IMG/VR virus record: IMGVR_UViG_3300037478_000191
Location: 1 to 52,787 of that record
Origin: a virus
Lineage: Duplodnaviria > Caudoviricetes
Length of the DNA stretch: 52,787 nt
Reading direction: 5' to 3' (one strand)
The notes below the pieces were generated by a model. It did no database searches, was not told the origin of the DNA, and saw only the letters and a program-made list of their open reading frames with translations. Positions within the stretch are counted from its first letter, which is position 1. Every line of letters begins with the position of its first letter. Shown here one piece after another: positions 1-52,787 of this stretch. A program made the translations under genes and the position numbers.

Positions 1-123
1 ATGAGCGAGACTCTAGCAGGATACCTTGGCTGGGCGATCTTCATTTTCATGGCTGCGTTTTGGCTCGTTATCGAGATCACCTACCGACGCTGGCGAGCCA
101 AGCTCAAGGAGCTTAACCGATGA
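1..123 (+). CDS. Small membrane protein (40 aa)
   Basis: Read by hand: MSETLAGYLGWAIFIFMAAFWLVIEITYRRW...; one hydrophobic helix; ATGA overlap with the next ORF. Confidence 0.45.
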   Translation: MSETLAGYLGWAIFIFMAAFWLVIEITYRRWRAKLKELNR

Positions 124-296
124 GTGAGTTTCTAGCCTACTGGCTCCAACGTTCAATGCTCGAACTTATCGCAACTAAAGCCGATCTTGTCATGACGCAA
201 AAGAAACTGATCGACGTCCATTTCAAACTGATCGCAGTGCAGCAGAAATTGTTGTGCGAGCTTCGCCGCGCTTCTCTCAAGGATAATGAGGAATGA
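120..296 (+). CDS. Hypothetical protein (58 aa)
   Basis: Read by hand; ATGA-coupled on both sides. Confidence 0.45.
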   Translation: MSEFLAYWLQRSMLELIATKADLVMTQKKLIDVHFKLIAVQQKLLCELRRASLKDNEE

Positions 297-475
297 GCTA
301 CGAATCCGTAGAGCCAACAGGCGAGCGAGACCCGATCACGCAGCAGATGCGCGACATGCAGGCGAAACGCCTCCGTGAACTTCGCGCCAGCACCGATCCG
401 AGATCAAAGCTTGTGCAATCCGCTTATGTCAAGGCTCAGAGTGAACTGCGTCAAGCTTCTCGCTCCGCCCGTTAG
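293..475 (+). CDS. Hypothetical protein
   Basis: ORF coupled by ATGA overlap to the upstream ORF. Confidence 0.5.
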   Translation: MSYESVEPTGERDPITQQMRDMQAKRLRELRASTDPRSKLVQSAYVKAQSELRQASRSAR

Positions 476-526
476 ATAACAGATGAAACGCTAAAGAGAT
501 TTGGAAAACAATCAGAATTTTTCACA

Positions 527-826
527 ATGGCAAAAGTAGGAGGTAAGCGCGAGGGTGCCGGCCGCAAGAAAGGTATCCCGAACAAGGCGACGTTCGAAAT
601 CAGGACAGCCGCGCAGAAATACACAGGCAAGGCCGTTGAGACTATCTACGATCTTATGCTGAATGGCGAGAGCGAGCAAGTCCGACTTGCAGCGGCCAAG
701 GAATTGATCGACCGTGGGCATGGCAAGTCGCCGCAATCTGTAGAACATACCGGAGAGGGCGGCACTGGACCGATCCGTCACAAGATCGAAGTCGAGTTTG
801 TGAGCACAAAGAAAGACAGCAAGTGA
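527..826 (+). CDS. Terminase small subunit (putative)
   Basis: GGKREGAGRKKG.PNK N-terminus, 'RLAAAKELIDRG.GK..Q.VEHTG' motif; lies upstream of TerL. Confidence 0.75.
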   Translation: MAKVGGKREGAGRKKGIPNKATFEIRTAAQKYTGKAVETIYDLMLNGESEQVRLAAAKELIDRGHGKSPQSVEHTGEGGTGPIRHKIEVEFVSTKKDSK

Positions 827-1476
827 GCGCCTTAATCGATATCAGCGGCAACAAGTACGGTCGCCTTACCGTCATTGAAAAATCGGGGAGCCGTAAGGTC
901 AAGGGCGGGACGAGGGTAACATGGCGCTGCCTTTGCGAATGCGGGAAAGAGATCGAGACAGATGGCCACAGCTTAAAGAGTGGTCACTCCAGATCGTGCG
1001 GCTGTTTGCTCTCTGATGTGACAATCGCAAGAAGCAGAACGCATGGCCTCTCTCGGAAGCATCCAATCGAGTACCGCGTGTGGAAAAACGTTCGGGCGAG
1101 GTGCAATACACCAACTGACAGCGACTATCATTTATACGGTGGCCGAGGGATTTCAGTTTGTGATCGCTGGGAAAGCTTCGCCAATTTCTATGCCGATATG
1201 GGGGCACGCCCCTCACAAAAGCATTCGATAGATCGTCGTGACACAAACGGTAATTACGAACCCGACAACTGCCGATGGGCCACGACGAAAGAGCAAGCGC
1301 AGAACACGCGCGCATGCCGCCACATAACGATTGATGGTGAAACGAAGGTTCTGAATGAGTGGGCGAGGGTACACAAGATCGATCGATCTAAGGTTTGGTA
1401 TCGCCTCAAGGTTGGGTGGTCTGTAAAGCAGGCGTTTGGAATTGAGCCGCATGAACGTGCGCGCGCAACTGCCTGA
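823..1476 (+). CDS. HNH homing-endonuclease-like protein
   Basis: GRLTVI..WRCLCECG..SCGC, YGGRGISVCDRW, SIDRRDTNGNYEPDNCRWAT..EQ..N motifs. Confidence 0.9.
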   Translation: MSALIDISGNKYGRLTVIEKSGSRKVKGGTRVTWRCLCECGKEIETDGHSLKSGHSRSCGCLLSDVTIARSRTHGLSRKHPIEYRVWKNVRARCNTPTDSDYHLYGGRGISVCDRWESFANFYADMGARPSQKHSIDRRDTNGNYEPDNCRWATTKEQAQNTRACRHITIDGETKVLNEWARVHKIDRSKVWYRLKVGWSVKQAFGIEPHERARATA

Positions 1477-3223
1477 TCCGTTCCGCTGCTTATTCGAGCC
1501 TGCCAGATATATTGTTTTCCACGGTGGCAGAGGCGGGGCGAAGTCGCACAGCATTGCCACTGCCCTATTAATCAGGGCAGCACAGCAACGCTTAAGAGTA
1601 CTGTGCTGCCGTGAGACACAACGATCAATTCGGGATTCCGTAAAGCGTCTTCTGGACGACAAAATCGTAGCCTGCGGCCTGACGGACTTCTACGATAGCA
1701 TCGAGACTGAGATCCGCGGAGCCAATGGCTCGCTCTTCGTGTTCGCTGGTCTCAGGACCGATCCAAACACGATCCGATCGCTTGAAGGCATCGATATTGC
1801 GTGGGTCGAAGAGGCCCACAGCGTTAGCCAGACATCGCTGAACATCCTGATCCCGACGATCCGCAAGCCGGATTCGCAGATCATTTTTTCGTTCAATCCT
1901 CGGGACAAGAAAGACCCCGTGGACGCCATGTTCAGAAGCGGCACGCCTCCGCCGAATGCTATAGTCAGGCAGGTGAACTGGGACGATAATCCGTGGTTCC
2001 CCGACGTGCTGCAGGCGGAGCTTGAATGGGACCGCGATCGCGACCCTGACAAATACGCCCATGTCTGGGGCGGCGGTTATGTGGTTCACTCAGAATCCCG
2101 CGTCTTCAAGAACTGGAAGATCGGCGAAGAGGAGATACCAGCGGATGCGAGGCCATATTACGGTGCTGACTGGGGCTTTGCAACAGACCCAGCCGTTCTT
2201 GTCCGCTCATGGCTCATTGGTCCGAAACATCTCTACATTGACGCCGAGGCCTACAAGGTAGGCTGCGAAATTGACGAGACACCGGAACTGTTCGACCAGA
2301 TCGATGACGGTCATGCACGCAAATGGCCGATCAAGGCAGACTCCGCGCGCCCTGAAACGATATCGTACATGCAGCGTCATGGGTATCCGCATATCGTGGC
2401 GGCAACCAAGGGGCCAGGATCGGTCGAAGATGGCGTTGAGTTTCTGAAAAGCTATGACATCACAGTGCACCCGCGATGCAAGCATGTCATCGACGAGCTT
2501 ACCTATTACTCGTACAAGGTCGATAGGCTTACAGGCGATGTTCTGCCGGTTCTTGAGGACAAAAAGAACCACACCATTGATGCGTGCAGGTATAGCACGG
2601 AGGGTATCCGCATGTCCCTCGTAGGCGACCAGCCGGAGCAGGATTTCCTGTTTGATCCAGCAAAAGTCCAGGTGCTCACCGAATGGCCGCAGGTCTATGC
2701 TTTGGACATTGACGGCGGCACGGCCTCGATAGTCTGGGGCGCTCACGATGTCCACAGCGACACGGTATATCTATACAAGGAATATGTTGAGGACAAGGCG
2801 AGATTAGAGACATGGGCGGCCGGAATTCGCAAGCGCGGCCGCAATATTCCGGGTATATTCGACATGACGGCTCGGCGGCGGACCGAAGAGCAGGGCGAAC
2901 GGATAGTTGAAAGCCTGCTTGACCAGAGCCTTGATATCTACACGAGCGAGGCTGATGTTGAAAGCGCAGCTTCGGAGATCAACGGAAGAATTGCGACGCA
3001 ACAGCTTAAAGTCGCCTCGAATCTCACGAACTGGCTCACACAGTACCGCGCCTATCGCCGTGACGCCAAGGGTGATATTGTCGAGGAACGCAACGGCCTG
3101 ATGCATGCGACGGGTTTGCTGCTGATCTCGGGATTGAGCGTCTCCCACGTTGATGAGCGCGTTGCTGACGATGCAATGGCAGACTGGGGAGATCAGTCGC
3201 GTAATCCGGTGACGGGGTATTGA
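1451..3223 (+). CDS. Terminase large subunit (PBSX family) with an extra C-terminal degenerate nuclease domain
   Basis: Walker A GGRGGAKS, Walker B AWVEEA, FSFNP, nuclease GADWGF..DP / ADSARPE / NHTIDACRY; ATG 1451 preferred over TTG 1436. Confidence 0.95.
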   Translation: MNVRAQLPDPFRCLFEPARYIVFHGGRGGAKSHSIATALLIRAAQQRLRVLCCRETQRSIRDSVKRLLDDKIVACGLTDFYDSIETEIRGANGSLFVFAGLRTDPNTIRSLEGIDIAWVEEAHSVSQTSLNILIPTIRKPDSQIIFSFNPRDKKDPVDAMFRSGTPPPNAIVRQVNWDDNPWFPDVLQAELEWDRDRDPDKYAHVWGGGYVVHSESRVFKNWKIGEEEIPADARPYYGADWGFATDPAVLVRSWLIGPKHLYIDAEAYKVGCEIDETPELFDQIDDGHARKWPIKADSARPETISYMQRHGYPHIVAATKGPGSVEDGVEFLKSYDITVHPRCKHVIDELTYYSYKVDRLTGDVLPVLEDKKNHTIDACRYSTEGIRMSLVGDQPEQDFLFDPAKVQVLTEWPQVYALDIDGGTASIVWGAHDVHSDTVYLYKEYVEDKARLETWAAGIRKRGRNIPGIFDMTARRRTEEQGERIVESLLDQSLDIYTSEADVESAASEINGRIATQQLKVASNLTNWLTQYRAYRRDAKGDIVEERNGLMHATGLLLISGLSVSHVDERVADDAMADWGDQSRNPVTGY

Positions 3224-3229
3224 ATTCGC

Positions 3230-3293
3230 TTGTAACGTTACGCAAATCGCTGTAGCGTTACAACAATGAGCAAACCGGACGATGTAGCGTTAC
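3230..3293 (+). promoter_or_regulatory. Sigma70-like promoter with three GTARCGTTAC palindromic operators
   Basis: TTGTAA (3230)-N17-TAGCGT (3253); GTAACGTTAC 3232-3241, GTAGCGTTAC 3252-3261 and 3284-3293. Confidence 0.6.
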
Positions 3294-3469
3294 AGAAGGA
3301 TTTAGCGTTTCTCAGGCGCAACCAGCCGCGCAATGAAGTCACGATGCGAGTTTGCGATGCGGTCGATGATCTTCTCCGGCAGATGCGCAACGCCAGCGAT
3401 TGCGCTGAATGCGTCCGGCGGAAACGGCAAACGCGAGATCGAGTAAAAAGGTATCGGGAAAAGTCATGA
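3266..3469 (+). CDS. Small basic-helix DNA-binding protein (putative)
   Basis: CxxC followed by RRKRQTRDRVKRYREK basic helix. Confidence 0.6.
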   Translation: MSKPDDVALQKDLAFLRRNQPRNEVTMRVCDAVDDLLRQMRNASDCAECVRRKRQTRDRVKRYREKS

Positions 3470-3717
3470 GCGTCACCACCAAGGCAGTCCACATCAGATC
3501 ACTCTGGCCTTGGGTGCTGGAAAATCCGGACTGCTTCGTCTCCGATGATTATTCAATAATTGAATATCCGGACGTTGGATACATCATCACGGGTGACGGT
3601 GATATCGTCAGGCCCGATGGGACGCCGTTCGATCCGGATGACGTTGTAACGATTAGCAACGAGCATCTTTCGATAGCCAAGTCGCGCAAGAAGCGCGCAG
3701 CCGAGCGGGGTGAGTGA
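3466..3717 (+). CDS. Hypothetical protein
   Basis: ATGA-coupled start at 3466 (MSVTTKAV...). Confidence 0.6.
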   Translation: MSVTTKAVHIRSLWPWVLENPDCFVSDDYSIIEYPDVGYIITGDGDIVRPDGTPFDPDDVVTISNEHLSIAKSRKKRAAERGE

Positions 3718-3917
3718 TGGCAGAGCGCAGAGTGCAAGGTGACGACGATCTGCCTCTAACGGGCATGCTGTCCCGATCAGATTTAGCAACGCTCAATTTC
3801 GTCGAGCTTGAACATTATCTTCGCAGCCTTGATGAATACCGCGAGATCGTCAATGCCGAGTACATCTCGAAGCTTCCGCAGGGCGGCTGCAGGCTGAAAG
3901 CGCATAGGGGTAAGTGA
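3714..3917 (+). CDS. Hypothetical protein
   Basis: Coupled ORF in small-gene block. Confidence 0.55.
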   Translation: MMAERRVQGDDDLPLTGMLSRSDLATLNFVELEHYLRSLDEYREIVNAEYISKLPQGGCRLKAHRGK

Positions 3918-4111
3918 TGAACGAAGCCACAAAAGCCATTCTTGAAATGGGCGACCAATCGAGGGAAATCGAAGCTCTCATGGTTGCGTTGGCCAAAGCC
4001 ACCGATGATCAAGGCCGCCGGATGCCGATTGAAATCAGTGATCTGATCCTGCTCGTTCCCGAGATCGCCAAGCTTGTTTCTGAGCGCCGCGCCATGAGCG
4101 CACAAGACTAG
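3914..4111 (+). CDS. Hypothetical protein
   Basis: Coupled ORF in small-gene block. Confidence 0.55.
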   Translation: MMNEATKAILEMGDQSREIEALMVALAKATDDQGRRMPIEISDLILLVPEIAKLVSERRAMSAQD

Positions 4112-4119
4112 GAATAGTC

Positions 4120-4425
4120 ATGAACGAATCCGAACGTTCTAAATATTGGCAGCATCTTGCCGATCAGATATGGGAAGCCATTCAGCGCCCGTCGCCTGCT
4201 GTGACGCGAGACGAGATCGCGCTTCTGTCTGAAAAGGCGTTTCGGGCATTTTATTGCGAACTGTATCTGCGGGTCAATGCGGATGGGTATGTTCCTCCGA
4301 AATACGGCAAGAGCTTCGCTGATGTCACCCTGAGCGAAGCCACCATTGCTGATTCTATCGAATTTTTAGTGCAAACCTCGCTTGATCCCGAGCCGTCTCA
4401 GGATGTCACTGGAAGTGGCGATTGA
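4120..4425 (+). CDS. Hypothetical protein
   Basis: ORF with AGGA RBS. Confidence 0.55.
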   Translation: MNESERSKYWQHLADQIWEAIQRPSPAVTRDEIALLSEKAFRAFYCELYLRVNADGYVPPKYGKSFADVTLSEATIADSIEFLVQTSLDPEPSQDVTGSGD

Positions 4426-4588
4426 GGCGTCAGCCTTGGCTGAAAAGTTCGGTCTTGGCTACGACCCGGAAACACAAACGCTCCACCGCCTGACCTGATC
4501 CACGTTAAATCAACAAGCCCCCCACTCCCATCACCCAAATCCGGGCGAAGGGCGTTTCCTGCTGTGCCTAAAATCAAAGGACGCATCA

Positions 4589-4834
4589 ATGAACTTAGCA
4601 CTGCCGATCAACAAGCAGGCGACGAAGATCATCCGCGCCTCTCGTTGCGAAACCTGCAAATACGCCGAACGCGAGCAAGGTGTTCAGTCCGTCTATAGCT
4701 GCCACAAGAACCCGCCGGGCGTCTCGATCCTGCCGACGAAGGCCGGGCCGATGCCTTTCGCCGCTTTTCCGCTGGTTGAGCCTGAGCACTGGTGCGGTGC
4801 GCATAAGATGAAATTGAACGGAGGCGGCGAATGA
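4589..4834 (+). CDS. Small Cys-rich metal-binding phage protein
   Basis: CETCKY...CHKNPP...FPLV...WCGAH pattern; AAAGGA RBS. Confidence 0.65.
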   Translation: MNLALPINKQATKIIRASRCETCKYAEREQGVQSVYSCHKNPPGVSILPTKAGPMPFAAFPLVEPEHWCGAHKMKLNGGGE

Positions 4835-5106
4835 ACGAGTTTGTCAGACCCAGCGCATTGCAGAAAGTTCGCGTTCAAGCCGACATATCGACAGCCGCCA
4901 TTGAGGACGTTGCATGCGAAATGGGCATCGATACAGCCGATCTGGTTGTCTACTGCTCACGCATCAATGCTGTATACGCGATGCGTGTCGCTCGCGAACT
5001 TGGCTGTGCGGTCGTCTTGGTTCCAAGTGAAATCATGAATGATGACTGCTGGGCCGCGCATCATAAAGACCGCCACGAATTCGGCATGTGGTCCGAAGGC
5101 GCATAG
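4831..5106 (+). CDS. Hypothetical protein
   Basis: ATGA-coupled, GGAGG RBS. Confidence 0.6.
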   Translation: MNEFVRPSALQKVRVQADISTAAIEDVACEMGIDTADLVVYCSRINAVYAMRVARELGCAVVLVPSEIMNDDCWAAHHKDRHEFGMWSEGA

Positions 5107-5121
5107 AAGGATTTCCCCGAC

Positions 5122-5289
5122 ATGGAAAAGATGACTGAAACCGCGATAAATCTCCGCAAGCAGATTGCGATGGGCATGCACGAAGGAATGTATAAGGACG
5201 GCGGCAAGATGGAAGCCAAATCCGGCAAGAAGAAGCCGAAGAAGGCCAAGCCTCCGATGGGCAAGAAGTCAGGCAGGCGCGGCTACTGA
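5122..5289 (+). CDS. Lys/Met-rich microprotein (55 aa; not in ORF track)
   Basis: MEKMTETAINLRKQIAMGMHEGMYKDGGKMEAKSGKKKPKKAKPPMGKKSGRRGY; AGAAGGA RBS; TGA overlaps the portal ATG. Confidence 0.65.
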   Translation: MEKMTETAINLRKQIAMGMHEGMYKDGGKMEAKSGKKKPKKAKPPMGKKSGRRGY

Positions 5290-7640
5290 TGGCATTTCTT
5301 GACGCTGCCATGACCGGCGCGGCAGGTCAACCCGCGCCGCCGGCGAACGGCCAGCTATTCGACGAGATACTCGCGCTTGAAGGGGGCGAGGACATTCCGG
5401 CCGAACAGGAAGAACGCCCCTTCGAACAGCTCGTCAACTGGATAAAGTCGAAGAACATCGCGGAAGAATTCGACGATACCGAGCTGCAGAAGATCGGCCG
5501 TCAGGTTATCCGCGAGTTCGACATCGATGACCAGAGCCGTTCCGAGTGGATGGAGGAAAACCGCGAAGCCTTCAAGCTCGCGATGCAGGTGGCGGAAGAA
5601 AAGACCCATCCGTGGCCGCGCGCGAGTAACGTGATCTTTCCGCTGATGACGGTTGCCGCGGTGCAGTTTGCCGCCAGAGCTTATCCTGCTATCGTTGCCG
5701 GGCGCAACGTCGTCAAGGGTGTCGTCATCGGCTCTGATGAAGGCACGCCGCAGATCGGTCCTGACGGCACACCGGTTGTCCAGATGCCCCAGGGTCAGTC
5801 CCAAGGGGCGATGCAGGGTCAGATGGGGCAAGGCCAGCCGCCGATGCCACAGGGCCAGCCGGGAGAAGCTGAGCAACCCCAGCAACTGCCTCAGCCCGTA
5901 TGGCAGACCCCGCCCGGTGCAAAACGCCAGCGCGCCGACAAGATCGCGTCCCACATGTCGCACCAGCTCCTTGACGAGATGGACGACTGGGAAGAGGACA
6001 CCGACAAGCTCCTGCATATCCTGCCGATCGCCGGGTGCTGCTTCCGCAAGACCTATTTTGATCCTGGTACGGGCCAGAACATTTCCGATCTGGCGATGGC
6101 GGAAAACGTTGTCATCAATTACTGGGCCAAGTCGATGACCCGCGCCGCGCGGATCTCCGAACGCGTCTGGTTTTATCCCCATGAGATCGAAGAGAACGAG
6201 CGCTCCGGCATCTGGCTGGAAAATGAATATCGCCATGCCGTCGAATCCGGCGATGATGAAGAGAGCCGGATTTCATCAGAGGACGACGACGCCCCGCATG
6301 AATTCATCGAGCAGCACCGCAGGCTTGATCTCGATGATGACGGCTATGCGGAACCCTATATCGTCACGGTTCACCGCGCAACATCCAAGGTGGTGCGGAT
6401 CGTCGCCCGCTATGATCCGGACGGCGTGAAGATCCGCGGCGACAAGATCGCACGCATCGAAGCCGTCGAGTATTATACCAAATACGATTTCATGCCGAAC
6501 CCTGAAGGCGGGATTTACGGCATCGGCCTCGGCAAGCTGCTGTCACCGCTCAATCATTCCGTCAATACGATCATCAACCAGTTGATCGATGCCGGCACGC
6601 TGGCGAACACGCCGTCCGGCTTTATCGGGCGCGGACTGTCGATGCATTCCGGCGCGGTCAAGTTCAAGATGGGCCAGTTCACGCCGGTCAATTCGCCCGG
6701 CTCGCGCATTCGCGAAGCGATCGTGCCGTTCGAATTCAAGGAGCCGAGCCAGGTATTGTTCATGCTGCTCGGCCTTGTCATCGATGCGGCGAAAGATGTG
6801 GCGTCGATCAAGGATGTGCTGACCGGCGAGACCGTATCGGCCAACATGTCCCCGACGACGCTGATGGGCATGATCGATCAGGGCTTGCAGGTGTTCGTCG
6901 GGATTTACAAGCGCGTTCACCGCGCGCTGAAGAAGGAACTCGACAAGCTTTACCGCCTCAACCGTGTCTATCTGGAAGACAATGCCGGGTTCGAGAATGG
7001 CGGGATCTGGACGCAGATCACCCGTGAGGATTACGAACACGGCTCCGGCGTCCAGCCGATCTCCGACCCGTCGATGGTCTCCAACCAGCAGAAGCTGGCG
7101 CGCGCCGAACTGTTGCGCAGCTACACCGGAGACCCGGACATCGACCAGATCAAGATCAAGCGCCGGACACTTGAGGCGGCTGATATCGAGGATATCGACG
7201 ATCTGTTCGTGAAGCAGAAGGGGCCGGACCCGGCAATGGTTGCGATGCAGGCGCAGATGGAGTTGGAACAGAAAAAGCTTCAGGTCGCTGAAGCCAAGGA
7301 AATGCGCGAAGCTCAGCAGTTCCAGGTAGAGGAACGGCGCGAGGCTGCGTTGTCGCGGGCCAAGGAAATCGAGACTTACGCCCGCGCCGTGCACTATCTT
7401 GCACAAGCGGACAAGGCAAGTGCAGATCAGGATATCGGCTGGGCGCGCGAGCAGCTCAGTTTCCTGAAGTTGCGCATGGAGGGCCTGAACGGGCGAACGG
7501 CACCGGCAAAGCCAAAGACCCAAGGAAGCAGACAGCCGCCAATGCCGAACGCCCGGCTTGCGCCGGATGGTAATTTCTACGTGCCCGATGAGACGCGGCC
7601 GGGACGGTTCCTGCGCGTGATTGAAGACATGGCTGCCTGA
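5289..7640 (+). CDS. Portal protein with C-terminal barrel and extra tail module
   Basis: 783 aa; PWPRASNV.FP...AAVQFAARAY, LDLDDDGYAEPYIVTV, INQLIDAGTLAN.P.GF motifs of podovirus portals. Confidence 0.9.
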   Translation: MAFLDAAMTGAAGQPAPPANGQLFDEILALEGGEDIPAEQEERPFEQLVNWIKSKNIAEEFDDTELQKIGRQVIREFDIDDQSRSEWMEENREAFKLAMQVAEEKTHPWPRASNVIFPLMTVAAVQFAARAYPAIVAGRNVVKGVVIGSDEGTPQIGPDGTPVVQMPQGQSQGAMQGQMGQGQPPMPQGQPGEAEQPQQLPQPVWQTPPGAKRQRADKIASHMSHQLLDEMDDWEEDTDKLLHILPIAGCCFRKTYFDPGTGQNISDLAMAENVVINYWAKSMTRAARISERVWFYPHEIEENERSGIWLENEYRHAVESGDDEESRISSEDDDAPHEFIEQHRRLDLDDDGYAEPYIVTVHRATSKVVRIVARYDPDGVKIRGDKIARIEAVEYYTKYDFMPNPEGGIYGIGLGKLLSPLNHSVNTIINQLIDAGTLANTPSGFIGRGLSMHSGAVKFKMGQFTPVNSPGSRIREAIVPFEFKEPSQVLFMLLGLVIDAAKDVASIKDVLTGETVSANMSPTTLMGMIDQGLQVFVGIYKRVHRALKKELDKLYRLNRVYLEDNAGFENGGIWTQITREDYEHGSGVQPISDPSMVSNQQKLARAELLRSYTGDPDIDQIKIKRRTLEAADIEDIDDLFVKQKGPDPAMVAMQAQMELEQKKLQVAEAKEMREAQQFQVEERREAALSRAKEIETYARAVHYLAQADKASADQDIGWAREQLSFLKLRMEGLNGRTAPAKPKTQGSRQPPMPNARLAPDGNFYVPDETRPGRFLRVIEDMAA

Positions 7641-8710
7641 TGCCTCGTTTCGAACCCGTCGATCATGATCCATTCGCGCCGCGACCGATGGCGCTGATGC
7701 CGGTAGACAATGACCCGTTCGTATCGCCGGAAGACGCGTTTGCCTACGGACAGGGCATATCACCCGAAGCGACATGGCGGAATCTGCTTCCAGCCGCCGA
7801 GCTTGGCTTGGGGCTGGCTCCCGGCTCCGGCGAAGCGATGTCAGCCCGCGATGCGTGGGATGCCTCTGGACGGGCTGGCGCGGCGCTCACAGAGGGTAAT
7901 TTCGGGGAAGCCGCCTCTGACTACCTCAACATGGGAACCGGCCTCCTCGGCGCAATCCCCGGCGCTGGCATCATCGCCAGGGGCACGAAACGCGGTGCTG
8001 CATGGATGGACCGGAATTTGCCGGAAGGGTTTAACCGGCTGCTGGACTCTGTGTATCCGCAAGGCTATGCGCCGAATGATACGGCGTATGCCATACCCGC
8101 ATGGCATGGTTCGCCGAATGACTTCAAGAAGTTTGAAGATCGCGTTGGCCAGCACACTGGCGATGTCGATCCTGCTTATGGTCATCACCTATCAGAAAAC
8201 CGAAGTGTTTCCGAGAGATATGCGACAGGACCGGCTGCGCAAGGCCGGGGCAAGATATATCAGGTTGAGATAGGCGCAGAACCAGAGCACTTTGTGAGAT
8301 TCAACGAACCCCTTGGCGCTCAAAGCCAATATGTGCAAAAAGCGTTGGCTGACGCTGGACTGACCGACCAGATGGGGGGGCTTTTTGGCGGCATGGCTAG
8401 AACTCCGGAAGGCGCTCAAAAACTAAGGGCAGCGGGGATTGCCGGTGTTTCGTACAGGCAGAACGCAATGCCTGCAAGGTCTGGATTGTCGCCTACTCAG
8501 CCAACGACAAATTACGTCGTCTTTGACCCCGAGTTGCTAAAAATTCAGAGCAAGGCAACATTGAAAGGGCAGCAGTACGGCGACTCTGCACCCAAGCTCC
8601 CGATCTCGGAAAAACCGATGACGCCAGAAGAGTTTGACCGCCGGGCATCCAAAGCTCTGTTGAAAACGCAGGACGTTCCAGACGACCAGCAGATAGTAAG
8701 GTTCAAATGA
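7640..8710 (+). CDS. Putative virion-delivered effector with ADP-ribosyltransferase (ART-PolyVal-like) domain
   Basis: N-terminal PVD[HN]DPF x2; Gly/Ala helical linker; WHGSPNDF.KF, G..LSE...S..YA, G.IY.VEI, LR.AGI.G..Y, TNYVVFD motifs. Confidence 0.7.
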   Translation: MPRFEPVDHDPFAPRPMALMPVDNDPFVSPEDAFAYGQGISPEATWRNLLPAAELGLGLAPGSGEAMSARDAWDASGRAGAALTEGNFGEAASDYLNMGTGLLGAIPGAGIIARGTKRGAAWMDRNLPEGFNRLLDSVYPQGYAPNDTAYAIPAWHGSPNDFKKFEDRVGQHTGDVDPAYGHHLSENRSVSERYATGPAAQGRGKIYQVEIGAEPEHFVRFNEPLGAQSQYVQKALADAGLTDQMGGLFGGMARTPEGAQKLRAAGIAGVSYRQNAMPARSGLSPTQPTTNYVVFDPELLKIQSKATLKGQQYGDSAPKLPISEKPMTPEEFDRRASKALLKTQDVPDDQQIVRFK

Positions 8711-8997
8711 CAGACGACCTTAACCCGAAAGACCTGACCGAAGACAATTTCGGTTTATGGCGTCGGCATCCGGCGACCAAGGCATTCATGCAATATCTGA
8801 ATGACTATGCCCAGACGCTTGCCGATGGCCACATGAACAGATGGCTCGAAGGCAAGACGGAACCGGAACTTGAGGCGGAAGCATGCGGCCGCATGCTGAC
8901 CCTGCGTGAGATCACGGCGTTGGAGTACAGTGACATCAAAAACCTCTATGGAATAGACGAGGAAGACATCGACAATGCAGGACAAATTACTGAGTAA
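8707..8997 (+). CDS. Conserved head-module protein
   Basis: F..W..HP.TK.F...L motif, a type of gene usually found just after podovirus portals. Confidence 0.7.
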   Translation: MTDDLNPKDLTEDNFGLWRRHPATKAFMQYLNDYAQTLADGHMNRWLEGKTEPELEAEACGRMLTLREITALEYSDIKNLYGIDEEDIDNAGQITE

Positions 8998-9394
8998 AAC
9001 CCGTATCGGGCAGTATGTTGAAAGTGCGTGGACTGGCCAGAATACATCCGGGATTACCCCGATCGGTGACCAGATCCTGATCCTGCCTGACAAATCAGTC
9101 GAAATGACGTTGGGCGGCATCATAATGCCGGAGTCGCTGCGTGAGACGCATAGTCTTGCCGCAGAAAGCGGCGTGATTGCAGCTATTGGCGCTGGCGCAT
9201 GGACCTGGAACACGGACAGGACGCGCAGATTCGAAGGCGTAAAGCCGGAAGTTGGCCAGCGTATCTGCTTCACCCGCTATTCGGGTATGGAGCGATTCGG
9301 CAAAGACGGCGAGATGTATCGCATCATGGAAGATAAATGCATCGGCGCGCTCGTCGATGTCGAGGAAATCAATCCTCCGGCTCAAGCCGCCTAG
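8975..9394 (+). CDS. groES: GroES/Cpn10-like co-chaperonin
   Basis: PIGDQILILP...T.GGII.PES...G.I.AIG.GA...VG....F.RYSG......YRIM.D. Confidence 0.85.
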   Translation: MQDKLLSKTRIGQYVESAWTGQNTSGITPIGDQILILPDKSVEMTLGGIIMPESLRETHSLAAESGVIAAIGAGAWTWNTDRTRRFEGVKPEVGQRICFTRYSGMERFGKDGEMYRIMEDKCIGALVDVEEINPPAQAA

Positions 9395-10440
9395 AGCGTC
9401 GGGCATAAAGCCTGAATCGGGGATTCCCTTTTTCTGCAAACAGTGATTCACCATTTTCGGAGGTGGATCATGGGCAAAGCGGTTTCATCGGATTTACGTC
9501 TTCGTATGGTGCGCGGCATTGCGGCCGGCAAGTCGCGACGGTCTGTGGCAACGCAGTTTGAAGTCTCAGCTTCGACAGCGGTGCGGGTGCAGGCCCGCTA
9601 TATCGCCACTGGTTCGGTTGCACCGTCCAAGCAGGGACGTCCCAAAGGGTCTGGCAAGCTCGGCCCGTGCCGTCAGGCCATTATCGCCAAGGTGAAGGCG
9701 CAGCCGGACATCACCATGCCGGATCTTGCCGCCTGGCTGGAGGTGGAGCACGGTGTGACGATCGATCCCTCGAACCTGTCCAAGTTCTTGTGCCGGCACG
9801 GGTTCACTTATAAAAAAAACGCTGCTGGCGTCGGAGAAAGAACGCGCCGACGTGAAGGCGGCGCGCCGTGAATGGCGTGAGCGGCGACAGCCCTTCATGC
9901 GCCGCCAGCCGGGTCGGCTCGTCTTCCTCGATGAGACGAGCGTAAAGACCAACATGACACCCTTGCGTGGGCGCAGCCTGAAGGGAGAGCGGCTCATCGC
10001 TGACGCCCCCTTTGGCAAGTGGCAGACACAAACCTTCATTGCAGGCCTGCGGTGTGATGAGCTTGTTGCTCCCTGGATCATCGAGGGGGCTATGGATGGT
10101 CCTCTTTTCGATAGCTACATCCGCACACAACTCGTGCCGGACCTCAAGCGCGGCGATGTGGTGATCCTGGACAATCTGAATGTCCACAAAAGTCCGCGTG
10201 CCGCCGAGGCCTTGGCCCAAGTTGGCGCCTGGTTCCTGTTCCTGCCGAAATACTCTCCCGATCTCAATCCAATCGAAATGGCCTTCGCCAAGCTCAAAAC
10301 TCTGCTCAGAAAGGCAAAAGCCCGCACCTATGATGCCCTCTGGCGCGCCGTCGGTAATATCTGCAACCTCTTCGAGCCCCAGGAATGTTGGAATTATCTC
10401 AAGGACACCGGTTACGTTGCTGATTAATCGCCCGACGCTC
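9394..10440 (+). mobile_element. IS630-family insertion sequence (1047 bp) with TA target duplication
   Basis: Terminal IRs GAGCGTCGGGC (9394-9404 / 10430-10440) flanked by TA at 9392-9393 and 10441-10442. Confidence 0.95.
9470..10427 (+). CDS. IS630 transposase, two ORFs joined by a frameshift at an A8 run (9812-9819)
   Basis: HTH orfA (9470-9871) plus DDE orfB (VFLDET, VILDNL, YSPDLNPIE). Confidence 0.92.
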
Positions 10441-10474
10441 TAATCGACCCCGCCTTAAATCAATCGAGGACATC

Positions 10475-11407
10475 ATGGACGAATTGAACACCGAAACGGT
10501 GAACGATGACGTGCGTCCTGACAATCAGGAACACGAGAATAACGAACCCACCGCAGCGGAGACACGCGCCCGCCGCATGGGATGGATACCGGAGGCCGAA
10601 TGGGACGACAGCGGCATGGATCGCCGCCCGCGCAAGTTCCTGTCCGCCGACGAATACAATGAGAAGGTTGAAAGCGACCTTCCGATCCTGCGGGAGCGCA
10701 ACCGTTATCTGAACGGTGCAGCGGAGAAGCTGGAAAAGCAGCTTGCCGAGGCGACCGGGACGATCAAATCGACGAATGATCGTGTAGCCGAACTCGGCGA
10801 GCTTGTCGAGTCCTTGCACGAGCAGAACATCGAAGTCGGCCGGCGGGCCTATGAGCAGGCGAAACGCGAGCTTGAGAACGTAATGGAGCGGTCTGTAGAT
10901 GAAGCTGACCGTGAAACCTTTGACGCAGCCAAACGGCGGCTCAAGGAAATAGAGCAATACAAGCCCGTCGAAAAGCCGCCGAAACAGGAAAAGAAACCTG
11001 ATCCGCAGCCGGCGCAAGACGCCGTTCCCCCAGAAGCCTTGACCTGGATCGACAAGAACCCGGACATCTGGAAAGATCGGGCAATGAACGTCACCGCATC
11101 AGCGTTTCATATGGACAACATGGCGAAGGGCATGACGCTGACAGAATCCCTTGAAAAACTGAGGGATCAGGTCAAGGCGGAATTCCCGCACAAGTTCGCG
11201 AACGAACGCCGCAACGATCCTCCGGCGGTTTCCTCGACATCGCCGCCCAAACGCGGCGGGAGCAAGGAAACATTCGAATCCATCCCGGCGGACGCCAAGC
11301 AGACCTTTGAGCGGCTGAGAAAGTTCTACGAGGCCAAGGGCAAGAAATACACGCCCGAACAGTACGCCAAATCCTATTACCTCAATCTGAAGGAGCAGCG
11401 GACATGA
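10475..11407 (+). CDS. Scaffolding protein (putative)
   Basis: Acidic N-terminus, ARRMGWIP motif, long coiled coil, C-terminal 'TPEQYAK' helix; upstream of capsid genes. Confidence 0.75.
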   Translation: MDELNTETVNDDVRPDNQEHENNEPTAAETRARRMGWIPEAEWDDSGMDRRPRKFLSADEYNEKVESDLPILRERNRYLNGAAEKLEKQLAEATGTIKSTNDRVAELGELVESLHEQNIEVGRRAYEQAKRELENVMERSVDEADRETFDAAKRRLKEIEQYKPVEKPPKQEKKPDPQPAQDAVPPEALTWIDKNPDIWKDRAMNVTASAFHMDNMAKGMTLTESLEKLRDQVKAEFPHKFANERRNDPPAVSSTSPPKRGGSKETFESIPADAKQTFERLRKFYEAKGKKYTPEQYAKSYYLNLKEQRT

Positions 11408-12018
11408 CGGCAACGCAGCCCGTGCGGCAGATACTGAATACCACCCCCGAAAATGAGGGTGACATCGAGGCATTACGCGAAGAGGCCAAGGATCTTGGCA
11501 TCAACTCGTTCGGCCTTTCCCGCAATGCCTTGCGGGCATCGATCGCGGCGGTAAAGAAGGCGCTGGAAAATCAGCCCCAGACCGTGAACGCTGCCGAATT
11601 CGATCAGGGTGAAGTCCGCGCCGACGCGCTCGGCGAGGCGCTCGGACCGAACAGCCTCAAACGCATTCCGATGGGCACGCGGGCAACCCGCCTTCCCACC
11701 GAACAGCGCCCCGGCTACTACCGGCGCTCATTCAATGACGTGCCGGGCCGCATCGAGCGCGCCCGCCGCGCCGGATACGAGCACGTAAAAGACCCGACCG
11801 GCGCACCTGTGTCAACGCCGGTTGGAACGCATGAACATGGCGGCGGCATGCGCGCCTATTTCATGGAAATCCCGCAGGAATTGCGGGAACAGGATCTGGC
11901 GCAGAAGCGCACCATCAACGACGATATCGACAAGGTTCTGAACCGCGGCAAGGTTTCCGAGACCAAGGAAGACCGCCGCTATGTTCCCGATACCGGCATC
12001 AGCATCAAGCGCCGGTAA
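11404..12018 (+). CDS. Conserved head-module protein
   Basis: RPGY.RR.FND..GRI..A..AGYE.V and MEIP.E motifs. Confidence 0.7.
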   Translation: MTATQPVRQILNTTPENEGDIEALREEAKDLGINSFGLSRNALRASIAAVKKALENQPQTVNAAEFDQGEVRADALGEALGPNSLKRIPMGTRATRLPTEQRPGYYRRSFNDVPGRIERARRAGYEHVKDPTGAPVSTPVGTHEHGGGMRAYFMEIPQELREQDLAQKRTINDDIDKVLNRGKVSETKEDRRYVPDTGISIKRR

Positions 12019-12104
12019 GACTGCCCAATCGACCGCCCCAATCGAGGCCATGACTGTTCTCGCGGGTTCGCCCCGCTTTCCCTCAACATTTGGAGTTTTC
12101 CAAA

Positions 12105-12707
12105 ATGGCTAACGCTGACATTCCGCGCGGGCTTGTCCCGGTGCGGTATCGTAGTGGCGCGCCGTACAATGGGGCGGCCAACGTCTACTACGTTCCGTCT
12201 ACTTACGGTACTGCGCTTTATATCGGTGATCCTGTTGTCACGGTTACCGATTCATCGGATGCAAACGGTGTTCAGACAGTCGCGATTGGCGCTGCTGCCG
12301 GAACCGCCGTAGGCATCCTCGGCCCGATCGTCTCGCTTGCGTTCTTCGATGGTTCGCCGGTGCTCCGCGACAGCGGGCGCTACCACGCGGCCTCGACCGC
12401 AGGGTACGTGCTCGTCGCCGACGATCCTGATCTTCTCTTTGAGATTCAGGAAGATGGCGCTGGCGGTGCGATGGGCGTCGGGGCAGTCGGGCGCAACGCC
12501 CAGCTTGTTGCCGGAACCGGAAGCGCTATCACCGGCTGGTCCGGCTGGCAGCTCGACTCTTCGGAGCTTGCCACGACGAGCACGCATCAGCTGCGCATCG
12601 TCGCACCTGTTCTTCGGGCCGACAATGATCCAACGCTTACCAAGGCCAAATGGCTGGTCAGCATCAATCACGGTCGCCATTCGTTCAACGATGCAGACGG
12701 CATCTAA
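12105..12707 (+). CDS. Capsid decoration/cement-like protein
   Basis: MAN.D.P.GL.PV start, IGDPV, V.DDP..LFEIQ; directly upstream of the MCP. Confidence 0.7.
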   Translation: MANADIPRGLVPVRYRSGAPYNGAANVYYVPSTYGTALYIGDPVVTVTDSSDANGVQTVAIGAAAGTAVGILGPIVSLAFFDGSPVLRDSGRYHAASTAGYVLVADDPDLLFEIQEDGAGGAMGVGAVGRNAQLVAGTGSAITGWSGWQLDSSELATTSTHQLRIVAPVLRADNDPTLTKAKWLVSINHGRHSFNDADGI

Positions 12708-12720
12708 GGGAGGCTGAAAC

Positions 12721-13629
12721 ATGTCTGTTATTACGCGCGCCCAGCATCCCGCCGCTGCCTGGCCGGGGATTCGGGATTGGTTCGGGATGAACTACAAGGA
12801 ATGGGAGTCCGTCTGGACGCAGATCTACGAGGACAACCCATCATCCCAGTCCTATGAAGAAAGCGTCGAAGAAGTTCCGTTCGGCATTCTGTCCACCAAG
12901 ACCGAATCCGGCGGGATCGTCTACGATACCTCGCATCAGGGCTACACCCAGCGTCACACCCACGTGACCTATGCGCTGGGCTACAAGGTAACGCTTGAGG
13001 AAATGCTTTTCAACCAGTATGAAAAGCTGTCCCTGAAGCGCGCTGGACGCCTTGCGCGCTCGGTTCGCGAAACGGAAGAAATCCTGCATGCGCGGGACTT
13101 CAACAGGGCGTTCGATTCCAACTTCACCTTTGGTGACGGAACGACGTTCCTTTCGACTTCGCACCCGACCGACGCCGGCAACCAGTCCAACCGGCTGACG
13201 AACGATGCGGATCTGTCCGAGGCTTCGATCGAGGATATGTGCATCCAGATCGACGACTCCAAGGATTCGCGCGGGCTTCGTTTCAACAACAACATTCGCC
13301 GCCTGATCATTCAGCACGCGAACCGTTTCGAAGCAACCCGCATCGTCAAATCCGTGCTCCAGAACGACACCGCAAACAATGCGGTGAACGCCATCAAGGC
13401 AGATAACATCTTCCCTGAAGGCATTCTCGTCTGGCGTTATCTCACCGATCCGGATGCATGGTTCGTCCAGACCGACTGCGAGAACGGCATGGTGCACTAT
13501 ACCGCGATGGATGCCGAATTCGACAAAGACCAGGATTTTGACAGTAAAAACGCCTGCGCAAGCGTTGTCACGATCTTCACGCATGGTTTCGATGACTGGC
13601 GCTGCATGTTCGGCACGGAAGGCGCATAG
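12721..13629 (+). CDS. Major capsid protein
   Basis: MSVITRAQ....WPG...WFG..Y, YALGY.VT.E, LA.S...T.E, GDG....S..HP, YLTDPDAWF motifs; GGAGG RBS; terminator follows. Confidence 0.88.
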   Translation: MSVITRAQHPAAAWPGIRDWFGMNYKEWESVWTQIYEDNPSSQSYEESVEEVPFGILSTKTESGGIVYDTSHQGYTQRHTHVTYALGYKVTLEEMLFNQYEKLSLKRAGRLARSVRETEEILHARDFNRAFDSNFTFGDGTTFLSTSHPTDAGNQSNRLTNDADLSEASIEDMCIQIDDSKDSRGLRFNNNIRRLIIQHANRFEATRIVKSVLQNDTANNAVNAIKADNIFPEGILVWRYLTDPDAWFVQTDCENGMVHYTAMDAEFDKDQDFDSKNACASVVTIFTHGFDDWRCMFGTEGA

Positions 13630-13653
13630 CCCCAAGCATCGAAAACCATAATT

Positions 13654-13683
13654 AAGGGCGGCTTTCGGGCCGCCTTTTCCTTT
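13654..13683 (+). terminator. Rho-independent terminator after the MCP
   Basis: GGCGGC-TTTCGG-GCCGCC followed by TTTTCCTTT. Confidence 0.8.
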
Positions 13684-13769
13684 CCCCTCACCACACCAAA
13701 ATCCCGCGCATGAGTGGAGTAACCCGCTCTGGCTGACTCCGGCTGCTCATGTGCTTACAGGAGACTACA

Positions 13770-14780
13770 ATGGGACTTACCAATTTCCCCAACGGTGTTT
13801 CGTCTTACGGCGTTCCGATTCCGCCGAATATTCCCTTCGGCGTTAATTCAAAGGTCTGGTTCTGTGCGCCTCACCGCACAGGCAGCGAGAATGGCGCTTC
13901 AGACGGCAATGCCGGGACGACGCCACGCCGAGCGGTGAAGACGCTTTCGAAAGCGTTGTCCCTAGCCCGCGAAGACAAGAACGATGTGATCTTCATGATT
14001 GCATCCGGGAACTCGGCAGCAGAAACGACTGATGACCAGACTGCAAGTCTGGCATGGAACAAGGATCTTGTCCATCTGGTCGGCGTCAACGCGGGAAGCA
14101 TGTTCTCGCAGCGCTCCCGTATCGGCACGCAGACGACGGCGCTTACTCCTCTGGTCAACGTTACGGCAAATGGCTGTCACTTCGCCAATGTTCAGGCATT
14201 CCACGGCGTCAGCGCCGACCAGACAGGATTGATCTGTTGGCAGGATAGCGGCGAACGTAACGTCTATTACAACACCCACTTTGCAGGCGGCGGCGTCTCA
14301 ACAACCGCCGATGACGCCGGAATGCGTTCGCTGAAACTGGCAGGCGGCGGGGAGCGGCGTTTCGTCAACTGCGTCATTGGACTCGATACCGTAGATCGTT
14401 CAACGACTTCAAATGCCGAGTTGGAGTTCGCCGGTTCTGTCCGGGATGTCTTTGACGACTGCGTGCTTACGACTTACGGCTCCGGCGCGCATGCGATGGT
14501 TATCGTCACGGCAACAGGTCTCGACAGATATGCGTTGATGCGGAACTGCACCTTCATCAACTCGATCCAGTCCGGGACAACTGCCTTGAACGAGGTCTTT
14601 GCATGCACGGCAGGCACTTCGCCTAATGGCGCGATACTCCTGAAAGACCCGATGGCTTACGGCTGCGGGCCTTGGGAAGCTGATGTCGAAACTGGCCGCG
14701 TGATAGTGCTTGGCCATGCATCGACAAACGGTGCCGACAATACGGATATCGGCCTCGCTGCCGCTCCTGAGTCTCCGTAA
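13770..14780 (+). CDS. Virion protein with pectin-lyase-like beta-helix
   Basis: LTNFPNGVSSYGVP N-terminus; 'SDGN.G..P..A.KTL..A' and repeated F.NC strands. Confidence 0.65.
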   Translation: MGLTNFPNGVSSYGVPIPPNIPFGVNSKVWFCAPHRTGSENGASDGNAGTTPRRAVKTLSKALSLAREDKNDVIFMIASGNSAAETTDDQTASLAWNKDLVHLVGVNAGSMFSQRSRIGTQTTALTPLVNVTANGCHFANVQAFHGVSADQTGLICWQDSGERNVYYNTHFAGGGVSTTADDAGMRSLKLAGGGERRFVNCVIGLDTVDRSTTSNAELEFAGSVRDVFDDCVLTTYGSGAHAMVIVTATGLDRYALMRNCTFINSIQSGTTALNEVFACTAGTSPNGAILLKDPMAYGCGPWEADVETGRVIVLGHASTNGADNTDIGLAAAPESP

Positions 14781-14828
14781 TTCGGAAGGTACCCCATCCT
14801 TATTTTTCCCTAACTACAGGAGGGCCAG

Positions 14829-15395
14829 ATGGCTCTTGCTTCTCGCTTGAAATACTACGAAGACGTCAACCTTGGTCGTGTCTTTCTCGGGTCGACGGCG
14901 GTCGCCGGTGTCGTGCCGCCGATTTTTAGCAACACGGCGCAAACGTTTGCGCTCTGGAACCCGCTCGGTTCCGGCAAAAACATTGTTCCGATCAAGTTGC
15001 AAGCCGGGTATGTCAGCACAACCGGTGCCGCTGGAAATCTGGCGCTTGCCTATAATGCCGCAGCAGGATCGCAAGCCGGCACGGGATCGCCAATCGCGGC
15101 GGGTACGTTTGCGGCTCCGGTAAACGCCCTTCTTGGCGGCAGCGGTGATGCGTCTGTTGCAAAGTTTGCACCGGCTACAGTTACGTTCACCGCCGCTCCA
15201 TTGTTCTTGCGCACGCTCGGCATGTCGCAGCTCGTTACCACTGCCGCCGATGCGACGACCACGCCGTGGCAGTTAGAAACGGACTTCGACGGCAGCTTGG
15301 TTCTTGCGCCGGGTTCGATCATTTGCGTTGCCGGAAATATCGCCACGCTCTCCGTCTGGAATTTCGCCATGACGTGGGCTGAGGTTGACGCTTAA
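14829..15395 (+). CDS. Virion structural protein (putative)
   Basis: LWNP.GSGKN motif, beta-rich; AGGAGG RBS. Confidence 0.65.
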   Translation: MALASRLKYYEDVNLGRVFLGSTAVAGVVPPIFSNTAQTFALWNPLGSGKNIVPIKLQAGYVSTTGAAGNLALAYNAAAGSQAGTGSPIAAGTFAAPVNALLGGSGDASVAKFAPATVTFTAAPLFLRTLGMSQLVTTAADATTTPWQLETDFDGSLVLAPGSIICVAGNIATLSVWNFAMTWAEVDA

Positions 15396-15781
15396 TGGCG
15401 ATCACCACCACCTCGCAAACACTGTATGACAACGCGCGCAATGTTGTCATGCAGTTCACCGGCATCTCCGATGGCAGCGGTCAGGAGGCCGCTGTCATCA
15501 AGGTTGATGTTTCCGAATTGTCGCCGCCATGCGACCGCGTGAGGATTTCAAAACTTACCCACGATGTTCAAGGCGGAGCGGTCACCCTCTCATGGGCGGC
15601 AGATACTCCCGTCGTCTTTGCTCAACTGAGCGGCGATAACGAGACTGACTATCGCAGGGAAGGCGGCTTGCAGAACAGCGCCGATGAAAGCCGCACCGGC
15701 GATATCCTGCTTTCGACGGAAGGCTTCGAACTGGGCTCCAGCTACACGATCAAGCTGGAAATGGTCAAGAAGTTCGATTGA
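15395..15781 (+). CDS. Virion structural protein (putative)
   Basis: SDGSG.....KVDVS.L, TGDILLST, YTI.LE..K motifs. Confidence 0.7.
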   Translation: MAITTTSQTLYDNARNVVMQFTGISDGSGQEAAVIKVDVSELSPPCDRVRISKLTHDVQGGAVTLSWAADTPVVFAQLSGDNETDYRREGGLQNSADESRTGDILLSTEGFELGSSYTIKLEMVKKFD

Positions 15782-15948
15782 TGGCAGCAGTCCGCTCCCG
15801 CCAAGGTATGAGCCAGATCGCCATCCGTGCCGTCATCACGCGCGCTGACGGCACGGTCGAAGACCTTGGCACGATTTCCTACTGGAATAAAAACCCGCTC
15901 AGGCGGCTCGCTTACCGCATTGGGAGGCTATACAAATGGCGTCACTAG
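15781..15948 (+). CDS. Small virion-module protein (55 aa; not in ORF track)
   Basis: MAAVRSRQGMSQIAIRAVITRADGTVEDLGTISYWNKNPLRRLAYRIGRLYKWRH; coupled to the upstream stop. Confidence 0.6.
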   Translation: MAAVRSRQGMSQIAIRAVITRADGTVEDLGTISYWNKNPLRRLAYRIGRLYKWRH

Positions 15949-16325
15949 TCGTAAATACCGGCCTCGCCAATGCAACGGCGGCATGGCATGCCTACGCGTC
16001 GAGGGCGCGTTATCTCGGCTGGGGCACAGGGTCCGGGCAGACCGCAACATCAACTGATCTTGCCACGGCGGCGGCTGAGGCTCGCACCGCGGGCACGACA
16101 AGTCAACAGACGACAACGACGACCTCGGATACCTACAGAATTACGGGCACCATCACTGCGACCGGCGCGCGGGCAATTACCGAAGTTGGCGTGTTCGATG
16201 GGGCAGGAACCGGCAGCCCTCCGTCAGGGGATTCACTTGCAATATATGGGGATTTCTCCGTAATAAACTTAGCTTCTGGAGATAGCATCCAATTTCAAGT
16301 GGACGTAGTGCTCGATCAGGCATGA
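15936..16325 (+). CDS. Virion structural protein (tail-collar-like beta domain)
   Basis: VVNTG...YLGWGTG...ITEVGVFD...FSVINL.SGDSIQF. Confidence 0.7.
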   Translation: MASLVVNTGLANATAAWHAYASRARYLGWGTGSGQTATSTDLATAAAEARTAGTTSQQTTTTTSDTYRITGTITATGARAITEVGVFDGAGTGSPPSGDSLAIYGDFSVINLASGDSIQFQVDVVLDQA

Positions 16326-16558
16326 TCGGTGGATTTATTGGAAAAAGCATCGGCGAGCCTATTCGCCGAACTGCCCTGCAGATCGTGACGACATCCATTA
16401 CACCGGATGTGGCCGTTTCACGTGCAATTTCGATTACCATCACGGCGGCGCTGATGTCTCTCTCGGCCGTTATTTCAACTCTACGCCGTCATCCTGGGAA
16501 ACCTTTGCTGTTCAGGAATTCAGGCGGCAAACGCGGCTACTGGCGAGGCTCAAGATAA
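16322..16558 (+). CDS. Hypothetical protein
   Basis: Coupled ORF filling the gap in the late operon. Confidence 0.5.
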   Translation: MIGGFIGKSIGEPIRRTALQIVTTSITPDVAVSRAISITITAALMSLSAVISTLRRHPGKPLLFRNSGGKRGYWRGSR

Positions 16559-17025
16559 TGCCGATACGCAAGAAATGGAAGCTTGGGGACCATCTCGTCA
16601 AATGCGATAGAACCGGACGTACGGTCTATGCCTCTCAGTCCCGCAAGGAGTGGAACAATCTTAGGGTCTGGACGAAGGCATGGTTCCCACGCCAGCCGCA
16701 AGACCTCGTGCGCGGGTTGACCGACAAGCAGACCGTCGATGATCCGCGGCCGCCTACTGTCGATGAGTTTACAGGCCCGCTGACGACGGAGCTGAATGCA
16801 GATCATGCTGCTGGCGCAACGACGCTGACAGTCCTTTCGTCGGTGCGCTTTGCCGCCAGCGATCGCGTCCTCATCGGCCTTAATAACAATTCCATGTTTG
16901 CAACCACGGTGCAGACCATCCCCGACAGCACTTCCATCACCATAGCCGCAGGCCTTTCTTGGGCCGCTTCTGACGGCAACACCGTGATCAACACAACGCA
17001 AGTCTCCGGATCGGATATTTCATAG
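16558..17025 (+). CDS. Conserved podovirus neck-region protein with appended beta domain
   Basis: CDRTG...KEW...PRQPQD......DPRP motif. Confidence 0.7.
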   Translation: MPIRKKWKLGDHLVKCDRTGRTVYASQSRKEWNNLRVWTKAWFPRQPQDLVRGLTDKQTVDDPRPPTVDEFTGPLTTELNADHAAGATTLTVLSSVRFAASDRVLIGLNNNSMFATTVQTIPDSTSITIAAGLSWAASDGNTVINTTQVSGSDIS

Positions 17026-17979
17026 ATGGCGACCTCGGGAAGTTCAAACTTCGACGCCACGCGCGACGAGATTATCAAGGCGGCTTACCGCAAGCTTAAC
17101 GTTATCCGCAGTACTCAGACGCCGAATGCGCAGCTTATCACGGATGGAGCCTTTGCGCTCAACGCCGTTGTCAAGCATCTGCAGGCGCGTGGCATCCATG
17201 TCTGGACCGTGACCGAAGCGACCTTGTTTCCGCAGCCGGGGCAAGTAAAGTATGCTGTCTCATCAGCCGCAGGCTCCGATCATGTAACGAGTTCGTTCGT
17301 CAAGACCGAGATCGCCACAGCCGCAGCGAGCGGGGCTTCGACGATCACCGTCGATTCCGACACCGGGATTTCAGATGGAGATAATATCGGCATCGTGGTT
17401 GACGACGGCACGGTTCATTGGACGACGGTCAACGGCGCTCCTGCGTCTGACGTCATCACCTTGACCGCCGCTCTCGATGACAGTTCGGCTGTCGATAATG
17501 AGGTTTATGCCTACACGAACAAGATCGTGCGCCCGCTCAAGATCGTCAATGCGCGCTGGGTTGATGCCGATACCGGATACGAGACACCCGTCATCGAGAT
17601 GATGGCAAATCTCGATTACCGCAGGCTTCCGAACAAGACGCAAACTGGTGCCGTCACGCAGATGTTTTATGACGCGCAATTGACGACGGGGCAAGCCTAT
17701 CTGTGGCAGGTTCCTGCGGTCTTTGAAGGCTACGTGAATTTCACATGGCATCGCCCGATCGAAGATTTCGACGCGGCCGGTAACAATCCCGATCTGCCAG
17801 CTGAATGGATTCGTACACTTATTTGGCTGACCGCGATGGAGATGGGGCCGGAGTTCACGGTTCCGGAAGCAACATGGAACCGCGTTGTAACAATGGCGGC
17901 TTCATCGCTTGATGACATGGAAGGCTGGGATCGCGAAGAAACCAGCTGGGATTTCCAGCCGGATATGGGTTGGGGCTGA
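17026..17979 (+). CDS. Head-tail adaptor / tail tubular protein A-like
   Basis: MATSG..NF, I..AY..L, W...G..VWT, Y..LPNK...G, PAEW...L...A motifs. Confidence 0.75.
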   Translation: MATSGSSNFDATRDEIIKAAYRKLNVIRSTQTPNAQLITDGAFALNAVVKHLQARGIHVWTVTEATLFPQPGQVKYAVSSAAGSDHVTSSFVKTEIATAAASGASTITVDSDTGISDGDNIGIVVDDGTVHWTTVNGAPASDVITLTAALDDSSAVDNEVYAYTNKIVRPLKIVNARWVDADTGYETPVIEMMANLDYRRLPNKTQTGAVTQMFYDAQLTTGQAYLWQVPAVFEGYVNFTWHRPIEDFDAAGNNPDLPAEWIRTLIWLTAMEMGPEFTVPEATWNRVVTMAASSLDDMEGWDREETSWDFQPDMGWG

Positions 17980-19397
17980 TGCAGATTCCGTTCGCTTTAC
18001 AAAGCTACAGGCACGCCAGCCTGCCGCTATCAGCGCAGCGCGTCGTTAACATGTACGCCGAGGCCCAGCCGCAGGGCGCAAAGGCGCAGATGCCTATTCT
18101 TGGCTGTCCCGGCATCGATTCCCGCGTAACGCTCGGCTCCGGGCCGATCCGAGGCGCGCATGTGATGGACAGCACGCTCTATGTTGTGTCCGGCGGCACG
18201 CTGTATCAGGTCGATGAAGACGACGACACGACCACACTCGGCGGCGTCGTCTCCGGAACCGGGCCGGTCTCGATGGCGGATAATGGCTCCGAGCTGGTCA
18301 TCGTCAACGGCACGAACGGCTATATCTGGTCGTCCCTGGCAGGCTTCCGGCTGATCTCCGATACGGATTTCAATGCGGCCGATACCGTGACATTCATAGA
18401 CGGCTTCTTCATGTTCAACGAAACCGGTACGGGGCAGTTCTTCCGTTCCGATCTGCTGGACGGCACGAGCTATGACGGCACGGCGTTCGCGACGGCGGAA
18501 AGCCAGTCCGATGATCTGCTCGCCGTCCGCAATCACAAGCAAGTGCTTTACTTGCCGGGTGAACGCTCGATAGAGCTGTGGAGCAATGTCGGCGCGGCAA
18601 ACTTCCCGTTCCAGCGCATTCCCGGCGCGACGATCGACCGGGGCGTTGCCGGATCGTTCGCCATTACCGATGAGGATGAATCCCTGTTCATTCTCGGCGA
18701 TGACCGAATCGCCTATCGTCTCAACGGCCGCAGTCTCCAGCGCATTTCCACGCACGCCATCGAAATCGAGTGGCAGAACTACTCCACCATATCCGATGTG
18801 ATCGTGTTTTCCTATACGTGGAACGGTCACAAGTTCATCTGCTACACCTTCCCGGAAGTCGCATCGACATGGGCGTTTGATGTTGCAACGAACCTTTGGC
18901 ATGAGCGCAAGAGCCACGACCGGCTCGGCAATGATCTCGGACGCTGGCGGGCGAATATCACGATCTCGGCCTATAGCCGCGTCTATATCGGCGATGCGTT
19001 CTCCGGCAAGCTCGGCACTCTCAGCAACTCGACATATACCGAGTTTGGAGAAGATACCCGCGCAATCGCCGTTTCGCCGCCTATTCACGATCCGAACGGC
19101 AAACGGCTGTTCATGCCGTGGTTCGAGCTGGACATGGAAACCGGCGTCGGACTGACATCCGGACAAGGCTCCGACCCGCAGGCGATGCTGTCGATTTCCG
19201 ATGATGGCGGCCGGACATTCGATCCCCCGGAAGTCTGGTCGTCAATGGGCAAGATCGGCGAGTATGGCGGCGGCTACCGTGTAGCGTGGGATCGCCTGGG
19301 GGAATTTCACAACCGCTGCATGATGATCGAAATCTCCGACCCGGTACGCCGAGCGATCTACGGCGCGCGCGCACCTGAATTGAGCGTGGGGATATAA
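17979..19397 (+). CDS. Packaged DNA stabilization protein / tail nozzle (P22 gp10-like)
   Basis: TW.FD..T.LWHER, ELDMETGVGL..GQGSDPQAML..SDDGG.T, W.RLG motifs. Confidence 0.88.
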   Translation: MQIPFALQSYRHASLPLSAQRVVNMYAEAQPQGAKAQMPILGCPGIDSRVTLGSGPIRGAHVMDSTLYVVSGGTLYQVDEDDDTTTLGGVVSGTGPVSMADNGSELVIVNGTNGYIWSSLAGFRLISDTDFNAADTVTFIDGFFMFNETGTGQFFRSDLLDGTSYDGTAFATAESQSDDLLAVRNHKQVLYLPGERSIELWSNVGAANFPFQRIPGATIDRGVAGSFAITDEDESLFILGDDRIAYRLNGRSLQRISTHAIEIEWQNYSTISDVIVFSYTWNGHKFICYTFPEVASTWAFDVATNLWHERKSHDRLGNDLGRWRANITISAYSRVYIGDAFSGKLGTLSNSTYTEFGEDTRAIAVSPPIHDPNGKRLFMPWFELDMETGVGLTSGQGSDPQAMLSISDDGGRTFDPPEVWSSMGKIGEYGGGYRVAWDRLGEFHNRCMMIEISDPVRRAIYGARAPELSVGI

Positions 19398-19398
19398 A

Positions 19399-19845
19399 AT
19401 GGCTATTCCCACCGAATACCGTCCAACTCCGATCCCGGAGCTTGACGGCAACGTTCCCATCGTAGATCCGAAAACTGGACTGCCGACGATGCAGTTCCTG
19501 CAAGCCTACGAGCGTTTCCGCAACTATGTCAATGGTGGCAACCGGGTCATCCCGTGCTCGGCCTCGACGGCATCGAACAAGATCACGCTGACGCCGAATG
19601 ATGCATCACCGATGATCGAAGGCTATCGGGATTACGAGATCTTCGTCGCGATAGCCGACGCAACGTCGGATGGCGATGTGACGGCCACTGTGGTTCCGAA
19701 AACGGGCGTTTTAGACACGCTGAAAGTCTTTAAAACGGACGGCGCGGCGCAAGCTACCACCGGAGATATCGTCTCGGGATCGCTGTATCTGTTCGTGTTC
19801 GGCGACCCGTATGACAGTGCGGCTGGCGGTTTCGTTCTTAAGTGA
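19399..19845 (+). CDS. Tail accessory protein (needle/plug position)
   Basis: P.VDP.TG.PT..F N-terminus; position after the gp10-like gene. Confidence 0.55.
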   Translation: MAIPTEYRPTPIPELDGNVPIVDPKTGLPTMQFLQAYERFRNYVNGGNRVIPCSASTASNKITLTPNDASPMIEGYRDYEIFVAIADATSDGDVTATVVPKTGVLDTLKVFKTDGAAQATTGDIVSGSLYLFVFGDPYDSAAGGFVLK

Positions 19846-20279
19846 CGATCCGCGAAGCCGTCCGCGCCGACATTCCGCACCTTGTCGTCATGGGTTTGCA
19901 CTTTGTCCGAAGTGGCGATTACGCCGGACATCTGGATGAAAACCCGGACGCGCTCTTCGATACCATGCTCCGGTTGATCGAGAGTGGAGACGCCCTCCTG
20001 CTCGTGCAGGGGGAAGACAAACCAACCGGGATGATCGGCGCGCTGATCTTCAGCCATCCATTATCACATCAGACCTTCTTCAGCGAACTGTTCTGGTGGG
20101 TTGAACCGGATCACCGCGGCAATGGTCTTGCTCTTCTCCGCATGGCGGAGAAGTGGGCAACGGCGCGCGGCGCATCTCACAGCATCATGATCTCCCCGGA
20201 TGAACGGGTTTCGCGTGTGTACGAAACGCTTGGCTACTCCCTTCTGGAGACCCACTACGTGAAGGAATTCCCTGAATGA
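19842..20279 (+). CDS. GNAT-fold acetyltransferase-like morphogenesis protein
   Basis: IREA..ADIP, ELFWWVEPDHRG.G..LL..AE.WA..RGA, YE.LGY. Confidence 0.85.
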   Translation: MTIREAVRADIPHLVVMGLHFVRSGDYAGHLDENPDALFDTMLRLIESGDALLLVQGEDKPTGMIGALIFSHPLSHQTFFSELFWWVEPDHRGNGLALLRMAEKWATARGASHSIMISPDERVSRVYETLGYSLLETHYVKEFPE

Positions 20280-20929
20280 TCGGAACGACAGCAGCTTTGC
20301 TCGGTTCTGCCGCGCTTGGTCTGGGCGGATCTTTTCTGTCCTCGCAGGCATCGAAGAAAGCCGCCAAGACACAGGCGGCAGCGGCGCAGCGCGCGGAAGC
20401 GAAGTTTGCGCCTTTTTACAATGCCGGACAAGGTGCGGTAACGACGCTCGGACAGTTGTTCGGCATCGGCGCGGACGGCCAGCAGACGGGACAGGCGGAT
20501 TTCAGCAACTTTTTCCAGTCGCCGGATTATGAATTTGCCCGCGGCGAAGGCTTGAAGGCGCTGGAATTCTCGAACGCGGCGAAGGGCCAGCTCAATTCCG
20601 GTAACAACATGCGCGATCTGGTCTCGTTCGGTCAAGGGCTGGCGACGCAGAATTTCGGGAACTACTTCAACCGGCTCTTGCAGCTTTCGCAACTCGGATC
20701 GAACGCGGCGGCCGGCCAGGCCGAGCAGATCGGCAATCAGGGGCAGGCAAAAGCCTCAGGCATCATCGGCTCCGCCAACGCGATCAATCAGGGGCTTTCG
20801 AGTTTCGGCAACAACCTGATGATGTCCAGCGTTTTCGGCGGCGGCCAGACCAATCCGAGCGCGTACGCCAATAACCCAGCACAAGCCAATCTCTACAGCC
20901 CGCAGGCTTGGGGCGCAACCTACGCTTAG
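20276..20929 (+). CDS. DNA ejection protein (P22 gp7-like)
   Basis: Gly/Ala N-terminus, P...AG..A, SPDY.F...EG..A...S.AA.G.L.SG motif. Confidence 0.8.
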   Translation: MIGTTAALLGSAALGLGGSFLSSQASKKAAKTQAAAAQRAEAKFAPFYNAGQGAVTTLGQLFGIGADGQQTGQADFSNFFQSPDYEFARGEGLKALEFSNAAKGQLNSGNNMRDLVSFGQGLATQNFGNYFNRLLQLSQLGSNAAAGQAEQIGNQGQAKASGIIGSANAINQGLSSFGNNLMMSSVFGGGQTNPSAYANNPAQANLYSPQAWGATYA

Positions 20930-20938
20930 GAACCATCT

Positions 20939-22258
20939 ATGGCGAATTACTCAATTGCCCTAGGCGCTCAGCCGCCGCAGATCGACGTGGGCAACGCGCT
21001 CGCGCTCGCCGCGCAGATGCAGCGCCAGAAGGCCGCCGAAGCGCAGGCGCAGCAGGGCATGGAACTGGATCGTCAGCGTTTTGGCTTGCAGCAGCAGCAG
21101 TTCGGTTTGCAGCAAAGCGAATTCGAAAAGGCACAGGCCGAAAAGCAGGCGCAGAGAAACGCGCTGGCAGAATATACCAAGGCACAGCAAGGAGGCGATG
21201 AGAACGCGTTGTCGCGGCTCTCAGCCTATCCTGACCTGCAACAGAAGGTTCTGGCGGTTCGCAATGGAATGGCGGAAGCCGAGCGCGGGCAATTCGATCA
21301 GAAATTGATCCGCAATGCGCGGCGGGCGCAATCCGTCATGGGCGTACAGGGCGACGCCAAGCAGCAGGCGTGGATGGGAGCACTTGATGACGCCGTTCAG
21401 TCCGGTGACATTACCCCGCAAATGTACGAGCAATATGCAGCACAGCCGCCAAACGATCTGATGTTGCAGAATATCGTGGAACAGGCGGTGCCGATCCAGC
21501 AGCTATATCAGCCGCCGACTGCGAACATGCAGGAGCTGGAAGCGGCGGGCATTGAGCCGGGCACACCGGAATTCCGGGAACGGATCGCACCCGCGCCGCT
21601 GCCCAAGTTCGAGAAGCTCGACAACAGACTGGTTCGGATCAATCCGGATGGCAGCACTGAGGATATGACGCCGCCCGGTATGCCGATGACATCTGAAAAG
21701 CCTCCTGCTGGCTATCGCTACACACCGGACGGACAGAGCCTCGAAGCAATCCCCGGCGGCCCGGCAACGAAGCTTCCAGGCGATATGGCCGGACGCGTCG
21801 CGGCGCTGCAAACCGCCAAAGAGAGCTTCGCTGATGTCCGCAACTTCTACGAGGGACAGGACTTGGGAGATCGCGCGAGCCAGCTTATCAACAGCGGGAG
21901 CGCAGGACGCGTTGAACGTAATGTAAGACTAGCGATTGAAGCGGCGCTGCGCGCGATGACCGGCGCAGCCGCTCCCGAAAGCGAGGTCGAGAATTATCTG
22001 AATATCTTCGGACCGTCCGCGCTCGACACGCAGGCGACAATCAAGGACAAGCTCGACCGTCTTGAGAGCTTCATGGGTAACGTTGAGGCGAACATTGCGC
22101 AGGGGCGCAGTTCTGCTCCCGGTGCGGACGGAATGAAGGATGCATCCAGACTACAACAGGAAGAACCTACCCAAATCACCACGCAGCAGGAATATCAGGC
22201 ATTGCCACCTGGAACGCAATACATCGCACCTGACGGCAATATCAGGATTAAGCAGTGA
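20939..22258 (+). CDS. DNA ejection protein (gp20 position)
   Basis: Gln-rich helical N-terminus, PPAGYR...LEAIPGGPA, C-terminal 'EYQALPPGTQYIAPDGNIRIK' module. Confidence 0.7.
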   Translation: MANYSIALGAQPPQIDVGNALALAAQMQRQKAAEAQAQQGMELDRQRFGLQQQQFGLQQSEFEKAQAEKQAQRNALAEYTKAQQGGDENALSRLSAYPDLQQKVLAVRNGMAEAERGQFDQKLIRNARRAQSVMGVQGDAKQQAWMGALDDAVQSGDITPQMYEQYAAQPPNDLMLQNIVEQAVPIQQLYQPPTANMQELEAAGIEPGTPEFRERIAPAPLPKFEKLDNRLVRINPDGSTEDMTPPGMPMTSEKPPAGYRYTPDGQSLEAIPGGPATKLPGDMAGRVAALQTAKESFADVRNFYEGQDLGDRASQLINSGSAGRVERNVRLAIEAALRAMTGAAAPESEVENYLNIFGPSALDTQATIKDKLDRLESFMGNVEANIAQGRSSAPGADGMKDASRLQQEEPTQITTQQEYQALPPGTQYIAPDGNIRIKQ

Positions 22259-24639
22259 TGGCAGAATTCTGGGAGAATGACCCCGTTGCCAACAGCGGCC
22301 AGGCTTCTGATTGGTGGAAGAACGATCCAGTTGCCGCACCGCTACGCGATCGGCTATTCGAAAAGCCAGAAGATGAATCTCTATACAAGAGAGAACTGGC
22401 GAAAATCACCGAAGAGCGGTCAAAGCCGCGCGTGCCGACCCCCGATGACGAATTCTCCCCCGAGGAACTGGCGCAAAACCGCGTCATGCAGCTTCGTGGG
22501 CGGGAGCATGAACAGCAGGGTTTTGACGAATCCCGCACGCCGCTGAAGCGCGTAACGGATGCCTCGACGTTTACCTTGTCCGCAATTCCGCGCGCGTTGA
22601 CAGGTGGCCGTCATGGCCTCGGCGACGTTGCCGGGCTTGTGTCGGAAGAAGCCGGGGAAACCTATAATCAGGCTGAAGCCGATTTTGCGCGTGCAAATCG
22701 TGGCTGGTTGGAACCTGTCGCGAAAGTTGGCGAGGCAACGATCGGCATTCCGTTCTTGCAATCGATGGGCGGCGTTCCCGGTCAGATGATGAGGACTGGA
22801 CGCGCGGCTGCGCAGCGCTACGCCGCGCCGGTGACGAACCGGTTCGCGTCGCAGAGGCAACCCGGACCCGCGCCCGTGGCAACGCCAGAACAAGCCTACG
22901 GCCCGGCGCAGCGCATTCAGGACCGCCAAGCCTTCGTTGACGAGGGTATTCCGGAATTTGCGCCTGCGTTCGGATCGAAGGGCCTCGCCCGCACCGGACG
23001 CACGATCGAGGAAGTTCCGCTTGTCGGCGGAACGGTCAAGGTGCCGAAAACCGCCGTTGAGCAAGCTATGCTTGAAAGGCAGCGCAATATCGCCTCACAG
23101 GCGGGCGCTGCGGCCAGTCAGGAAGAAGTCGGGCGGATATCGCAGGGCGGGCTTTCGCGGTTCCGTGGGGCAAATCTGGAGGACCTGGAGCGGTCTCGCG
23201 TGCAAGGGCTTGGGTTGACGCCAGACCGACCGCCTTCTGCTCAGGCTGGCAATGTTACCATCAATCGCCCAAGCCAGTTGAATACTGCGCAGATGACGGA
23301 CGCGCAATTGCGCGCGGCGGCGGAATCTCGCGTCAATCTACCGGGCTCAACCCGGTCCCGCGTGGAAGATTTGACGCAGCAGGAAGTGCAGAGGATCGTC
23401 TCTCTCCCCGCGAGAGACACAAGCTTTGCCACAAAAGCATCAGCACTATATAGGCAAGCGGAAGACGCCTTGCCACGCACCATGCGCGTGAACGATACGG
23501 CCAATCCTGGACTTCTTGCTACGCGGAATTCCCAGCGCGTAGTTAATGGTATGTTGCGACAAGAGCAATCCGCAAGCATCAGCGGGGGCGTATTGGAAGG
23601 CCGGTTTGGGCAGTTGGTGCAACGTCTTGCCAATCCACGCTCGAACTTTACACTGGATTCGATGCGTGCGGCGCGCACGGAAGTCGGACGCGCGCTGTCC
23701 AGCTTTGGCGAATTCGACGTGCGACTTGATCGCACCCAGCTAAAGCAGCTTTATGGCGCGATCTCAGGCGACTATCAATCTGGCCTCGTGGCGCTTGCGG
23801 CCCGTGCACGGCGCGGCGCGCGTGATGGAAGCGTTCCGGTCTCTGTCGCCAATGAAGCCGACCGCGCCTTGCAGCGCTACCGTGTTGCTGACAGATACTT
23901 CCGCAACGGCATTGAGCGCATGGATCGCTTCATGAGCGTGCTCGGCGCGGATACGCTGGAACAGGCATCGAAACGCATCGCCTCCTATCTGCGCGAGAAT
24001 ACGCAGAATATCCGCTCTCTGGAAAGCATGTCATCGTCTCTCCGGCCGGAGGAATGGCGCGCGGTGCTCGGCAATGTCGTCGAGCAGCTCGGCAGGTTGA
24101 CGCCCGGCGCGCGAGAGGCTGAGCGGGTTTTCTCATTTGAGCGCTATGCAACCGATTGGGCCAAGATCAGCCAGAACCCGCGCGTCATAGCGCTGTTCCG
24201 GCGCTCGCTCGGTGATGAAACCGTGCGCTCGCTTCAGAATATGGGACGCATCGCCGAACGGATGAAATATTACGAGTCCACAAAGAACTATAGCGGATCG
24301 GCCTACACGGCAGGGGCGGGGGCTGGTATGGCAGCACTACTTACGCCGGGCGCGTGGCCTTTGCTGATTGCCGGTATTGCAGGCCCTGGCGTCGTCGGCA
24401 AGGTCATTACCAGCCGCTCGTTCGCCCGGTGGGTCAATTCGCTGAATCGCGCTCAGGTGCGGGTAGGCTCTTCCGTCGAAGCGACAAAGCAGGCGGCTCG
24501 TCCTCATCTTCAGCGATTGGCACGGATCGCAGCCAAAGAACGCGATCCCGAATTAGCGGCCATGCTGAGCGCTCTCGGAGTGGCGATCGAACAGCAGTTG
24601 GAAGCCGCCACTCGTCCAGAAACCAGCACAGCACAATGA
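22258..24639 (+). CDS. Large DNA ejection protein (gp16 position)
   Basis: 793 aa helical, Ala/Arg-rich; C-terminal N.SG[ST]A plus Gly-rich hydrophobic hairpin; N-terminal W.NDPV x2. Confidence 0.72.
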   Translation: MAEFWENDPVANSGQASDWWKNDPVAAPLRDRLFEKPEDESLYKRELAKITEERSKPRVPTPDDEFSPEELAQNRVMQLRGREHEQQGFDESRTPLKRVTDASTFTLSAIPRALTGGRHGLGDVAGLVSEEAGETYNQAEADFARANRGWLEPVAKVGEATIGIPFLQSMGGVPGQMMRTGRAAAQRYAAPVTNRFASQRQPGPAPVATPEQAYGPAQRIQDRQAFVDEGIPEFAPAFGSKGLARTGRTIEEVPLVGGTVKVPKTAVEQAMLERQRNIASQAGAAASQEEVGRISQGGLSRFRGANLEDLERSRVQGLGLTPDRPPSAQAGNVTINRPSQLNTAQMTDAQLRAAAESRVNLPGSTRSRVEDLTQQEVQRIVSLPARDTSFATKASALYRQAEDALPRTMRVNDTANPGLLATRNSQRVVNGMLRQEQSASISGGVLEGRFGQLVQRLANPRSNFTLDSMRAARTEVGRALSSFGEFDVRLDRTQLKQLYGAISGDYQSGLVALAARARRGARDGSVPVSVANEADRALQRYRVADRYFRNGIERMDRFMSVLGADTLEQASKRIASYLRENTQNIRSLESMSSSLRPEEWRAVLGNVVEQLGRLTPGAREAERVFSFERYATDWAKISQNPRVIALFRRSLGDETVRSLQNMGRIAERMKYYESTKNYSGSAYTAGAGAGMAALLTPGAWPLLIAGIAGPGVVGKVITSRSFARWVNSLNRAQVRVGSSVEATKQAARPHLQRLARIAAKERDPELAAMLSALGVAIEQQLEAATRPETSTAQ

Positions 24640-24805
24640 CGACGCCGAAGTACCATGACAGTTCAAGCGCGAGCGTCATGATGCTGTACGGGACTTCGTG
24701 CATCGCGTACCAGAACGGGGCTATGACGTAGCCGACCGGGATTGATAGAAGCGCGCCGAATATGAGCATGCCGAACAGATGCAGTATCGATCGGACGACA
24801 ATCAA
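24434..24805 (-). CDS. Candidate inner-membrane protein (superinfection-exclusion position); start uncertain
   Basis: Two hydrophobic helices in the 24640-24805 gap; the frame runs about 200 nt into the convergent gene. Confidence 0.35.
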   Translation of the reverse strand: MIVVRSILHLFGMLIFGALLSIPVGYVIAPFWYAMHEVPYSIMTLALELSWYFGVVIVLCWFLDEWRLPTAVRSPLRERSAWPLIRDRVLWLRSVPIAEDEDEPPALSLRRKSLPAPERDSAN

Positions 24806-24996
24806 CCCTGCCCCCGCGCCGCTCTCGCAATCCGAATAGAAGACATGGCAGATGTGCTCATGATAGCCAGTTCCCGATAGCCAAAGACAGCGCCAGAACA
24901 TTGCCGAGCAGACACCCTGCAATGATCAAATCCGGTATGCGGGCAACCCACGTGCCCGGTTCAACTTTAACCAGATCAATAAGGTTTTTCTGAAAC

Positions 24997-26604
24997 ATGG
25001 ACCCTCGCGAACAGCTTTTACAGAACCTGATGGAGCAGCTCAACAGTTTCGAGCTGCCAACGCGCTTTGATCAGGCCCAAAAAGACCAGATCATGAAGGG
25101 ACGGAAAGGCCAAGCCGAAATTGACGAAGGCCGCCGCGCCATCTCCGAGAATGAACGATTATATCAGGATGCGGTGACGCAACGCAAGCAGCTCTCCGAT
25201 CAAATCCAGTCTGTTCAGAATGAGCTGACGACTTCGCAGGAAACGGAGCAAGCCAACAGCCCTTACGAACAGACCCGTCAGGGGTTGCTGTTCGGAGCGC
25301 CGCTTGCTGCTGGCGTGCCGTTCGGCATCTGGAAGGGTATGAGTTCCACGGCGAGTGCAAAGGACGTGCTGGCCGAGCGTGCGAAGAACCTTGCCGGATT
25401 GGCTCAGGACGTTAGGTCCGGAGATGTCCCCCGCACCGATGCATCTCGGACTGCAAAGAGCATGGGACTGCTGAAGACGAAGCCGGGCGGCGGACCGCTT
25501 TTGGCCGGCACAGCCCTGATGGCAACGGGCGCTTTGCATCGTGCCGGAGCACCGTACCTTGCTGAAAGCGAGATGGGGCAAGATATAAACCGAGCGTTCG
25601 GCGGATTCGAGGCTGGCATCGGAACCGGCCTACTCGGTCAGCAACTGGTTGGCGGGAGAAATATTCCGCCATATGCCAGTGCATCGGACGTTGCCACTGT
25701 CACGGGCAGCGGTGCGCCGCAATCTACACCGCCACAGGCCGCGACCCCGCAAAGCCGCCCGGCCGTTACGCCGACTTCCCAGACGCCTGTGCCGACGAAC
25801 GCACAAACGCTGATCGCAGGCGCGCGGGCCGCCGGTCTGGAAGGCAAGATCACGAAGGCAAGCGCCGCCAAATATCTTCTGAACAAGAAAACCATCACCG
25901 ATCAGAACCGGACATCCATCGCAAAAGCGCTTCGTGTCAGCCCCGGTCCGAATTTCACCGAGCGCCTCAACAAGAAGATCAAGGGGCTTTCGTCTTCGCG
26001 CAAAACTCTTCCCGGTCTTGCATGGCCTTTTATTGCTGGTGCGATGGCGTATGATACAGTCACGAGTAACGCTGAAGCTAGTAGCGGCGGCATCACGAAT
26101 GCTGATCGCCTGAAGGGCGCGGCAACAGGCACTGCGGCAGGCGGTGCCGTTTATGCTGGTGGCCGCATGCTGGATGCCTTGGGGCGCATAGCCCCACATT
26201 TGGGGGGCGTGATGTCGCCTGTTGCCACGATGGGTTACGACCCCCTTGAGGGCGGATCACGCGAAGCCACGGAGCAGAACATCTCCGAAGCGCGCGGACA
26301 GGCATCGTCTTTTGCACCGGGACTGGCCGAGAACATCATGGGCATCCCCCGATCGGAAGGCGAGATGTACAGCAAGGCGCAAGTGCCGACGCCAAATCCC
26401 GCTCGTGGACTTCCCGCAGGCGCAGACCCCGATGTAGCGAAAGCATGGCGTAAAAGCCCCCGCCGGACGATCATCGAGCTTTCCAGATCATCCGGCCTCG
26501 ATGCTCAGGACATCGCCACGCTTGCCGGTGTTGCTCCCGATGAAGTCAACTCCATCATGGGGGCGATACCGCAACAGGCAATGGAAATGCGGGCGTCTCC
26601 GTAA
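24997..26604 (+). CDS. Additional internal virion/ejected protein (putative)
   Basis: 535 aa; coiled coil, Gly-zipper hydrophobic segments, P/Q/T linker, HTH-like C-terminus. Confidence 0.6.
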   Translation: MDPREQLLQNLMEQLNSFELPTRFDQAQKDQIMKGRKGQAEIDEGRRAISENERLYQDAVTQRKQLSDQIQSVQNELTTSQETEQANSPYEQTRQGLLFGAPLAAGVPFGIWKGMSSTASAKDVLAERAKNLAGLAQDVRSGDVPRTDASRTAKSMGLLKTKPGGGPLLAGTALMATGALHRAGAPYLAESEMGQDINRAFGGFEAGIGTGLLGQQLVGGRNIPPYASASDVATVTGSGAPQSTPPQAATPQSRPAVTPTSQTPVPTNAQTLIAGARAAGLEGKITKASAAKYLLNKKTITDQNRTSIAKALRVSPGPNFTERLNKKIKGLSSSRKTLPGLAWPFIAGAMAYDTVTSNAEASSGGITNADRLKGAATGTAAGGAVYAGGRMLDALGRIAPHLGGVMSPVATMGYDPLEGGSREATEQNISEARGQASSFAPGLAENIMGIPRSEGEMYSKAQVPTPNPARGLPAGADPDVAKAWRKSPRRTIIELSRSSGLDAQDIATLAGVAPDEVNSIMGAIPQQAMEMRASP

Positions 26605-26633
26605 GGCAAAAAGCAGCAAATCGGAATTCACTG

Positions 26634-26654
26634 GCCCGCTAAGCGGGCTTTTTT
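26634..26654 (+). terminator. Rho-independent terminator
   Basis: GCCCGC-TAA-GCGGGC-TTTTTT. Confidence 0.8.
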
Positions 26655-26673
26655 ATTGCATGAGGCAAAGCCC

Positions 26674-28107
26674 GTGAGTGGACGCTTTTCTGACCCTTTC
26701 ATCCAGTATCTGGATTCAACGCCGAATGTGCGCAGCAGCGCGCGGCTGTTCTTCTACGAGAACGGCACCAGCACCAAGCTGGACACATATCCGACGCTTG
26801 CCGACAGGATAGCGGGAACGAACGCAAACACCAATCCGATCGTTCTGAATTCTACCGGTCATCCATCTGTCGGCATCTTTCTGAAAAATCAGGGCTATAC
26901 GGTTGTCCTCGCACCATCCGGTTCGGATGACCCGCCAACATCGCCGATCTGGACCGCCGATGACGTTTACGGTACGGACCTTTCGACGGTCACGGAGACG
27001 AAAGTCGGCTCCGGGTCACCGACTGGCGTCGTTGCCGGAACGGCAGGTTCATCCGGTGTGCTTCCAACGCTGTATTGGGACTATACAAATGAGATTCTCT
27101 ACGTTGCATCAGTCACCGGCACCGCCGCAACCACCGAATGGACGGCGCTCAACGCATCAGCGGCAACACCCTCCGTCCCGCCACCGCAAGGCTATCTGAC
27201 GCTCGTAACGGGCACGCCGGTCATCACCTCGGATCAGGCGGCGAAAACCGCCGTCTTCTACACGCCTGATAAGGGCAATCTGATCCCGATCTATAACGGG
27301 TCGAACTTCACACCGACCGAGTTTTCAGAGCTTACACTCACGCTCGTTGCCTCACACGTAGCGAGCGCGATCTATGATATTTTCGTCTGGTCCGAATCCG
27401 GCGTTGTCACGATCGGAACCGGACCAGCCTGGAGCACCGCGACGGCTGGATCTGGCGCGCGCGGCACGGGGGCCAGCACGACCGAATTGACGCGGATCAA
27501 GGGTTTGCTGGTCAACGCAAATTCCATGACGGCGCGCAACAGCAGCACGACCTATACGGTCGGGGCAAATCTTGGAACCTATGTCGGCTCCATCTTCATG
27601 GATGGAACGAATGGGCAGGTGACGTGTCATCGGTCCTTCGGACAAACCCGAAAGTGGGGGCTGTGGAACGCGTATAATCGACGCCGCCTTTATTTGAAGG
27701 CGGGTGATTCTACGGCAAGTTGGGCATATAACACGGCTACGATTCGAGCATCAAATAATGATTCCGACAATTCATTGACCGTCTTCAGCGGTCTTGCCGA
27801 AGAATATTATGACTTGCGTTTCAAACAGCGCATCGAATCGGAATCGGCATCTGTGGCAAGGCTGAATAATGGCATAGGATGGAATTCAACAACCTCCATG
27901 AGTGGATTTTTAGGTGTGATCGGAAGTAATGCTGGTGGAAGTTCCGTCAGCGTAACTGGGAACGGTGTCGCGTCTTATCTTCAAACTCCAGCCCTTGGCA
28001 TCAATGTTGTAACTGCATTGGAAAATGCCGCAGATCCAAGTGGTACCGATACGGATTGGTTTGGATCGGAAAACCATATGCTGCTTACCGCAAGATGGAT
28101 GGGGTGA
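26674..28107 (+). CDS. Tailspike/tail fibre with N-terminal virion-binding domain
   Basis: L.FY..GTST...TY....NTNPI.L...G...IWT.D.V head-binding-type N-terminus; PQG.LTL.TGTPV..SD domain. Confidence 0.75.
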   Translation: MSGRFSDPFIQYLDSTPNVRSSARLFFYENGTSTKLDTYPTLADRIAGTNANTNPIVLNSTGHPSVGIFLKNQGYTVVLAPSGSDDPPTSPIWTADDVYGTDLSTVTETKVGSGSPTGVVAGTAGSSGVLPTLYWDYTNEILYVASVTGTAATTEWTALNASAATPSVPPPQGYLTLVTGTPVITSDQAAKTAVFYTPDKGNLIPIYNGSNFTPTEFSELTLTLVASHVASAIYDIFVWSESGVVTIGTGPAWSTATAGSGARGTGASTTELTRIKGLLVNANSMTARNSSTTYTVGANLGTYVGSIFMDGTNGQVTCHRSFGQTRKWGLWNAYNRRRLYLKAGDSTASWAYNTATIRASNNDSDNSLTVFSGLAEEYYDLRFKQRIESESASVARLNNGIGWNSTTSMSGFLGVIGSNAGGSSVSVTGNGVASYLQTPALGINVVTALENAADPSGTDTDWFGSENHMLLTARWMG

Positions 28108-28818
28108 TTAGCGCGCAAGTGGTCTTGCCACAAGCGCATGGACCAAGCGCTTGGCGGAATCGCTAATTTGCGTCACTTTTCCGGGTTTCCATCGTTCATG
28201 TCTCTTCTCGGCCGTATCGATGGATGATGACGCCAGCACATTATGCAGAACCGGCTCCGGCCAGACGCCAAGCGTTCTGATCTTGTGCTCCCAAACTCGC
28301 GCCATGTCAAAATCAATGGGTGCCGTGCGTTGCGTCTTCCATTCGATGAACCGCCGCGCTCCCGCAGGCGTGATCAGGTAAGCCCCCATATTCATGGGGA
28401 TACGCAAATAGCGGACGATCCTGTAATCGCCAGACAGTTCAGCCTGAGTAAGGATGATGCGCTTCTTGCGGATCGAGCTTATCCGCAGAATATCGAAAGG
28501 CAGATCGAGACTGAGGATTTCTTCCAGCAGACCGGGGAATTCCGGCTTGATCCGCTCGTCATCTTCAAAGACAAGCCCCGGCTTGCCGCTCAATTCAACC
28601 TGCCTCATGACGCTGAGGTGGCTTGCGTAGCAGCCGATCTCGCCTCGGCTTAGGTCCGAGCCGGTGAAATACGGCGCGAGCCAATGCGGCAGGTCTTTGC
28701 CACGTATTGCCGGGAATCGCTCATACGCAATGCCAAGTTCTTTGAACTGATTATCCATGAATTCAAGACGGTCTCTGTCAGCATCAAGATTAATTAAATA
28801 GACCTGAATGTTTTTCAT
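28108..28818 (-). CDS. Glycosyltransferase family 25
   Basis: YLINLD...DRL..M..QF...ERF.AI.G, GEIGCYASH..V, LVFEDD, AY.IT..GA. Confidence 0.92.
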   Translation of the reverse strand: MKNIQVYLINLDADRDRLEFMDNQFKELGIAYERFPAIRGKDLPHWLAPYFTGSDLSRGEIGCYASHLSVMRQVELSGKPGLVFEDDERIKPEFPGLLEEILSLDLPFDILRISSIRKKRIILTQAELSGDYRIVRYLRIPMNMGAYLITPAGARRFIEWKTQRTAPIDFDMARVWEHKIRTLGVWPEPVLHNVLASSSIDTAEKRHERWKPGKVTQISDSAKRLVHALVARPLAR

Positions 28819-28845
28819 CTGAAATCCCTCAATACGCCCTGAGCA

Positions 28846-28874
28846 ACACTACAAACACGCTCCCTTGAAATCAA
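28846..28874 (-). promoter_or_regulatory. Sigma70-like promoter of the GT25 gene
   Basis: TTGATT-N17-TAGTGT on the - strand, GAGGGA RBS downstream. Confidence 0.55.
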
Positions 28875-28891
28875 GCCGGATCATCTGACCC

Positions 28892-29422
28892 ATGCCAGAA
28901 CTTATTTCACACGAACGTCTGAATAGACGGCTGAGCTATGACCCGGACACGGGGTTTTTCACGTGGAAGCACTCTCCTAATGCGTGGAAGGGATGGAACG
29001 AAAAGTTCGCAGGAAAGCGAGCTGGATGCTTGTCTAGAGGATACTGGCTGATCCGGCTTGAGGGGAGGATATACAAGGCGTCACGCCTTGCTTGGTTCTA
29101 TATGACGGGTCATTGGCCGCAAGGTCAAGTTGATCATAGCAGCGGCGATTCTCTGGACGATCGTTTTTCAAATCTCCGCGATGCGTCCCCGTCGGAAAAT
29201 ACTCGCAATAGACAAATGTTGCCAACCAATTCGAGCGGATACAAAGGCATCTACTGGCTTAAGGCGAACAGGAAATGGCGAGCTAAGGTGGGGCTTAATG
29301 GCAAGAGCCATCACTTAGGGTTATTTGACGACCCGGTTGAAGCCGCACTTGCCTATGACGCTGCGGCTTCAAAACTTCATGGCAAGTACGCCAAAACAAA
29401 CAAATCGTTAGGTATACTCTGA
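28892..29422 (+). CDS. HNH endonuclease with C-terminal AP2 domain
   Basis: YDPDTG.F.W, RLAW.YMTG.WP..VDH....DDRFSNLR.A...N, NSSG.KG..W...KW.A...HLG.F. Confidence 0.9.
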   Translation: MPELISHERLNRRLSYDPDTGFFTWKHSPNAWKGWNEKFAGKRAGCLSRGYWLIRLEGRIYKASRLAWFYMTGHWPQGQVDHSSGDSLDDRFSNLRDASPSENTRNRQMLPTNSSGYKGIYWLKANRKWRAKVGLNGKSHHLGLFDDPVEAALAYDAAASKLHGKYAKTNKSLGIL

Positions 29423-31341
29423 TGCCAGCTGTTGCCAATCTTGTCCATGAACTCAGCACGACGACAGGGACAGGAAATCTGACCCTCGCCAACGTCAATG
29501 GCAAACAGTCGTTCAATGATGCTTTCAGCACTGGCGGCACGGACGCTTTCGACTATTTTATAAGCAGCCAGTCCGCCGCGGAATGGGAACGCGGGACGGG
29601 ACATCTTTCCGACGCCACGACGCTTGTTCGGGACACCGTACTCGAATCCACGAATTCTGACGCAGCCGTAAACTTCTCTGCCGGGACAAAGGATGTCACG
29701 AATGATGTCCCGGCCGGCGATCAACTCGTCAAGTCCGGTATCAGCGGCGGCCAGACCATTACTGGCGGAACCGATTCCGGCGATGATCTCTCTCTCTCCT
29801 CAACATCCAATGCCACGAAAGGAACAATCCGTCTCGGAGACGCGACAGTTGGCGTTTTTTACGATGAAGTAAACGGACGCCTGACTATTGGCGATGCTGG
29901 AAATACGCTTACCATCAATGGCGTGGCGCTTGGTGTGGATTTTGGAATTCACAACGATGATAACACAGACGTTTGTTCGGTTGTCTTCCGTTACAGCGAT
30001 ATTGCCGGATTTCCGGCTTGTATCCTTGGCGCTCGCTCGCGAGGGTCTATCGCATCGCCAGCCATCGTTCAGGACGATGACGCTCTGACGCTGCTTTCCG
30101 CCTTCGGATTCGACGGCACGGATTATGCATTGGCAGCTCAAATCGTCGCCGAAGTTGATGGCACGCCCGGCAGCAACGACATGCCGACGCGCTGGGTATT
30201 CCGTGTCACGCCAGACGGGTCGCAGACGCCTGTTGAAGCATTCCGTATCCAGCAGAACCTGGACGTACTGTTCGCGTCTGGAGCCATTCTGACGCTGCCC
30301 AACACCGGCCTCCACCTTCTCGATACCAACGCAAGCCATGACCTGATTATAGCGCCGGGATCAGATTTAACAGCAGACCGGACGCTGACGCTGACAACGG
30401 GGGACGCCGACCGGACGCTCAGTCTGCCAAGCCCAACGTTTGTAAACACGACACTTTCCGGATATCTTGAAGGCGCTGAAATCTCCACGCCGTCAAATCC
30501 GGCTGCAAATTCCTTGCGAGTATATCCCGTTGATGATGGCGGGACAACAAAGCTCGCAACGCTGGATTCCGCAGGGACAGAAACAATCCTGGGATCTGGC
30601 GGTGGCGGAGGCGGATCGCAGGACTTCCAACGCTTCAACGCCTCTGGCACATGGACCAAGCCGACAGACGCTGAATTCGGCACGAACAGCATTGTTCTCA
30701 TTCGCGCTTGGGGCGCTGGAGGCAGCGGAGCCAGCGCTTCGACCTCTTCCGGCGGCGGCGGCGGCGGTTATGTATCTCGACAGATGCTGCTAAGCGAACT
30801 TGGCTCAACGGAGACCGTCACGATTGGTGCTGGGGGTGCTTCAGTCAGTAGCGGTACGGGAACCGGCAATGATGGAGGAAATACAACATTTGGTTCGCAC
30901 GTGACTGCTTATTTGGGTGCAGGAGCGGTTGTTAATCCTACTGGAGGCGGTGGCGGTGGGCCTTTAGGCGCTGCTTCCGGGATAACGCCTGGTTCGCCAT
31001 TGATAGTAACCAATACGACTGGACCAATACGATTAGGACAGGGCGGTACTAGTGGAGTGGCGGGAGCGCCTGGTATTGATCACGGTGGTGGTGGAGGTTC
31101 CGGAGCTGTTGGAGGAGCTAGTGTCAACGGTGGAGGCGGCGGCGGTGGCAATAACGCTTCAACCGCGTTTGCTGGCGGAGTAAGTATCAATGGGGGCAAT
31201 GGCGGTGCTGGCGGTGTTGACGGAGCCAATGGTACAGCGGGAACACAACCAGGAGGAGGCGGTGGGTCGGCTGAAACTGGTGGGGCCTCAGGTGCAGGCG
31301 CTGATGGGCGCGTTGATGTGATCGTGTTCCCTGTGGCTTAG
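29422..31341 (+). CDS. Tail fibre protein with glycine-rich C-terminal domain
   Basis: V.E..TTTGTG..TL..WE.G.G..L.R..V..S.N....VNFSAGTKDV N-terminus; SGTWTKP..WGAGGSG Gly-rich tip. Confidence 0.8.
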   Translation: MPAVANLVHELSTTTGTGNLTLANVNGKQSFNDAFSTGGTDAFDYFISSQSAAEWERGTGHLSDATTLVRDTVLESTNSDAAVNFSAGTKDVTNDVPAGDQLVKSGISGGQTITGGTDSGDDLSLSSTSNATKGTIRLGDATVGVFYDEVNGRLTIGDAGNTLTINGVALGVDFGIHNDDNTDVCSVVFRYSDIAGFPACILGARSRGSIASPAIVQDDDALTLLSAFGFDGTDYALAAQIVAEVDGTPGSNDMPTRWVFRVTPDGSQTPVEAFRIQQNLDVLFASGAILTLPNTGLHLLDTNASHDLIIAPGSDLTADRTLTLTTGDADRTLSLPSPTFVNTTLSGYLEGAEISTPSNPAANSLRVYPVDDGGTTKLATLDSAGTETILGSGGGGGGSQDFQRFNASGTWTKPTDAEFGTNSIVLIRAWGAGGSGASASTSSGGGGGGYVSRQMLLSELGSTETVTIGAGGASVSSGTGTGNDGGNTTFGSHVTAYLGAGAVVNPTGGGGGGPLGAASGITPGSPLIVTNTTGPIRLGQGGTSGVAGAPGIDHGGGGGSGAVGGASVNGGGGGGGNNASTAFAGGVSINGGNGGAGGVDGANGTAGTQPGGGGGSAETGGASGAGADGRVDVIVFPVA

Positions 31342-31364
31342 TCCACTCCCGCAATCTCAAATCC

Positions 31365-31390
31365 AGCCCCTTCTCAGGGGCTTTTTCTTT
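31365..31390 (+). terminator. Rho-independent terminator
   Basis: AGCCCCT-TCTC-AGGGGCT-TTTTCTTT. Confidence 0.78.
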
Positions 31391-31413
31391 CCTGAAATCG
31401 AAGGACATAGCGA

Positions 31414-32226
31414 ATGGACATCTCTGAACGCGGCATCCGGCTGATTCAAGAGTTTGAGGGAAAGCACAAGCTGCTATCCGATGGCCGTTATAAAGCTTAT
31501 CTCGACACTCTGGCAAAGCCGCCAGTATGGACGATATATTGTGGCCTGACTCGCGGTGTGCATGAAGGTATGATTTGCACTACCGCGGAAGGCGACAAGT
31601 TTTTTGCCAAAGAGCTTGCAATATATGAAGACGCCGTTGAACGGTTGATAGATGTTGAACTTAACCAGAACATGTTTGATGCTCTGACAAGTTTCACATA
31701 TAATTGCGGTGTCGGAGCATTAGAAAACTCTACACTTAGGCGTGTTCTTAATCAAGGTAAATACGAGCAGGTTCCTGCGCAGTTGATGCGGTGGGTTCAT
31801 GCTGGCGGGAAAGAATGGGCGGGCCTGGTGCGTCGGCGCAAGGCCGAGGGCGCGCTGTTCTTGGAGCCGATGCAGGAAGAGATCGCTCTGCCGCCGCTTG
31901 AGAGCGAGGATGTTGTCGCTCCGCAGATGCCGCAGCGCGTCGAGGAAGGCCCAGCCGGTAGCACAAACGGGCTCGTCAGGGACAGCAAGACGATCCAAGG
32001 CGTTCTCGCGGCCGCGCTCGCATATATCGCGGAAAAGGGTCTCGGCGTCTATGAGTTTCTGTTCGGCATCGCCAAGGACGCGGGGCCGGAGATCATGACG
32101 CTGAAAACCACGCTATCGCCGTTTGAGCCGCTGTTCAAGATAGGCCTACCGACAGTCGTGATTGTTGGCTTGGCCGTTGCATGGGCGCGCCGTCGCAGCG
32201 CAAGAATAGAGGGGCGTGAAGGATGA
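31414..32226 (+). CDS. Endolysin (GH24 lysozyme) with C-terminal hydrophobic segments
   Basis: I.EFEG, AYLD, WTI..G.T, FDAL.SF.YN.G, STL.R.LN, GLVRRR.AE..LF. Confidence 0.92.
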   Translation: MDISERGIRLIQEFEGKHKLLSDGRYKAYLDTLAKPPVWTIYCGLTRGVHEGMICTTAEGDKFFAKELAIYEDAVERLIDVELNQNMFDALTSFTYNCGVGALENSTLRRVLNQGKYEQVPAQLMRWVHAGGKEWAGLVRRRKAEGALFLEPMQEEIALPPLESEDVVAPQMPQRVEEGPAGSTNGLVRDSKTIQGVLAAALAYIAEKGLGVYEFLFGIAKDAGPEIMTLKTTLSPFEPLFKIGLPTVVIVGLAVAWARRRSARIEGREG

Positions 32227-32516
32227 CACTTGCTCTATCGCTGCTCGGCAATCGGTCCGGGCAAATCGGGTTGGCGTTTCTCGTCGGCTATTTTTTTGCC
32301 GTCTATCAGATCCCGCGCGTCGATGTGAAGGCCATCGAAAGGAACGCCATATCGGCCAGAGACGCATATTGGCAGCGCCAGGTCGACCAGATTGAAACGA
32401 AAACCGAGAAGGCCATTGCGGACATCCTGAGCACCGTTGACGGTATGACGGATGCTTCGAAAGACGTTGCTCAATATTGCGAGCGGTATCCGACGATTTG
32501 CAGGAGCGAAAAATGA
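32223..32516 (+). CDS. i-spanin (Rz-like, putative)
   Basis: N-terminal TM, periplasmic helix, C-terminal Cys pair; follows the endolysin. Confidence 0.6.
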   Translation: MTLALSLLGNRSGQIGLAFLVGYFFAVYQIPRVDVKAIERNAISARDAYWQRQVDQIETKTEKAIADILSTVDGMTDASKDVAQYCERYPTICRSEK

Positions 32517-32746
32517 TGAAGAAACTCGTTTTTTTCAGCATATTTGCCGGACTTGCACTGAGCGGGTGCACGTCGACCCCACCGCAGGTACAAACGCGGG
32601 TGGTCGCCGTCCCATCAGCAAAGCCGTACCGCTATATCAAGCCTCACCGTGAAGACGTGCTGACCGAGAAAACCCTTTCCCAGATCGAGCGCCACAACAA
32701 CACCCACGCTCTCGTAAAGAAGAAGGAAGCCGAGGCGGCGAAATGA
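32513..32746 (+). CDS. o-spanin lipoprotein (Rz1-like, putative)
   Basis: MKK-hydrophobic-LSGC lipobox. Confidence 0.7.
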   Translation: MMKKLVFFSIFAGLALSGCTSTPPQVQTRVVAVPSAKPYRYIKPHREDVLTEKTLSQIERHNNTHALVKKKEAEAAK

Positions 32747-32952
32747 CAGATGACAAACTATGCGTTTGCGGTGGAACGGGATGGGTCTGTGAAAACCATC
32801 CTGATCAGCCTTGGGAAGACGCGCCGAACGCATGTAATTGTGGAGCGGGCATGCCATGCCTGAAATGCAATCCGTGCGACGAATTCAATCCACCCCGATT
32901 CCCGCAGGGAACTGTCGAGGTCTGGAACATCCATAAAGGAACGGTCCACTGA
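32743..32952 (+). CDS. Small Cys-rich zinc-binding protein
   Basis: C.CGGTGWVCENHP..PW...C.CGAGMPC..CN. Confidence 0.7.
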   Translation: MTDDKLCVCGGTGWVCENHPDQPWEDAPNACNCGAGMPCLKCNPCDEFNPPRFPQGTVEVWNIHKGTVH

Positions 32953-33302
32953 CCGACCGCCTCAAATCCCTCACCGCGCTCTATCTCGTCATTCTTGGCT
33001 GCGCTCTCGCTGTCGTCTCCATGAAAGAAGACGATTACCGCTCTCGGGCGTCACGCCTCGATCTGAAAGTGATGACGCTGGAGATTAAAGGCCAGTCCAC
33101 TGTTATCGACCGCATGGGCGTCCTGAGAAATCAATCCCGCGCGAAAGCCGAACAGTTCGAAGCCGCCATGCTCCTGCTGACGATCGGTCTTGTGATCGGA
33201 TCGCTCGGCGCTCTGTTCGCCGCGCCGCTTGCGTTCATTCCGCTATTTGTAAGCGGGATTGCCGGGGCCGGGGCTGGCTACTTCGTCTGGCTGGCGGTGT
33301 GA
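32949..33302 (+). CDS. Membrane protein, holin candidate (CTG start at 32949 or ATG at 33021)
   Basis: Two C-terminal TMs plus one upstream in-frame TM; AAAGGA 8 nt before the CTG. Confidence 0.5.
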   Translation: MTDRLKSLTALYLVILGCALAVVSMKEDDYRSRASRLDLKVMTLEIKGQSTVIDRMGVLRNQSRAKAEQFEAAMLLLTIGLVIGSLGALFAAPLAFIPLFVSGIAGAGAGYFVWLAV

Positions 33303-33513
33303 AAGAATTATGGTTTTAAACCATACTTCACGCGACCTATTTCGACACGCATCGGAAATGGTCTGCATTTCTGCACACTAATCATGGCCGTGGCGTCACG
33401 AAGATGATCGGGCCAAAAGTACCTTCAAAGGGTACGTTAACCGGCTTAAGGTGCCTTTTAAGGCACTTTGTTCATATTCAGCCCTCACTCCCTAGGGGAT
33501 AGGAACCCTCACC

Positions 33514-33876
33514 CTATGGGAGAGGCTCGGTCTGCTCATGCAGTTCCTTGCGGAGCGTGCCCCAAGCTTCGATGTATTCGGCGCGTGTCAATTCCGAGTA
33601 TGGGTGAAGCATCGGCGAGCCTTCAACAGTGAAGCCCATCTGGCTATCGTCGCGTGTGTGAGCCTCTACAAGCGCGCGAATTGCCTTGTGGAGCCTAGAG
33701 CGTTCTACTTGCAGGATCAGGTTCGTCTGTCCAACGATCTCAGTGATCCCGTCGTGCTCGACGACAATCGGGACTGGCGTCTGCTGCGCTATGCGCCGCC
33801 AATGTTCGATTTCTCGTTGAGCTTCGGCGAGGTGTTCGCGGAGCTTGATGATTTCTCGGTCTTCCATAAATCGCAT
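33514..33876 (-). CDS. Moron-like hypothetical protein
   Basis: 120 aa, TAAGGTG RBS, own consensus promoter, antisense to the late operon. Confidence 0.65.
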   Translation of the reverse strand: MRFMEDREIIKLREHLAEAQREIEHWRRIAQQTPVPIVVEHDGITEIVGQTNLILQVERSRLHKAIRALVEAHTRDDSQMGFTVEGSPMLHPYSELTRAEYIEAWGTLRKELHEQTEPLP

Positions 33877-33911
33877 CAGACTATCACCTTAACCGATTGA
33901 ATCATCTGTAG

Positions 33912-33940
33912 ATTATACCACAGACTTACGAGCGGAGCAA
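33912..33940 (-). promoter_or_regulatory. Strong sigma70 promoter (extended -10)
   Basis: TTGCTC-N17-TATAAT with TGn extension on the - strand. Confidence 0.7.
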
Positions 33941-34004
33941 CGCCGATCTAGTCCATCGACGCTGCTCCTAGATCACCAAGCGAAAGAGGATCGCCTAATG
34001 ACCC
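33934..34004 (-). ncRNA. Candidate small antisense RNA (two hairpins)
   Basis: The 14-bp and 5-bp stems pair fully only on the - strand (G-U); TCCTC loop; TATGAT box at 34016-34011. Confidence 0.35.
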
Positions 34005-34052
34005 AGAGCAATCATAAGTAAAAACGGGACTGAAACATGGCAGCTACTACAA

Positions 34053-34322
34053 ATGCGGAGCAGGGTGCAAATGGATTGGGTCGCCGGTATGCTCGACCGG
34101 ATGCGGGAAAGTCAGCACGCGGATCGACAAGTACTGCTCAAGGTGTTAGAACATCAGGAGAAAATCATCGACCTGCTGTCAAACATGGAGCATACTCACA
34201 AGTCGAGACTCAGCGGCTTGGCGAGCGCCGCGAGCGGACTGATCGGCAAGGGGATCGCCGTTCTGGCGCTGCTGGCGCTCCAGGTGCCTCTCAAAGACAT
34301 CGTTCTGGCCGTAATGCCATGA
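34053..34322 (+). CDS. Coiled-coil plus C-terminal TM protein (holin/XhlA-like candidate)
   Basis: Amphipathic helix then GKGIAVLALLALQVPL; start may be 34071. Confidence 0.55.
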   Translation: MRSRVQMDWVAGMLDRMRESQHADRQVLLKVLEHQEKIIDLLSNMEHTHKSRLSGLASAASGLIGKGIAVLALLALQVPLKDIVLAVMP

Positions 34323-34504
34323 TGGACTGGGAGAAGCTGTTATCGGTCCTGATTGCATGCCTGCTGATCTTTACGCTGATACGGGCCAGCATCATTGCAG
34401 CGGGGAGCCAGGAGCAAGAGCCGATGTCGGCTGAGATTTCGTTTTTTGCCGCGCCGGTGCAATATGATGCGATCCCTATATGGAACGGGGTTAATCCGCG
34501 TTAG
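34319..34504 (+). CDS. Small membrane/secreted protein
   Basis: MDWEKLLSVLIACLLIFTLI...; ATGA-coupled; last + strand gene. Confidence 0.45.
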   Translation: MMDWEKLLSVLIACLLIFTLIRASIIAAGSQEQEPMSAEISFFAAPVQYDAIPIWNGVNPR

Positions 34505-34739
34505 GGTCTTTCCCCCAAGCTTCAGTGCTGCGTCCTCGAAACCAAGATTCGATATCGGCATTCTGCTCCCTCAAAGACTGTCCGTTCGGGCATATGCAGA
34601 AATTCAGCCGGCCCACGCGAAAACCTGCCGGCGTTATGCCAGATGCGCGTGAATCGATAATTCCCCAGTTGGCGCACAAGGTGCAATGCCTATCCAGGTA
34701 GTGTTTTTGCCAATAAGCTTCTACGGCGTCGTCGCTCAT
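34491..34739 (-). CDS. Small zinc-finger protein
   Basis: CTLC.N.G...C.CPNG. Confidence 0.6.
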   Translation of the reverse strand: MSDDAVEAYWQKHYLDRHCTLCANWGIIDSRASGITPAGFRVGRLNFCICPNGQSLREQNADIESWFRGRSTEAWGKDPNAD

Positions 34740-34972
34740 CTTCCCACCTCCGACCACCGCTCAAACTCTTCTGGCGTGAGCACTCTCTGCCAGACATAAT
34801 GGTTTGTCGTCGGGGCTGACAGCCCTTGCGTCATCCACGGGTTGCGGATTACCGGACACCCCGGAACGCTGATGTCCCATTCCTCGTTAACGATGACCTG
34901 ATTTTCATCGCGGTGCACGATGTAGGTTTTCAGCAGCCCCGGCGGATTGCCTCTATTCGGTAGCAGTTCCAT
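34736..34972 (-). CDS. Hypothetical protein
   Basis: GGAGGGG RBS, coupled ORF. Confidence 0.55.
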   Translation of the reverse strand: MELLPNRGNPPGLLKTYIVHRDENQVIVNEEWDISVPGCPVIRNPWMTQGLSAPTTNHYVWQRVLTPEEFERWSEVGR

Positions 34973-34987
34973 CTATCTTCCCCTCCA

Positions 34988-35227
34988 TCAGGCTGACGCC
35001 ATCTCCCGCGCCAGATCATCCAGATTAACGCAGTCGAGTTCATCGCCAACAGCGCAAAGCAGCCCCGTAGTTTCTGGATCACTCCAGACATCGGAGCTTT
35101 TTACGAAATCCCTGGTCACCTGATTTCCATAGTCTGAAGCTCTGGCTTTGACTGCGATGTACCATCTTCCGCCGGGCTTAAGCCTGATTGCGTAAGGCGT
35201 TTTCCCATAGTATCCATCGTCGTTCAT
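34988..35227 (-). CDS. Hypothetical protein
   Basis: GGGAG RBS. Confidence 0.55.
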   Translation of the reverse strand: MNDDGYYGKTPYAIRLKPGGRWYIAVKARASDYGNQVTRDFVKSSDVWSDPETTGLLCAVGDELDCVNLDDLAREMASA

Positions 35228-35279
35228 CTTCTATCTCCCTTTCTCTCCGGAGAGAAGGACGGGTTTAATGGAATAGGCG

Positions 35280-35516
35280 TCAATCTCGCCAAGGCCGCAT
35301 AGGCTGTGCATCGCGAACGAAATTATCCATCGAATGAAGATAGTCCCGGCAGCGTCCCCGCCCGATCGATCGGCAAAGCTGCTCACAGCAGAGCAACATC
35401 ACAGCATTGATGATCATCGCTTCATGCTCGGGATCTCCGCCGGCAATCGCCACGATATCCTCGAACGCCTTGTTGATCGGTGGCTCTTCCTCCATCTGAC
35501 GTTGATGGTCTGCCAT
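35280..35516 (-). CDS. Hypothetical protein
   Basis: AGGAG RBS. Confidence 0.6.
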   Translation of the reverse strand: MADHQRQMEEEPPINKAFEDIVAIAGGDPEHEAMIINAVMLLCCEQLCRSIGRGRCRDYLHSMDNFVRDAQPMRPWRD

Positions 35517-35585
35517 TTCGTTAATCTCCTATCCGCGTATAGAGCGTGCGGGGGAATGGGTGTTAGGCGGCGTCTTCCTCGGTCA

Positions 35586-35786
35586 TCAATTGCACTTCGG
35601 GCAAGGAAGTCCGCGTTTGTTCTCCGTGAGCGTCCATTCGTCTTCGATCCAGTCGGTATCATGCCCACAGTGAGGGCAGATGAACTGGATGCAATCTGGC
35701 CCGGCGTCTACAACGCGCATGCGTTTCAATCGCGGTTGGCGCGGCGCTTCGTGCTTATCGAATAGTGCGGCTTGTGCCTTAGTCAT
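35586..35786 (-). CDS. Zinc-ribbon protein
   Basis: CPHCGH.T.W...GLPCPKCN. Confidence 0.65.
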   Translation of the reverse strand: MTKAQAALFDKHEAPRQPRLKRMRVVDAGPDCIQFICPHCGHDTDWIEDEWTLTENKRGLPCPKCN

Positions 35787-36178
35787 TTCATCACCCATGG
35801 CAGGAACTCTGGGTCGTACCCGTCGCTGGAAAAATAATCGAGCGCACGCTGAACATCTGGATGCTCGAAGGCATCGAAGTGAGTTGAGAGCGCCCCGATA
35901 ACCTGATAGGCTTGCGCAGATTTGGTTTCGAGCGCCTCTATGCGGATTTTGGCGAACTGGCGTTCAGGAAGATCTTTCAACGCGAGAACCGAATTGCTGC
36001 TTATCTCCTTCAGGAGCGCAATCTGCTTTTCAGCTTCATGAAAATCGAACTCGCGAGCGTCTGCGATTTCTTTGTGAAGGGTGACTTGGGCTTCAAGATC
36101 GACTATTTTGGCGCGGATCTTCTCCTCAGCTTCCATTTGAAGCATGGCTTCGTGTTGATTTCTGAAAAAATCAGTCAT
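35783..36178 (-). CDS. Coiled-coil hypothetical protein
   Basis: GAGGTG RBS; coupled. Confidence 0.6.
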   Translation of the reverse strand: MTDFFRNQHEAMLQMEAEEKIRAKIVDLEAQVTLHKEIADAREFDFHEAEKQIALLKEISSNSVLALKDLPERQFAKIRIEALETKSAQAYQVIGALSTHFDAFEHPDVQRALDYFSSDGYDPEFLPWVMK

Positions 36179-36189
36179 TATCCATCACC

Positions 36190-36453
36190 TCACTGCATCG
36201 AATGGTGAGGCTTCGGAAAATCCGGCAGCCTCAGCCAGCGCATGATTTCAAAGTCATGCTCAAAATCTTCAATCACCCATTCGCCATCCATGCGCCCAGC
36301 CGTGAGCGCAACTTGTCCGCCTTTTGCGCAATCGCAGGTGATGGTGACGAGGACGACGAGGCCATAAGCCTCCTGCGGCGGCGGCTCTTTGGCCGGGTCT
36401 TTCCAGCGCCAGAGCGGTTCGCCGGTTTCACGTCTGCGTTTGGCTTCACCCAT
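36190..36453 (-). CDS. DUF551-like phage protein
   Basis: MGEAKRR start; W......PP...VLV...W.......W..LP..P. Confidence 0.55.
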   Translation of the reverse strand: MGEAKRRRETGEPLWRWKDPAKEPPPQEAYGLVVLVTITCDCAKGGQVALTAGRMDGEWVIEDFEHDFEIMRWLRLPDFPKPHHSMQ

Positions 36454-36775
36454 ATTGATACACCGGCATGGCATTGGCGTCCGCTGATCGATCAGTCCGC
36501 TCGACGTGACGCCGCTTTCCTGACATAAGCTTCCTGTAGACACGATCTCGCTGGTAGCCGCGTTCTGGCTTCAGTGGTGCGTCGCTCCATTTGCTTTCGA
36601 TGACGCCAGATTCCTCAGACTTCATGACGAACACATAAAAATCGGCAACGAAAACGTCAGCGCCGTTAATGATGTCAAATCCCCGACGCCACTCTGTAAA
36701 AGACATGGCGTCCAGTATGCGATCCGCCGCCGGCGGCCGGTTCCACCATTTGATAATCTTGTGTAGGATATTCAT
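36446..36775 (-). CDS. PadR-like winged-helix protein (putative)
   Basis: G.DI......FY.....E..G.I.S.W......R.R.YR. Confidence 0.5.
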   Translation of the reverse strand: MNILHKIIKWWNRPPAADRILDAMSFTEWRRGFDIINGADVFVADFYVFVMKSEESGVIESKWSDAPLKPERGYQRDRVYRKLMSGKRRHVERTDRSADANAMPVYQYG

Positions 36776-36963
36776 CACCGCCACCGAACGTAGACAGGCA
36801 TCAAGAACATTTCATACCTCGGCCCCTCGCGCAGTTTTTCCTCGTGCATCTTGGCGAGCCTCTTCATTGCCGCATGAGCGTCTTCTGCCCTGACGGTGAC
36901 GTAACAGCCGTCATCGTAGCCGATCTTAACGTCGTTGAATTTGAACGTCTGCATTTGGCTCAT
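36775..36963 (-). CDS. Hypothetical protein
   Basis: GGAGGG RBS. Confidence 0.5.
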   Translation of the reverse strand: MSQMQTFKFNDVKIGYDDGCYVTVRAEDAHAAMKRLAKMHEEKLREGPRYEMFLMPVYVRWR

Positions 36964-36997
36964 TTTCTTCCCTCCATGAACTTTCTGCGAACGGCGC

Positions 36998-37298
36998 TGT
37001 GTCAAGATTGTGCCGCACTTCGGTTTTTCGCCTTGCAGGTTTTTGCTTCGTTCTGCATGCCTGTGCGGTCATAACGAGAACGCTGCACACTCGGAAACCC
37101 TTTGCCACATAAAGAAAACCCTTGCCCTATCCCACCTGATGACCTATCCCCTTCAGCGGGACACCTCACCCCAACGTGGGTAAAGGCATTGGATGTTTCT
37201 AGTTAACCATGTAACTATCTGTATTTAAAGGTAAATCCATCGGTTTTCGGCGAAATTTTCGACCCCTCTTTTTTGGAGGGTGCGCCACGATTGTGTCA
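36998..37298. other. Putative attP region with two arm-type repeat pairs
   Basis: TGTGTCAAGATTGTGCCG (36998-37015) and TGCGCCACGATTGTGTCA (37281-37298), 13/18 identical, each a TGYGYC tandem with 11-bp period, flanking a non-coding gap downstream of int. Confidence 0.5.
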
Positions 37299-37723
37299 GT
37301 CAACGCGGCTGTGACGGCCTCCTTAGCTTGGTCCAGAGTGCACGAGAACCATTCCCCCTTTCTGCGAAAAGGTTGCAGACTTTTGTGAGCACACCTTTCC
37401 ACGCGTAGGGCGTCCTCATAGCGAACCTTCTCGACATGAGCGATGCTGACCGATCGCGATGAGCCGGTCTGAATCCCGCTGGCACGTTTGTTAACATCGA
37501 CCGCAATTCCTATTTTGAAATGGCGTCCGTCGCTGATGATGTAGACCGCCCGGAATTCATGCTGGATGCGGGGCAGTCTTTTCAGTTTAGCCTCTTCCCG
37601 CCTTGCGAGTTCCGCAGCTATTTCCGGATCGCGGGTAGCGAGTGATTTTCGAATGCGTTTGCCGTCAATCGTCCCGTGGACATAGGCGACCCCAGAACGC
37701 CATTTGAGTGTAAGACCAGGCAT
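37199..37723 (-). CDS. Integrase N-terminal domain fused to GIY-YIG (T5orf172/MUG113-like) nuclease
   Basis: N-terminus 25/42 identical to the Int N-terminus; VYII....FKIGI..D...R...IQTG...VE...H..L...R..GEWF. Confidence 0.8.
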   Translation of the reverse strand: MPGLTLKWRSGVAYVHGTIDGKRIRKSLATRDPEIAAELARREEAKLKRLPRIQHEFRAVYIISDGRHFKIGIAVDVNKRASGIQTGSSRSVSIAHVEKVRYEDALRVERCAHKSLQPFRRKGEWFSCTLDQAKEAVTAALTDTIVAHPPKKRGRKFRRKPMDLPLNTDSYMVN

Positions 37724-38751
37724 CAACTTCCTTTCGCTGTTTTCAGTCTAGGTTTAGGGAGCGGGACGTTGCCGAAAGTGTCCTCCACGAACCCGGCCAT
37801 GTCTTCAGGGTGTGCATAGTGTTTCAGCAACGTCTGCGTGTCTTTCCAATTTCCGGTCTTCGCGACCATGATCACATTCTTGCCCTGGCGTGTGACCGCT
37901 TCCGTCGCGAATGAATGCCGGCCCGCCTCATACGGCGTCACATAGTCGATGCCGGCCAACCTGCATGTCTTCTTCCACGGTTCGATCGGTCCCTTGAGAT
38001 CGGCCCATCCGAAAATTCGCCACTCGCCTTTGTACTGCCCCTTCAAAATCTTTTTCGGCGGCAGCGTCCGCAGAACGTGCGTCATCTCGGCGGTCAGCCA
38101 GAATTCGCGGCGCTCGCCATTCTTGGTCATCGTCCGGCTGACGCCGTATTGCCGTTCCAGATCAAGATTGTCCGGCATCAGCATGATGGCCTCGGTCGGC
38201 CGCGCAGCGGTCGTGTGCAAAAACAGCGCATAGGCGGCAAGGTGCGGCGAGGTCGCGTGCGCCATGAAGCGATTGATCCATTCGCGGTTGATCGCCCGCT
38301 TTACCTTGGGATCGACGGACTTGAACCTCTTGATGCGGATCGGCGCGCATAGCCCGAGGTCATGCGCGAAATTGATCACCGCGCTCACCGGAACGACAAC
38401 CTGCCGGTTCCAGGTCTGCGGCTTGCATGTCGGATAGAGCTGCTTCGCCAGCACCTTCACTTTTCCCGGCTTGATCTCGGCCAGTCTCATTTTCCCCAGG
38501 CAGCGAATGATCGGCGCAAGATAGTCCTTGTCCGGCGGCGCATGGTTCAGGTATTGGACACAAGCGTCAGCGAAGGTTGCCTCGTTTTCTTCGCCGTAGA
38601 TGTTGGCGCGGTCGCGGCGCGCCTCTTCTTGCGCTCGCTTAAGTTCCGCGATTTTCGGGTCGCGAGTTCCAAGGCTTTTTCGTATGCGTCCACTGCCAGA
38701 TGTCCCGTGGAGGTACGCGATCCCGTTTCGCCACTTGATTTTGAGCGCCAT
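37723..38751 (-). CDS. int: Tyrosine integrase
   Basis: TAARPTEA (R), TKNG (K), YEAGRHSFAT (xxRH), GNW (W), KHYAH (Y). Confidence 0.92.
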   Translation of the reverse strand: MALKIKWRNGIAYLHGTSGSGRIRKSLGTRDPKIAELKRAQEEARRDRANIYGEENEATFADACVQYLNHAPPDKDYLAPIIRCLGKMRLAEIKPGKVKVLAKQLYPTCKPQTWNRQVVVPVSAVINFAHDLGLCAPIRIKRFKSVDPKVKRAINREWINRFMAHATSPHLAAYALFLHTTAARPTEAIMLMPDNLDLERQYGVSRTMTKNGERREFWLTAEMTHVLRTLPPKKILKGQYKGEWRIFGWADLKGPIEPWKKTCRLAGIDYVTPYEAGRHSFATEAVTRQGKNVIMVAKTGNWKDTQTLLKHYAHPEDMAGFVEDTFGNVPLPKPRLKTAKGS

Positions 38752-38924
38752 AGCTTCGTTTCCTGCAGGAGCTGTTGAAAGTCCTCAAGCTCAAGATACA
38801 TCTTGCCGCCGATGACGGAACAGCATTTGTGCTCGCGGATCGTCTTGCGAAGCTCGCGCTCAGACACGCCGGGCAGAAGCTCGACAACTTCTTCGATCGT
38901 CAACGGCGCGTAGAATGTCGTCAC
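38547..38924 (-). CDS. Excisionase-like HTH protein overlapping the int start
   Basis: LTIEEV...L..VSER.LR...R...G..Y winged HTH; position. Confidence 0.65.
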   Translation of the reverse strand: MTTFYAPLTIEEVVELLPGVSERELRKTIREHKCCSVIGGKMYLELEDFQQLLQETKLWRSKSSGETGSRTSTGHLAVDAYEKALELATRKSRNLSERKKRRAATAPTSTAKKTRQPSLTLVSNT

Positions 38925-39145
38925 TGATCGTCTCCGGTGTTGAGGTTAGAAGCGCAAGCGAGCGCCGCGCTACGTGGCGACTTCCATCCGCAAAGCCTCA
39001 TGATCTCTCGAAAACTGTAGCCGTGATCTCGAAGCGCTCTGGCCATGATCCTCTTTGCCGCCTGTTCATCGTATTGGTTTGCCGGTGGCTCAATCTGTCC
39101 AGTGCCTTCACAGATCGGGCAGCGCATTTGCGGTGCGTCGCTCAT
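38921..39145 (-). CDS. Zn-knuckle plus HTH small protein
   Basis: CPICEGTG; LRDHGYSFREI..L.GW.SP. Confidence 0.65.
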   Translation of the reverse strand: MSDAPQMRCPICEGTGQIEPPANQYDEQAAKRIMARALRDHGYSFREIMRLCGWKSPRSAALACASNLNTGDDQ

Positions 39146-39405
39146 ATCTTCCTGACCTTGAAAACCTCGACAAACACATTGACCGGTTCCTCCGGCTGCT
39201 GTTCAGTCGAGTACCATTTGATCATCGTCTCGGCGTCCATCCCGTAGTTGAAGACGAGGCAGCGGATCATTCCGATTGAGAGCGGGCGCTTGCGGTTCAT
39301 GATCTCCGAGATCCTGCCCGCTGTTCCCAAGGCAGCCATCAAGTGACGGCTCGTCCAGTTTCGTTCCAAAAGCATGGTTTCGATGGCGTCGATCGGGTCA
39401 GACAT
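39142..39405 (-). CDS. HigA-like HTH domain protein (orphan)
   Basis: DPIDAI..M......L...LG..GRISEI.NRKRPLS..MIR.L....G..AE..I. Confidence 0.7.
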   Translation of the reverse strand: MSDPIDAIETMLLERNWTSRHLMAALGTAGRISEIMNRKRPLSIGMIRCLVFNYGMDAETMIKWYSTEQQPEEPVNVFVEVFKVRKI

Positions 39406-39673
39406 CGGATTTCTCATCCTTATCCTTAGCCGCGGCCTCTTCCCAGGCTTTGCGCAGGACGGCTGCCATCTCGCGCTCCTGTTCAAGGTACTTGTCGGCT
39501 GCGTCCTGATCGACGTATCCTTCACCCCAGCAGAGCGGGCAGTCTTTCTCGCCGTAATTTTCGCAGAAGCATTGGTCGCCGCCGCAATAGCAGTTGACCG
39601 TGCGGTGGCCGTCGCATCGCGGGCAAGTCACGCCTTCTTCATCGAAATAATCTTCGTCGTAATCGTCGCTCAC
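39398..39673 (-). CDS. DnaJ-type zinc-finger small protein
   Basis: CPRCDG...CPLCWGEG repeats; GTG start. Confidence 0.6.
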   Translation of the reverse strand: MSDDYDEDYFDEEGVTCPRCDGHRTVNCYCGGDQCFCENYGEKDCPLCWGEGYVDQDAADKYLEQEREMAAVLRKAWEEAAAKDKDEKSDV

Positions 39674-39861
39674 TGGTCGCCTCCGGTGTTCTGAAAGGGG
39701 CTGATGCCGCTCATGACGATAGGTTTTTCGCGGCAGAGCGAGACGACATCCTCCAAGTGCTCGTTGCATACGAAGACGACTGAGCCGGATTCGGCCACCA
39801 TATGCTCGGTTCTGTTTGAACACTCTCGATGCATGCAAATCTTGAATGCGGGGTCATTCAT
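39670..39861 (-). CDS. Small Cys/His protein
   Basis: C...C......VC.EH. Confidence 0.5.
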   Translation of the reverse strand: MNDPAFKICMHRECSNRTEHMVAESGSVVFVCNEHLEDVVSLCREKPIVMSGISPFQNTGGDQ

Positions 39862-40060
39862 CTGTCTTCTCCGCCGTATCCGGGATGTAGGAGGGGCAGC
39901 AGAAATCATGCGCGGTCAGACCTTGAATGATGGTCATGACGGCATGCTCGTTTACCGGACGCTTAACGACGCAATGGCCAACAGATTGCGGCTCATCATC
40001 TGCGAGCAGGACGACGCGCCAGTGTTCCCAGAACTTGCAGGTGGAGCAGGTGTCAGGCAT
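39854..40060 (-). CDS. Small Cys-rich metal-binding phage protein
   Basis: CSTCKFW...G.C...P...DFCC. Confidence 0.6.
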   Translation of the reverse strand: MPDTCSTCKFWEHWRVVLLADDEPQSVGHCVVKRPVNEHAVMTIIQGLTAHDFCCPSYIPDTAEKTDE

Positions 40061-40223
40061 CGGGTTCCTCCTTGGGAGCCGGGATGTAGGAATCACAGCA
40101 CGGCCGGCCGCGACGTTGGAAATCTGCAAAGCTCTGCCATACCAGTGACGCCGGAGCCGTGAACCTGTAACAGTGATCCTTGCTGGGACAGAAAGAGTCA
40201 GCGCATTTGCTGATGTCAGACAT
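40053..40223 (-). CDS. Small Cys-rich protein (56 aa; not in ORF track)
   Basis: MSDISKCADSFCPSKDHCYRFTAPASLVWQSFADF...; AAGGAG RBS. Confidence 0.6.
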   Translation of the reverse strand: MSDISKCADSFCPSKDHCYRFTAPASLVWQSFADFQRRGRPCCDSYIPAPKEEPDA

Positions 40224-40455
40224 CGACATTCTCCTTTGGCGCGCGCCTTACCATTGCAGCTCGCTCCAGCGGCAACCCAAGCGCCTGAATTATTTTGATG
40301 ACTGTGAAGAAGCCTGGATTGGATACGTGCCCCGTTTCAATCTGCGAGATCAGTGCGTTCGAGATGCCTGATTGTTTTTCGAGATCGCGCAAAGTCCAGC
40401 CCTTGAGTCCTCGCGCCAAACTGATAATCTCGCCAAGAGAGATGTCACTTGCCAT
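40216..40455 (-). CDS. XRE-family HTH regulator
   Basis: R..KGWTLRDL...SGIS...ISQIETG...NP. Confidence 0.85.
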   Translation of the reverse strand: MASDISLGEIISLARGLKGWTLRDLEKQSGISNALISQIETGHVSNPGFFTVIKIIQALGLPLERAAMVRRAPKENVDV

Positions 40456-41107
40456 TGGCCAACTCCAGCAAACGACAATGGTCTACCCCTTGTGTCAGCG
40501 CGCGGTCTGGAGACCAATTCCGCCGAAGCCTAGTGATGATTGTATTGGGCTTTAGCCCAAGTATCTCCCCCCACTCTTGAACCGTCTTTTGGTGCCCTCG
40601 CCACTCGACGATATGGTTGTTTCGCCGGTTGCGTTGCTGCTCAACTCGTGTTGCCCAGCAACAATTATCTGGAGAATAGGGACCATTCACGTTTCTTCGC
40701 TCAATCTCCAATTCGGGGGAGAACGTAGATTTCATGTCTGTCGAAAAGTTCTCAAACCGAAGCCATCGATCGCAAACAGTGATGCCGCGACCGCCGTAAT
40801 TATGATAATGACCGTGCGATGAGTTCATGGTGCGTGCGAGCATTCCTTGCCATCTTTGATAAAGAGGCGTGTTAGTTTGCCCGTGTGTTCGCGCGCGTTG
40901 CGCCGCAGACTTTACTCCGCACCCGCAAGTGCGCGCCCTGCCTTGGGTAAGGCCGCTGCCTCGAACTGCTGTATAAGACCCGCACTTGCATTTACAAAGC
41001 CACGTATAGGCACCATGCCGATCCTTGCCGTACTCGCCAATTACAATTAAATCCCCGAATATTTTACCGCTCAATTCGCGCTTTGCTGGCATCGGTTTGT
41101 CACTCAT
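40445..41107 (-). CDS. HNH homing-endonuclease-like protein
   Basis: Same family as 823-1476: WLCKC.CG, YGGRGITVCDRW, IERRNVNGPYSPDNC.WAT. Confidence 0.88.
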   Translation of the reverse strand: MSDKPMPAKRELSGKIFGDLIVIGEYGKDRHGAYTWLCKCKCGSYTAVRGSGLTQGRARTCGCGVKSAAQRARTHGQTNTPLYQRWQGMLARTMNSSHGHYHNYGGRGITVCDRWLRFENFSTDMKSTFSPELEIERRNVNGPYSPDNCCWATRVEQQRNRRNNHIVEWRGHQKTVQEWGEILGLKPNTIITRLRRNWSPDRALTQGVDHCRLLELANGK

Positions 41108-41517
41108 GAATTGCTTATTTCGAGAAGAATATCCGCGTGGCAAGCAGAATCCAGGGGACACCAGCAAGCCAGATCGTGACCGCGCAGAGTGCTCCGCGCC
41201 CATTCAGTCGGGTGAGCGTTTCGTGTTTTCTTCTTGAAGTCGTGAAACCAGTTATGGCCATATGGATACATCTCTGGGCTCACGCAGCCGCTGATCAGAT
41301 CGCTGTAAAATTCGATGCATTGCTCCAGCGAAAGGGAAGGAACTAGGATCTCGACCTGATCACGGATGCCGAGCGACCGCCCGTCCTTGCCGTCGAACAA
41401 GCCGCACGGCGCTCCCGGCGCAAACGGATTGCCCCAGATCGTCCCGCGCCCGACGTAGATGCAGTTCTCCGGCATCCTCCAGCCCTTGACGCGCTTGCGT
41501 TGGATGCGTACTGCCAT
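41104..41517 (-). CDS. DUF4326 family protein
   Basis: RIQR.R.KGWRMP....YVGR...WGNPF...LRG.DLACWCP....CHAD.L. Confidence 0.85.
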   Translation of the reverse strand: MAVRIQRKRVKGWRMPENCIYVGRGTIWGNPFAPGAPCGLFDGKDGRSLGIRDQVEILVPSLSLEQCIEFYSDLISGCVSPEMYPYGHNWFHDFKKKTRNAHPTEWARSTLRGHDLACWCPLDSACHADILLEISNS

Positions 41518-41518
41518 G

Positions 41519-42196
41519 CTACTCTCCCTCTATGAGTGGAGACGGGGGAAGGGGCTTATGTGTCAGGCTGGCGCCGTCGCTTGCAGCGCTCTCAGTGTCG
41601 GCGCGGTGCGCCTCTTCAATTGGGCTTTGGGAGTTCGCTGCTTTCCAGTCTCTGACAAGTCGGTCGAGCGCCCATAGAGGATCGGTAATATGCGCGAAAT
41701 CGTCGTCAGAATAGACGAAGCCGCAAACACGCATTTTGGGTTCATCGGCTAGCGGGGTACTCCTTCGGCGCTCGCTTGCTAAGAGCTTCCACACTTCACT
41801 TGCATCCGCGAAAGGGGTAGATTGAAGAGGCTCCGCAGGAGCCGATACGGTCTCGCCTTGCGTCGAGGATTTTGCCTGACACAAATCATCTGTACCCGTC
41901 TGGCTTTGGGAGCGCTTTAAGGAGCGGAGAGCCTTTGCAAGCAGATACGCTGTCTCGTTCGACGCCTTGATGTGCGTGTCGGAGTAGAATTCTTCCGGCT
42001 CCCATTTCACGCCTTCGGCGACGATCGAGATGCAAGCCTCTACGGCTTGATCCCATACGGCAGAGGCGGCGGCTTCCCAGTGGTCTCGAATTATTTCGTA
42101 CCGATCATGGAAAGGCGATTGCGTGCCGTGGCGTAACGTTGCCGCGTGATAAGCCTCGTAACCGATCTGCCCGATTGATTTCTCAGCCATCTGCAT
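41519..42196 (-). CDS. Hypothetical protein
   Basis: KS.GQI.YEAY...WEAAA.AV N-terminal motif. Confidence 0.6.
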   Translation of the reverse strand: MQMAEKSIGQIGYEAYHAATLRHGTQSPFHDRYEIIRDHWEAAASAVWDQAVEACISIVAEGVKWEPEEFYSDTHIKASNETAYLLAKALRSLKRSQSQTGTDDLCQAKSSTQGETVSAPAEPLQSTPFADASEVWKLLASERRRSTPLADEPKMRVCGFVYSDDDFAHITDPLWALDRLVRDWKAANSQSPIEEAHRADTESAASDGASLTHKPLPPSPLIEGE

Positions 42197-42401
42197 TCTC
42201 CCTGAACCTGATCCTCTCCACCATTTCGGTGAATTCCTCGTGGCTCATCTTGCGAAGGATCTGATCCTTCGGCATTAAGACGAAGCCTGCGGATTCTATC
42301 GCTGCGCGGACGGCTTTCGCTGGTGACATTCCGAGAACGCCCATCTGAGCCTTATGAATGGCTTCGGCGATCTTCTCGTCCAGTTCGTCCATGTCAGACA
42401 T
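42183..42401 (-). CDS. Hypothetical protein
   Basis: GGAG RBS; IAEAI...A.A...A...AG.V..P. Confidence 0.55.
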   Translation of the reverse strand: MSDMDELDEKIAEAIHKAQMGVLGMSPAKAVRAAIESAGFVLMPKDQILRKMSHEEFTEMVERIRFRENADG

Positions 42402-42445
42402 CGGTGTTCTCCAGGAAAGCGCGGGCGCGGGTAGGTAGGTCTCCG

Positions 42446-42886
42446 TCATCGCGCGGCATGACCTTCCTTATTTCCTCCGGCGTCAGCCAGCCTGAAGACG
42501 ATCCCCTTGCAATAGAGTTCATCGTCTTCCATGATGTCGAAGGACGCGCATGGGATGATGCCGGTTTTGATGACCCAACTTGGATTGCCCGGGTAACCTT
42601 CCGGTGCCCATACGGCCTCGATAGTTCGGCCGGTCTGTCGCCAGTTCGGACAGCCGTCGCCTTCAACGCACTCGTTCTGCACAAGGCCGTTCTCATCGAC
42701 GTAGGCGGTAGCGCCGTTATAGGCTCCGATCTCGTCATAGATCGCACCGTCGAACTCCATGAGATTGTCGCTCGCGCCATAGACTGCCACGAGACCGGCA
42801 TCCTTCATGAGCTTGCGAAGCTCCTTGGAAACTTCCTTCGTGTACTGGTTGCCGTTCAGTTCTGCGGCTGCTTCTTCTGGTGTCAT
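42446..42886 (-). CDS. Conserved phage protein
   Basis: A..L.G..Y...GLV.V.GASD.LMEF.GAI.DE...F.I.ED...YC.GIVF. Confidence 0.75.
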   Translation of the reverse strand: MTPEEAAAELNGNQYTKEVSKELRKLMKDAGLVAVYGASDNLMEFDGAIYDEIGAYNGATAYVDENGLVQNECVEGDGCPNWRQTGRTIEAVWAPEGYPGNPSWVIKTGIIPCASFDIMEDDELYCKGIVFRLADAGGNKEGHAAR

Positions 42887-43521
42887 GGTCTCACCCTCTC
42901 GTATCGTTTCTTCATCTCCCGGCGCTCTTCAGGAGACGGGCGAGGCCGGTCTATCAGAGCCGCCTCAATGGACAAATCCGGCATGCTCGCCAACTTGCGG
43001 GGAAGAACCACGTTCGCCATGTCATAGACGCGCTCGCTGATGTCGAACCAAGGCGATAGGCACCCGGCAATGTCTCTGGATATTTCGAGCGGATTTGAAA
43101 GGATGCCCTCGAACGTAAACATCATGACCGGCCAGCGATCGATGATCTTCAGGCACTTGCGGCGGTCTTTCCTGATCTGGGATCGCATTGCCCGCCATTG
43201 CCCGCTGACATCCACGCCGCCCAGCATGCTGATCATCTTGCACTGGCTTCTGGCCTGCTCACCCGCGTCCCGGTCGAGCCAGATGATCACGCAGTTTGCA
43301 TCGTCTGGAACGCTGCTTCTGTGCGGGTCCAGCATCTTCGCCGCGTATCCCTGGTGCTCTGAAAGCCACTCCCGGCTGATTGCCGCCGCGTTGGTTTCCC
43401 ATGTCTCGAATGCCGGATAATCGCCGACGCAGGGGATGCCAGCCGCATCGAGCATCTGCATCGTCATGCTGGAGCCGCACCGGCCAAGGCCGCTGACGAA
43501 TATGGTTGGCTTGCCGGTCAT
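42883..43521 (-). CDS. Sulfotransferase-like P-loop protein
   Basis: IFVSGLGRCGSSMTMQML.A.G (5'-PSB-like), K..DP, IIW..RD..E.A.S, FE....P. Confidence 0.65.
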   Translation of the reverse strand: MTGKPTIFVSGLGRCGSSMTMQMLDAAGIPCVGDYPAFETWETNAAAISREWLSEHQGYAAKMLDPHRSSVPDDANCVIIWLDRDAGEQARSQCKMISMLGGVDVSGQWRAMRSQIRKDRRKCLKIIDRWPVMMFTFEGILSNPLEISRDIAGCLSPWFDISERVYDMANVVLPRKLASMPDLSIEAALIDRPRPSPEERREMKKRYERVRP

Positions 43522-43901
43522 CGCCTTATCCATTCCCCTCTCATAGTGTGTTTCCATCCGCTCGCCTTCGTGCCCGGCAGTGGCCGTGAATATTTCTTCT
43601 CAGCCCGCGCCGCCTTCGCCACGAGGCGCTTGCCCTTGGCGCGCTCTCCGGCTTTCCTGCCGGTCTTTTCCTGATGGCACGGGATGCACAAGAGCTTGCC
43701 GTCTTCTGCTGTCAGCGGCCGCCGCAAGCCGTGCTCAATGTCTTCCATCTCCCAGCATTCAAGCGTATGGTCCACCTCGAACGGCTTGCCGCGTAACGGC
43801 ACGCCGCAGTCGTTTCCCTCGCAACGAAGGTTCTCCAGTCCGCCCGCTCTCTTGAATATTTCCAAGCGGACATTCTTGCTGAATTCGGTGCGCTTAGTCA
43901 T
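43518..43901 (-). CDS. HNH endonuclease (small, nin-type)
   Basis: R.EFS...R....R..G..C...C......EVDH...LC.PCH..KT. Confidence 0.8.
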   Translation of the reverse strand: MTKRTEFSKNVRLEIFKRAGGLENLRCEGNDCGVPLRGKPFEVDHTLECWEMEDIEHGLRRPLTAEDGKLLCIPCHQEKTGRKAGERAKGKRLVAKAARAEKKYSRPLPGTKASGWKHTMRGEWIRR

Positions 43902-43986
43902 TTTCTGATTACCGCTATGAGAATAGCGGCCAGCAAAACCACAACGCAAAAAAGCTGTATGCTGATCATTGCTCCTTGAAGTTCCG

Positions 43987-44223
43987 TCACCGTCTAACCC
44001 TCCTCCAAACCCAGATCCAAACAATCACCGGAGACATCAGAACAAACCCTGTAATAGCCCCAGCCTTTGCGAGCACAGCAGCGCCAGCGTATCCCGCTAC
44101 TCTCAGCCAGAACCATTTGTCCCGAGACGGTGCTCGTGACTCCATACGCGCCTCTATCTGGTCTTCAAGCGCCTCACAGATGTATATGCCTTTGTCGTTT
44201 GGGCGGAGCCAGGGGCGGGTCAT
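43987..44223 (-). CDS. Small membrane protein
   Basis: C-terminal hydrophobic segments. Confidence 0.5.
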   Translation of the reverse strand: MTRPWLRPNDKGIYICEALEDQIEARMESRAPSRDKWFWLRVAGYAGAAVLAKAGAITGFVLMSPVIVWIWVWRRVRR

Positions 44224-44483
44224 GCTGACGGCTCCAGCATCTCGACAGCGGCAGCGAGCACAAGTAAAGCGGCCGCGCCGCGTCCTTCACGGTCAAACAT
44301 GTTTGCCGTTCGCGTGGCGGCAACGAGCGGTGAAATTTCTTCCTCGTCACACAGCGTCTGCAGGGCATCCATGCCGATCTTCATTTTCTCGTGGTACTTG
44401 TCCCCGAGGAGCGTCCTTACGGCGTCTCGGGCTTCGTAGAGCTTTGCTGCGATCCGGATTTGCGTTTCGGATTTAGGGGTCAT
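44220..44483 (-). CDS. Hypothetical protein
   Basis: Coupled ORF. Confidence 0.6.
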   Translation of the reverse strand: MTPKSETQIRIAAKLYEARDAVRTLLGDKYHEKMKIGMDALQTLCDEEEISPLVAATRTANMFDREGRGAAALLVLAAAVEMLEPSA

Positions 44484-44707
44484 TCCCGCTCTCTCCATGC
44501 ACAGATATTGACTCTCTCATTCCAGCTATAGATCGCGCCTTCCCGCGCGGACTCTTCGCTGTCCTGATCGAAATGGGTCGGCCCAACCGCGCCGCAGTTC
44601 TGACACTCGCAATAGGATTTCCATGTGCCATGACGGCTTGTCGTGCAGACCTCGACTGTCAGCATCGAGGTAAGGGCATCGGAACCGCAAAAGGGACATG
44701 GTTTCAT
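44480..44707 (-). CDS. Lar-family restriction-alleviation-like protein
   Basis: KPCPFCG...C..CGA.GP...A...WN.R. Confidence 0.75.
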   Translation of the reverse strand: MKPCPFCGSDALTSMLTVEVCTTSRHGTWKSYCECQNCGAVGPTHFDQDSEESAREGAIYSWNERVNICAWRERE

Positions 44708-45192
44708 GCTGCGCTCTCCACCTTCTCGCCTACAGGCGGGCCAAATCTCTTATCTGGCGGGATCGTGAGGACCACGCCGCGCTCGGTGAAATAGCGGTAG
44801 ATTTCGTCGAGGTATTTTGTTTCCTGTGAGGTCGTGAGCAACCTCGTTACGGGCATGTCGAGAGGCTCTGCCATAAGCGCGATCTTCATCTCGTAAGGCA
44901 GTGGCTTCACAACGGCGTCATAGCGCTCGCAGAAGGCTTCGTTTTCTGCTCTAAGGATTGGAACGGCGAACTGAAGTTTGAGCAGCGCTCGCACTTCCTC
45001 CGGCGTCTGATCGCCAAGCTGTTCCGAGATCTCGATGCACCACATCCGATTCAATCTGTTCTGATGCGTTGACCGCCGCTTGCCCTTGGCTATCGTCACC
45101 GTAAACGGCATGGCTTGCTCCCCGATAAGCTTGACGAGCATGCTCCGCTGATAGTGGTCTTCTATAAAGCGGGTGATCTGTTTGGAGGTCAT
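44704..45192 (-). CDS. NinB/YbcN-like recombination protein
   Basis: RS..QN.L...W..EI..Q, KL.F.VPIL, PVT......Q...YLD.I...G..LT. Confidence 0.75.
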   Translation of the reverse strand: MTSKQITRFIEDHYQRSMLVKLIGEQAMPFTVTIAKGKRRSTHQNRLNRMWCIEISEQLGDQTPEEVRALLKLQFAVPILRAENEAFCERYDAVVKPLPYEMKIALMAEPLDMPVTRLLTTSQETKYLDEIYRYFTERGVVLTIPPDKRFGPPVGEKVESAA

Positions 45193-45401
45193 TCCGCCAC
45201 CTCTTCAACGCTATCCTCTGGCACGGTGAAAAATGGATAGTAACCATCTGGCCTCATCGTTACGGAGATGTGCGGCACACCTGTCATTCTGGTGTCATCG
45301 CGTGCGAGTCCGTAGTCATGGTGAGCGCATGCGTACACGATGGTGCCAGCAGTTGCCTTCGGCTCAGTGGTGGCGTCTTTCTTCATGACGTAGCGGGTCA
45401 T
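45189..45401 (-). CDS. Hypothetical protein
   Basis: DYGLA.DD....G..HISVT....G.YP.FT.P. Confidence 0.6.
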   Translation of the reverse strand: MTRYVMKKDATTEPKATAGTIVYACAHHDYGLARDDTRMTGVPHISVTMRPDGYYPFFTVPEDSVEEVAE

Positions 45402-45410
45402 CCCCATCCC

Positions 45411-46232
45411 CTATGCGCTTGCTGCTGCTTTAAGGTCGGAGACCGGTTCACTCAGCCGCGCCTCGTGCTTCTTGTAAATGTCGAGCGCTGCATCCCGCTG
45501 GTTCCTGTCGAGATGGTCTTCCATCGTCGCTTCGCTGTGCGCCCAGCATTCGCCGAGCGCTTCAATATCCTGGCAGGCGCAAAGCTCATCTTCGAGGTTC
45601 GCCATGAAGGCGGGAACGTTGAACTCTGGCGGCGACTGGTCTTCGATTGCCGGCGGCTCTGGCGGGGCCGGTGGCTCCGGCGTGACGTGCGGAGTGATGT
45701 CGCCGCGGTCCATGACCTCCTCGGCGCTGTGAACGCCTTTCAGGACATCTGCGAACGTGTCGCGGATCGCCCAGCTTCTCGCGCGCATCTGGCGCATGCG
45801 AGGCGCATAGCCATCTGTCCACGGGCCCCGCTTGGCGTCGAGCTTCGCGCGCTTGGCGTCTTCCTGCGAGAATGTGCGGACAACCGGGTCCGGGTCGCCC
45901 TTGCGCTTGACCTCGCAATGAGCGGTTTCGCCGTCGTGCCACTCCTTGATGTATTCCAGCAGACCGGAGCCGCGAACGATGCCGAGCAACCCGTCGCCAT
46001 AGACGCAGGGAACGCCGTTGATGACGGCAATCGACTGGACCGAAGCCATAGGCGTCATGCCCAGCTCCATGCCATGCAGCATGGCGACAAGCACCTTCTC
46101 GACGCTATCGAGGGATTTGGGAGCCATGCCGGCCTTTTGGACCGCCGTAGCGAGCCGCCATGTCTGGTCAATGTTTTCCGGCAGGATCGCGCCGCCGCCA
46201 TGCCTGCGGTGAATCGTCAGTTCGCTGCTCAT
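45411..46232 (-). CDS. RecT-like single-strand annealing protein
   Basis: G.ELG..PM.S.Q.I.VING.P...GD, FS..DAK.A.L..K.GPW..Y..RM...RA...A.RD.F.DVL.G. Confidence 0.8.
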   Translation of the reverse strand: MSSELTIHRRHGGGAILPENIDQTWRLATAVQKAGMAPKSLDSVEKVLVAMLHGMELGMTPMASVQSIAVINGVPCVYGDGLLGIVRGSGLLEYIKEWHDGETAHCEVKRKGDPDPVVRTFSQEDAKRAKLDAKRGPWTDGYAPRMRQMRARSWAIRDTFADVLKGVHSAEEVMDRGDITPHVTPEPPAPPEPPAIEDQSPPEFNVPAFMANLEDELCACQDIEALGECWAHSEATMEDHLDRNQRDAALDIYKKHEARLSEPVSDLKAAASA

Positions 46233-46519
46233 GCTGCCACCCTCCCCATCAGACCGCCGCGCTCGACCCAATCGTTGTAAGCTTCGGGTGATCCCCATGC
46301 GGGAGACGGCGCGTACTGGTAGAGGAACTGGACGTAATTGAATAAGTGGTGACGGTTAATGTCGTCGGCACGTCCGCAGGCGTCTGCAAGGTCATTGCAG
46401 ATTACAGCCCTCAGAAAACTGCCAACCGGGATGCCGCCCACGAGATATTCCTTCAAGCCTTCGCGGCAGTGCTCCGGGATTTTTGACCAATCAGCATGAT
46501 CAAGATCGCTAGGCTGCAT
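46229..46519 (-). CDS. Conserved phage protein
   Basis: L..Y...G...G.FL.AV..NDL..A..RAD..N......P..AWGS.E. Confidence 0.7.
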   Translation of the reverse strand: MQPSDLDHADWSKIPEHCREGLKEYLVGGIPVGSFLRAVICNDLADACGRADDINRHHLFNYVQFLYQYAPSPAWGSPEAYNDWVERGGLMGRVAA

Positions 46520-47489
46520 ATTTTTCCTCCTTGAATTCAACGCCGGGGACGGGCTTCCGCGTCCGGCTACGGGCTTCCGCATTGCAGAGACGCTCCACAG
46601 CGTTCCTGACATCCGGGTGATCTGCGAAGTGATCCAGCGCGGCGCGGTAGTCCGTGATTTCGGCAACGTGCCGCGTCTTGAACCCCGTCGCCCGGCCAAG
46701 CTGGCCACCAACGCGGATCGGGCGCGGCGCTTCTGGCTCCGGGGTCGGCGCGGGCGGTGGCTCCAGCGCGGCAAGCGCGATGTCCTGATCTTCCAGCGCG
46801 CGGCGTTCGGCTTCCTGCTGGGCGCGCAGCGCTTCAGCCTTTTTGCGCTCAGCCTCAATGCGCTTCCGCTCTTCAGCGTCTTTCCAGCGCATGAAACGCG
46901 TGAGTGCGTCCCGGAGCAAGTTGGCTGCGCGCTCCGCCGTCTCGACGATCGGCTTGTATTTTGCGTCGATTTCTTTGACCTGTTTGGCGAGCGGGTCTTT
47001 CTCTTCCTTGCGACGGTCGTCGGCGGCCTTCTTCAGCTTGTTGAGGCTGTCGCGATAGTTCGCGGCTGTGCTTGCGTCTCTTTCCGATTTGAAATCTTGA
47101 ATCTGGCGCAACCAATTCAGGGCTTGCTCAGCCTGATCGTTGATGTTCTCTTTCAGAAGAACGAATTCATCCGGCGGCGCGTTGTCACCGATCCCGGCGA
47201 CTTCGCCCGGCCACAGCCCCGTCTGGCGGAACTCGTCGTAAGCCTCTTTCGTGACTGGACTTTGCCACGTGAAGTTCCACCGCTGCGCGAATTTCTCCGG
47301 CTCGACAAGCGTGTTGTTGACCAGTATTTTCAGGTCTTCGCCGTCTTTCCAGATCGCAACGGCAGACCATGATTTGTCCCGGTTCTTCGTGCGCCAGAAG
47401 CCACATTCGAACTTGCCGTCCTGCATCGGATAGGGGTAATCTTCCTTGAGCGCGCCGCGCCAGAAAACGTAATTGTCAGCTTGCGTCAT
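46509..47489 (-). CDS. Coiled-coil recombination-module protein (Gp157/Gam-like position)
   Basis: G.WR, IGDN.PP, R..EK.P......ID..Y, VPGV...EE motifs; next to the RecT-like gene. Confidence 0.6.
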   Translation of the reverse strand: MTQADNYVFWRGALKEDYPYPMQDGKFECGFWRTKNRDKSWSAVAIWKDGEDLKILVNNTLVEPEKFAQRWNFTWQSPVTKEAYDEFRQTGLWPGEVAGIGDNAPPDEFVLLKENINDQAEQALNWLRQIQDFKSERDASTAANYRDSLNKLKKAADDRRKEEKDPLAKQVKEIDAKYKPIVETAERAANLLRDALTRFMRWKDAEERKRIEAERKKAEALRAQQEAERRALEDQDIALAALEPPPAPTPEPEAPRPIRVGGQLGRATGFKTRHVAEITDYRAALDHFADHPDVRNAVERLCNAEARSRTRKPVPGVEFKEEKYAA

Positions 47490-47692
47490 GACCTGAATCC
47501 TCCGTTAGTGTCGTCAGGAAACCTATCGGCCAGTTCGTCGGCTATGATGCGCAAGACGGTTGCGCATGCTGGCATGTAGCCTTCGCGGCGCTGACAATCC
47601 TCGACGAATTCCTCGATTGCATTGCGAAGCTTGTCTTCGGTCTTCGCGAATAGATCCTTCGACATTTCGTCGAGCAACATGCGCGTGATCAT
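47486..47692 (-). CDS. Hypothetical protein
   Basis: Coupled ORF. Confidence 0.5.
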   Translation of the reverse strand: MITRMLLDEMSKDLFAKTEDKLRNAIEEFVEDCQRREGYMPACATVLRIIADELADRFPDDTNGGFRS

Positions 47693-47925
47693 GACTGCCT
47701 CGCCTTCTCTCTGAGAATATCCAGTTCTGTGATCAGGAAATCATTCCGTGCTTCAGCGTCTTCCGCGCGCTTCTCTGCTATGCGGAGTTGAGCTTGAAGA
47801 TCGGTGATAGCGGCGGCAGCTTCCGATTCAATGAATTCTTCCGGCAACGACAGACGGTTATCCGTCCCGGCCCTGTGTTCCGCTGTCGCGCGTAGCCTCT
47901 CTATGAGCTGGGTGAGGTCAGTCAT
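47689..47925 (-). CDS. Hypothetical protein (coiled coil)
   Basis: DL.ERLR...EAA..I..L motif. Confidence 0.55.
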   Translation of the reverse strand: MTDLTQLIERLRATAEHRAGTDNRLSLPEEFIESEAAAAITDLQAQLRIAEKRAEDAEARNDFLITELDILREKARQS

Positions 47926-48229
47926 CGGAGGACTCCAATCCAATAGCCGCGCACATCTCGTACTGAAGCATTCTCACCAGGCTGTCGGGATTATTGGGAA
48001 CGCCGGAGCAATTCTTGATCATGTCTGTCCAGCCGCGAATTCGCTCGCGCAACCCAGCGATTTCAGCTCGCAGCGCTAGCGGGTCTTTCCCGCCAACGTC
48101 TTCGATGATATCCAGTGCTTGCTGGATCGCATCGTGATAGCCTCGGTCGTAGGCGTCTTCTTTGTCGTACCAACCGCCAAGGGCGTTGATGCGCTCGTGA
48201 GCAAGGTCCAGGAGAGTGTCAGCGGTCAT
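47918..48229 (-). CDS. Hypothetical protein
   Basis: Coupled ORF. Confidence 0.55.
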   Translation of the reverse strand: MTADTLLDLAHERINALGGWYDKEDAYDRGYHDAIQQALDIIEDVGGKDPLALRAEIAGLRERIRGWTDMIKNCSGVPNNPDSLVRMLQYEMCAAIGLESSDD

Positions 48230-48480
48230 TCCACGATCCCCCGCTTGAAATTGATGCCGTTCAGATGGTCCAAGCCCCATGCAATGCCGTGGCCTGGATG
48301 CGGGTAAGCGTAGGCCTCCGCTTCAAGATCGGGGAATATCCGTCTCACTGGCAATCGACCCTGCCGTGAAATGCGAACCATCTCATCGACGGCGGCTTTC
48401 TGATTGTCCGTGAGCGTGGTATATTCATCGATCATGGGTTCGGCCAAGCCCCACGCTTGTGAGAAAGCGTCACTTGTCAT
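48226..48480 (-). CDS. Hypothetical protein
   Basis: GAGG RBS. Confidence 0.5.
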   Translation of the reverse strand: MTSDAFSQAWGLAEPMIDEYTTLTDNQKAAVDEMVRISRQGRLPVRRIFPDLEAEAYAYPHPGHGIAWGLDHLNGINFKRGIVE

Positions 48481-48853
48481 TTGCAGCCTCTTTCATCGCC
48501 TCGACCAGCCGGTAGGTTTTGCTATGGCGGTCATAAGCCAGCGCGCTCGTCCGCTTCTGGATCACGCTGATGTCTATCGATGCTTGCGGTACGCTGACTT
48601 CCCCGATACGCTGAATGTCGGCTCTGTTGAGCGTGCCGGTTGAAAGCAGATGCTTCATTGCGGCGGCGATGCGTGTCCGCTGCGCCAATCGCAGCCCGCG
48701 CCATGTGTTCGAGTTCGGGTCCGTCCAATCGGACTGAGCGCTCTCGATCCGGTCACCTGCGTTCTGCTGTGCGTGCAGACGGTTGAACTTCTCAGTGTCG
48801 ATCATGTCGAACCTGCGTAGGGTGTAGAGGTTTATGCGGTCGAGTACTGTCAT
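48470..48853 (-). CDS. Winged-HTH protein
   Basis: G.LNR.DI.....VS.PQAS.D........L.YD...K.Y. Confidence 0.65.
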   Translation of the reverse strand: MTVLDRINLYTLRRFDMIDTEKFNRLHAQQNAGDRIESAQSDWTDPNSNTWRGLRLAQRTRIAAAMKHLLSTGTLNRADIQRIGEVSVPQASIDISVIQKRTSALAYDRHSKTYRLVEAMKEAANDK

Positions 48854-49188
48854 ATCCGCGCGCCTGCATCGGTCCATCTGGACCCGGCATCACCGCCAGC
48901 AGGACGCCGACTTTCATCCGTAGCGCCGCCCTGTTCTTCCGCCCATTCGCACCAGTCGCGATCGGCGACGAGAATGAGTTTGGCTTCGTCGAACCTGTCG
49001 CCGGTGAGCGTTTCGGTAAACGTCACGTGCTCAGAACCGACGCGGACGCTGAGAATTTCGAAATCTCCCGGCATCATTCCCGGCGCAACATCCGCGTACA
49101 GATCGCAGGGGAACATTCCCCCATTGCCGGAGATCGTGTAGCCGTCGCCGTCTAAACTGATGTAGGCTTCTACGGATGGGGTTCTCAT
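48850..49188 (-). CDS. Hypothetical protein
   Basis: Coupled ORF. Confidence 0.55.
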   Translation of the reverse strand: MRTPSVEAYISLDGDGYTISGNGGMFPCDLYADVAPGMMPGDFEILSVRVGSEHVTFTETLTGDRFDEAKLILVADRDWCEWAEEQGGATDESRRPAGGDAGSRWTDAGARI

Positions 49189-49487
49189 TGCTCGCCCCTT
49201 GCTTTGGTCAGTGCTGCTTCAGCTTGCTCAATCGCAGCATTGGCGATAGCGTCGTCCGGGCCGGTGTGAGCGCAAACGAGGCTCAATAGATTGGTGACGG
49301 CCTCGGTCAGCGGCTCAAATGCATTTACGGCGCGGACTATAAGCCGAGCGTCGTCAATGCTTGACGTGGTTGCGGGACACACCCGGATAGGGCCTTGCCA
49401 AGCGAAGACTTGGATACCTTCAGGTCGAAGTTCGATTTCGTCGCCTAGCGTCCAAGGGCGCGGCGTTGCGTTTTCGAATTCACTCAT
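49185..49487 (-). CDS. Conserved phage protein
   Basis: TP.PW...DA.LIV.AVN....L...A.AAL.KA.G motif. Confidence 0.65.
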   Translation of the reverse strand: MSEFENATPRPWTLGDEIELRPEGIQVFAWQGPIRVCPATTSSIDDARLIVRAVNAFEPLTEAVTNLLSLVCAHTGPDDAIANAAIEQAEAALTKARGEQ

Positions 49488-49632
49488 CGTCTTCCTCCTC
49501 GCTCTGATGGCACTTGCACTCACAAGGCCCGCCATCCATCTCGATGGCAGCTAGATCCTGCTCGTCTATGCCGTAGCGGTGTGCATGGCATTCGTAGGCG
49601 TCAGGGGAGACGCAGACGCAGCGGTCGGTCAT
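49480..49632 (-). CDS. Small Cys-rich protein (50 aa; not in ORF track)
   Basis: MTDRCVCVSPDAYECHAHRY...CECKCH; AAGGA RBS. Confidence 0.5.
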   Translation of the reverse strand: MTDRCVCVSPDAYECHAHRYGIDEQDLAAIEMDGGPCECKCHQSEEEDDE

Positions 49633-49985
49633 TGGTCGCGTTCCTTCAGTGTAAGCCCTGCTGCTTCAACGAGCGTCTGGCGCATGGCCTTGAAGAATTG
49701 ACGGGCATCGTGGAGAGAAATTCGCCGGGCGATCTTCACAAATTTTTCCGACCGCAGAGAATCCCACATCACATCGAAATGATCGTGTTGCAGTTCCTGG
49801 CGAAGCCGAGCGCGCTCCAGCCTGATCGCTTCGTGCTCGCTGTATGTGATCGCGGTTGCGATCAAGCCGAGAAGCTCTGGATTATCAAGCGCCACCCTTC
49901 GAAGCTCTCTCCGTGCTTCAGTGCACTGAGCGGATAAATCGAAGTCAGGGCCGGCATCGAACGGGATTTCGTCAGATCTGCTCAT
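49629..49985 (-). CDS. Hypothetical protein
   Basis: GGAG RBS. Confidence 0.55.
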   Translation of the reverse strand: MSRSDEIPFDAGPDFDLSAQCTEARRELRRVALDNPELLGLIATAITYSEHEAIRLERARLRQELQHDHFDVMWDSLRSEKFVKIARRISLHDARQFFKAMRQTLVEAAGLTLKERDQ

Positions 49986-49987
49986 TG

Positions 49988-50563
49988 CTAAGCCGCTCCA
50001 TCTGTCTTGGTGAAAGGAACAGCGGCGGTTGAGTTGACGAACTCGTCGATCCAGCCGATGGTGATCCGGTTGGCTTCGGGCGTTATGTCGTGATACAGCG
50101 AGGCCAGCCAGTAGAAGCCGTCAGCGTAAAGTTCAGCTTGATCGCTTTCACCAAAGGTAAGAAGTTGCTTACCCCATTCGCGATTGTTTGCTGTGCCGTG
50201 GAGTGACAGAAGTCCGCCGGTACCGATAATCGGCGCAATGAGCCATGTGTGGAACTTTTCAGCAGCGATGGCTTGCCGTAGATCGGGTGAAAAGCCTTCG
50301 GGCATGCTGGCGATCAGACGGATAAACGATTTTTTGACATCATCGCTCGGCGGGTAGCCACCGCTACCTGTCCATTCGAAATTTTCGTCGCGGAAGACAT
50401 GACGGCATGAACTGTCAACATGCTGATCTTCATTGCAAATCGCGCAATGGATCATATCGCCGTCACAATCTTCGCAGAGAGAACTGTCCGCATACACTGC
50501 GCCGACGTGGCCGCACCATACGCAGGTTCCGTCTTTGAATTCGTCACAGAGCGGGTGCATCAC
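49988..50563 (-). CDS. Hypothetical protein with N-terminal Cys cluster
   Basis: CxxC repeats; coupled. Confidence 0.6.
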   Translation of the reverse strand: MMHPLCDEFKDGTCVWCGHVGAVYADSSLCEDCDGDMIHCAICNEDQHVDSSCRHVFRDENFEWTGSGGYPPSDDVKKSFIRLIASMPEGFSPDLRQAIAAEKFHTWLIAPIIGTGGLLSLHGTANNREWGKQLLTFGESDQAELYADGFYWLASLYHDITPEANRITIGWIDEFVNSTAAVPFTKTDGAA

Positions 50564-51054
50564 TCGCCTCCATTCGGGAAATTAAACACGGCAGCGGACT
50601 CATACCGTTCGGAGGTCAAGCCCGCCGCCGCTACCTTCTCAACACCGCCTGACTCTTTGTTAGCCGCTTGGTCAGTGTTTCCCCGCAGGCGGAGAAGGCG
50701 AAACTTTTCGATTAAAAGATCGGTGTTCTGAATTTCGAGCTGCGATATTGTTTTCTGCTGTGTGTCGATCAATGCGGCTGCGCTTTCCAGCGTCTTGCGG
50801 TAATCTTCCGCCACGCTGCCCAGAAGCGCGATGCCGAGCACGATGAACAAGCCGAACACGACAGCGCCGAGGCTGTTGAGATTGATCGGCAGCGCCACCA
50901 CGCAAACCACCATCGAAGCAAAGCCCCAGGTGCGGGCAATGCGAAGGTTGCGGGCCAGCCGCTTTCTTTTATCCTGAGAGGCTGGCTGGCCCGCTTCTGC
51001 CCGAGAGGCATCAACGTGGGAGGAGACATCTTCTCTCGGTGCAGAAATGTTCAT
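50560..51054 (-). CDS. Membrane protein (2 TM plus coiled coil)
   Basis: Hydrophobic hairpin at about residues 40-80. Confidence 0.6.
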   Translation of the reverse strand: MNISAPREDVSSHVDASRAEAGQPASQDKRKRLARNLRIARTWGFASMVVCVVALPINLNSLGAVVFGLFIVLGIALLGSVAEDYRKTLESAAALIDTQQKTISQLEIQNTDLLIEKFRLLRLRGNTDQAANKESGGVEKVAAAGLTSERYESAAVFNFPNGGE

Positions 51055-51500
51055 TGGGAGTGCTCCGTGGGGAAATAGGATTCAGCGACTTTGGCGAGAG
51101 CGCGAAGCGTCTCAGCGACATCGTTCGGGCAATACTCTCCGTTCTCGGATCTTTTGCAGCCGGATGCGTTCGTGTCCCCTTCGTGCCAGATGTGCTCACA
51201 GGAACCGTCGCAGTCGATTTCGTCGGCGGCTTGCCTTAGCAAGGGAGGATTGATAAAAAGGTCTCGCTCGTTGAGCGCGTTCACGAGAGGCGGAAGCGGG
51301 GTAATCACAGCAATTGGATTGCGGAGGTTCCACGCTGAAACCATGTCCTCTACATGCTCGTAATGGGTGCCTGTCGATGCCTTGCACTGTGTACAGTTGA
51401 TCCAGAATCCCTCACATTCAGGGTGGGGATCTTCGTTGAAGGCTGCTTCACCGCCGCAGAACGGGCATGGTTTCAAGGTATCGCCAAATCTGGAAAACAT
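51051..51500 (-). CDS. Lar-family domain protein
   Basis: LKPCPFCGG.A...I.C..C.......WN.R. Confidence 0.7.
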   Translation of the reverse strand: MFSRFGDTLKPCPFCGGEAAFNEDPHPECEGFWINCTQCKASTGTHYEHVEDMVSAWNLRNPIAVITPLPPLVNALNERDLFINPPLLRQAADEIDCDGSCEHIWHEGDTNASGCKRSENGEYCPNDVAETLRALAKVAESYFPTEHSQ

Positions 51501-51504
51501 TTAA

Positions 51505-51843
51505 TCAGTCCTCATAACCAATCTTGGCGGATGTCTTCTGGAACTTGCGCAGCACAGCATCCTGCAAGTTGATGCCTTGGGATTGCGCGAGCAGATCGAG
51601 GTAGATGAAAGCGTCGGCGATCTCGTCGGCTAATGAAGCCTGCAGTTCTTCTGCGGTCTCGCTATTGCCGGGAATACCGTCGCGTACACGGTTCAGTTTC
51701 TTGGCGATGTTTGCTGCCTCGCCCAATTCACCGACCGTCGCTGTCATCCAGTCAGACAGTGACCAACTATCGAGGGCGTGGTTAAAGCCACTCGGGCTTT
51801 CGCAGCGACGGCGGTTCTTTAAGCTGAAATCTTCAAAATGCAT
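51505..51843 (-). CDS. MazG-like nucleotide pyrophosphohydrolase
   Basis: GELGEAANI.KK...LADE.AD..IYLDLLA....I.L..AV..KF. Confidence 0.85.
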   Translation of the reverse strand: MHFEDFSLKNRRRCESPSGFNHALDSWSLSDWMTATVGELGEAANIAKKLNRVRDGIPGNSETAEELQASLADEIADAFIYLDLLAQSQGINLQDAVLRKFQKTSAKIGYED

Positions 51844-51861
51844 TTGCTCAGTCCTCTGTTT

Positions 51862-51904
51862 AAAAAAGCCCCAGCCTAGTTTGGCTACACGGTGGCTGGG
51901 GCTT
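51862..51904 (-). terminator. Rho-independent terminator in the early-left operon (tL-like)
   Basis: GCCCCAGCC / GGCTGGGGC stem followed by T6 on the - strand. Confidence 0.7.
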
Positions 51905-51945
51905 GCAGTTGCTCTCTCTGCTTGTGGGAGGAGAGTTCCGGTTAT

Positions 51946-52224
51946 TCAGCATCTGGCTTTATCGTGCTCAAGAATGGCAGCGCGCATCTGTTTAATGCGC
52001 GCCCAAGCATCCTCTTTCGGACACTCCATAATGAGGTAGCGAAAGCTCTCAAGAGCAGTCGCCGCCATCATTCGATCATCACTGATCGGCGGCTTGCTGG
52101 TGTCTCGGCCATAACGTAGAGACCAGAGCCAATCGCTGCGAGGTACGGCCATTTGTGCCGTTCCGTCGCCAACTGGCACAGTCAAAACGCGATCGGAAAT
52201 GAGCACTTTTGCAACGTCGCTCAT
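51946..52224 (-). CDS. Hypothetical protein
   Basis: W.LRYG...A...LES..YL motif; coupled. Confidence 0.6.
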   Translation of the reverse strand: MSDVAKVLISDRVLTVPVGDGTAQMAVPRSDWLWSLRYGRDTSKPPISDDRMMAATALESFRYLIMECPKEDAWARIKQMRAAILEHDKARC

Positions 52225-52436
52225 ACCGACATTCCCGCTGGATATTTCGTTGCGAGCGGGAGATAATCAGCAGACGCCGTTTTTCCGCATTTCTCGCATT
52301 CCATCTCGGGGATGACGTTCTTGTGAAAATGGGCGTCGTCGTAGCCGTAGCCCTTGTGCTCATGAGCGCAGTGCTCGCATTCGTAGATCGCGGTGAAGTC
52401 GCGGCGGTTGCGGCTGATGATGGATTTGATCTTCAT
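52221..52436 (-). CDS. Zinc-ribbon phage protein
   Basis: RRDF.A.YECE.C.....GYDD..FH..VIP...C..CG. Confidence 0.75.
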   Translation of the reverse strand: MKIKSIISRNRRDFTAIYECEHCAHEHKGYGYDDAHFHKNVIPEMECEKCGKTASADYLPLATKYPAGMSV

Positions 52437-52630
52437 GACGCCATGATCTCCGCAAGGTCGTCACGGATGGCCTGGATCGGATTAGCGACTGAATGGACTT
52501 GGTGAACGCTGTCGCCAACCTGTCCGTCTACAGCGATCATGTCTTCTGCATCAGCGCGCGCATCGTCGATGCTGGCTGCTGAGACTTCGAAATAGTCTCC
52601 GTAGCGGGTGAGAATTCCGTAGATCTTCAT
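52433..52630 (-). CDS. First early-left gene, hypothetical
   Basis: AAGGGA RBS; MKIYGILTRYG... Confidence 0.55.
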   Translation of the reverse strand: MKIYGILTRYGDYFEVSAASIDDARADAEDMIAVDGQVGDSVHQVHSVANPIQAIRDDLAEIMAS

Positions 52631-52737
52631 GTCCCTTGACCCTTTATCCCTTAGTGGACCCAGACCGAGCTTTATGGGCAGGGTCTGGGGTTTTGAGAGA
52701 TCGGCAGGCGACCGGGGGGAAGCCTGCCGATAGGGAC

Positions 52738-52787
52738 ATAGTTCCATATTAGAACATTGGGGTCAAGCGGAAAGTTCTAAATTAGAA
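52738..52787 (-). promoter_or_regulatory. PL-like early promoter with two repressor operators
   Basis: TTGACC (52766-52761)-N17-AACTAT; inverted repeats GTTCCATATTAGAAC (52741-52755) and GTTCTAAATTAGAA (52774-52787). Confidence 0.65.

What the first reader, a model, noticed from the sequence alone, without database searches (positions are those of the whole stretch)
7530..7725. Candidate 'hook-and-loop' cargo-docking code: portal C-terminal APDGN module followed by PVDxDPF repeats on the next protein
Seen: beyond its coiled-coil barrel and a Pro/Lys linker the portal ends in a compact module, PPMPNARLAPDGNFYVPDETRPGRFLRV. The translationally coupled next gene begins with two tandem motifs, PVDHDPF and PVDNDPF. 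The same arrangement recurs 14.5 kb away between two unrelated ejection genes (...YIAPDGNIRIK stop / FWENDPV..WWKNDPV). Both upstream modules contain APDGN and both downstream N-termini carry a doubled acidic-aromatic DP[FV] peptide. Inference: small beta-hairpin reader modules bind cognate N-terminal peptides and chain proteins for loading into and ejection from the head. Here the portal barrel would tether an enzymatic effector. I know of no description of this pairing.
Basis: partly seen in the sequence, partly recalled or inferred. Interest (0 to 1): 0.85.

Follow-up and report, generated by a model that had tools for sequence, protein, structure and literature searches.

The report
Paired docking tags joining phage virion proteins
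The phage portal protein ends in a tiny folded module and the next gene starts with a doubled short peptide; such matched module/peptide pairs recur across thousands of uncultured phages and probably clip injected enzymes and ejection proteins onto their neighbours inside the virus head.

Summary
In this complete 52.8-kb phage record, the portal (5289-7640) ends in a ~30-residue module. The overlapping next gene (an ART-PolyVal-like enzyme) starts with PVDHDPF and PVDNDPF. A second, non-homologous pair joins two ejection-type proteins at 22.2 kb.

I scanned a viral contig collection with patterns for the tail only. Three tail families (A, this portal; B, the second pair; D, seen in relatives) sit at protein C-termini and are followed by their own peptide.
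- Cognate peptide doubled: 41 of 72 (A), 31 of 62 (B), 53 of 64 (D).
- Same motifs doubled in control ORFs: 2, 4 and 0 of 4506.
- Non-cognate doubled peptide: 1 case in all.

Tail A sits on at least four portal families. Its partners are polyvalent-effector-type proteins. Conservation is at protein level. AlphaFold2 folds both tails confidently. Pfam, NCBIfam, the PDB and the searched papers hold no description.

Physical binding was not shown. Direct docking is my best reading (about 0.6). The shared "APDGN" is only a common turn, and no protein carries both tail and peptide, so these are pairs, not chains. One earlier scan note covers the ART gene of this same window; none was found on other DNA.

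The parts
5289..7640 (+). Portal gene (783 aa), SU10-like
   Evidence: phrog_1216 portal, E 1.8e-20. PF23899 SU10_portal scores 29.5 bits against a cut-off of 30. tblastn finds phage portals or head-to-tail connecting proteins.
7530..7637 (+). Tail A: C-terminal mini-domain of the portal (36 aa modelled; conserved core about 7545-7619, ARLAPDGNFYVPDETRPGRFLRV)
   Evidence: The profile of 63 tails matches here (E 7e-19). AF2 gives mean pLDDT 89.7 with three short strands. The tail is absent from portal relatives at 35-52% identity.
7638..7642 (+). TGATG stop/start overlap of portal and cargo gene
   Evidence: Read directly. All P0001/P0002-type junctions use the same overlap. Across phages the junction bases vary.
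7640..8710 (+). Cargo gene: 356-aa ART-PolyVal-like protein
   Evidence: PF18760, E 5.2e-6, 27.7 bits, below the cut-off of 31.2. Present only in the near-identical relatives L002/L003.
7655..7675 (+). Peptide A, copy 1 (PVDHDPF)
7700..7720 (+). Peptide A, copy 2 (PVDNDPF)
20939..22258 (+). Upstream protein of the second pair (439 aa, Gln-rich, no family hit)
   Evidence: Carriers of the same tail type in other phages fall in endolysin-domain, 'lytic tail protein' and 'released from the phage upon host infection' PHROG families.
22166..22255 (+). Tail B: C-terminal mini-domain (…EYQALPPGTQYIAPDGNIRIKQ)
   Evidence: The profile of 50 tails matches here (E 6e-18). AF2 gives mean pLDDT 85.3, a short helix plus a hairpin.
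22258..24639 (+). Downstream protein of the second pair (about 793 aa from ATG 22258)
   Evidence: phrog_36512, E 8e-5. Partners of tail B elsewhere include 'internal virion protein with endolysin domain', 'DNA ejection protein' and transglycosylase.
22267..22287 (+). Peptide B, copy 1 (FWENDPV)
22312..22332 (+). Peptide B, copy 2 (WWKNDPV)

Best explanation
The window holds two cognate docking pairs.

Each pair has two halves:
1. A self-folding module of about 20-30 residues at the extreme C-terminus of one virion protein.
2. A short acidic/aromatic/proline peptide, usually present twice, on a predicted floppy N-terminus of the protein encoded next.

The two pairs here:
- Type A: consensus tail GARxAPDGxxYVPDPxRPGKYLxV with peptide PV[DE]x[DN]PF. 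It links the portal's inner end to an ADP-ribosyltransferase-like enzyme.
- Type B: consensus tail ALPxG[ST]x[FY]xAPDGxxRxKP with peptide W[WQ]xx[AD]P[VIL]. It links two ejection-type proteins.

Proposed mechanism:
- The module binds the peptide.
- This tethers the downstream protein to its neighbour, so that it is built into the procapsid at the portal (type A) or into the internal ejection-protein assembly (type B), and leaves through the portal at infection.
- The types are mutually orthogonal, so one head can hold several specific links.
- The doubled peptide gives avidity, or bridges two tails of an oligomer.

What is shown:
- The two halves are present, and each co-occurs specifically with its own type.
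- Selection acts at protein level.
- The tails are predicted to fold.
- The carrier and cargo families are as listed.

What is inferred:
- Physical binding, its stoichiometry, and the role in loading and ejection.
For: | Tail | Unique C-terminal tails | Cognate peptide >=1 in first 70 aa of nearest next ORF | Cognate peptide >=2 |
|---|---|---|---|
| A | 72 | 61 | 41 |
| B | 62 | 49 | 31 |
| D | 64 | 62 | 53 |

- Among 4506 other ORFs of the same loci, the doubled motifs occur 2 (A), 4 (B) and 0 (D) times.
- Non-cognate doubled motifs: 0 for every combination except B-peptide after D-tail, which occurs once.

2. Reverse scan, peptide A only:
- 20 in-frame hits had an upstream ORF of at least 100 aa, and 19 of these end in tail A.
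- The 20th (L076) has the tail in another frame.

3. Most 'misses' still hold the peptide:
- It is moved one gene further on (L162, L084, L186, L193), sits at the C-terminus of the next small protein (L190, L194), or was missed by my ORF caller (L218, L219, L272, L298, L318, L324).
- So the pair persists without overlapping genes.

4. One orthologous gene pair shows junction swapping. The bodies of P0002 relatives are 61-79% identical, yet the junction is replaced as a unit by five tail/peptide types. Tail and peptide always change together.

5. Tail A is portable:
- It sits on P22-like (13 of 52) and SU10-like (7 of 52) portals and on four PHROG portal families.
- It also sits on adaptor-like and lysin-like proteins.
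- A profile search of 1.84 billion cluster representatives finds 1324 proteins at E <= 0.001.
- In 142 of the best 150, the match ends within 6 residues of the C-terminus.

6. Partners of tail A are effector-type proteins (47 scanned): ART-PolyVal in 6, WHH in 2, and 1 to 2 each of InPase, LPD38, LPD23, Tox-ART-HYD1, DNases, GNAT and DarB-like.

7. Selection is on the protein. Codons for identical residues differ in 57-66% of sequence pairs, and mean nucleotide identity is 60-69%. Junction bases also vary.

8. When the D motif is not C-terminal, the next gene lacks the peptide (0 of 8).

9. AF2 folds the tails with mean pLDDT 89.7 and 85.3.

10. Among this portal's relatives, the tail and the ART gene are present together (L002, L003) or absent together (7 loci).
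Against: - No measurement or confident model of binding exists.
- Tail and peptide lie within about 150 nt of each other. Linkage alone makes them travel together, and many of the sampled loci are related.
- Residue-level covariation was not significant once sequences were clustered (tail DGx[H/aromatic]Y against peptide VD[H/Y/F]DPF; 5/0 against 7/6 clusters; Fisher p 0.11).
- The peptide regexes were written after seeing the data.
- Some tails have no partner nearby: the B-like tails of L268, L302, L328 and L330, and L281.
- Three complete or near-complete relatives have no tail A at all, so the portal link is dispensable in this phage group.
- The cargo's ART assignment is below Pfam's cut-off.
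- Only a few cultured phages carry a pair, and no virion data for them were seen.
Confidence: 0.6

Rival explanations
1. Recombination linker. The conserved junction would be a cassette boundary, like the VENN or DPxGL motifs that delimit swappable toxin tips (recalled from the polymorphic-toxin literature). It would let phages exchange downstream cargo genes, and the two halves would not bind each other.
For: - Cargo downstream is extremely diverse.
- The junction is swapped as a unit within one orthologous gene pair.
- The tail plus the ART gene look like one inserted block.
Against: - Homologous recombination needs DNA identity. Synonymous sites are near saturation: 57-66% of codons for identical residues differ, and nucleotide identity is 60-69%.
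- Both halves stay conserved when another gene separates them.
- The tail is a predicted folded module tied to the C-terminus.
- This rival does not explain why the peptide is doubled.
Confidence: 0.12
2. Common third partner. Tail and peptide would each bind another virion component (scaffold, capsid inner surface, portal crown or DNA) rather than each other. Adjacency would only reflect co-regulated head genes.
For: - The peptide can sit at either terminus and on a separate small protein.
- The T4 capsid-targeting sequence works through the scaffolding core (recalled; listing only).
Against: - Type specificity is strict: A with A, B with B, D with D, with 1 non-cognate doubled case in all.
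- No protein carries both elements.
- Tail and peptide change type together at one junction.
- A third partner would have to co-vary as well. None is seen, but I did not search for one.
Confidence: 0.15
3. Cis-acting expression element. The conserved residues would be by-products of a translational-coupling or RNA signal at overlapping genes.
For: Many junctions overlap: TGATG in 16 and TAATG in 7 of 70 type-A junctions, and in all P0001/P0002-type junctions.
Against: - Junction bases and spacing vary from -23 to +59 nt.
- Synonymous sites are free to vary.
- The conserved core lies 20-60 nt or more from the start codon.
- Pairs persist when genes are separated.
Confidence: 0.04

Closest known systems
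SPP1 gp7 / MuF family bound to the portal, and MuF- or portal-fused effectors
   Same: - The gene lies immediately downstream of the portal gene.
- The protein is targeted to the procapsid interior by binding the portal.
- The strategy is used to carry toxins and enzymes, including an ADP-ribosyltransferase (passages read in PMC6316719, PMC5576092 and PMC5512222).
   Different: - There is no MuF domain here. P0003 has none, and no MuF Pfam family is among the 14 families matched by 47 partners.
- The address is a 7-residue peptide, usually doubled, read by a 30-residue tail added to the portal.
- The link is non-covalent, comes in several orthogonal types, and is also used between non-portal proteins.
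Capsid-targeting sequence of phage T4 internal proteins and Alt
   Same: A short N-terminal address brings injected proteins, among them an ADP-ribosyltransferase, into the prohead (recalled; search listings only; Alt passage in PMC5512222).
   Different: - The T4 tag acts through the scaffolding core and is cut off by the prohead protease (recalled).
- Here the tag has a matched reader on the neighbouring gene's product.
- No cleavage site was looked for.
Docking domains of modular PKS/NRPS subunits and cohesin-dockerin pairs (analogy only, recalled)
   Same: - The C-terminal element of one gene product matches the N-terminal element of the next.
- Several orthogonal types keep partners in order.
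- Dockerin is internally duplicated, as the peptide is here.
   Different: Unrelated sequences, organisms and process. No homology was tested or claimed.

Membership tests
MuF / SPP1 gp7 portal-binding head proteins | MuF domain (Pfam Phage_Mu_F and relatives) | tested here: not met
   The Pfam scan of P0003 gives only ART-PolyVal. No MuF family is among the 14 Pfam families matched by 47 tail-A partners at E <= 1e-3. One partner hits a PHROG 'minor head protein'.
MuF / SPP1 gp7 portal-binding head proteins | Gene immediately downstream of the portal gene | tested here: met
   The genes overlap by one base.
MuF / SPP1 gp7 portal-binding head proteins | Binds the portal oligomer and is packaged | not testable with these tools
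   Needs biochemistry or virion mass spectrometry.
ART-PolyVal (PF18760) effector domain | Profile match above Pfam's gathering score | tested here: inconclusive
   27.7 bits against a cut-off of 31.2; E 5.2e-6 over residues 155-301. 6 of 47 partners of tail A match this family, best E 9e-20. Catalytic residues were not examined.
SU10-like portal (PF23899 / phrog_1216) | Profile match over the portal core | tested here: met
   phrog_1216, E 1.8e-20. PF23899 scores 29.5 bits, just under its cut-off of 30.
WW domain (a lead of my own from the look of the tails) | Sequence or fold match to WW | tested here: not met
   No WW hit for any of 63 tails at E <= 1. Foldseek against the PDB gives nothing below E 3.5, and the best rows are propeller-blade designs.
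T4-type capsid targeting sequence | N-terminal tag removed by the prohead protease | not tested
   No protease gene or cleavage motif was examined.

The most novel reading that the evidence does not exclude
Tailed phages would use a modular, recombination-swappable 'address code' of at least five mutually orthogonal tail/peptide families.

Families:
- A, B and D are documented widely.
- Two more were seen at the same junction in relatives.

What the code would do:
- Decide which effector or ejection protein is clipped to which virion protein, including the inner end of the portal.
- So set the content and exit order of the protein cargo injected with the DNA.

If true, changing a 7-residue tag would re-address a protein into or out of the phage head.
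Probability: 0.4. Interest if true: 0.9.

Novelty: new variant of a known kind. Interest (0 to 1): 0.85.

Why it matters
How short-tailed phages recruit and order their internal 'ejection' proteins and injected enzymes is poorly understood. The ejection-protein review I searched holds no passage on recruitment or incorporation.

A matched tail/peptide code would help in four ways:
- It gives a concrete, testable rule for that recruitment.
- It explains how very different effectors can be placed after very different portals.
- It allows better annotation. About 1300 protein clusters carry tail A alone, and no Pfam or NCBIfam model covers it.
- It offers small orthogonal tags for loading chosen proteins into phage heads.

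Cultured carriers exist for tests: Pseudomonas phages LKA5 and F116 and other phages with a tail-D match (type D), and Pseudanabaena phage Pam5 (type A).

Tried and rejected
**Complex prediction.** I submitted portal residues 725-783 with ART residues 1-60, each with its own alignment. The score was 0.15 against a mark of 0.32, which the tool reads as no verdict. I count it neither way.

**WW-domain idea.** I dropped it.

**Solved structures.**
- Profiles of both tails found no homologue.
- The best hit is a propeller-blade-like stretch in 9m58 (E 3.5e-5).

**Homology between tails A and B.** Rejected.

**Chains of links.** Rejected. No protein carries both a tail and a peptide.

**Residue covariation.** Not significant at cluster level.

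**Searches that added little.**
- tblastn of P0003 against deposited phages found no match.
- The genome-contig scan with the portal gave one truncated locus.
- Alignment-based scans for more P0002 relatives added few loci.
- A DNA-mode search was run by mistake in place of protein mode, but it still found Pam5.
- tblastn with a type-B tail gave only E = 8 hits, which I did not use.
- Searching the other tail types in the relatives' records found tail A in 1 of 5.

**Earlier, stricter or cruder counts.** These are superseded, but I state them for completeness.

| Family | Earlier count | Control |
|---|---|---|
| A | 59 of 70 with >=1, 40 with >=2 | 7 and 4 of 1591 |
| B | 35 of 62 with >=1, 18 with >=2 | 4 and 0 of 1497 |
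| D | 57 of 61 with >=1, 49 with >=2 | 10 and 0 of 1539 |

**Rows dropped before counting.**
- Duplicate junctions (same tail and same start of the next ORF).
- Matches with no stop before the locus end.
- Tails more than 30 aa from the stop (25 aa); the ones are counted apart there.

**Papers.**
- Passages only (find mode): PMC5512222, PMC8954989, PMC6316719, PMC5576092.
- All others: listings and abstract starts only.
They may list motifs or neighbourhoods that bear on novelty.
- 'Not in print' rests on searches of this library alone.
Full report
**What is in the window.**
- The window is a whole virus record of 52,787 bases, rated 100% complete.
- Its plus-strand structural block runs from the large terminase (1436-3223) through the genes below.
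  - Portal: 5289-7640 (phrog_1216, E 1.8e-20).
  - A 356-aa protein: 7640-8710.
  - A small conserved gene: 8707-8997.
  - A GroES-like gene: 8975-9394.
  - Further head and tail genes.
  - Two large proteins without strong family hits: 20939-22258 and 22258-24639.
- The portal ends ...PPMPNARLAPDGNFYVPDETRPGRFLRVIEDMAA. Its stop overlaps (TGATG) the start of the next gene, which begins MPRFEPVDHDPFAPRPMALMPVDNDPF.
- That next protein matches ART-PolyVal at E 5.2e-6, below Pfam's cut-off.
- At 22.2 kb, the first large protein ends ...ALPPGTQYIAPDGNIRIKQ. Through another TGATG overlap, the second begins MAEFWENDPV...DWWKNDPV.
- It is not chance. The type-A peptide pattern occurs only at these two places in all six frames, against 0.15 expected per shuffled window. 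Each tail pattern occurs once, against 0 in shuffles.

**First clue from relatives.**
- Near-identical portals (L002 and L003, 96-97% identity) have both the tail and the ART gene.
- Seven portals at 35-52% identity (L004, L005, L007-L011) end before the tail. They are followed directly by the homologue of 8707-8997.
- L001 and L006 run off their contigs, and L012 is a fragment.
- So the tail and the cargo gene come and go together.

**Second clue, from the other junction.** Relatives of the 794-aa protein keep 61-79% identity in the body, but their first ~30 residues and the last ~25 residues of the upstream protein are replaced together.

| Loci | Upstream tail | Downstream peptide |
|---|---|---|
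| L021, L022, L035, L036-L038 | Type B | W-containing peptide, doubled |
| L017 | Portal-like (PNARQAQDGNWYVEQNGQYFRIDQ) | PVEQNPF / PVQGNPF |
| L018 (and L033, tail not on contig) | A third tail | PPPPPGF, twice |
| L019 | DGYRFKGGNPADPNSWERMQ | PWERYA / PWEKYA |
| L020 | A fifth tail | MF[DG]HLP, twice |

- In L024 and L025, a different downstream protein shares only its first 32 residues with the window's protein. It follows a type-B tail.

- I scanned a viral contig collection with degenerate DNA patterns for the tail alone, so nothing about the next gene was used.
- Tail position:
  - Tail A: the motif lies 18-28 residues from the stop in every match that has a stop.
  - Tail B: it lies exactly 19 residues from the stop in 53 of 62 unique junctions.
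  - Tail D: it lies 19-21 residues from the stop in 64 of 80 matches.
- I then took the ORF whose start lies nearest the stop and counted peptide motifs in its first 70 residues.

| Tail | Unique tails | Peptide A (>=1 / >=2) | Peptide B (>=1 / >=2) | Peptide D (>=1 / >=2) |
|---|---|---|---|---|
| A | 72 | 61 / 41 | 3 / 0 | 2 / 0 |
| B | 62 | 0 / 0 | 49 / 31 | 1 / 0 |
| D | 64 | 0 / 0 | 6 / 1 | 62 / 53 |
| Other ORFs >=100 aa, same loci | 4506 | 8 / 2 | 260 / 4 | 38 / 0 |

- The regexes were written after I had seen examples, and the B regex is loose. The doubled-motif columns are the safer measure.
- The reverse scan used peptide A after a TGATG junction. It gave 87 matches, of which 31 were in frame with a downstream ORF of at least 80 aa. 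Of these, 20 had an upstream ORF of at least 100 aa, and 19 of the 20 ended in tail A. The twentieth, L076, has the tail in another frame.

**The misses are instructive.** I inspected them by hand.
- Type A, peptide moved or at a C-terminus:
  - L162 (with duplicates L165 and L177) and L084 have a small lysozyme-like gene after the tail. That protein ends in ...PVDYDP[WF]. The next protein then starts with PV[DE]YDPF.
  - L190 and L194 also carry the peptide at the C-terminus of the next protein.
  - L186 and L193 have a small inserted ORF before the peptide-bearing gene.
- Type A, variants or my ORF-caller errors: L168, L170, L189, L198, L218, L219. L205 ends too early to tell.
- Type B, ORF-caller errors: L272, L298, L318, L324. 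Variants: L321, L326.
- Type B, no partner within 60 nt: L268, L302, L328, L330 (tails ending KQY[RQ]K) and L281.
- Two conclusions follow.
  - The pairing survives separation of the genes, which argues against a purely cis explanation.
  - The peptide is a portable motif, not strictly an N-terminal signal.
- When motif D is not at a C-terminus (8 junctions), the next gene never has the peptide.

**Who carries the modules.**
- Tail A, 52 proteins scanned:
  - P22-like portal in 13 and SU10-like portal in 7.
  - PHROG portal families 156 (16), 12082 (10), 1216 (7) and 18470 (4).
  - An unknown family, phrog_14911 (9), and head-tail adaptor (5).
  - Single lysin or ejection-protein hits.
- Partners of tail A, 47 scanned:
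  - ART-PolyVal (6) and WHH nuclease (2).
  - One to two each of InPase, LPD38, LPD23, Tox-ART-HYD1, phage lysozyme, GNAT, colicin-type and NucA/B DNases, DarB-like antirestriction, minor head protein and virion RNA polymerase.
  - This is the repertoire that Iyer et al. call polyvalent proteins and predict to be packaged and injected. They describe covalent fusions to MuF and portal domains (PMC5512222, passages).
- Tail B carriers and partners are lysin-domain and ejection-type proteins:
  - 'Released from the phage upon host infection', many endolysin families and 'lytic tail protein'.
  - 'Internal virion protein with endolysin domain', 'DNA ejection protein' and transglycosylase.
- No carrier has a peptide and no partner has a tail (0 of 52, 0 of 47).

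**How widespread.**
- A profile of 63 A tails, searched against 1.84 billion cluster representatives, finds 1324 proteins at E <= 0.001 and 433 at E <= 1e-10.
- In 142 of the best 150, the last match ends within 6 residues of the C-terminus. Four carry two or three tandem tails.
- Among deposited phages, type A was found only in Pseudanabaena phage Pam5. It sits between a 'tail lysozyme' and the next protein.
- A type-D tail match was found in 26 records. These include Pseudomonas phages F116, LKA5 and H66, a Bradyrhizobium phage and an Aeromonas phage. I read the junction only in F116 and LKA5.
- In LKA5 the partner is a giant protein starting MADTSKPWEEF...KPWEEF.

**Nature of the two halves.**
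- AlphaFold2 folds the 36-residue tail A with mean pLDDT 89.7 as three short strands.
- It folds the 30-residue tail B with mean pLDDT 85.3 as a short helix plus a hairpin.
- Nothing known matches them:
  - Foldseek has nothing below E 3.5.
  - PDB profiles find only a propeller-blade-like stretch.
  - Pfam and NCBIfam have no consistent hit for 63 tails.
- Tails A and B are not detectably related.
- Selection acts on the protein. Codons for identical residues differ in 57-66% of sequence pairs, and mean nucleotide identity is only 60-69%. Junction bases and spacing vary.

**Interpretation.**
- My best reading is direct docking of the peptide on the tail.
  - At the portal, this would tether an injected enzyme to the portal's inner end. 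It would be a non-covalent, tag-sized counterpart of MuF/gp7-portal binding (PMC6316719 and PMC5576092, passages) and of the portal- and MuF-effector fusions.
  - Between ejection proteins, it would fix who sits next to whom.
- Several orthogonal types in one genome (A and B here) would keep the links specific.
- I put this at about 0.6, because binding is not shown and linkage alone keeps adjacent elements together.
- The residue-level covariation I tried was not significant after clustering.
- The rivals are a recombination linker, a common third partner, and a cis expression element. Their evidence is listed in their own sections.

**Novelty.**
- No paper in the searched library holds any of six motif strings.
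- Searches on polyvalent proteins, ejection proteins, capsid targeting and portal-bound cargo returned nothing that describes such pairs.
- The library omits much of the subscription literature and all supplements.
- I class the finding as a new variant of a known kind (portal-mediated and tag-mediated loading of internal proteins), with high interest.

Noticed in passing
window 9443-10427 (+): An IS630-type transposase sits in two overlapping frames (HTH_33 and relatives, then DDE_3 at E 1e-28). It lies inside the head-gene block, between the GroES-like gene and the next structural gene. A mobile element inside a phage morphogenesis operon is unusual.
   Followed up: partly
window 8975-9394 (+): Phage-encoded GroES-like co-chaperonin (Cpn10, E 1e-10; phrog_3188). 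It is conserved after the portal region in distant relatives as well.
   Followed up: partly
L499 (Pseudomonas phage F116, NC_006552.1) about 4079-4200 of the locus: In the F116 record, the doubled KPWEEF peptide after the tail of F116p58 lies in a 38-codon frame. That frame is cut off from the body of F116p59, whose annotated GTG start lies upstream in another frame. In LKA5 the same sequence is one continuous giant ORF. So the F116 record has a frameshift or a sequencing error here.
   Followed up: partly
L385, L386, L404, L420, L438 (viral contigs): In L385, L386, L404 and L420, the type-D module (DGYRFKGG[DN]P...W) stands at the N-terminus of proteins of 2200-2500 aa. It is repeated in L385 and L420. 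It also stands repeated at the start of an ORF that runs off the contig in L438. So this module is not only a C-terminal tail.
   Followed up: no
L015 2833-4170 and L016 2851-3744: Homologues of the window's ART-like body (71-75% identity from residue ~52) carry quite different N-termini without the peptide. They follow an amidase-like virion protein (phrog_5107) instead of a portal. The same enzyme seems to be re-addressed in another context.
   Followed up: partly
proteins P0007-P0010 and P0060: Four representatives carry two or three tandem A tails. P0060 (561 aa) carries five or six repeats of a related half-motif...GWWLASDGNWYAPE.
   Followed up: no
window 28892-29422 (+) and 19842-20279 (+): An HNH plus AP2-domain protein (homing-endonuclease-like) and a GNAT acetyltransferase lie among the tail and virion genes.
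   Followed up: no
L255, L333, L316, L322: Sub-variants of tail B go with different peptides. Tails ...GPDGHT... go with VNQFGDP[VI], present two or three times. Tails ...GPDGK[QR]Y[RK]K go with [SE]WL....PV[DE], present twice. These may be further specificities within one family.
   Followed up: no

Follow-up and report, generated by a model that had tools for sequence, protein, structure and literature searches.

Directly behind the integrase gene (int) of a temperate phage lies a small gene, called gene 2 here, whose product joins an integrase-type N-terminal head to a T5orf172 nuclease-type domain. The fusion defines a genuine but rare family, its catalytic-type residues are intact as judged by alignment, and the gene is an optional cassette. 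What would such a protein be doing next to int? Nucleases of the T5orf172 type with a borrowed head are already known (Odn); new here is an integrase-type head in that role. With the sequence, the structural model and the analogy to Odn taken together, we see an even chance that gene 2 encodes a nuclease directed at arm sites, serving as a homing or anti-rival element. The window, by which we mean the whole stretch of DNA analysed, is the 52,787-nt genome of this phage (Caudoviricetes; IMG/VR record IMGVR_UViG_3300037478_000191).

Layout of the int locus

Int matches Phage_integrase over residues 159-316 (Pfam, E 1.6e-8) and PHROG 1, integrase (5.7e-26). Its start is overlapped for about 200 nt by the tail of an Xis-like ORF, in which HTH_17 scores 20.3 bits (E 6.9e-4), under the cut-off of 27; the locus of an Int homologue on a metagenome contig (L084) has the identical Xis-like/int arrangement. 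A promoter and terminator scan gave no signal exceeding shuffles. At the other end of int, the first A of the gene-2 ATG is the A of the int TGA, and a Shine-Dalgarno-like GGAAG run lies ahead of gene 2 within the int tail. The initial annotation had described the next gene as coupled to the int stop, which is borne out by its limits and by the overlap (Table 1). Read from the sequence, this arrangement is probably one of translational coupling, with the gene-2 product made together with Int.

Table 1. Features of the int locus (positions in the window)
Feature	Position	Strand	Size, basis or remark
Non-coding segment, attP candidate	37020..37187	.	Still joined to int in relatives without gene 2
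Gene 2, Int-type head + T5orf172 fusion	37199..37723 (incl. stop codon)	-	174 aa
Basic tail of gene 2, residues 150-174, KKRGRKFRRK run	37202..37276	-	pLDDT 53-68
T5orf172/MUG113 (GIY-YIG superfamily) domain of gene 2, residues 57-148	37280..37555	-	Pfam and fold matches
Gene-2 head, residues 1-50	37574..37723	-	Model and family alignment
TTGATG, overlap of int TGA and gene-2 ATG	37721..37726	-	Direct reading of sequence
Tyrosine integrase gene int	37723..38751	-	342 aa; ORF and Pfam/PHROG
Xis-like ORF upstream of int	38547..38924	-	Weak HTH_17
N-terminal head of Int, residues 1-50, template-like copy	38602..38751	-	BLASTP against gene 2

The AlphaFold model of the gene-2 protein is confident (pLDDT 90.9) and places a putative AP2/arm-type head before a GIY-YIG fold. 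With the whole two-domain model as query, Foldseek found nothing in the PDB at E <= 0.001, only ribosomal-protein noise. The basic tail is limited, within the family alignment (A1), to the gene-2 protein and P0001.

The integrase-type head

How close is the head to that of the integrase? BLASTP aligns gene-2 residues 3-44 with the Int head at 26 of 42 identical positions with one gap (E 2e-13), and a recount on the translations returned the same gapless 25/42 that had been claimed at the outset. The phage genome holds two copies of this head only, in Int and in gene 2, and the phage's own int is the sole homologue of the gene-2 head seen in genomic context. Profile searches are less telling: DUF6538 is the sole arm-domain-type profile matching the gene-2 head (20.7 bits) and matches the Int head weakly (18.1 bits), both below the cut-off of 27, and none of the Arm-DNA-bind families of Pfam matches the gene-2 head. 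In the model, the head consists of strands 5-9, 12-19 and 22-27 and a helix 33-49. VIA-align places this fold near AP2 (6sy0_A, Z 5.1), the arm-type domain of the HPI integrase (3jtz_A, Z 4.9, rmsd 2.1 over 47), lambda Int residues 14-59 (1z1b_A, Z 4.5) and 2wcc (Z 4.3), arm-type matches that at Z 4.3-5.1 stand among numerous unrelated entries of equal Z. The predicted likeness to the arm-type domains of lambda Int (residues 1-64) and the HPI integrase lies in a three-stranded sheet that packs against a helix right at the N-terminal end of the protein; the gene-2 head differs in standing without core-binding and catalytic domains, and its Z scores are middling. An excisionase or recombination directionality factor was considered for gene 2 and rejected, as the modelled head is sheet plus helix rather than HTH and a separate ORF with a weak HTH_17 match lies upstream of int.

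Is the head following its cognate integrase? It is 51% identical to the head of its own Int, 52% to that of the foreign L084 Int, 42% to that of a second Int homologue (L080) and 65% to family member P0002. Because its own Int is not nearer than a foreign one, there is no sign of the head tracking its cognate Int, and co-evolution of the two heads, which had been suggested as a check, does not appear in these identities. What the gene-2 head and the Ints of the lineage do have in common is a set of sheet residues, KWR.G.A..HGT..G.R.RKSL.TRD, and this lineage-wide sharing argues for a recognition mode common to them.

The T5orf172 domain

Residues 60-138 score above the Pfam cut-offs for both T5orf172 (PF10544; 45.7 bits, cut-off 20) and MUG113 (PF13455; 44.8 bits, cut-off 22.3), which upholds the earlier reading that the protein continues as a T5orf172/GIY-YIG domain after the head. 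The best fold match of this part is Slx1 (6seh_C, Z 7.2, rmsd 2.9 over 89), followed by At-HIGLE (7wme_A, Z 7.1), I-TevI (1ln0_A, Z 4.9) and UvrC (Z 3.9). BFVD returned 187 matches at E <= 0.001, the names among the 50 listed being mostly T5orf172, GIY-YIG, MUG113 and Bro, and the ESM Atlas matches are T5orf172 clusters only. PADLOC, searching for defence systems, gave a faint PDC-S57 match alone (E 0.0054). Across the best 150 representatives four residues (K70, R80, E109, E124) never vary, and a further six (Y61, G72, H113, G123, W125, F126) are at least 90% conserved. E109 aligns with E180 of Odn, for which the key resources table of PMC8263062 predicts a loss of catalysis in the E180A mutant; excerpts of PMC10448857 likewise describe the nuclease activity of T5orf172 in the Odn case as glutamate-dependent.

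A rare but genuine fusion family

The whole architecture recurs in 4 other clusters among 1.84 billion representatives, at 39-94% identity; the family thus comprises the window protein and four clusters, P0001 to P0004, each on one contig, of 8153, 5195, 3118 and 1857 nt respectively. Its alignment has 35 invariant columns over the whole protein, 16 of them in the head, and in 9 of 9 non-trivial pairs identity is higher over the head (46-69%) than over the nuclease domain (31-41%). Could the gene nevertheless be functionless, a duplicated part of int that happened to end up fused to the remains of a nuclease and is now decaying? The tiny size of the family and the close relatives without the gene would suit such an origin. 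Set against it are an open frame with a confidently predicted fold, an architecture and invariant columns held down to 39% identity, a head conserved more strongly than the rest and intact catalytic-type residues, and we regard decay as very improbable. The one-off decaying duplication envisaged as a possible outcome is therefore not what was found, given the full architecture in four other clusters with the head as its best-conserved part: the protein unites two domains, an integrase-type head and a T5orf172 domain of nuclease type, in a conserved architecture that keeps the key residues.

Related fusions occur among the best 150 representatives. P0048 combines Arm-DNA-bind_3 (E 4.7e-16) with T5orf172, P0113 has a weak DUF6538-like head before T5orf172, and P0029 and P0079 are full integrase-T5orf172 fusions. 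In the same set T5orf172 is also partnered by many unrelated heads (HTH_36, KilA-N, MarR and others). A search for longer proteins added P0151 alone, in which T5orf172 and an HTH are part of a membrane protein. A profile search yielded nothing further beyond two fragments of Int (P0152, P0154) and P0153, a T5orf172 protein that lacks a head. In a specificity control, among the other T5orf172 ORFs at the retrieved loci that have an N-terminal extension of at least 30 aa, 0 of 99 share it with a neighbouring ORF of at least 200 aa.

Scans of viral, genome and metagenome contigs, in collections that may lack records closely resembling the window, gave no second locus with the Int-head and T5orf172 architecture. 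Gene 2 alone retrieved no locus from the viral contigs; the family alignment retrieved 77, none with an Int head by ORF matches, and five that were inspected have Zn-finger-like or other heads. Genome contigs gave 4 loci, among them L080 with its Int homologue and L079, a T5orf172 gene with a different head. Relevant among the 68 metagenome loci are only L083, where a T5orf172 gene without an Int head lies 201 nt downstream of int, and L084, where the Int homologue has no coupled gene on a contig that stops 102 nt past the int stop. Neither P0113 nor P0048 matched any viral contig, and no deposited phage record covers at least 80% of P0048 or P0029.

An optional cassette behind int

Metagenome contigs from three of four runs join int to the segment at 37020-37187 with gene 2 absent, and gene 2 is therefore an optional cassette. 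The X1 contig joins 37182 to 37789 (and also 35021 to 37020), while X3 and X5 contigs join 37187 to 37771 with 91 other letters in between, the X3 side being 115 letters long; the minimum likeness for these joints was 80, two of them rest on sides of only 30 and 31 letters, and other organisms are a possible source. Relatives without the gene, which homing requires, are thus present in these runs as contig joints. Cover over gene 2 is little or none in X2 and X3; contig joints alone were taken as evidence.

Since close relatives manage without it, gene 2 is not core to the recombination module. This bears on whether the protein cuts at all. A non-cutting accessory factor would hold Int-head sites and bias integration versus excision, or repress near att, using T5orf172 as a DNA-binding or oligomerising module. 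The stop/start overlap, and with it co-expression with Int, would fit such a factor, as would a head that is the part under best conservation. There are precedents too: excerpts of PMC8096241 state that the first prediction for T5orf172 was a role in DNA binding and that CapR of the PLE, which descends from the DNA-binding part of T5orf172 homing endonucleases, is a repressor, and I-TevI also acts as a repressor (PMC10448857, in excerpt). However, the family-invariant T5orf172 residues, including the equivalent of Odn E180, are kept despite a domain identity of 31-41%, an Xis-like HTH_17 gene is already present upstream of int, and the gene is absent from close relatives. We consider a non-cutting role unlikely.

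The attachment site

Where is attP? The initial annotation had lodged the gene between int and an attP that could not be located here, and the segment at 37020-37187 is a candidate only. Local direct repeats lie within it at 37093-37151: CCTATCCC occurs at 37126 and 37143, which are two of its three copies in the genome, and repeats resembling GAAAACCCTTGCC at 37094 and 37114. The number of local repeat pairs, 5 vs 3.2 +/- 2.6 in shuffles, is not in excess. The putative arm repeat proposed at 37281-37298 did not hold up: a search of the 52.8-kb genome that allowed 3 mismatches returned no further copy, and the best local resemblance, at 37003, extends over a 10-mer with 1 mismatch. No tRNA was found, nor any tRNA-like Rfam match at 33000-40000. 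An attB-like match to 36990-37210 was found in 0 of 301 alphaproteobacterial genomes (a class-level set, searched without a positive control), and 36700-37300 has no significant match in two alphaproteobacterial MAGs, the best being 27 nt at E 0.005. Two candidates were set aside: one is a 21-nt match in L152 that does not lie in a tRNA and was put down to chance, the other the spacer after int in L083, which by eye resembled a partial tRNA but was called by neither ARAGORN nor Rfam.

Might the nuclease then have a target that has nothing to do with att? In that case gene 2 would encode a homing or selfish nuclease of the T5orf172 type that is free-standing and has a generic AP2-like head of integrase derivation, and its adjacency to int an accident or the mark of an accessory-gene hot spot. 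AP2-type heads are indeed frequent in homing endonucleases (HNH-AP2; PMC10448857, in excerpt), T5orf172 is paired with many unrelated heads among the best 150 representatives, the gene-2 head is not notably near its cognate Int, and repeat searches of the genome and the locus found no arm sites. The sheet residues held in common with the lineage Ints, the independent recurrence of integrase-T5orf172 and Arm-DNA-bind_3 fusions and the position of the gene exactly between int and the segment that is joined to int in gene-less relatives all speak against this alternative, to which we assign a low probability.

Proposed function and known systems

The target DNA, cleavage, self-protection and biological role that we infer for an arm-site-directed nuclease are as follows. 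Gene 2 would be a self-contained nuclease cassette inserted straight behind int. Its head, of the same domain family as the putative arm-type Int head of the lineage, may dock on arm-type sites of attP, and the T5orf172 (GIY-YIG-type) domain would then cleave DNA close to the docking site. Because a copy of the Int head is joined to a nuclease domain, the protein probably cuts at or near the attachment sites of related phages, to judge by sequence and model; likely targets would be related phages and integrative elements that have the same Int type and lack the cassette. What would follow from the cut? It could lead to homing-like copying of the cassette together with the int-att neighbourhood, or to destruction of the rival, as the PLE origin is destroyed by Odn. 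The att region of the carrier should hold the same sites and self-cutting therefore needs avoiding; the 0.5-kb cassette of the carrier may itself hold the place of docking apart from that of cutting and thereby spare the phage's own DNA.

Contrary to the initial statement that no equivalent had been described, one is on record: Odn of ICP1 is a T5orf172 nuclease with a head borrowed from the RepA of its rival and cuts the rival's origin (PMC8263062, in excerpt). In Odn and its analogues in E. coli phages, a T5orf172 nuclease has borrowed a RepA_N head and cuts the origin corresponding to it (excerpts of PMC8263062 and PMC10448857). Like gene 2, Odn has an N-terminal head, sequence-specific in Odn and putatively so in gene 2, that is homologous to the head of another protein, in its case 42% identical to the RepA_N of the PLE (PMC8263062, in excerpt). 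Both also have a C-terminal T5orf172 domain, in which Odn E180 aligns with gene-2 E109, and a modular, borrowed DNA address. There are two differences. Whereas the head of Odn comes from a replication initiator, that of gene 2 comes from an arm-type-like integrase N-terminal domain; and the donor-like gene of Odn resides in the rival element, while that of gene 2 is in the same genome, directly upstream and translationally coupled.

Gene 2 also resembles the GIY-YIG and T5orf172 homing genes (I-TevI, Seg, the T5orf172 genes of ICP1) in being a small intergenic cassette, present or absent between conserved flanks, and in combining a nuclease with a separate DNA-binding module, a 'beads on a string' design (PMC10448857, in excerpt). 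I-TevI is ordered differently, its nuclease coming first and an HTH forming the C-terminus, and gene 2 is only a candidate homing gene. The HNH-AP2 homing endonucleases (Magnani et al. 2004, cited in the excerpts of PMC10448857) have in common with it an AP2-fold head that guides a small phage nuclease; they differ in the nuclease (HNH vs T5orf172/GIY-YIG), in the reversed domain order and in having no link to an integrase gene. Zn-finger heads (CapR, DUF723, DUF4397) occur in 200 of 229 T5orf172 homing endonucleases surveyed in PMC10448857, the excerpts of which make no mention of an integrase-type head among them. Our literature search, which covered main texts, found no published description of an integrase-head/T5orf172 fusion.

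If the head shares the DNA address of the integrase, the nuclease would be aimed at the integration machinery, linking homing-endonuclease biology to lysogeny. The Odn principle of a borrowed DNA-binding domain would then be carried from replication origins to attachment sites, which could account for mosaic int-att boundaries and for phage competition over one chromosomal site, and one head serving both a recombinase and a nuclease would make a compact, naturally programmable pair. Is this a class of its own? We put forward tentatively, with the balance of our judgement against it, a class of attachment-site-directed homing nucleases that find attP in related phages, or occupied att sites, by a copy of the Int head and cut beside them. 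Such nucleases would spread the cassette through phage populations along with the int-att module linked to it, or would oust rivals competing for one chromosomal site, and P0029 and P0079, with integrase and T5orf172 in one chain, would represent the one-protein form of the device.

An integrase-like head on a nuclease domain

The gene that follows the integrase gene int, called here gene 2, begins inside the int stop codon: the A of the int TGA is common to the gene 2 ATG, with GGAAG just upstream. This overlap, read directly in the sequence, bears out the coupling claimed in the initial annotation. The likeness claimed for the two N-termini also holds, a recount giving the same 25 of 42 gapless identities, and BLASTP aligns residues 3-44 of the gene 2 product with 2-42 of Int (26/42 identities, E 2e-13). 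DUF6538 is below threshold on both (20.7 bits for gene 2 and 18.1 for Int, against 27). The remainder of gene 2, described as a T5orf172/GIY-YIG domain, is confirmed as such by Pfam at residues 60-138 (T5orf172 45.7 bits, cut-off 20; MUG113 44.8 bits, cut-off 22.3) and by GIY-YIG fold matches. No third head copy or second T5orf172 gene was found in the window phage.

Features of the int region
Feature	Position	Strand	Remarks
int	37723..38751	-	342 aa; Phage_integrase E 1.6e-8
gene 2	37199..37723	-	next ORF after int; ATG overlaps int TGA (TTGATG)
CCTATCCC direct repeat	37126 and 37143		two of three genome copies; within 37020-37187
GAAAACCCTTGCC-like direct repeat	37094 and 37114		within 37020-37187

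Is this fusion a decaying accident? A HMMER search with gene 2 against 1.84 billion representatives returned 2269 proteins at E <= 0.001 (18 at <= 1e-10, 2 at <= 1e-30). Among the best 150 of these, four cluster representatives match from their first residues across both domains: P0001 (94% identity to gene 2; JGI source) and P0002, P0003 and P0004 (49%, 40% and 39%; Logan assemblies), with one contig on record each. The Int-N plus GIY-YIG architecture thus comprises, within that sample, gene 2 and four clusters; a profile search of a 5.8-billion collection gave no further family member. Sixteen columns of the head are invariant across the five aligned sequences, and the head is conserved above the nuclease domain in all nine non-trivial pairs (46-69% vs 31-41%). 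A decaying one-off duplication, the alternative named in the initial annotation, is therefore ruled out by the four clusters and the head conservation, which also speaks against gene 2 being junk, a very improbable reading. Co-evolution of the head with its own Int, a check suggested in the initial annotation, did not emerge: identity of the gene 2 head is 51% with the window Int, 52% with the Int of locus L084 and 42% with that of L080, and 65%, 55% and 56% with the heads of P0002, P0003 and P0004. As the head is no closer to its own Int than to others, the comparison argues that the fusion is old and inherited as a unit, and it gives no sign of ongoing exchange of the head with the neighbouring int.

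Predicted structure and catalytic residues

The AlphaFold2 model of gene 2 (input alignment of 60 sequences; mean pLDDT 90.9, pTM 0.71) has a head of three strands and a helix (residues 1-50), a beta-beta-alpha-beta-alpha-beta-alpha unit (57-148) and a basic tail of low confidence (150-174). The tail (37202-37276, - strand; low pLDDT) carries a KKRGRKFRRK run, shared by the window protein and P0001 alone, which we take to be reminiscent of an AT-hook motif. Foldseek with the whole model gave no PDB match at E <= 0.001. At that threshold BFVD gave 187, the best 50 of which are mostly named T5orf172, GIY-YIG, MUG113 or Bro. In VIA-align against 48,161 chains the C-domain matches GIY-YIG nucleases: Slx1 (Z 7.2, rmsd 2.9 over 89), At-HIGLE (Z 7.1) and, further down, I-TevI (Z 4.9) and UvrC (Z 3.9). 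The head matches an AP2 domain from Plasmodium (Z 5.1), the HPI integrase arm-type binding domain (3jtz_A; Z 4.9, rmsd 2.1 over 47) and lambda Int (residues 14-59, Z 4.5; residues 1-64 on P'2 DNA, Z 4.3). These arm-type and AP2 matches are specific in kind, yet unrelated entries share equal Z, so the fold evidence for an arm-type-like head is moderate. It seems unlikely that gene 2 encodes a nuclease with a head that has since turned to an unrelated target.

Across the best 150 of the 2269 representatives, K70, R80, E109 and E124 are invariant, and conservation reaches at least 90% at Y61, G72, H113, G123, W125 and F126. A recombination or transcription modulator that does not cut is likewise a doubtful reading of gene 2. 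E109 (VERCAH) aligns with E180 (TEQRIH) of Odn, the ICP1 T5orf172 nuclease directed against the satellite PLE (gp88; sequence from NC_015157). The Odn study describes an N-terminal domain with 42% identity to the RepA_N domain of PLE, cutting of the PLE origin at the RepA iterons, on which cleavage depends, and E180A as the catalytically dead control (PMC8263062). In a second study, a glutamate is required for T5orf172 nuclease activity in that case, and analogous RepA_N-T5orf172 genes of E. coli phages are interpreted as homing-endonuclease domains that were domesticated repeatedly (PMC10448857). Odn is the closest published device to gene 2, which the initial annotation had thought without described equivalent. 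Both join a T5orf172 nuclease-type domain to a borrowed N-terminal address, a RepA_N head in Odn and an integrase head in gene 2, a predicted nuclease; gene 2 is an optional cassette beside int. The Odn precedent, the integrase head as address and this optional placement together favour a site-directed nuclease, and we give about an even chance to gene 2 cutting under the direction of sites recognised by its Int-type head. Such a nuclease may serve homing or act against rivals.

Presence and absence beside int

Logan contigs of four metagenome runs (X1, X2, X3, X5), placed on 33000-41000 of the window at 80% likeness, span gene 2 in three of these runs. The joint is 37182->37789 in X1 (one contig, side 30) and 37187->37771 in X3 and X5, with 91 other letters between. 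The side measures 115 letters in X3, where one record of 465 nt shows 18 differences over 37073-37187 and 4 over 37771-37896, and 31 in X5. Joints with likeness below 95 or short sides may stem from other organisms, and genes cannot be ranked by depth. Short X5 contigs cover parts of gene 2 (13 differences in 188 nt, 7 in 205 nt), and an X1 contig equal in depth to the one that spans gene 2 in X1 has a joint 35021->37020 (side 26). Thus gene 2 is optional: relatives hold int next to the non-coding segment 37020-37187 without it, in one case also without the small genes of 35022-37019. In X1, contigs pass over 35022-37019, which holds six small - strand ORFs, and a further one passes over 35531-39675. 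The surroundings of int form a mosaic hot spot within the source community. In the carrier phage the cassette itself may keep the site of docking apart from that of cutting, an idea modelled on I-TevI, whose cutting is distance-dependent.

Gene 2 had been placed between int and attP. It does adjoin int; attP is only a candidate, 37020-37187, the largest non-coding gap adjoining int, and a search for a tRNA, an attB or a read-level junction found none. The candidate is fair, no more, because the segment is joined to int in relatives with differing flanks. The putative arm repeat at 37281-37298 proved to be single, with no second copy within 3 mismatches in the whole genome, and pairs of short repeats within 36990-37330 do not outnumber those of shuffled sequence (5 vs 3.2 +/- 2.6; 11 vs 3.75 +/- 3.2, maximum 14).

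Other integrase-T5orf172 links

Pfam scans of the best 150 of the 2269 T5orf172-type representatives found Phage_integrase in two, P0029 (522 aa) and P0079 (437 aa), complete integrases that carry T5orf172 at the C-terminus; Arm-DNA-bind_3 in one (P0048, E 4.7e-16, above cut-off); and weak DUF6538 in four, P0113 among these (26-29% identical to gene 2). Many unrelated HTH-type heads also turn up among the 150, each once or twice. As a control, all fetched loci contain 99 other T5orf172 ORFs extended N-terminally by at least 30 aa; none of the 99 shares its extension with a neighbouring ORF of at least 200 aa. Together with metagenome locus L083 (2027-3901), where a T5orf172 gene lacking the Int head lies 201 nt beyond the gene of a 394-aa integrase, these counts make the integrase link recurrent, yet a minority habit of the domain. 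The L083 spacer looks by eye like part of a tRNA, with no ARAGORN or Rfam call. P0029 and P0079, whose C-terminal domain is T5orf172/MUG113, form two distinct 50%-identity clusters.

The phage and its integrase

The window is a complete IMG/VR record (52,787 bp, linear class, CheckV completeness 100), with late genes on the + strand up to ~34.5 kb and, beyond that point, early genes on the - strand, a layout resembling that of P22-like temperate podoviruses. Among deposited integrases the closest belong to phages of Rhizobium, Bradyrhizobium and Caulobacter (28-35% identity), from which we infer a putative alphaproteobacterial host. Run X1, a sediment metagenome, contains 95% of sampled window words, against 5-14% in 13 other runs, and may be the source sample. 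Upstream of int lies a Xis-like ORF (weak HTH_17; 38547-38924, - strand) that overlaps int coding by ~200 nt in another frame; L084 has the same overlap upstream of its Int homologue (2-265, + strand), and the two tails are alike (…ALELATRKSR…). A genuine overlapping gene is one possibility, a by-product of Int head conservation the other. In L080 (5420-6647), an alphaproteobacterial MAG, the Int homologue is split between two ORFs that overlap (5420-6085 and 5991-6647) and is probably a prophage integrase with a frameshift.
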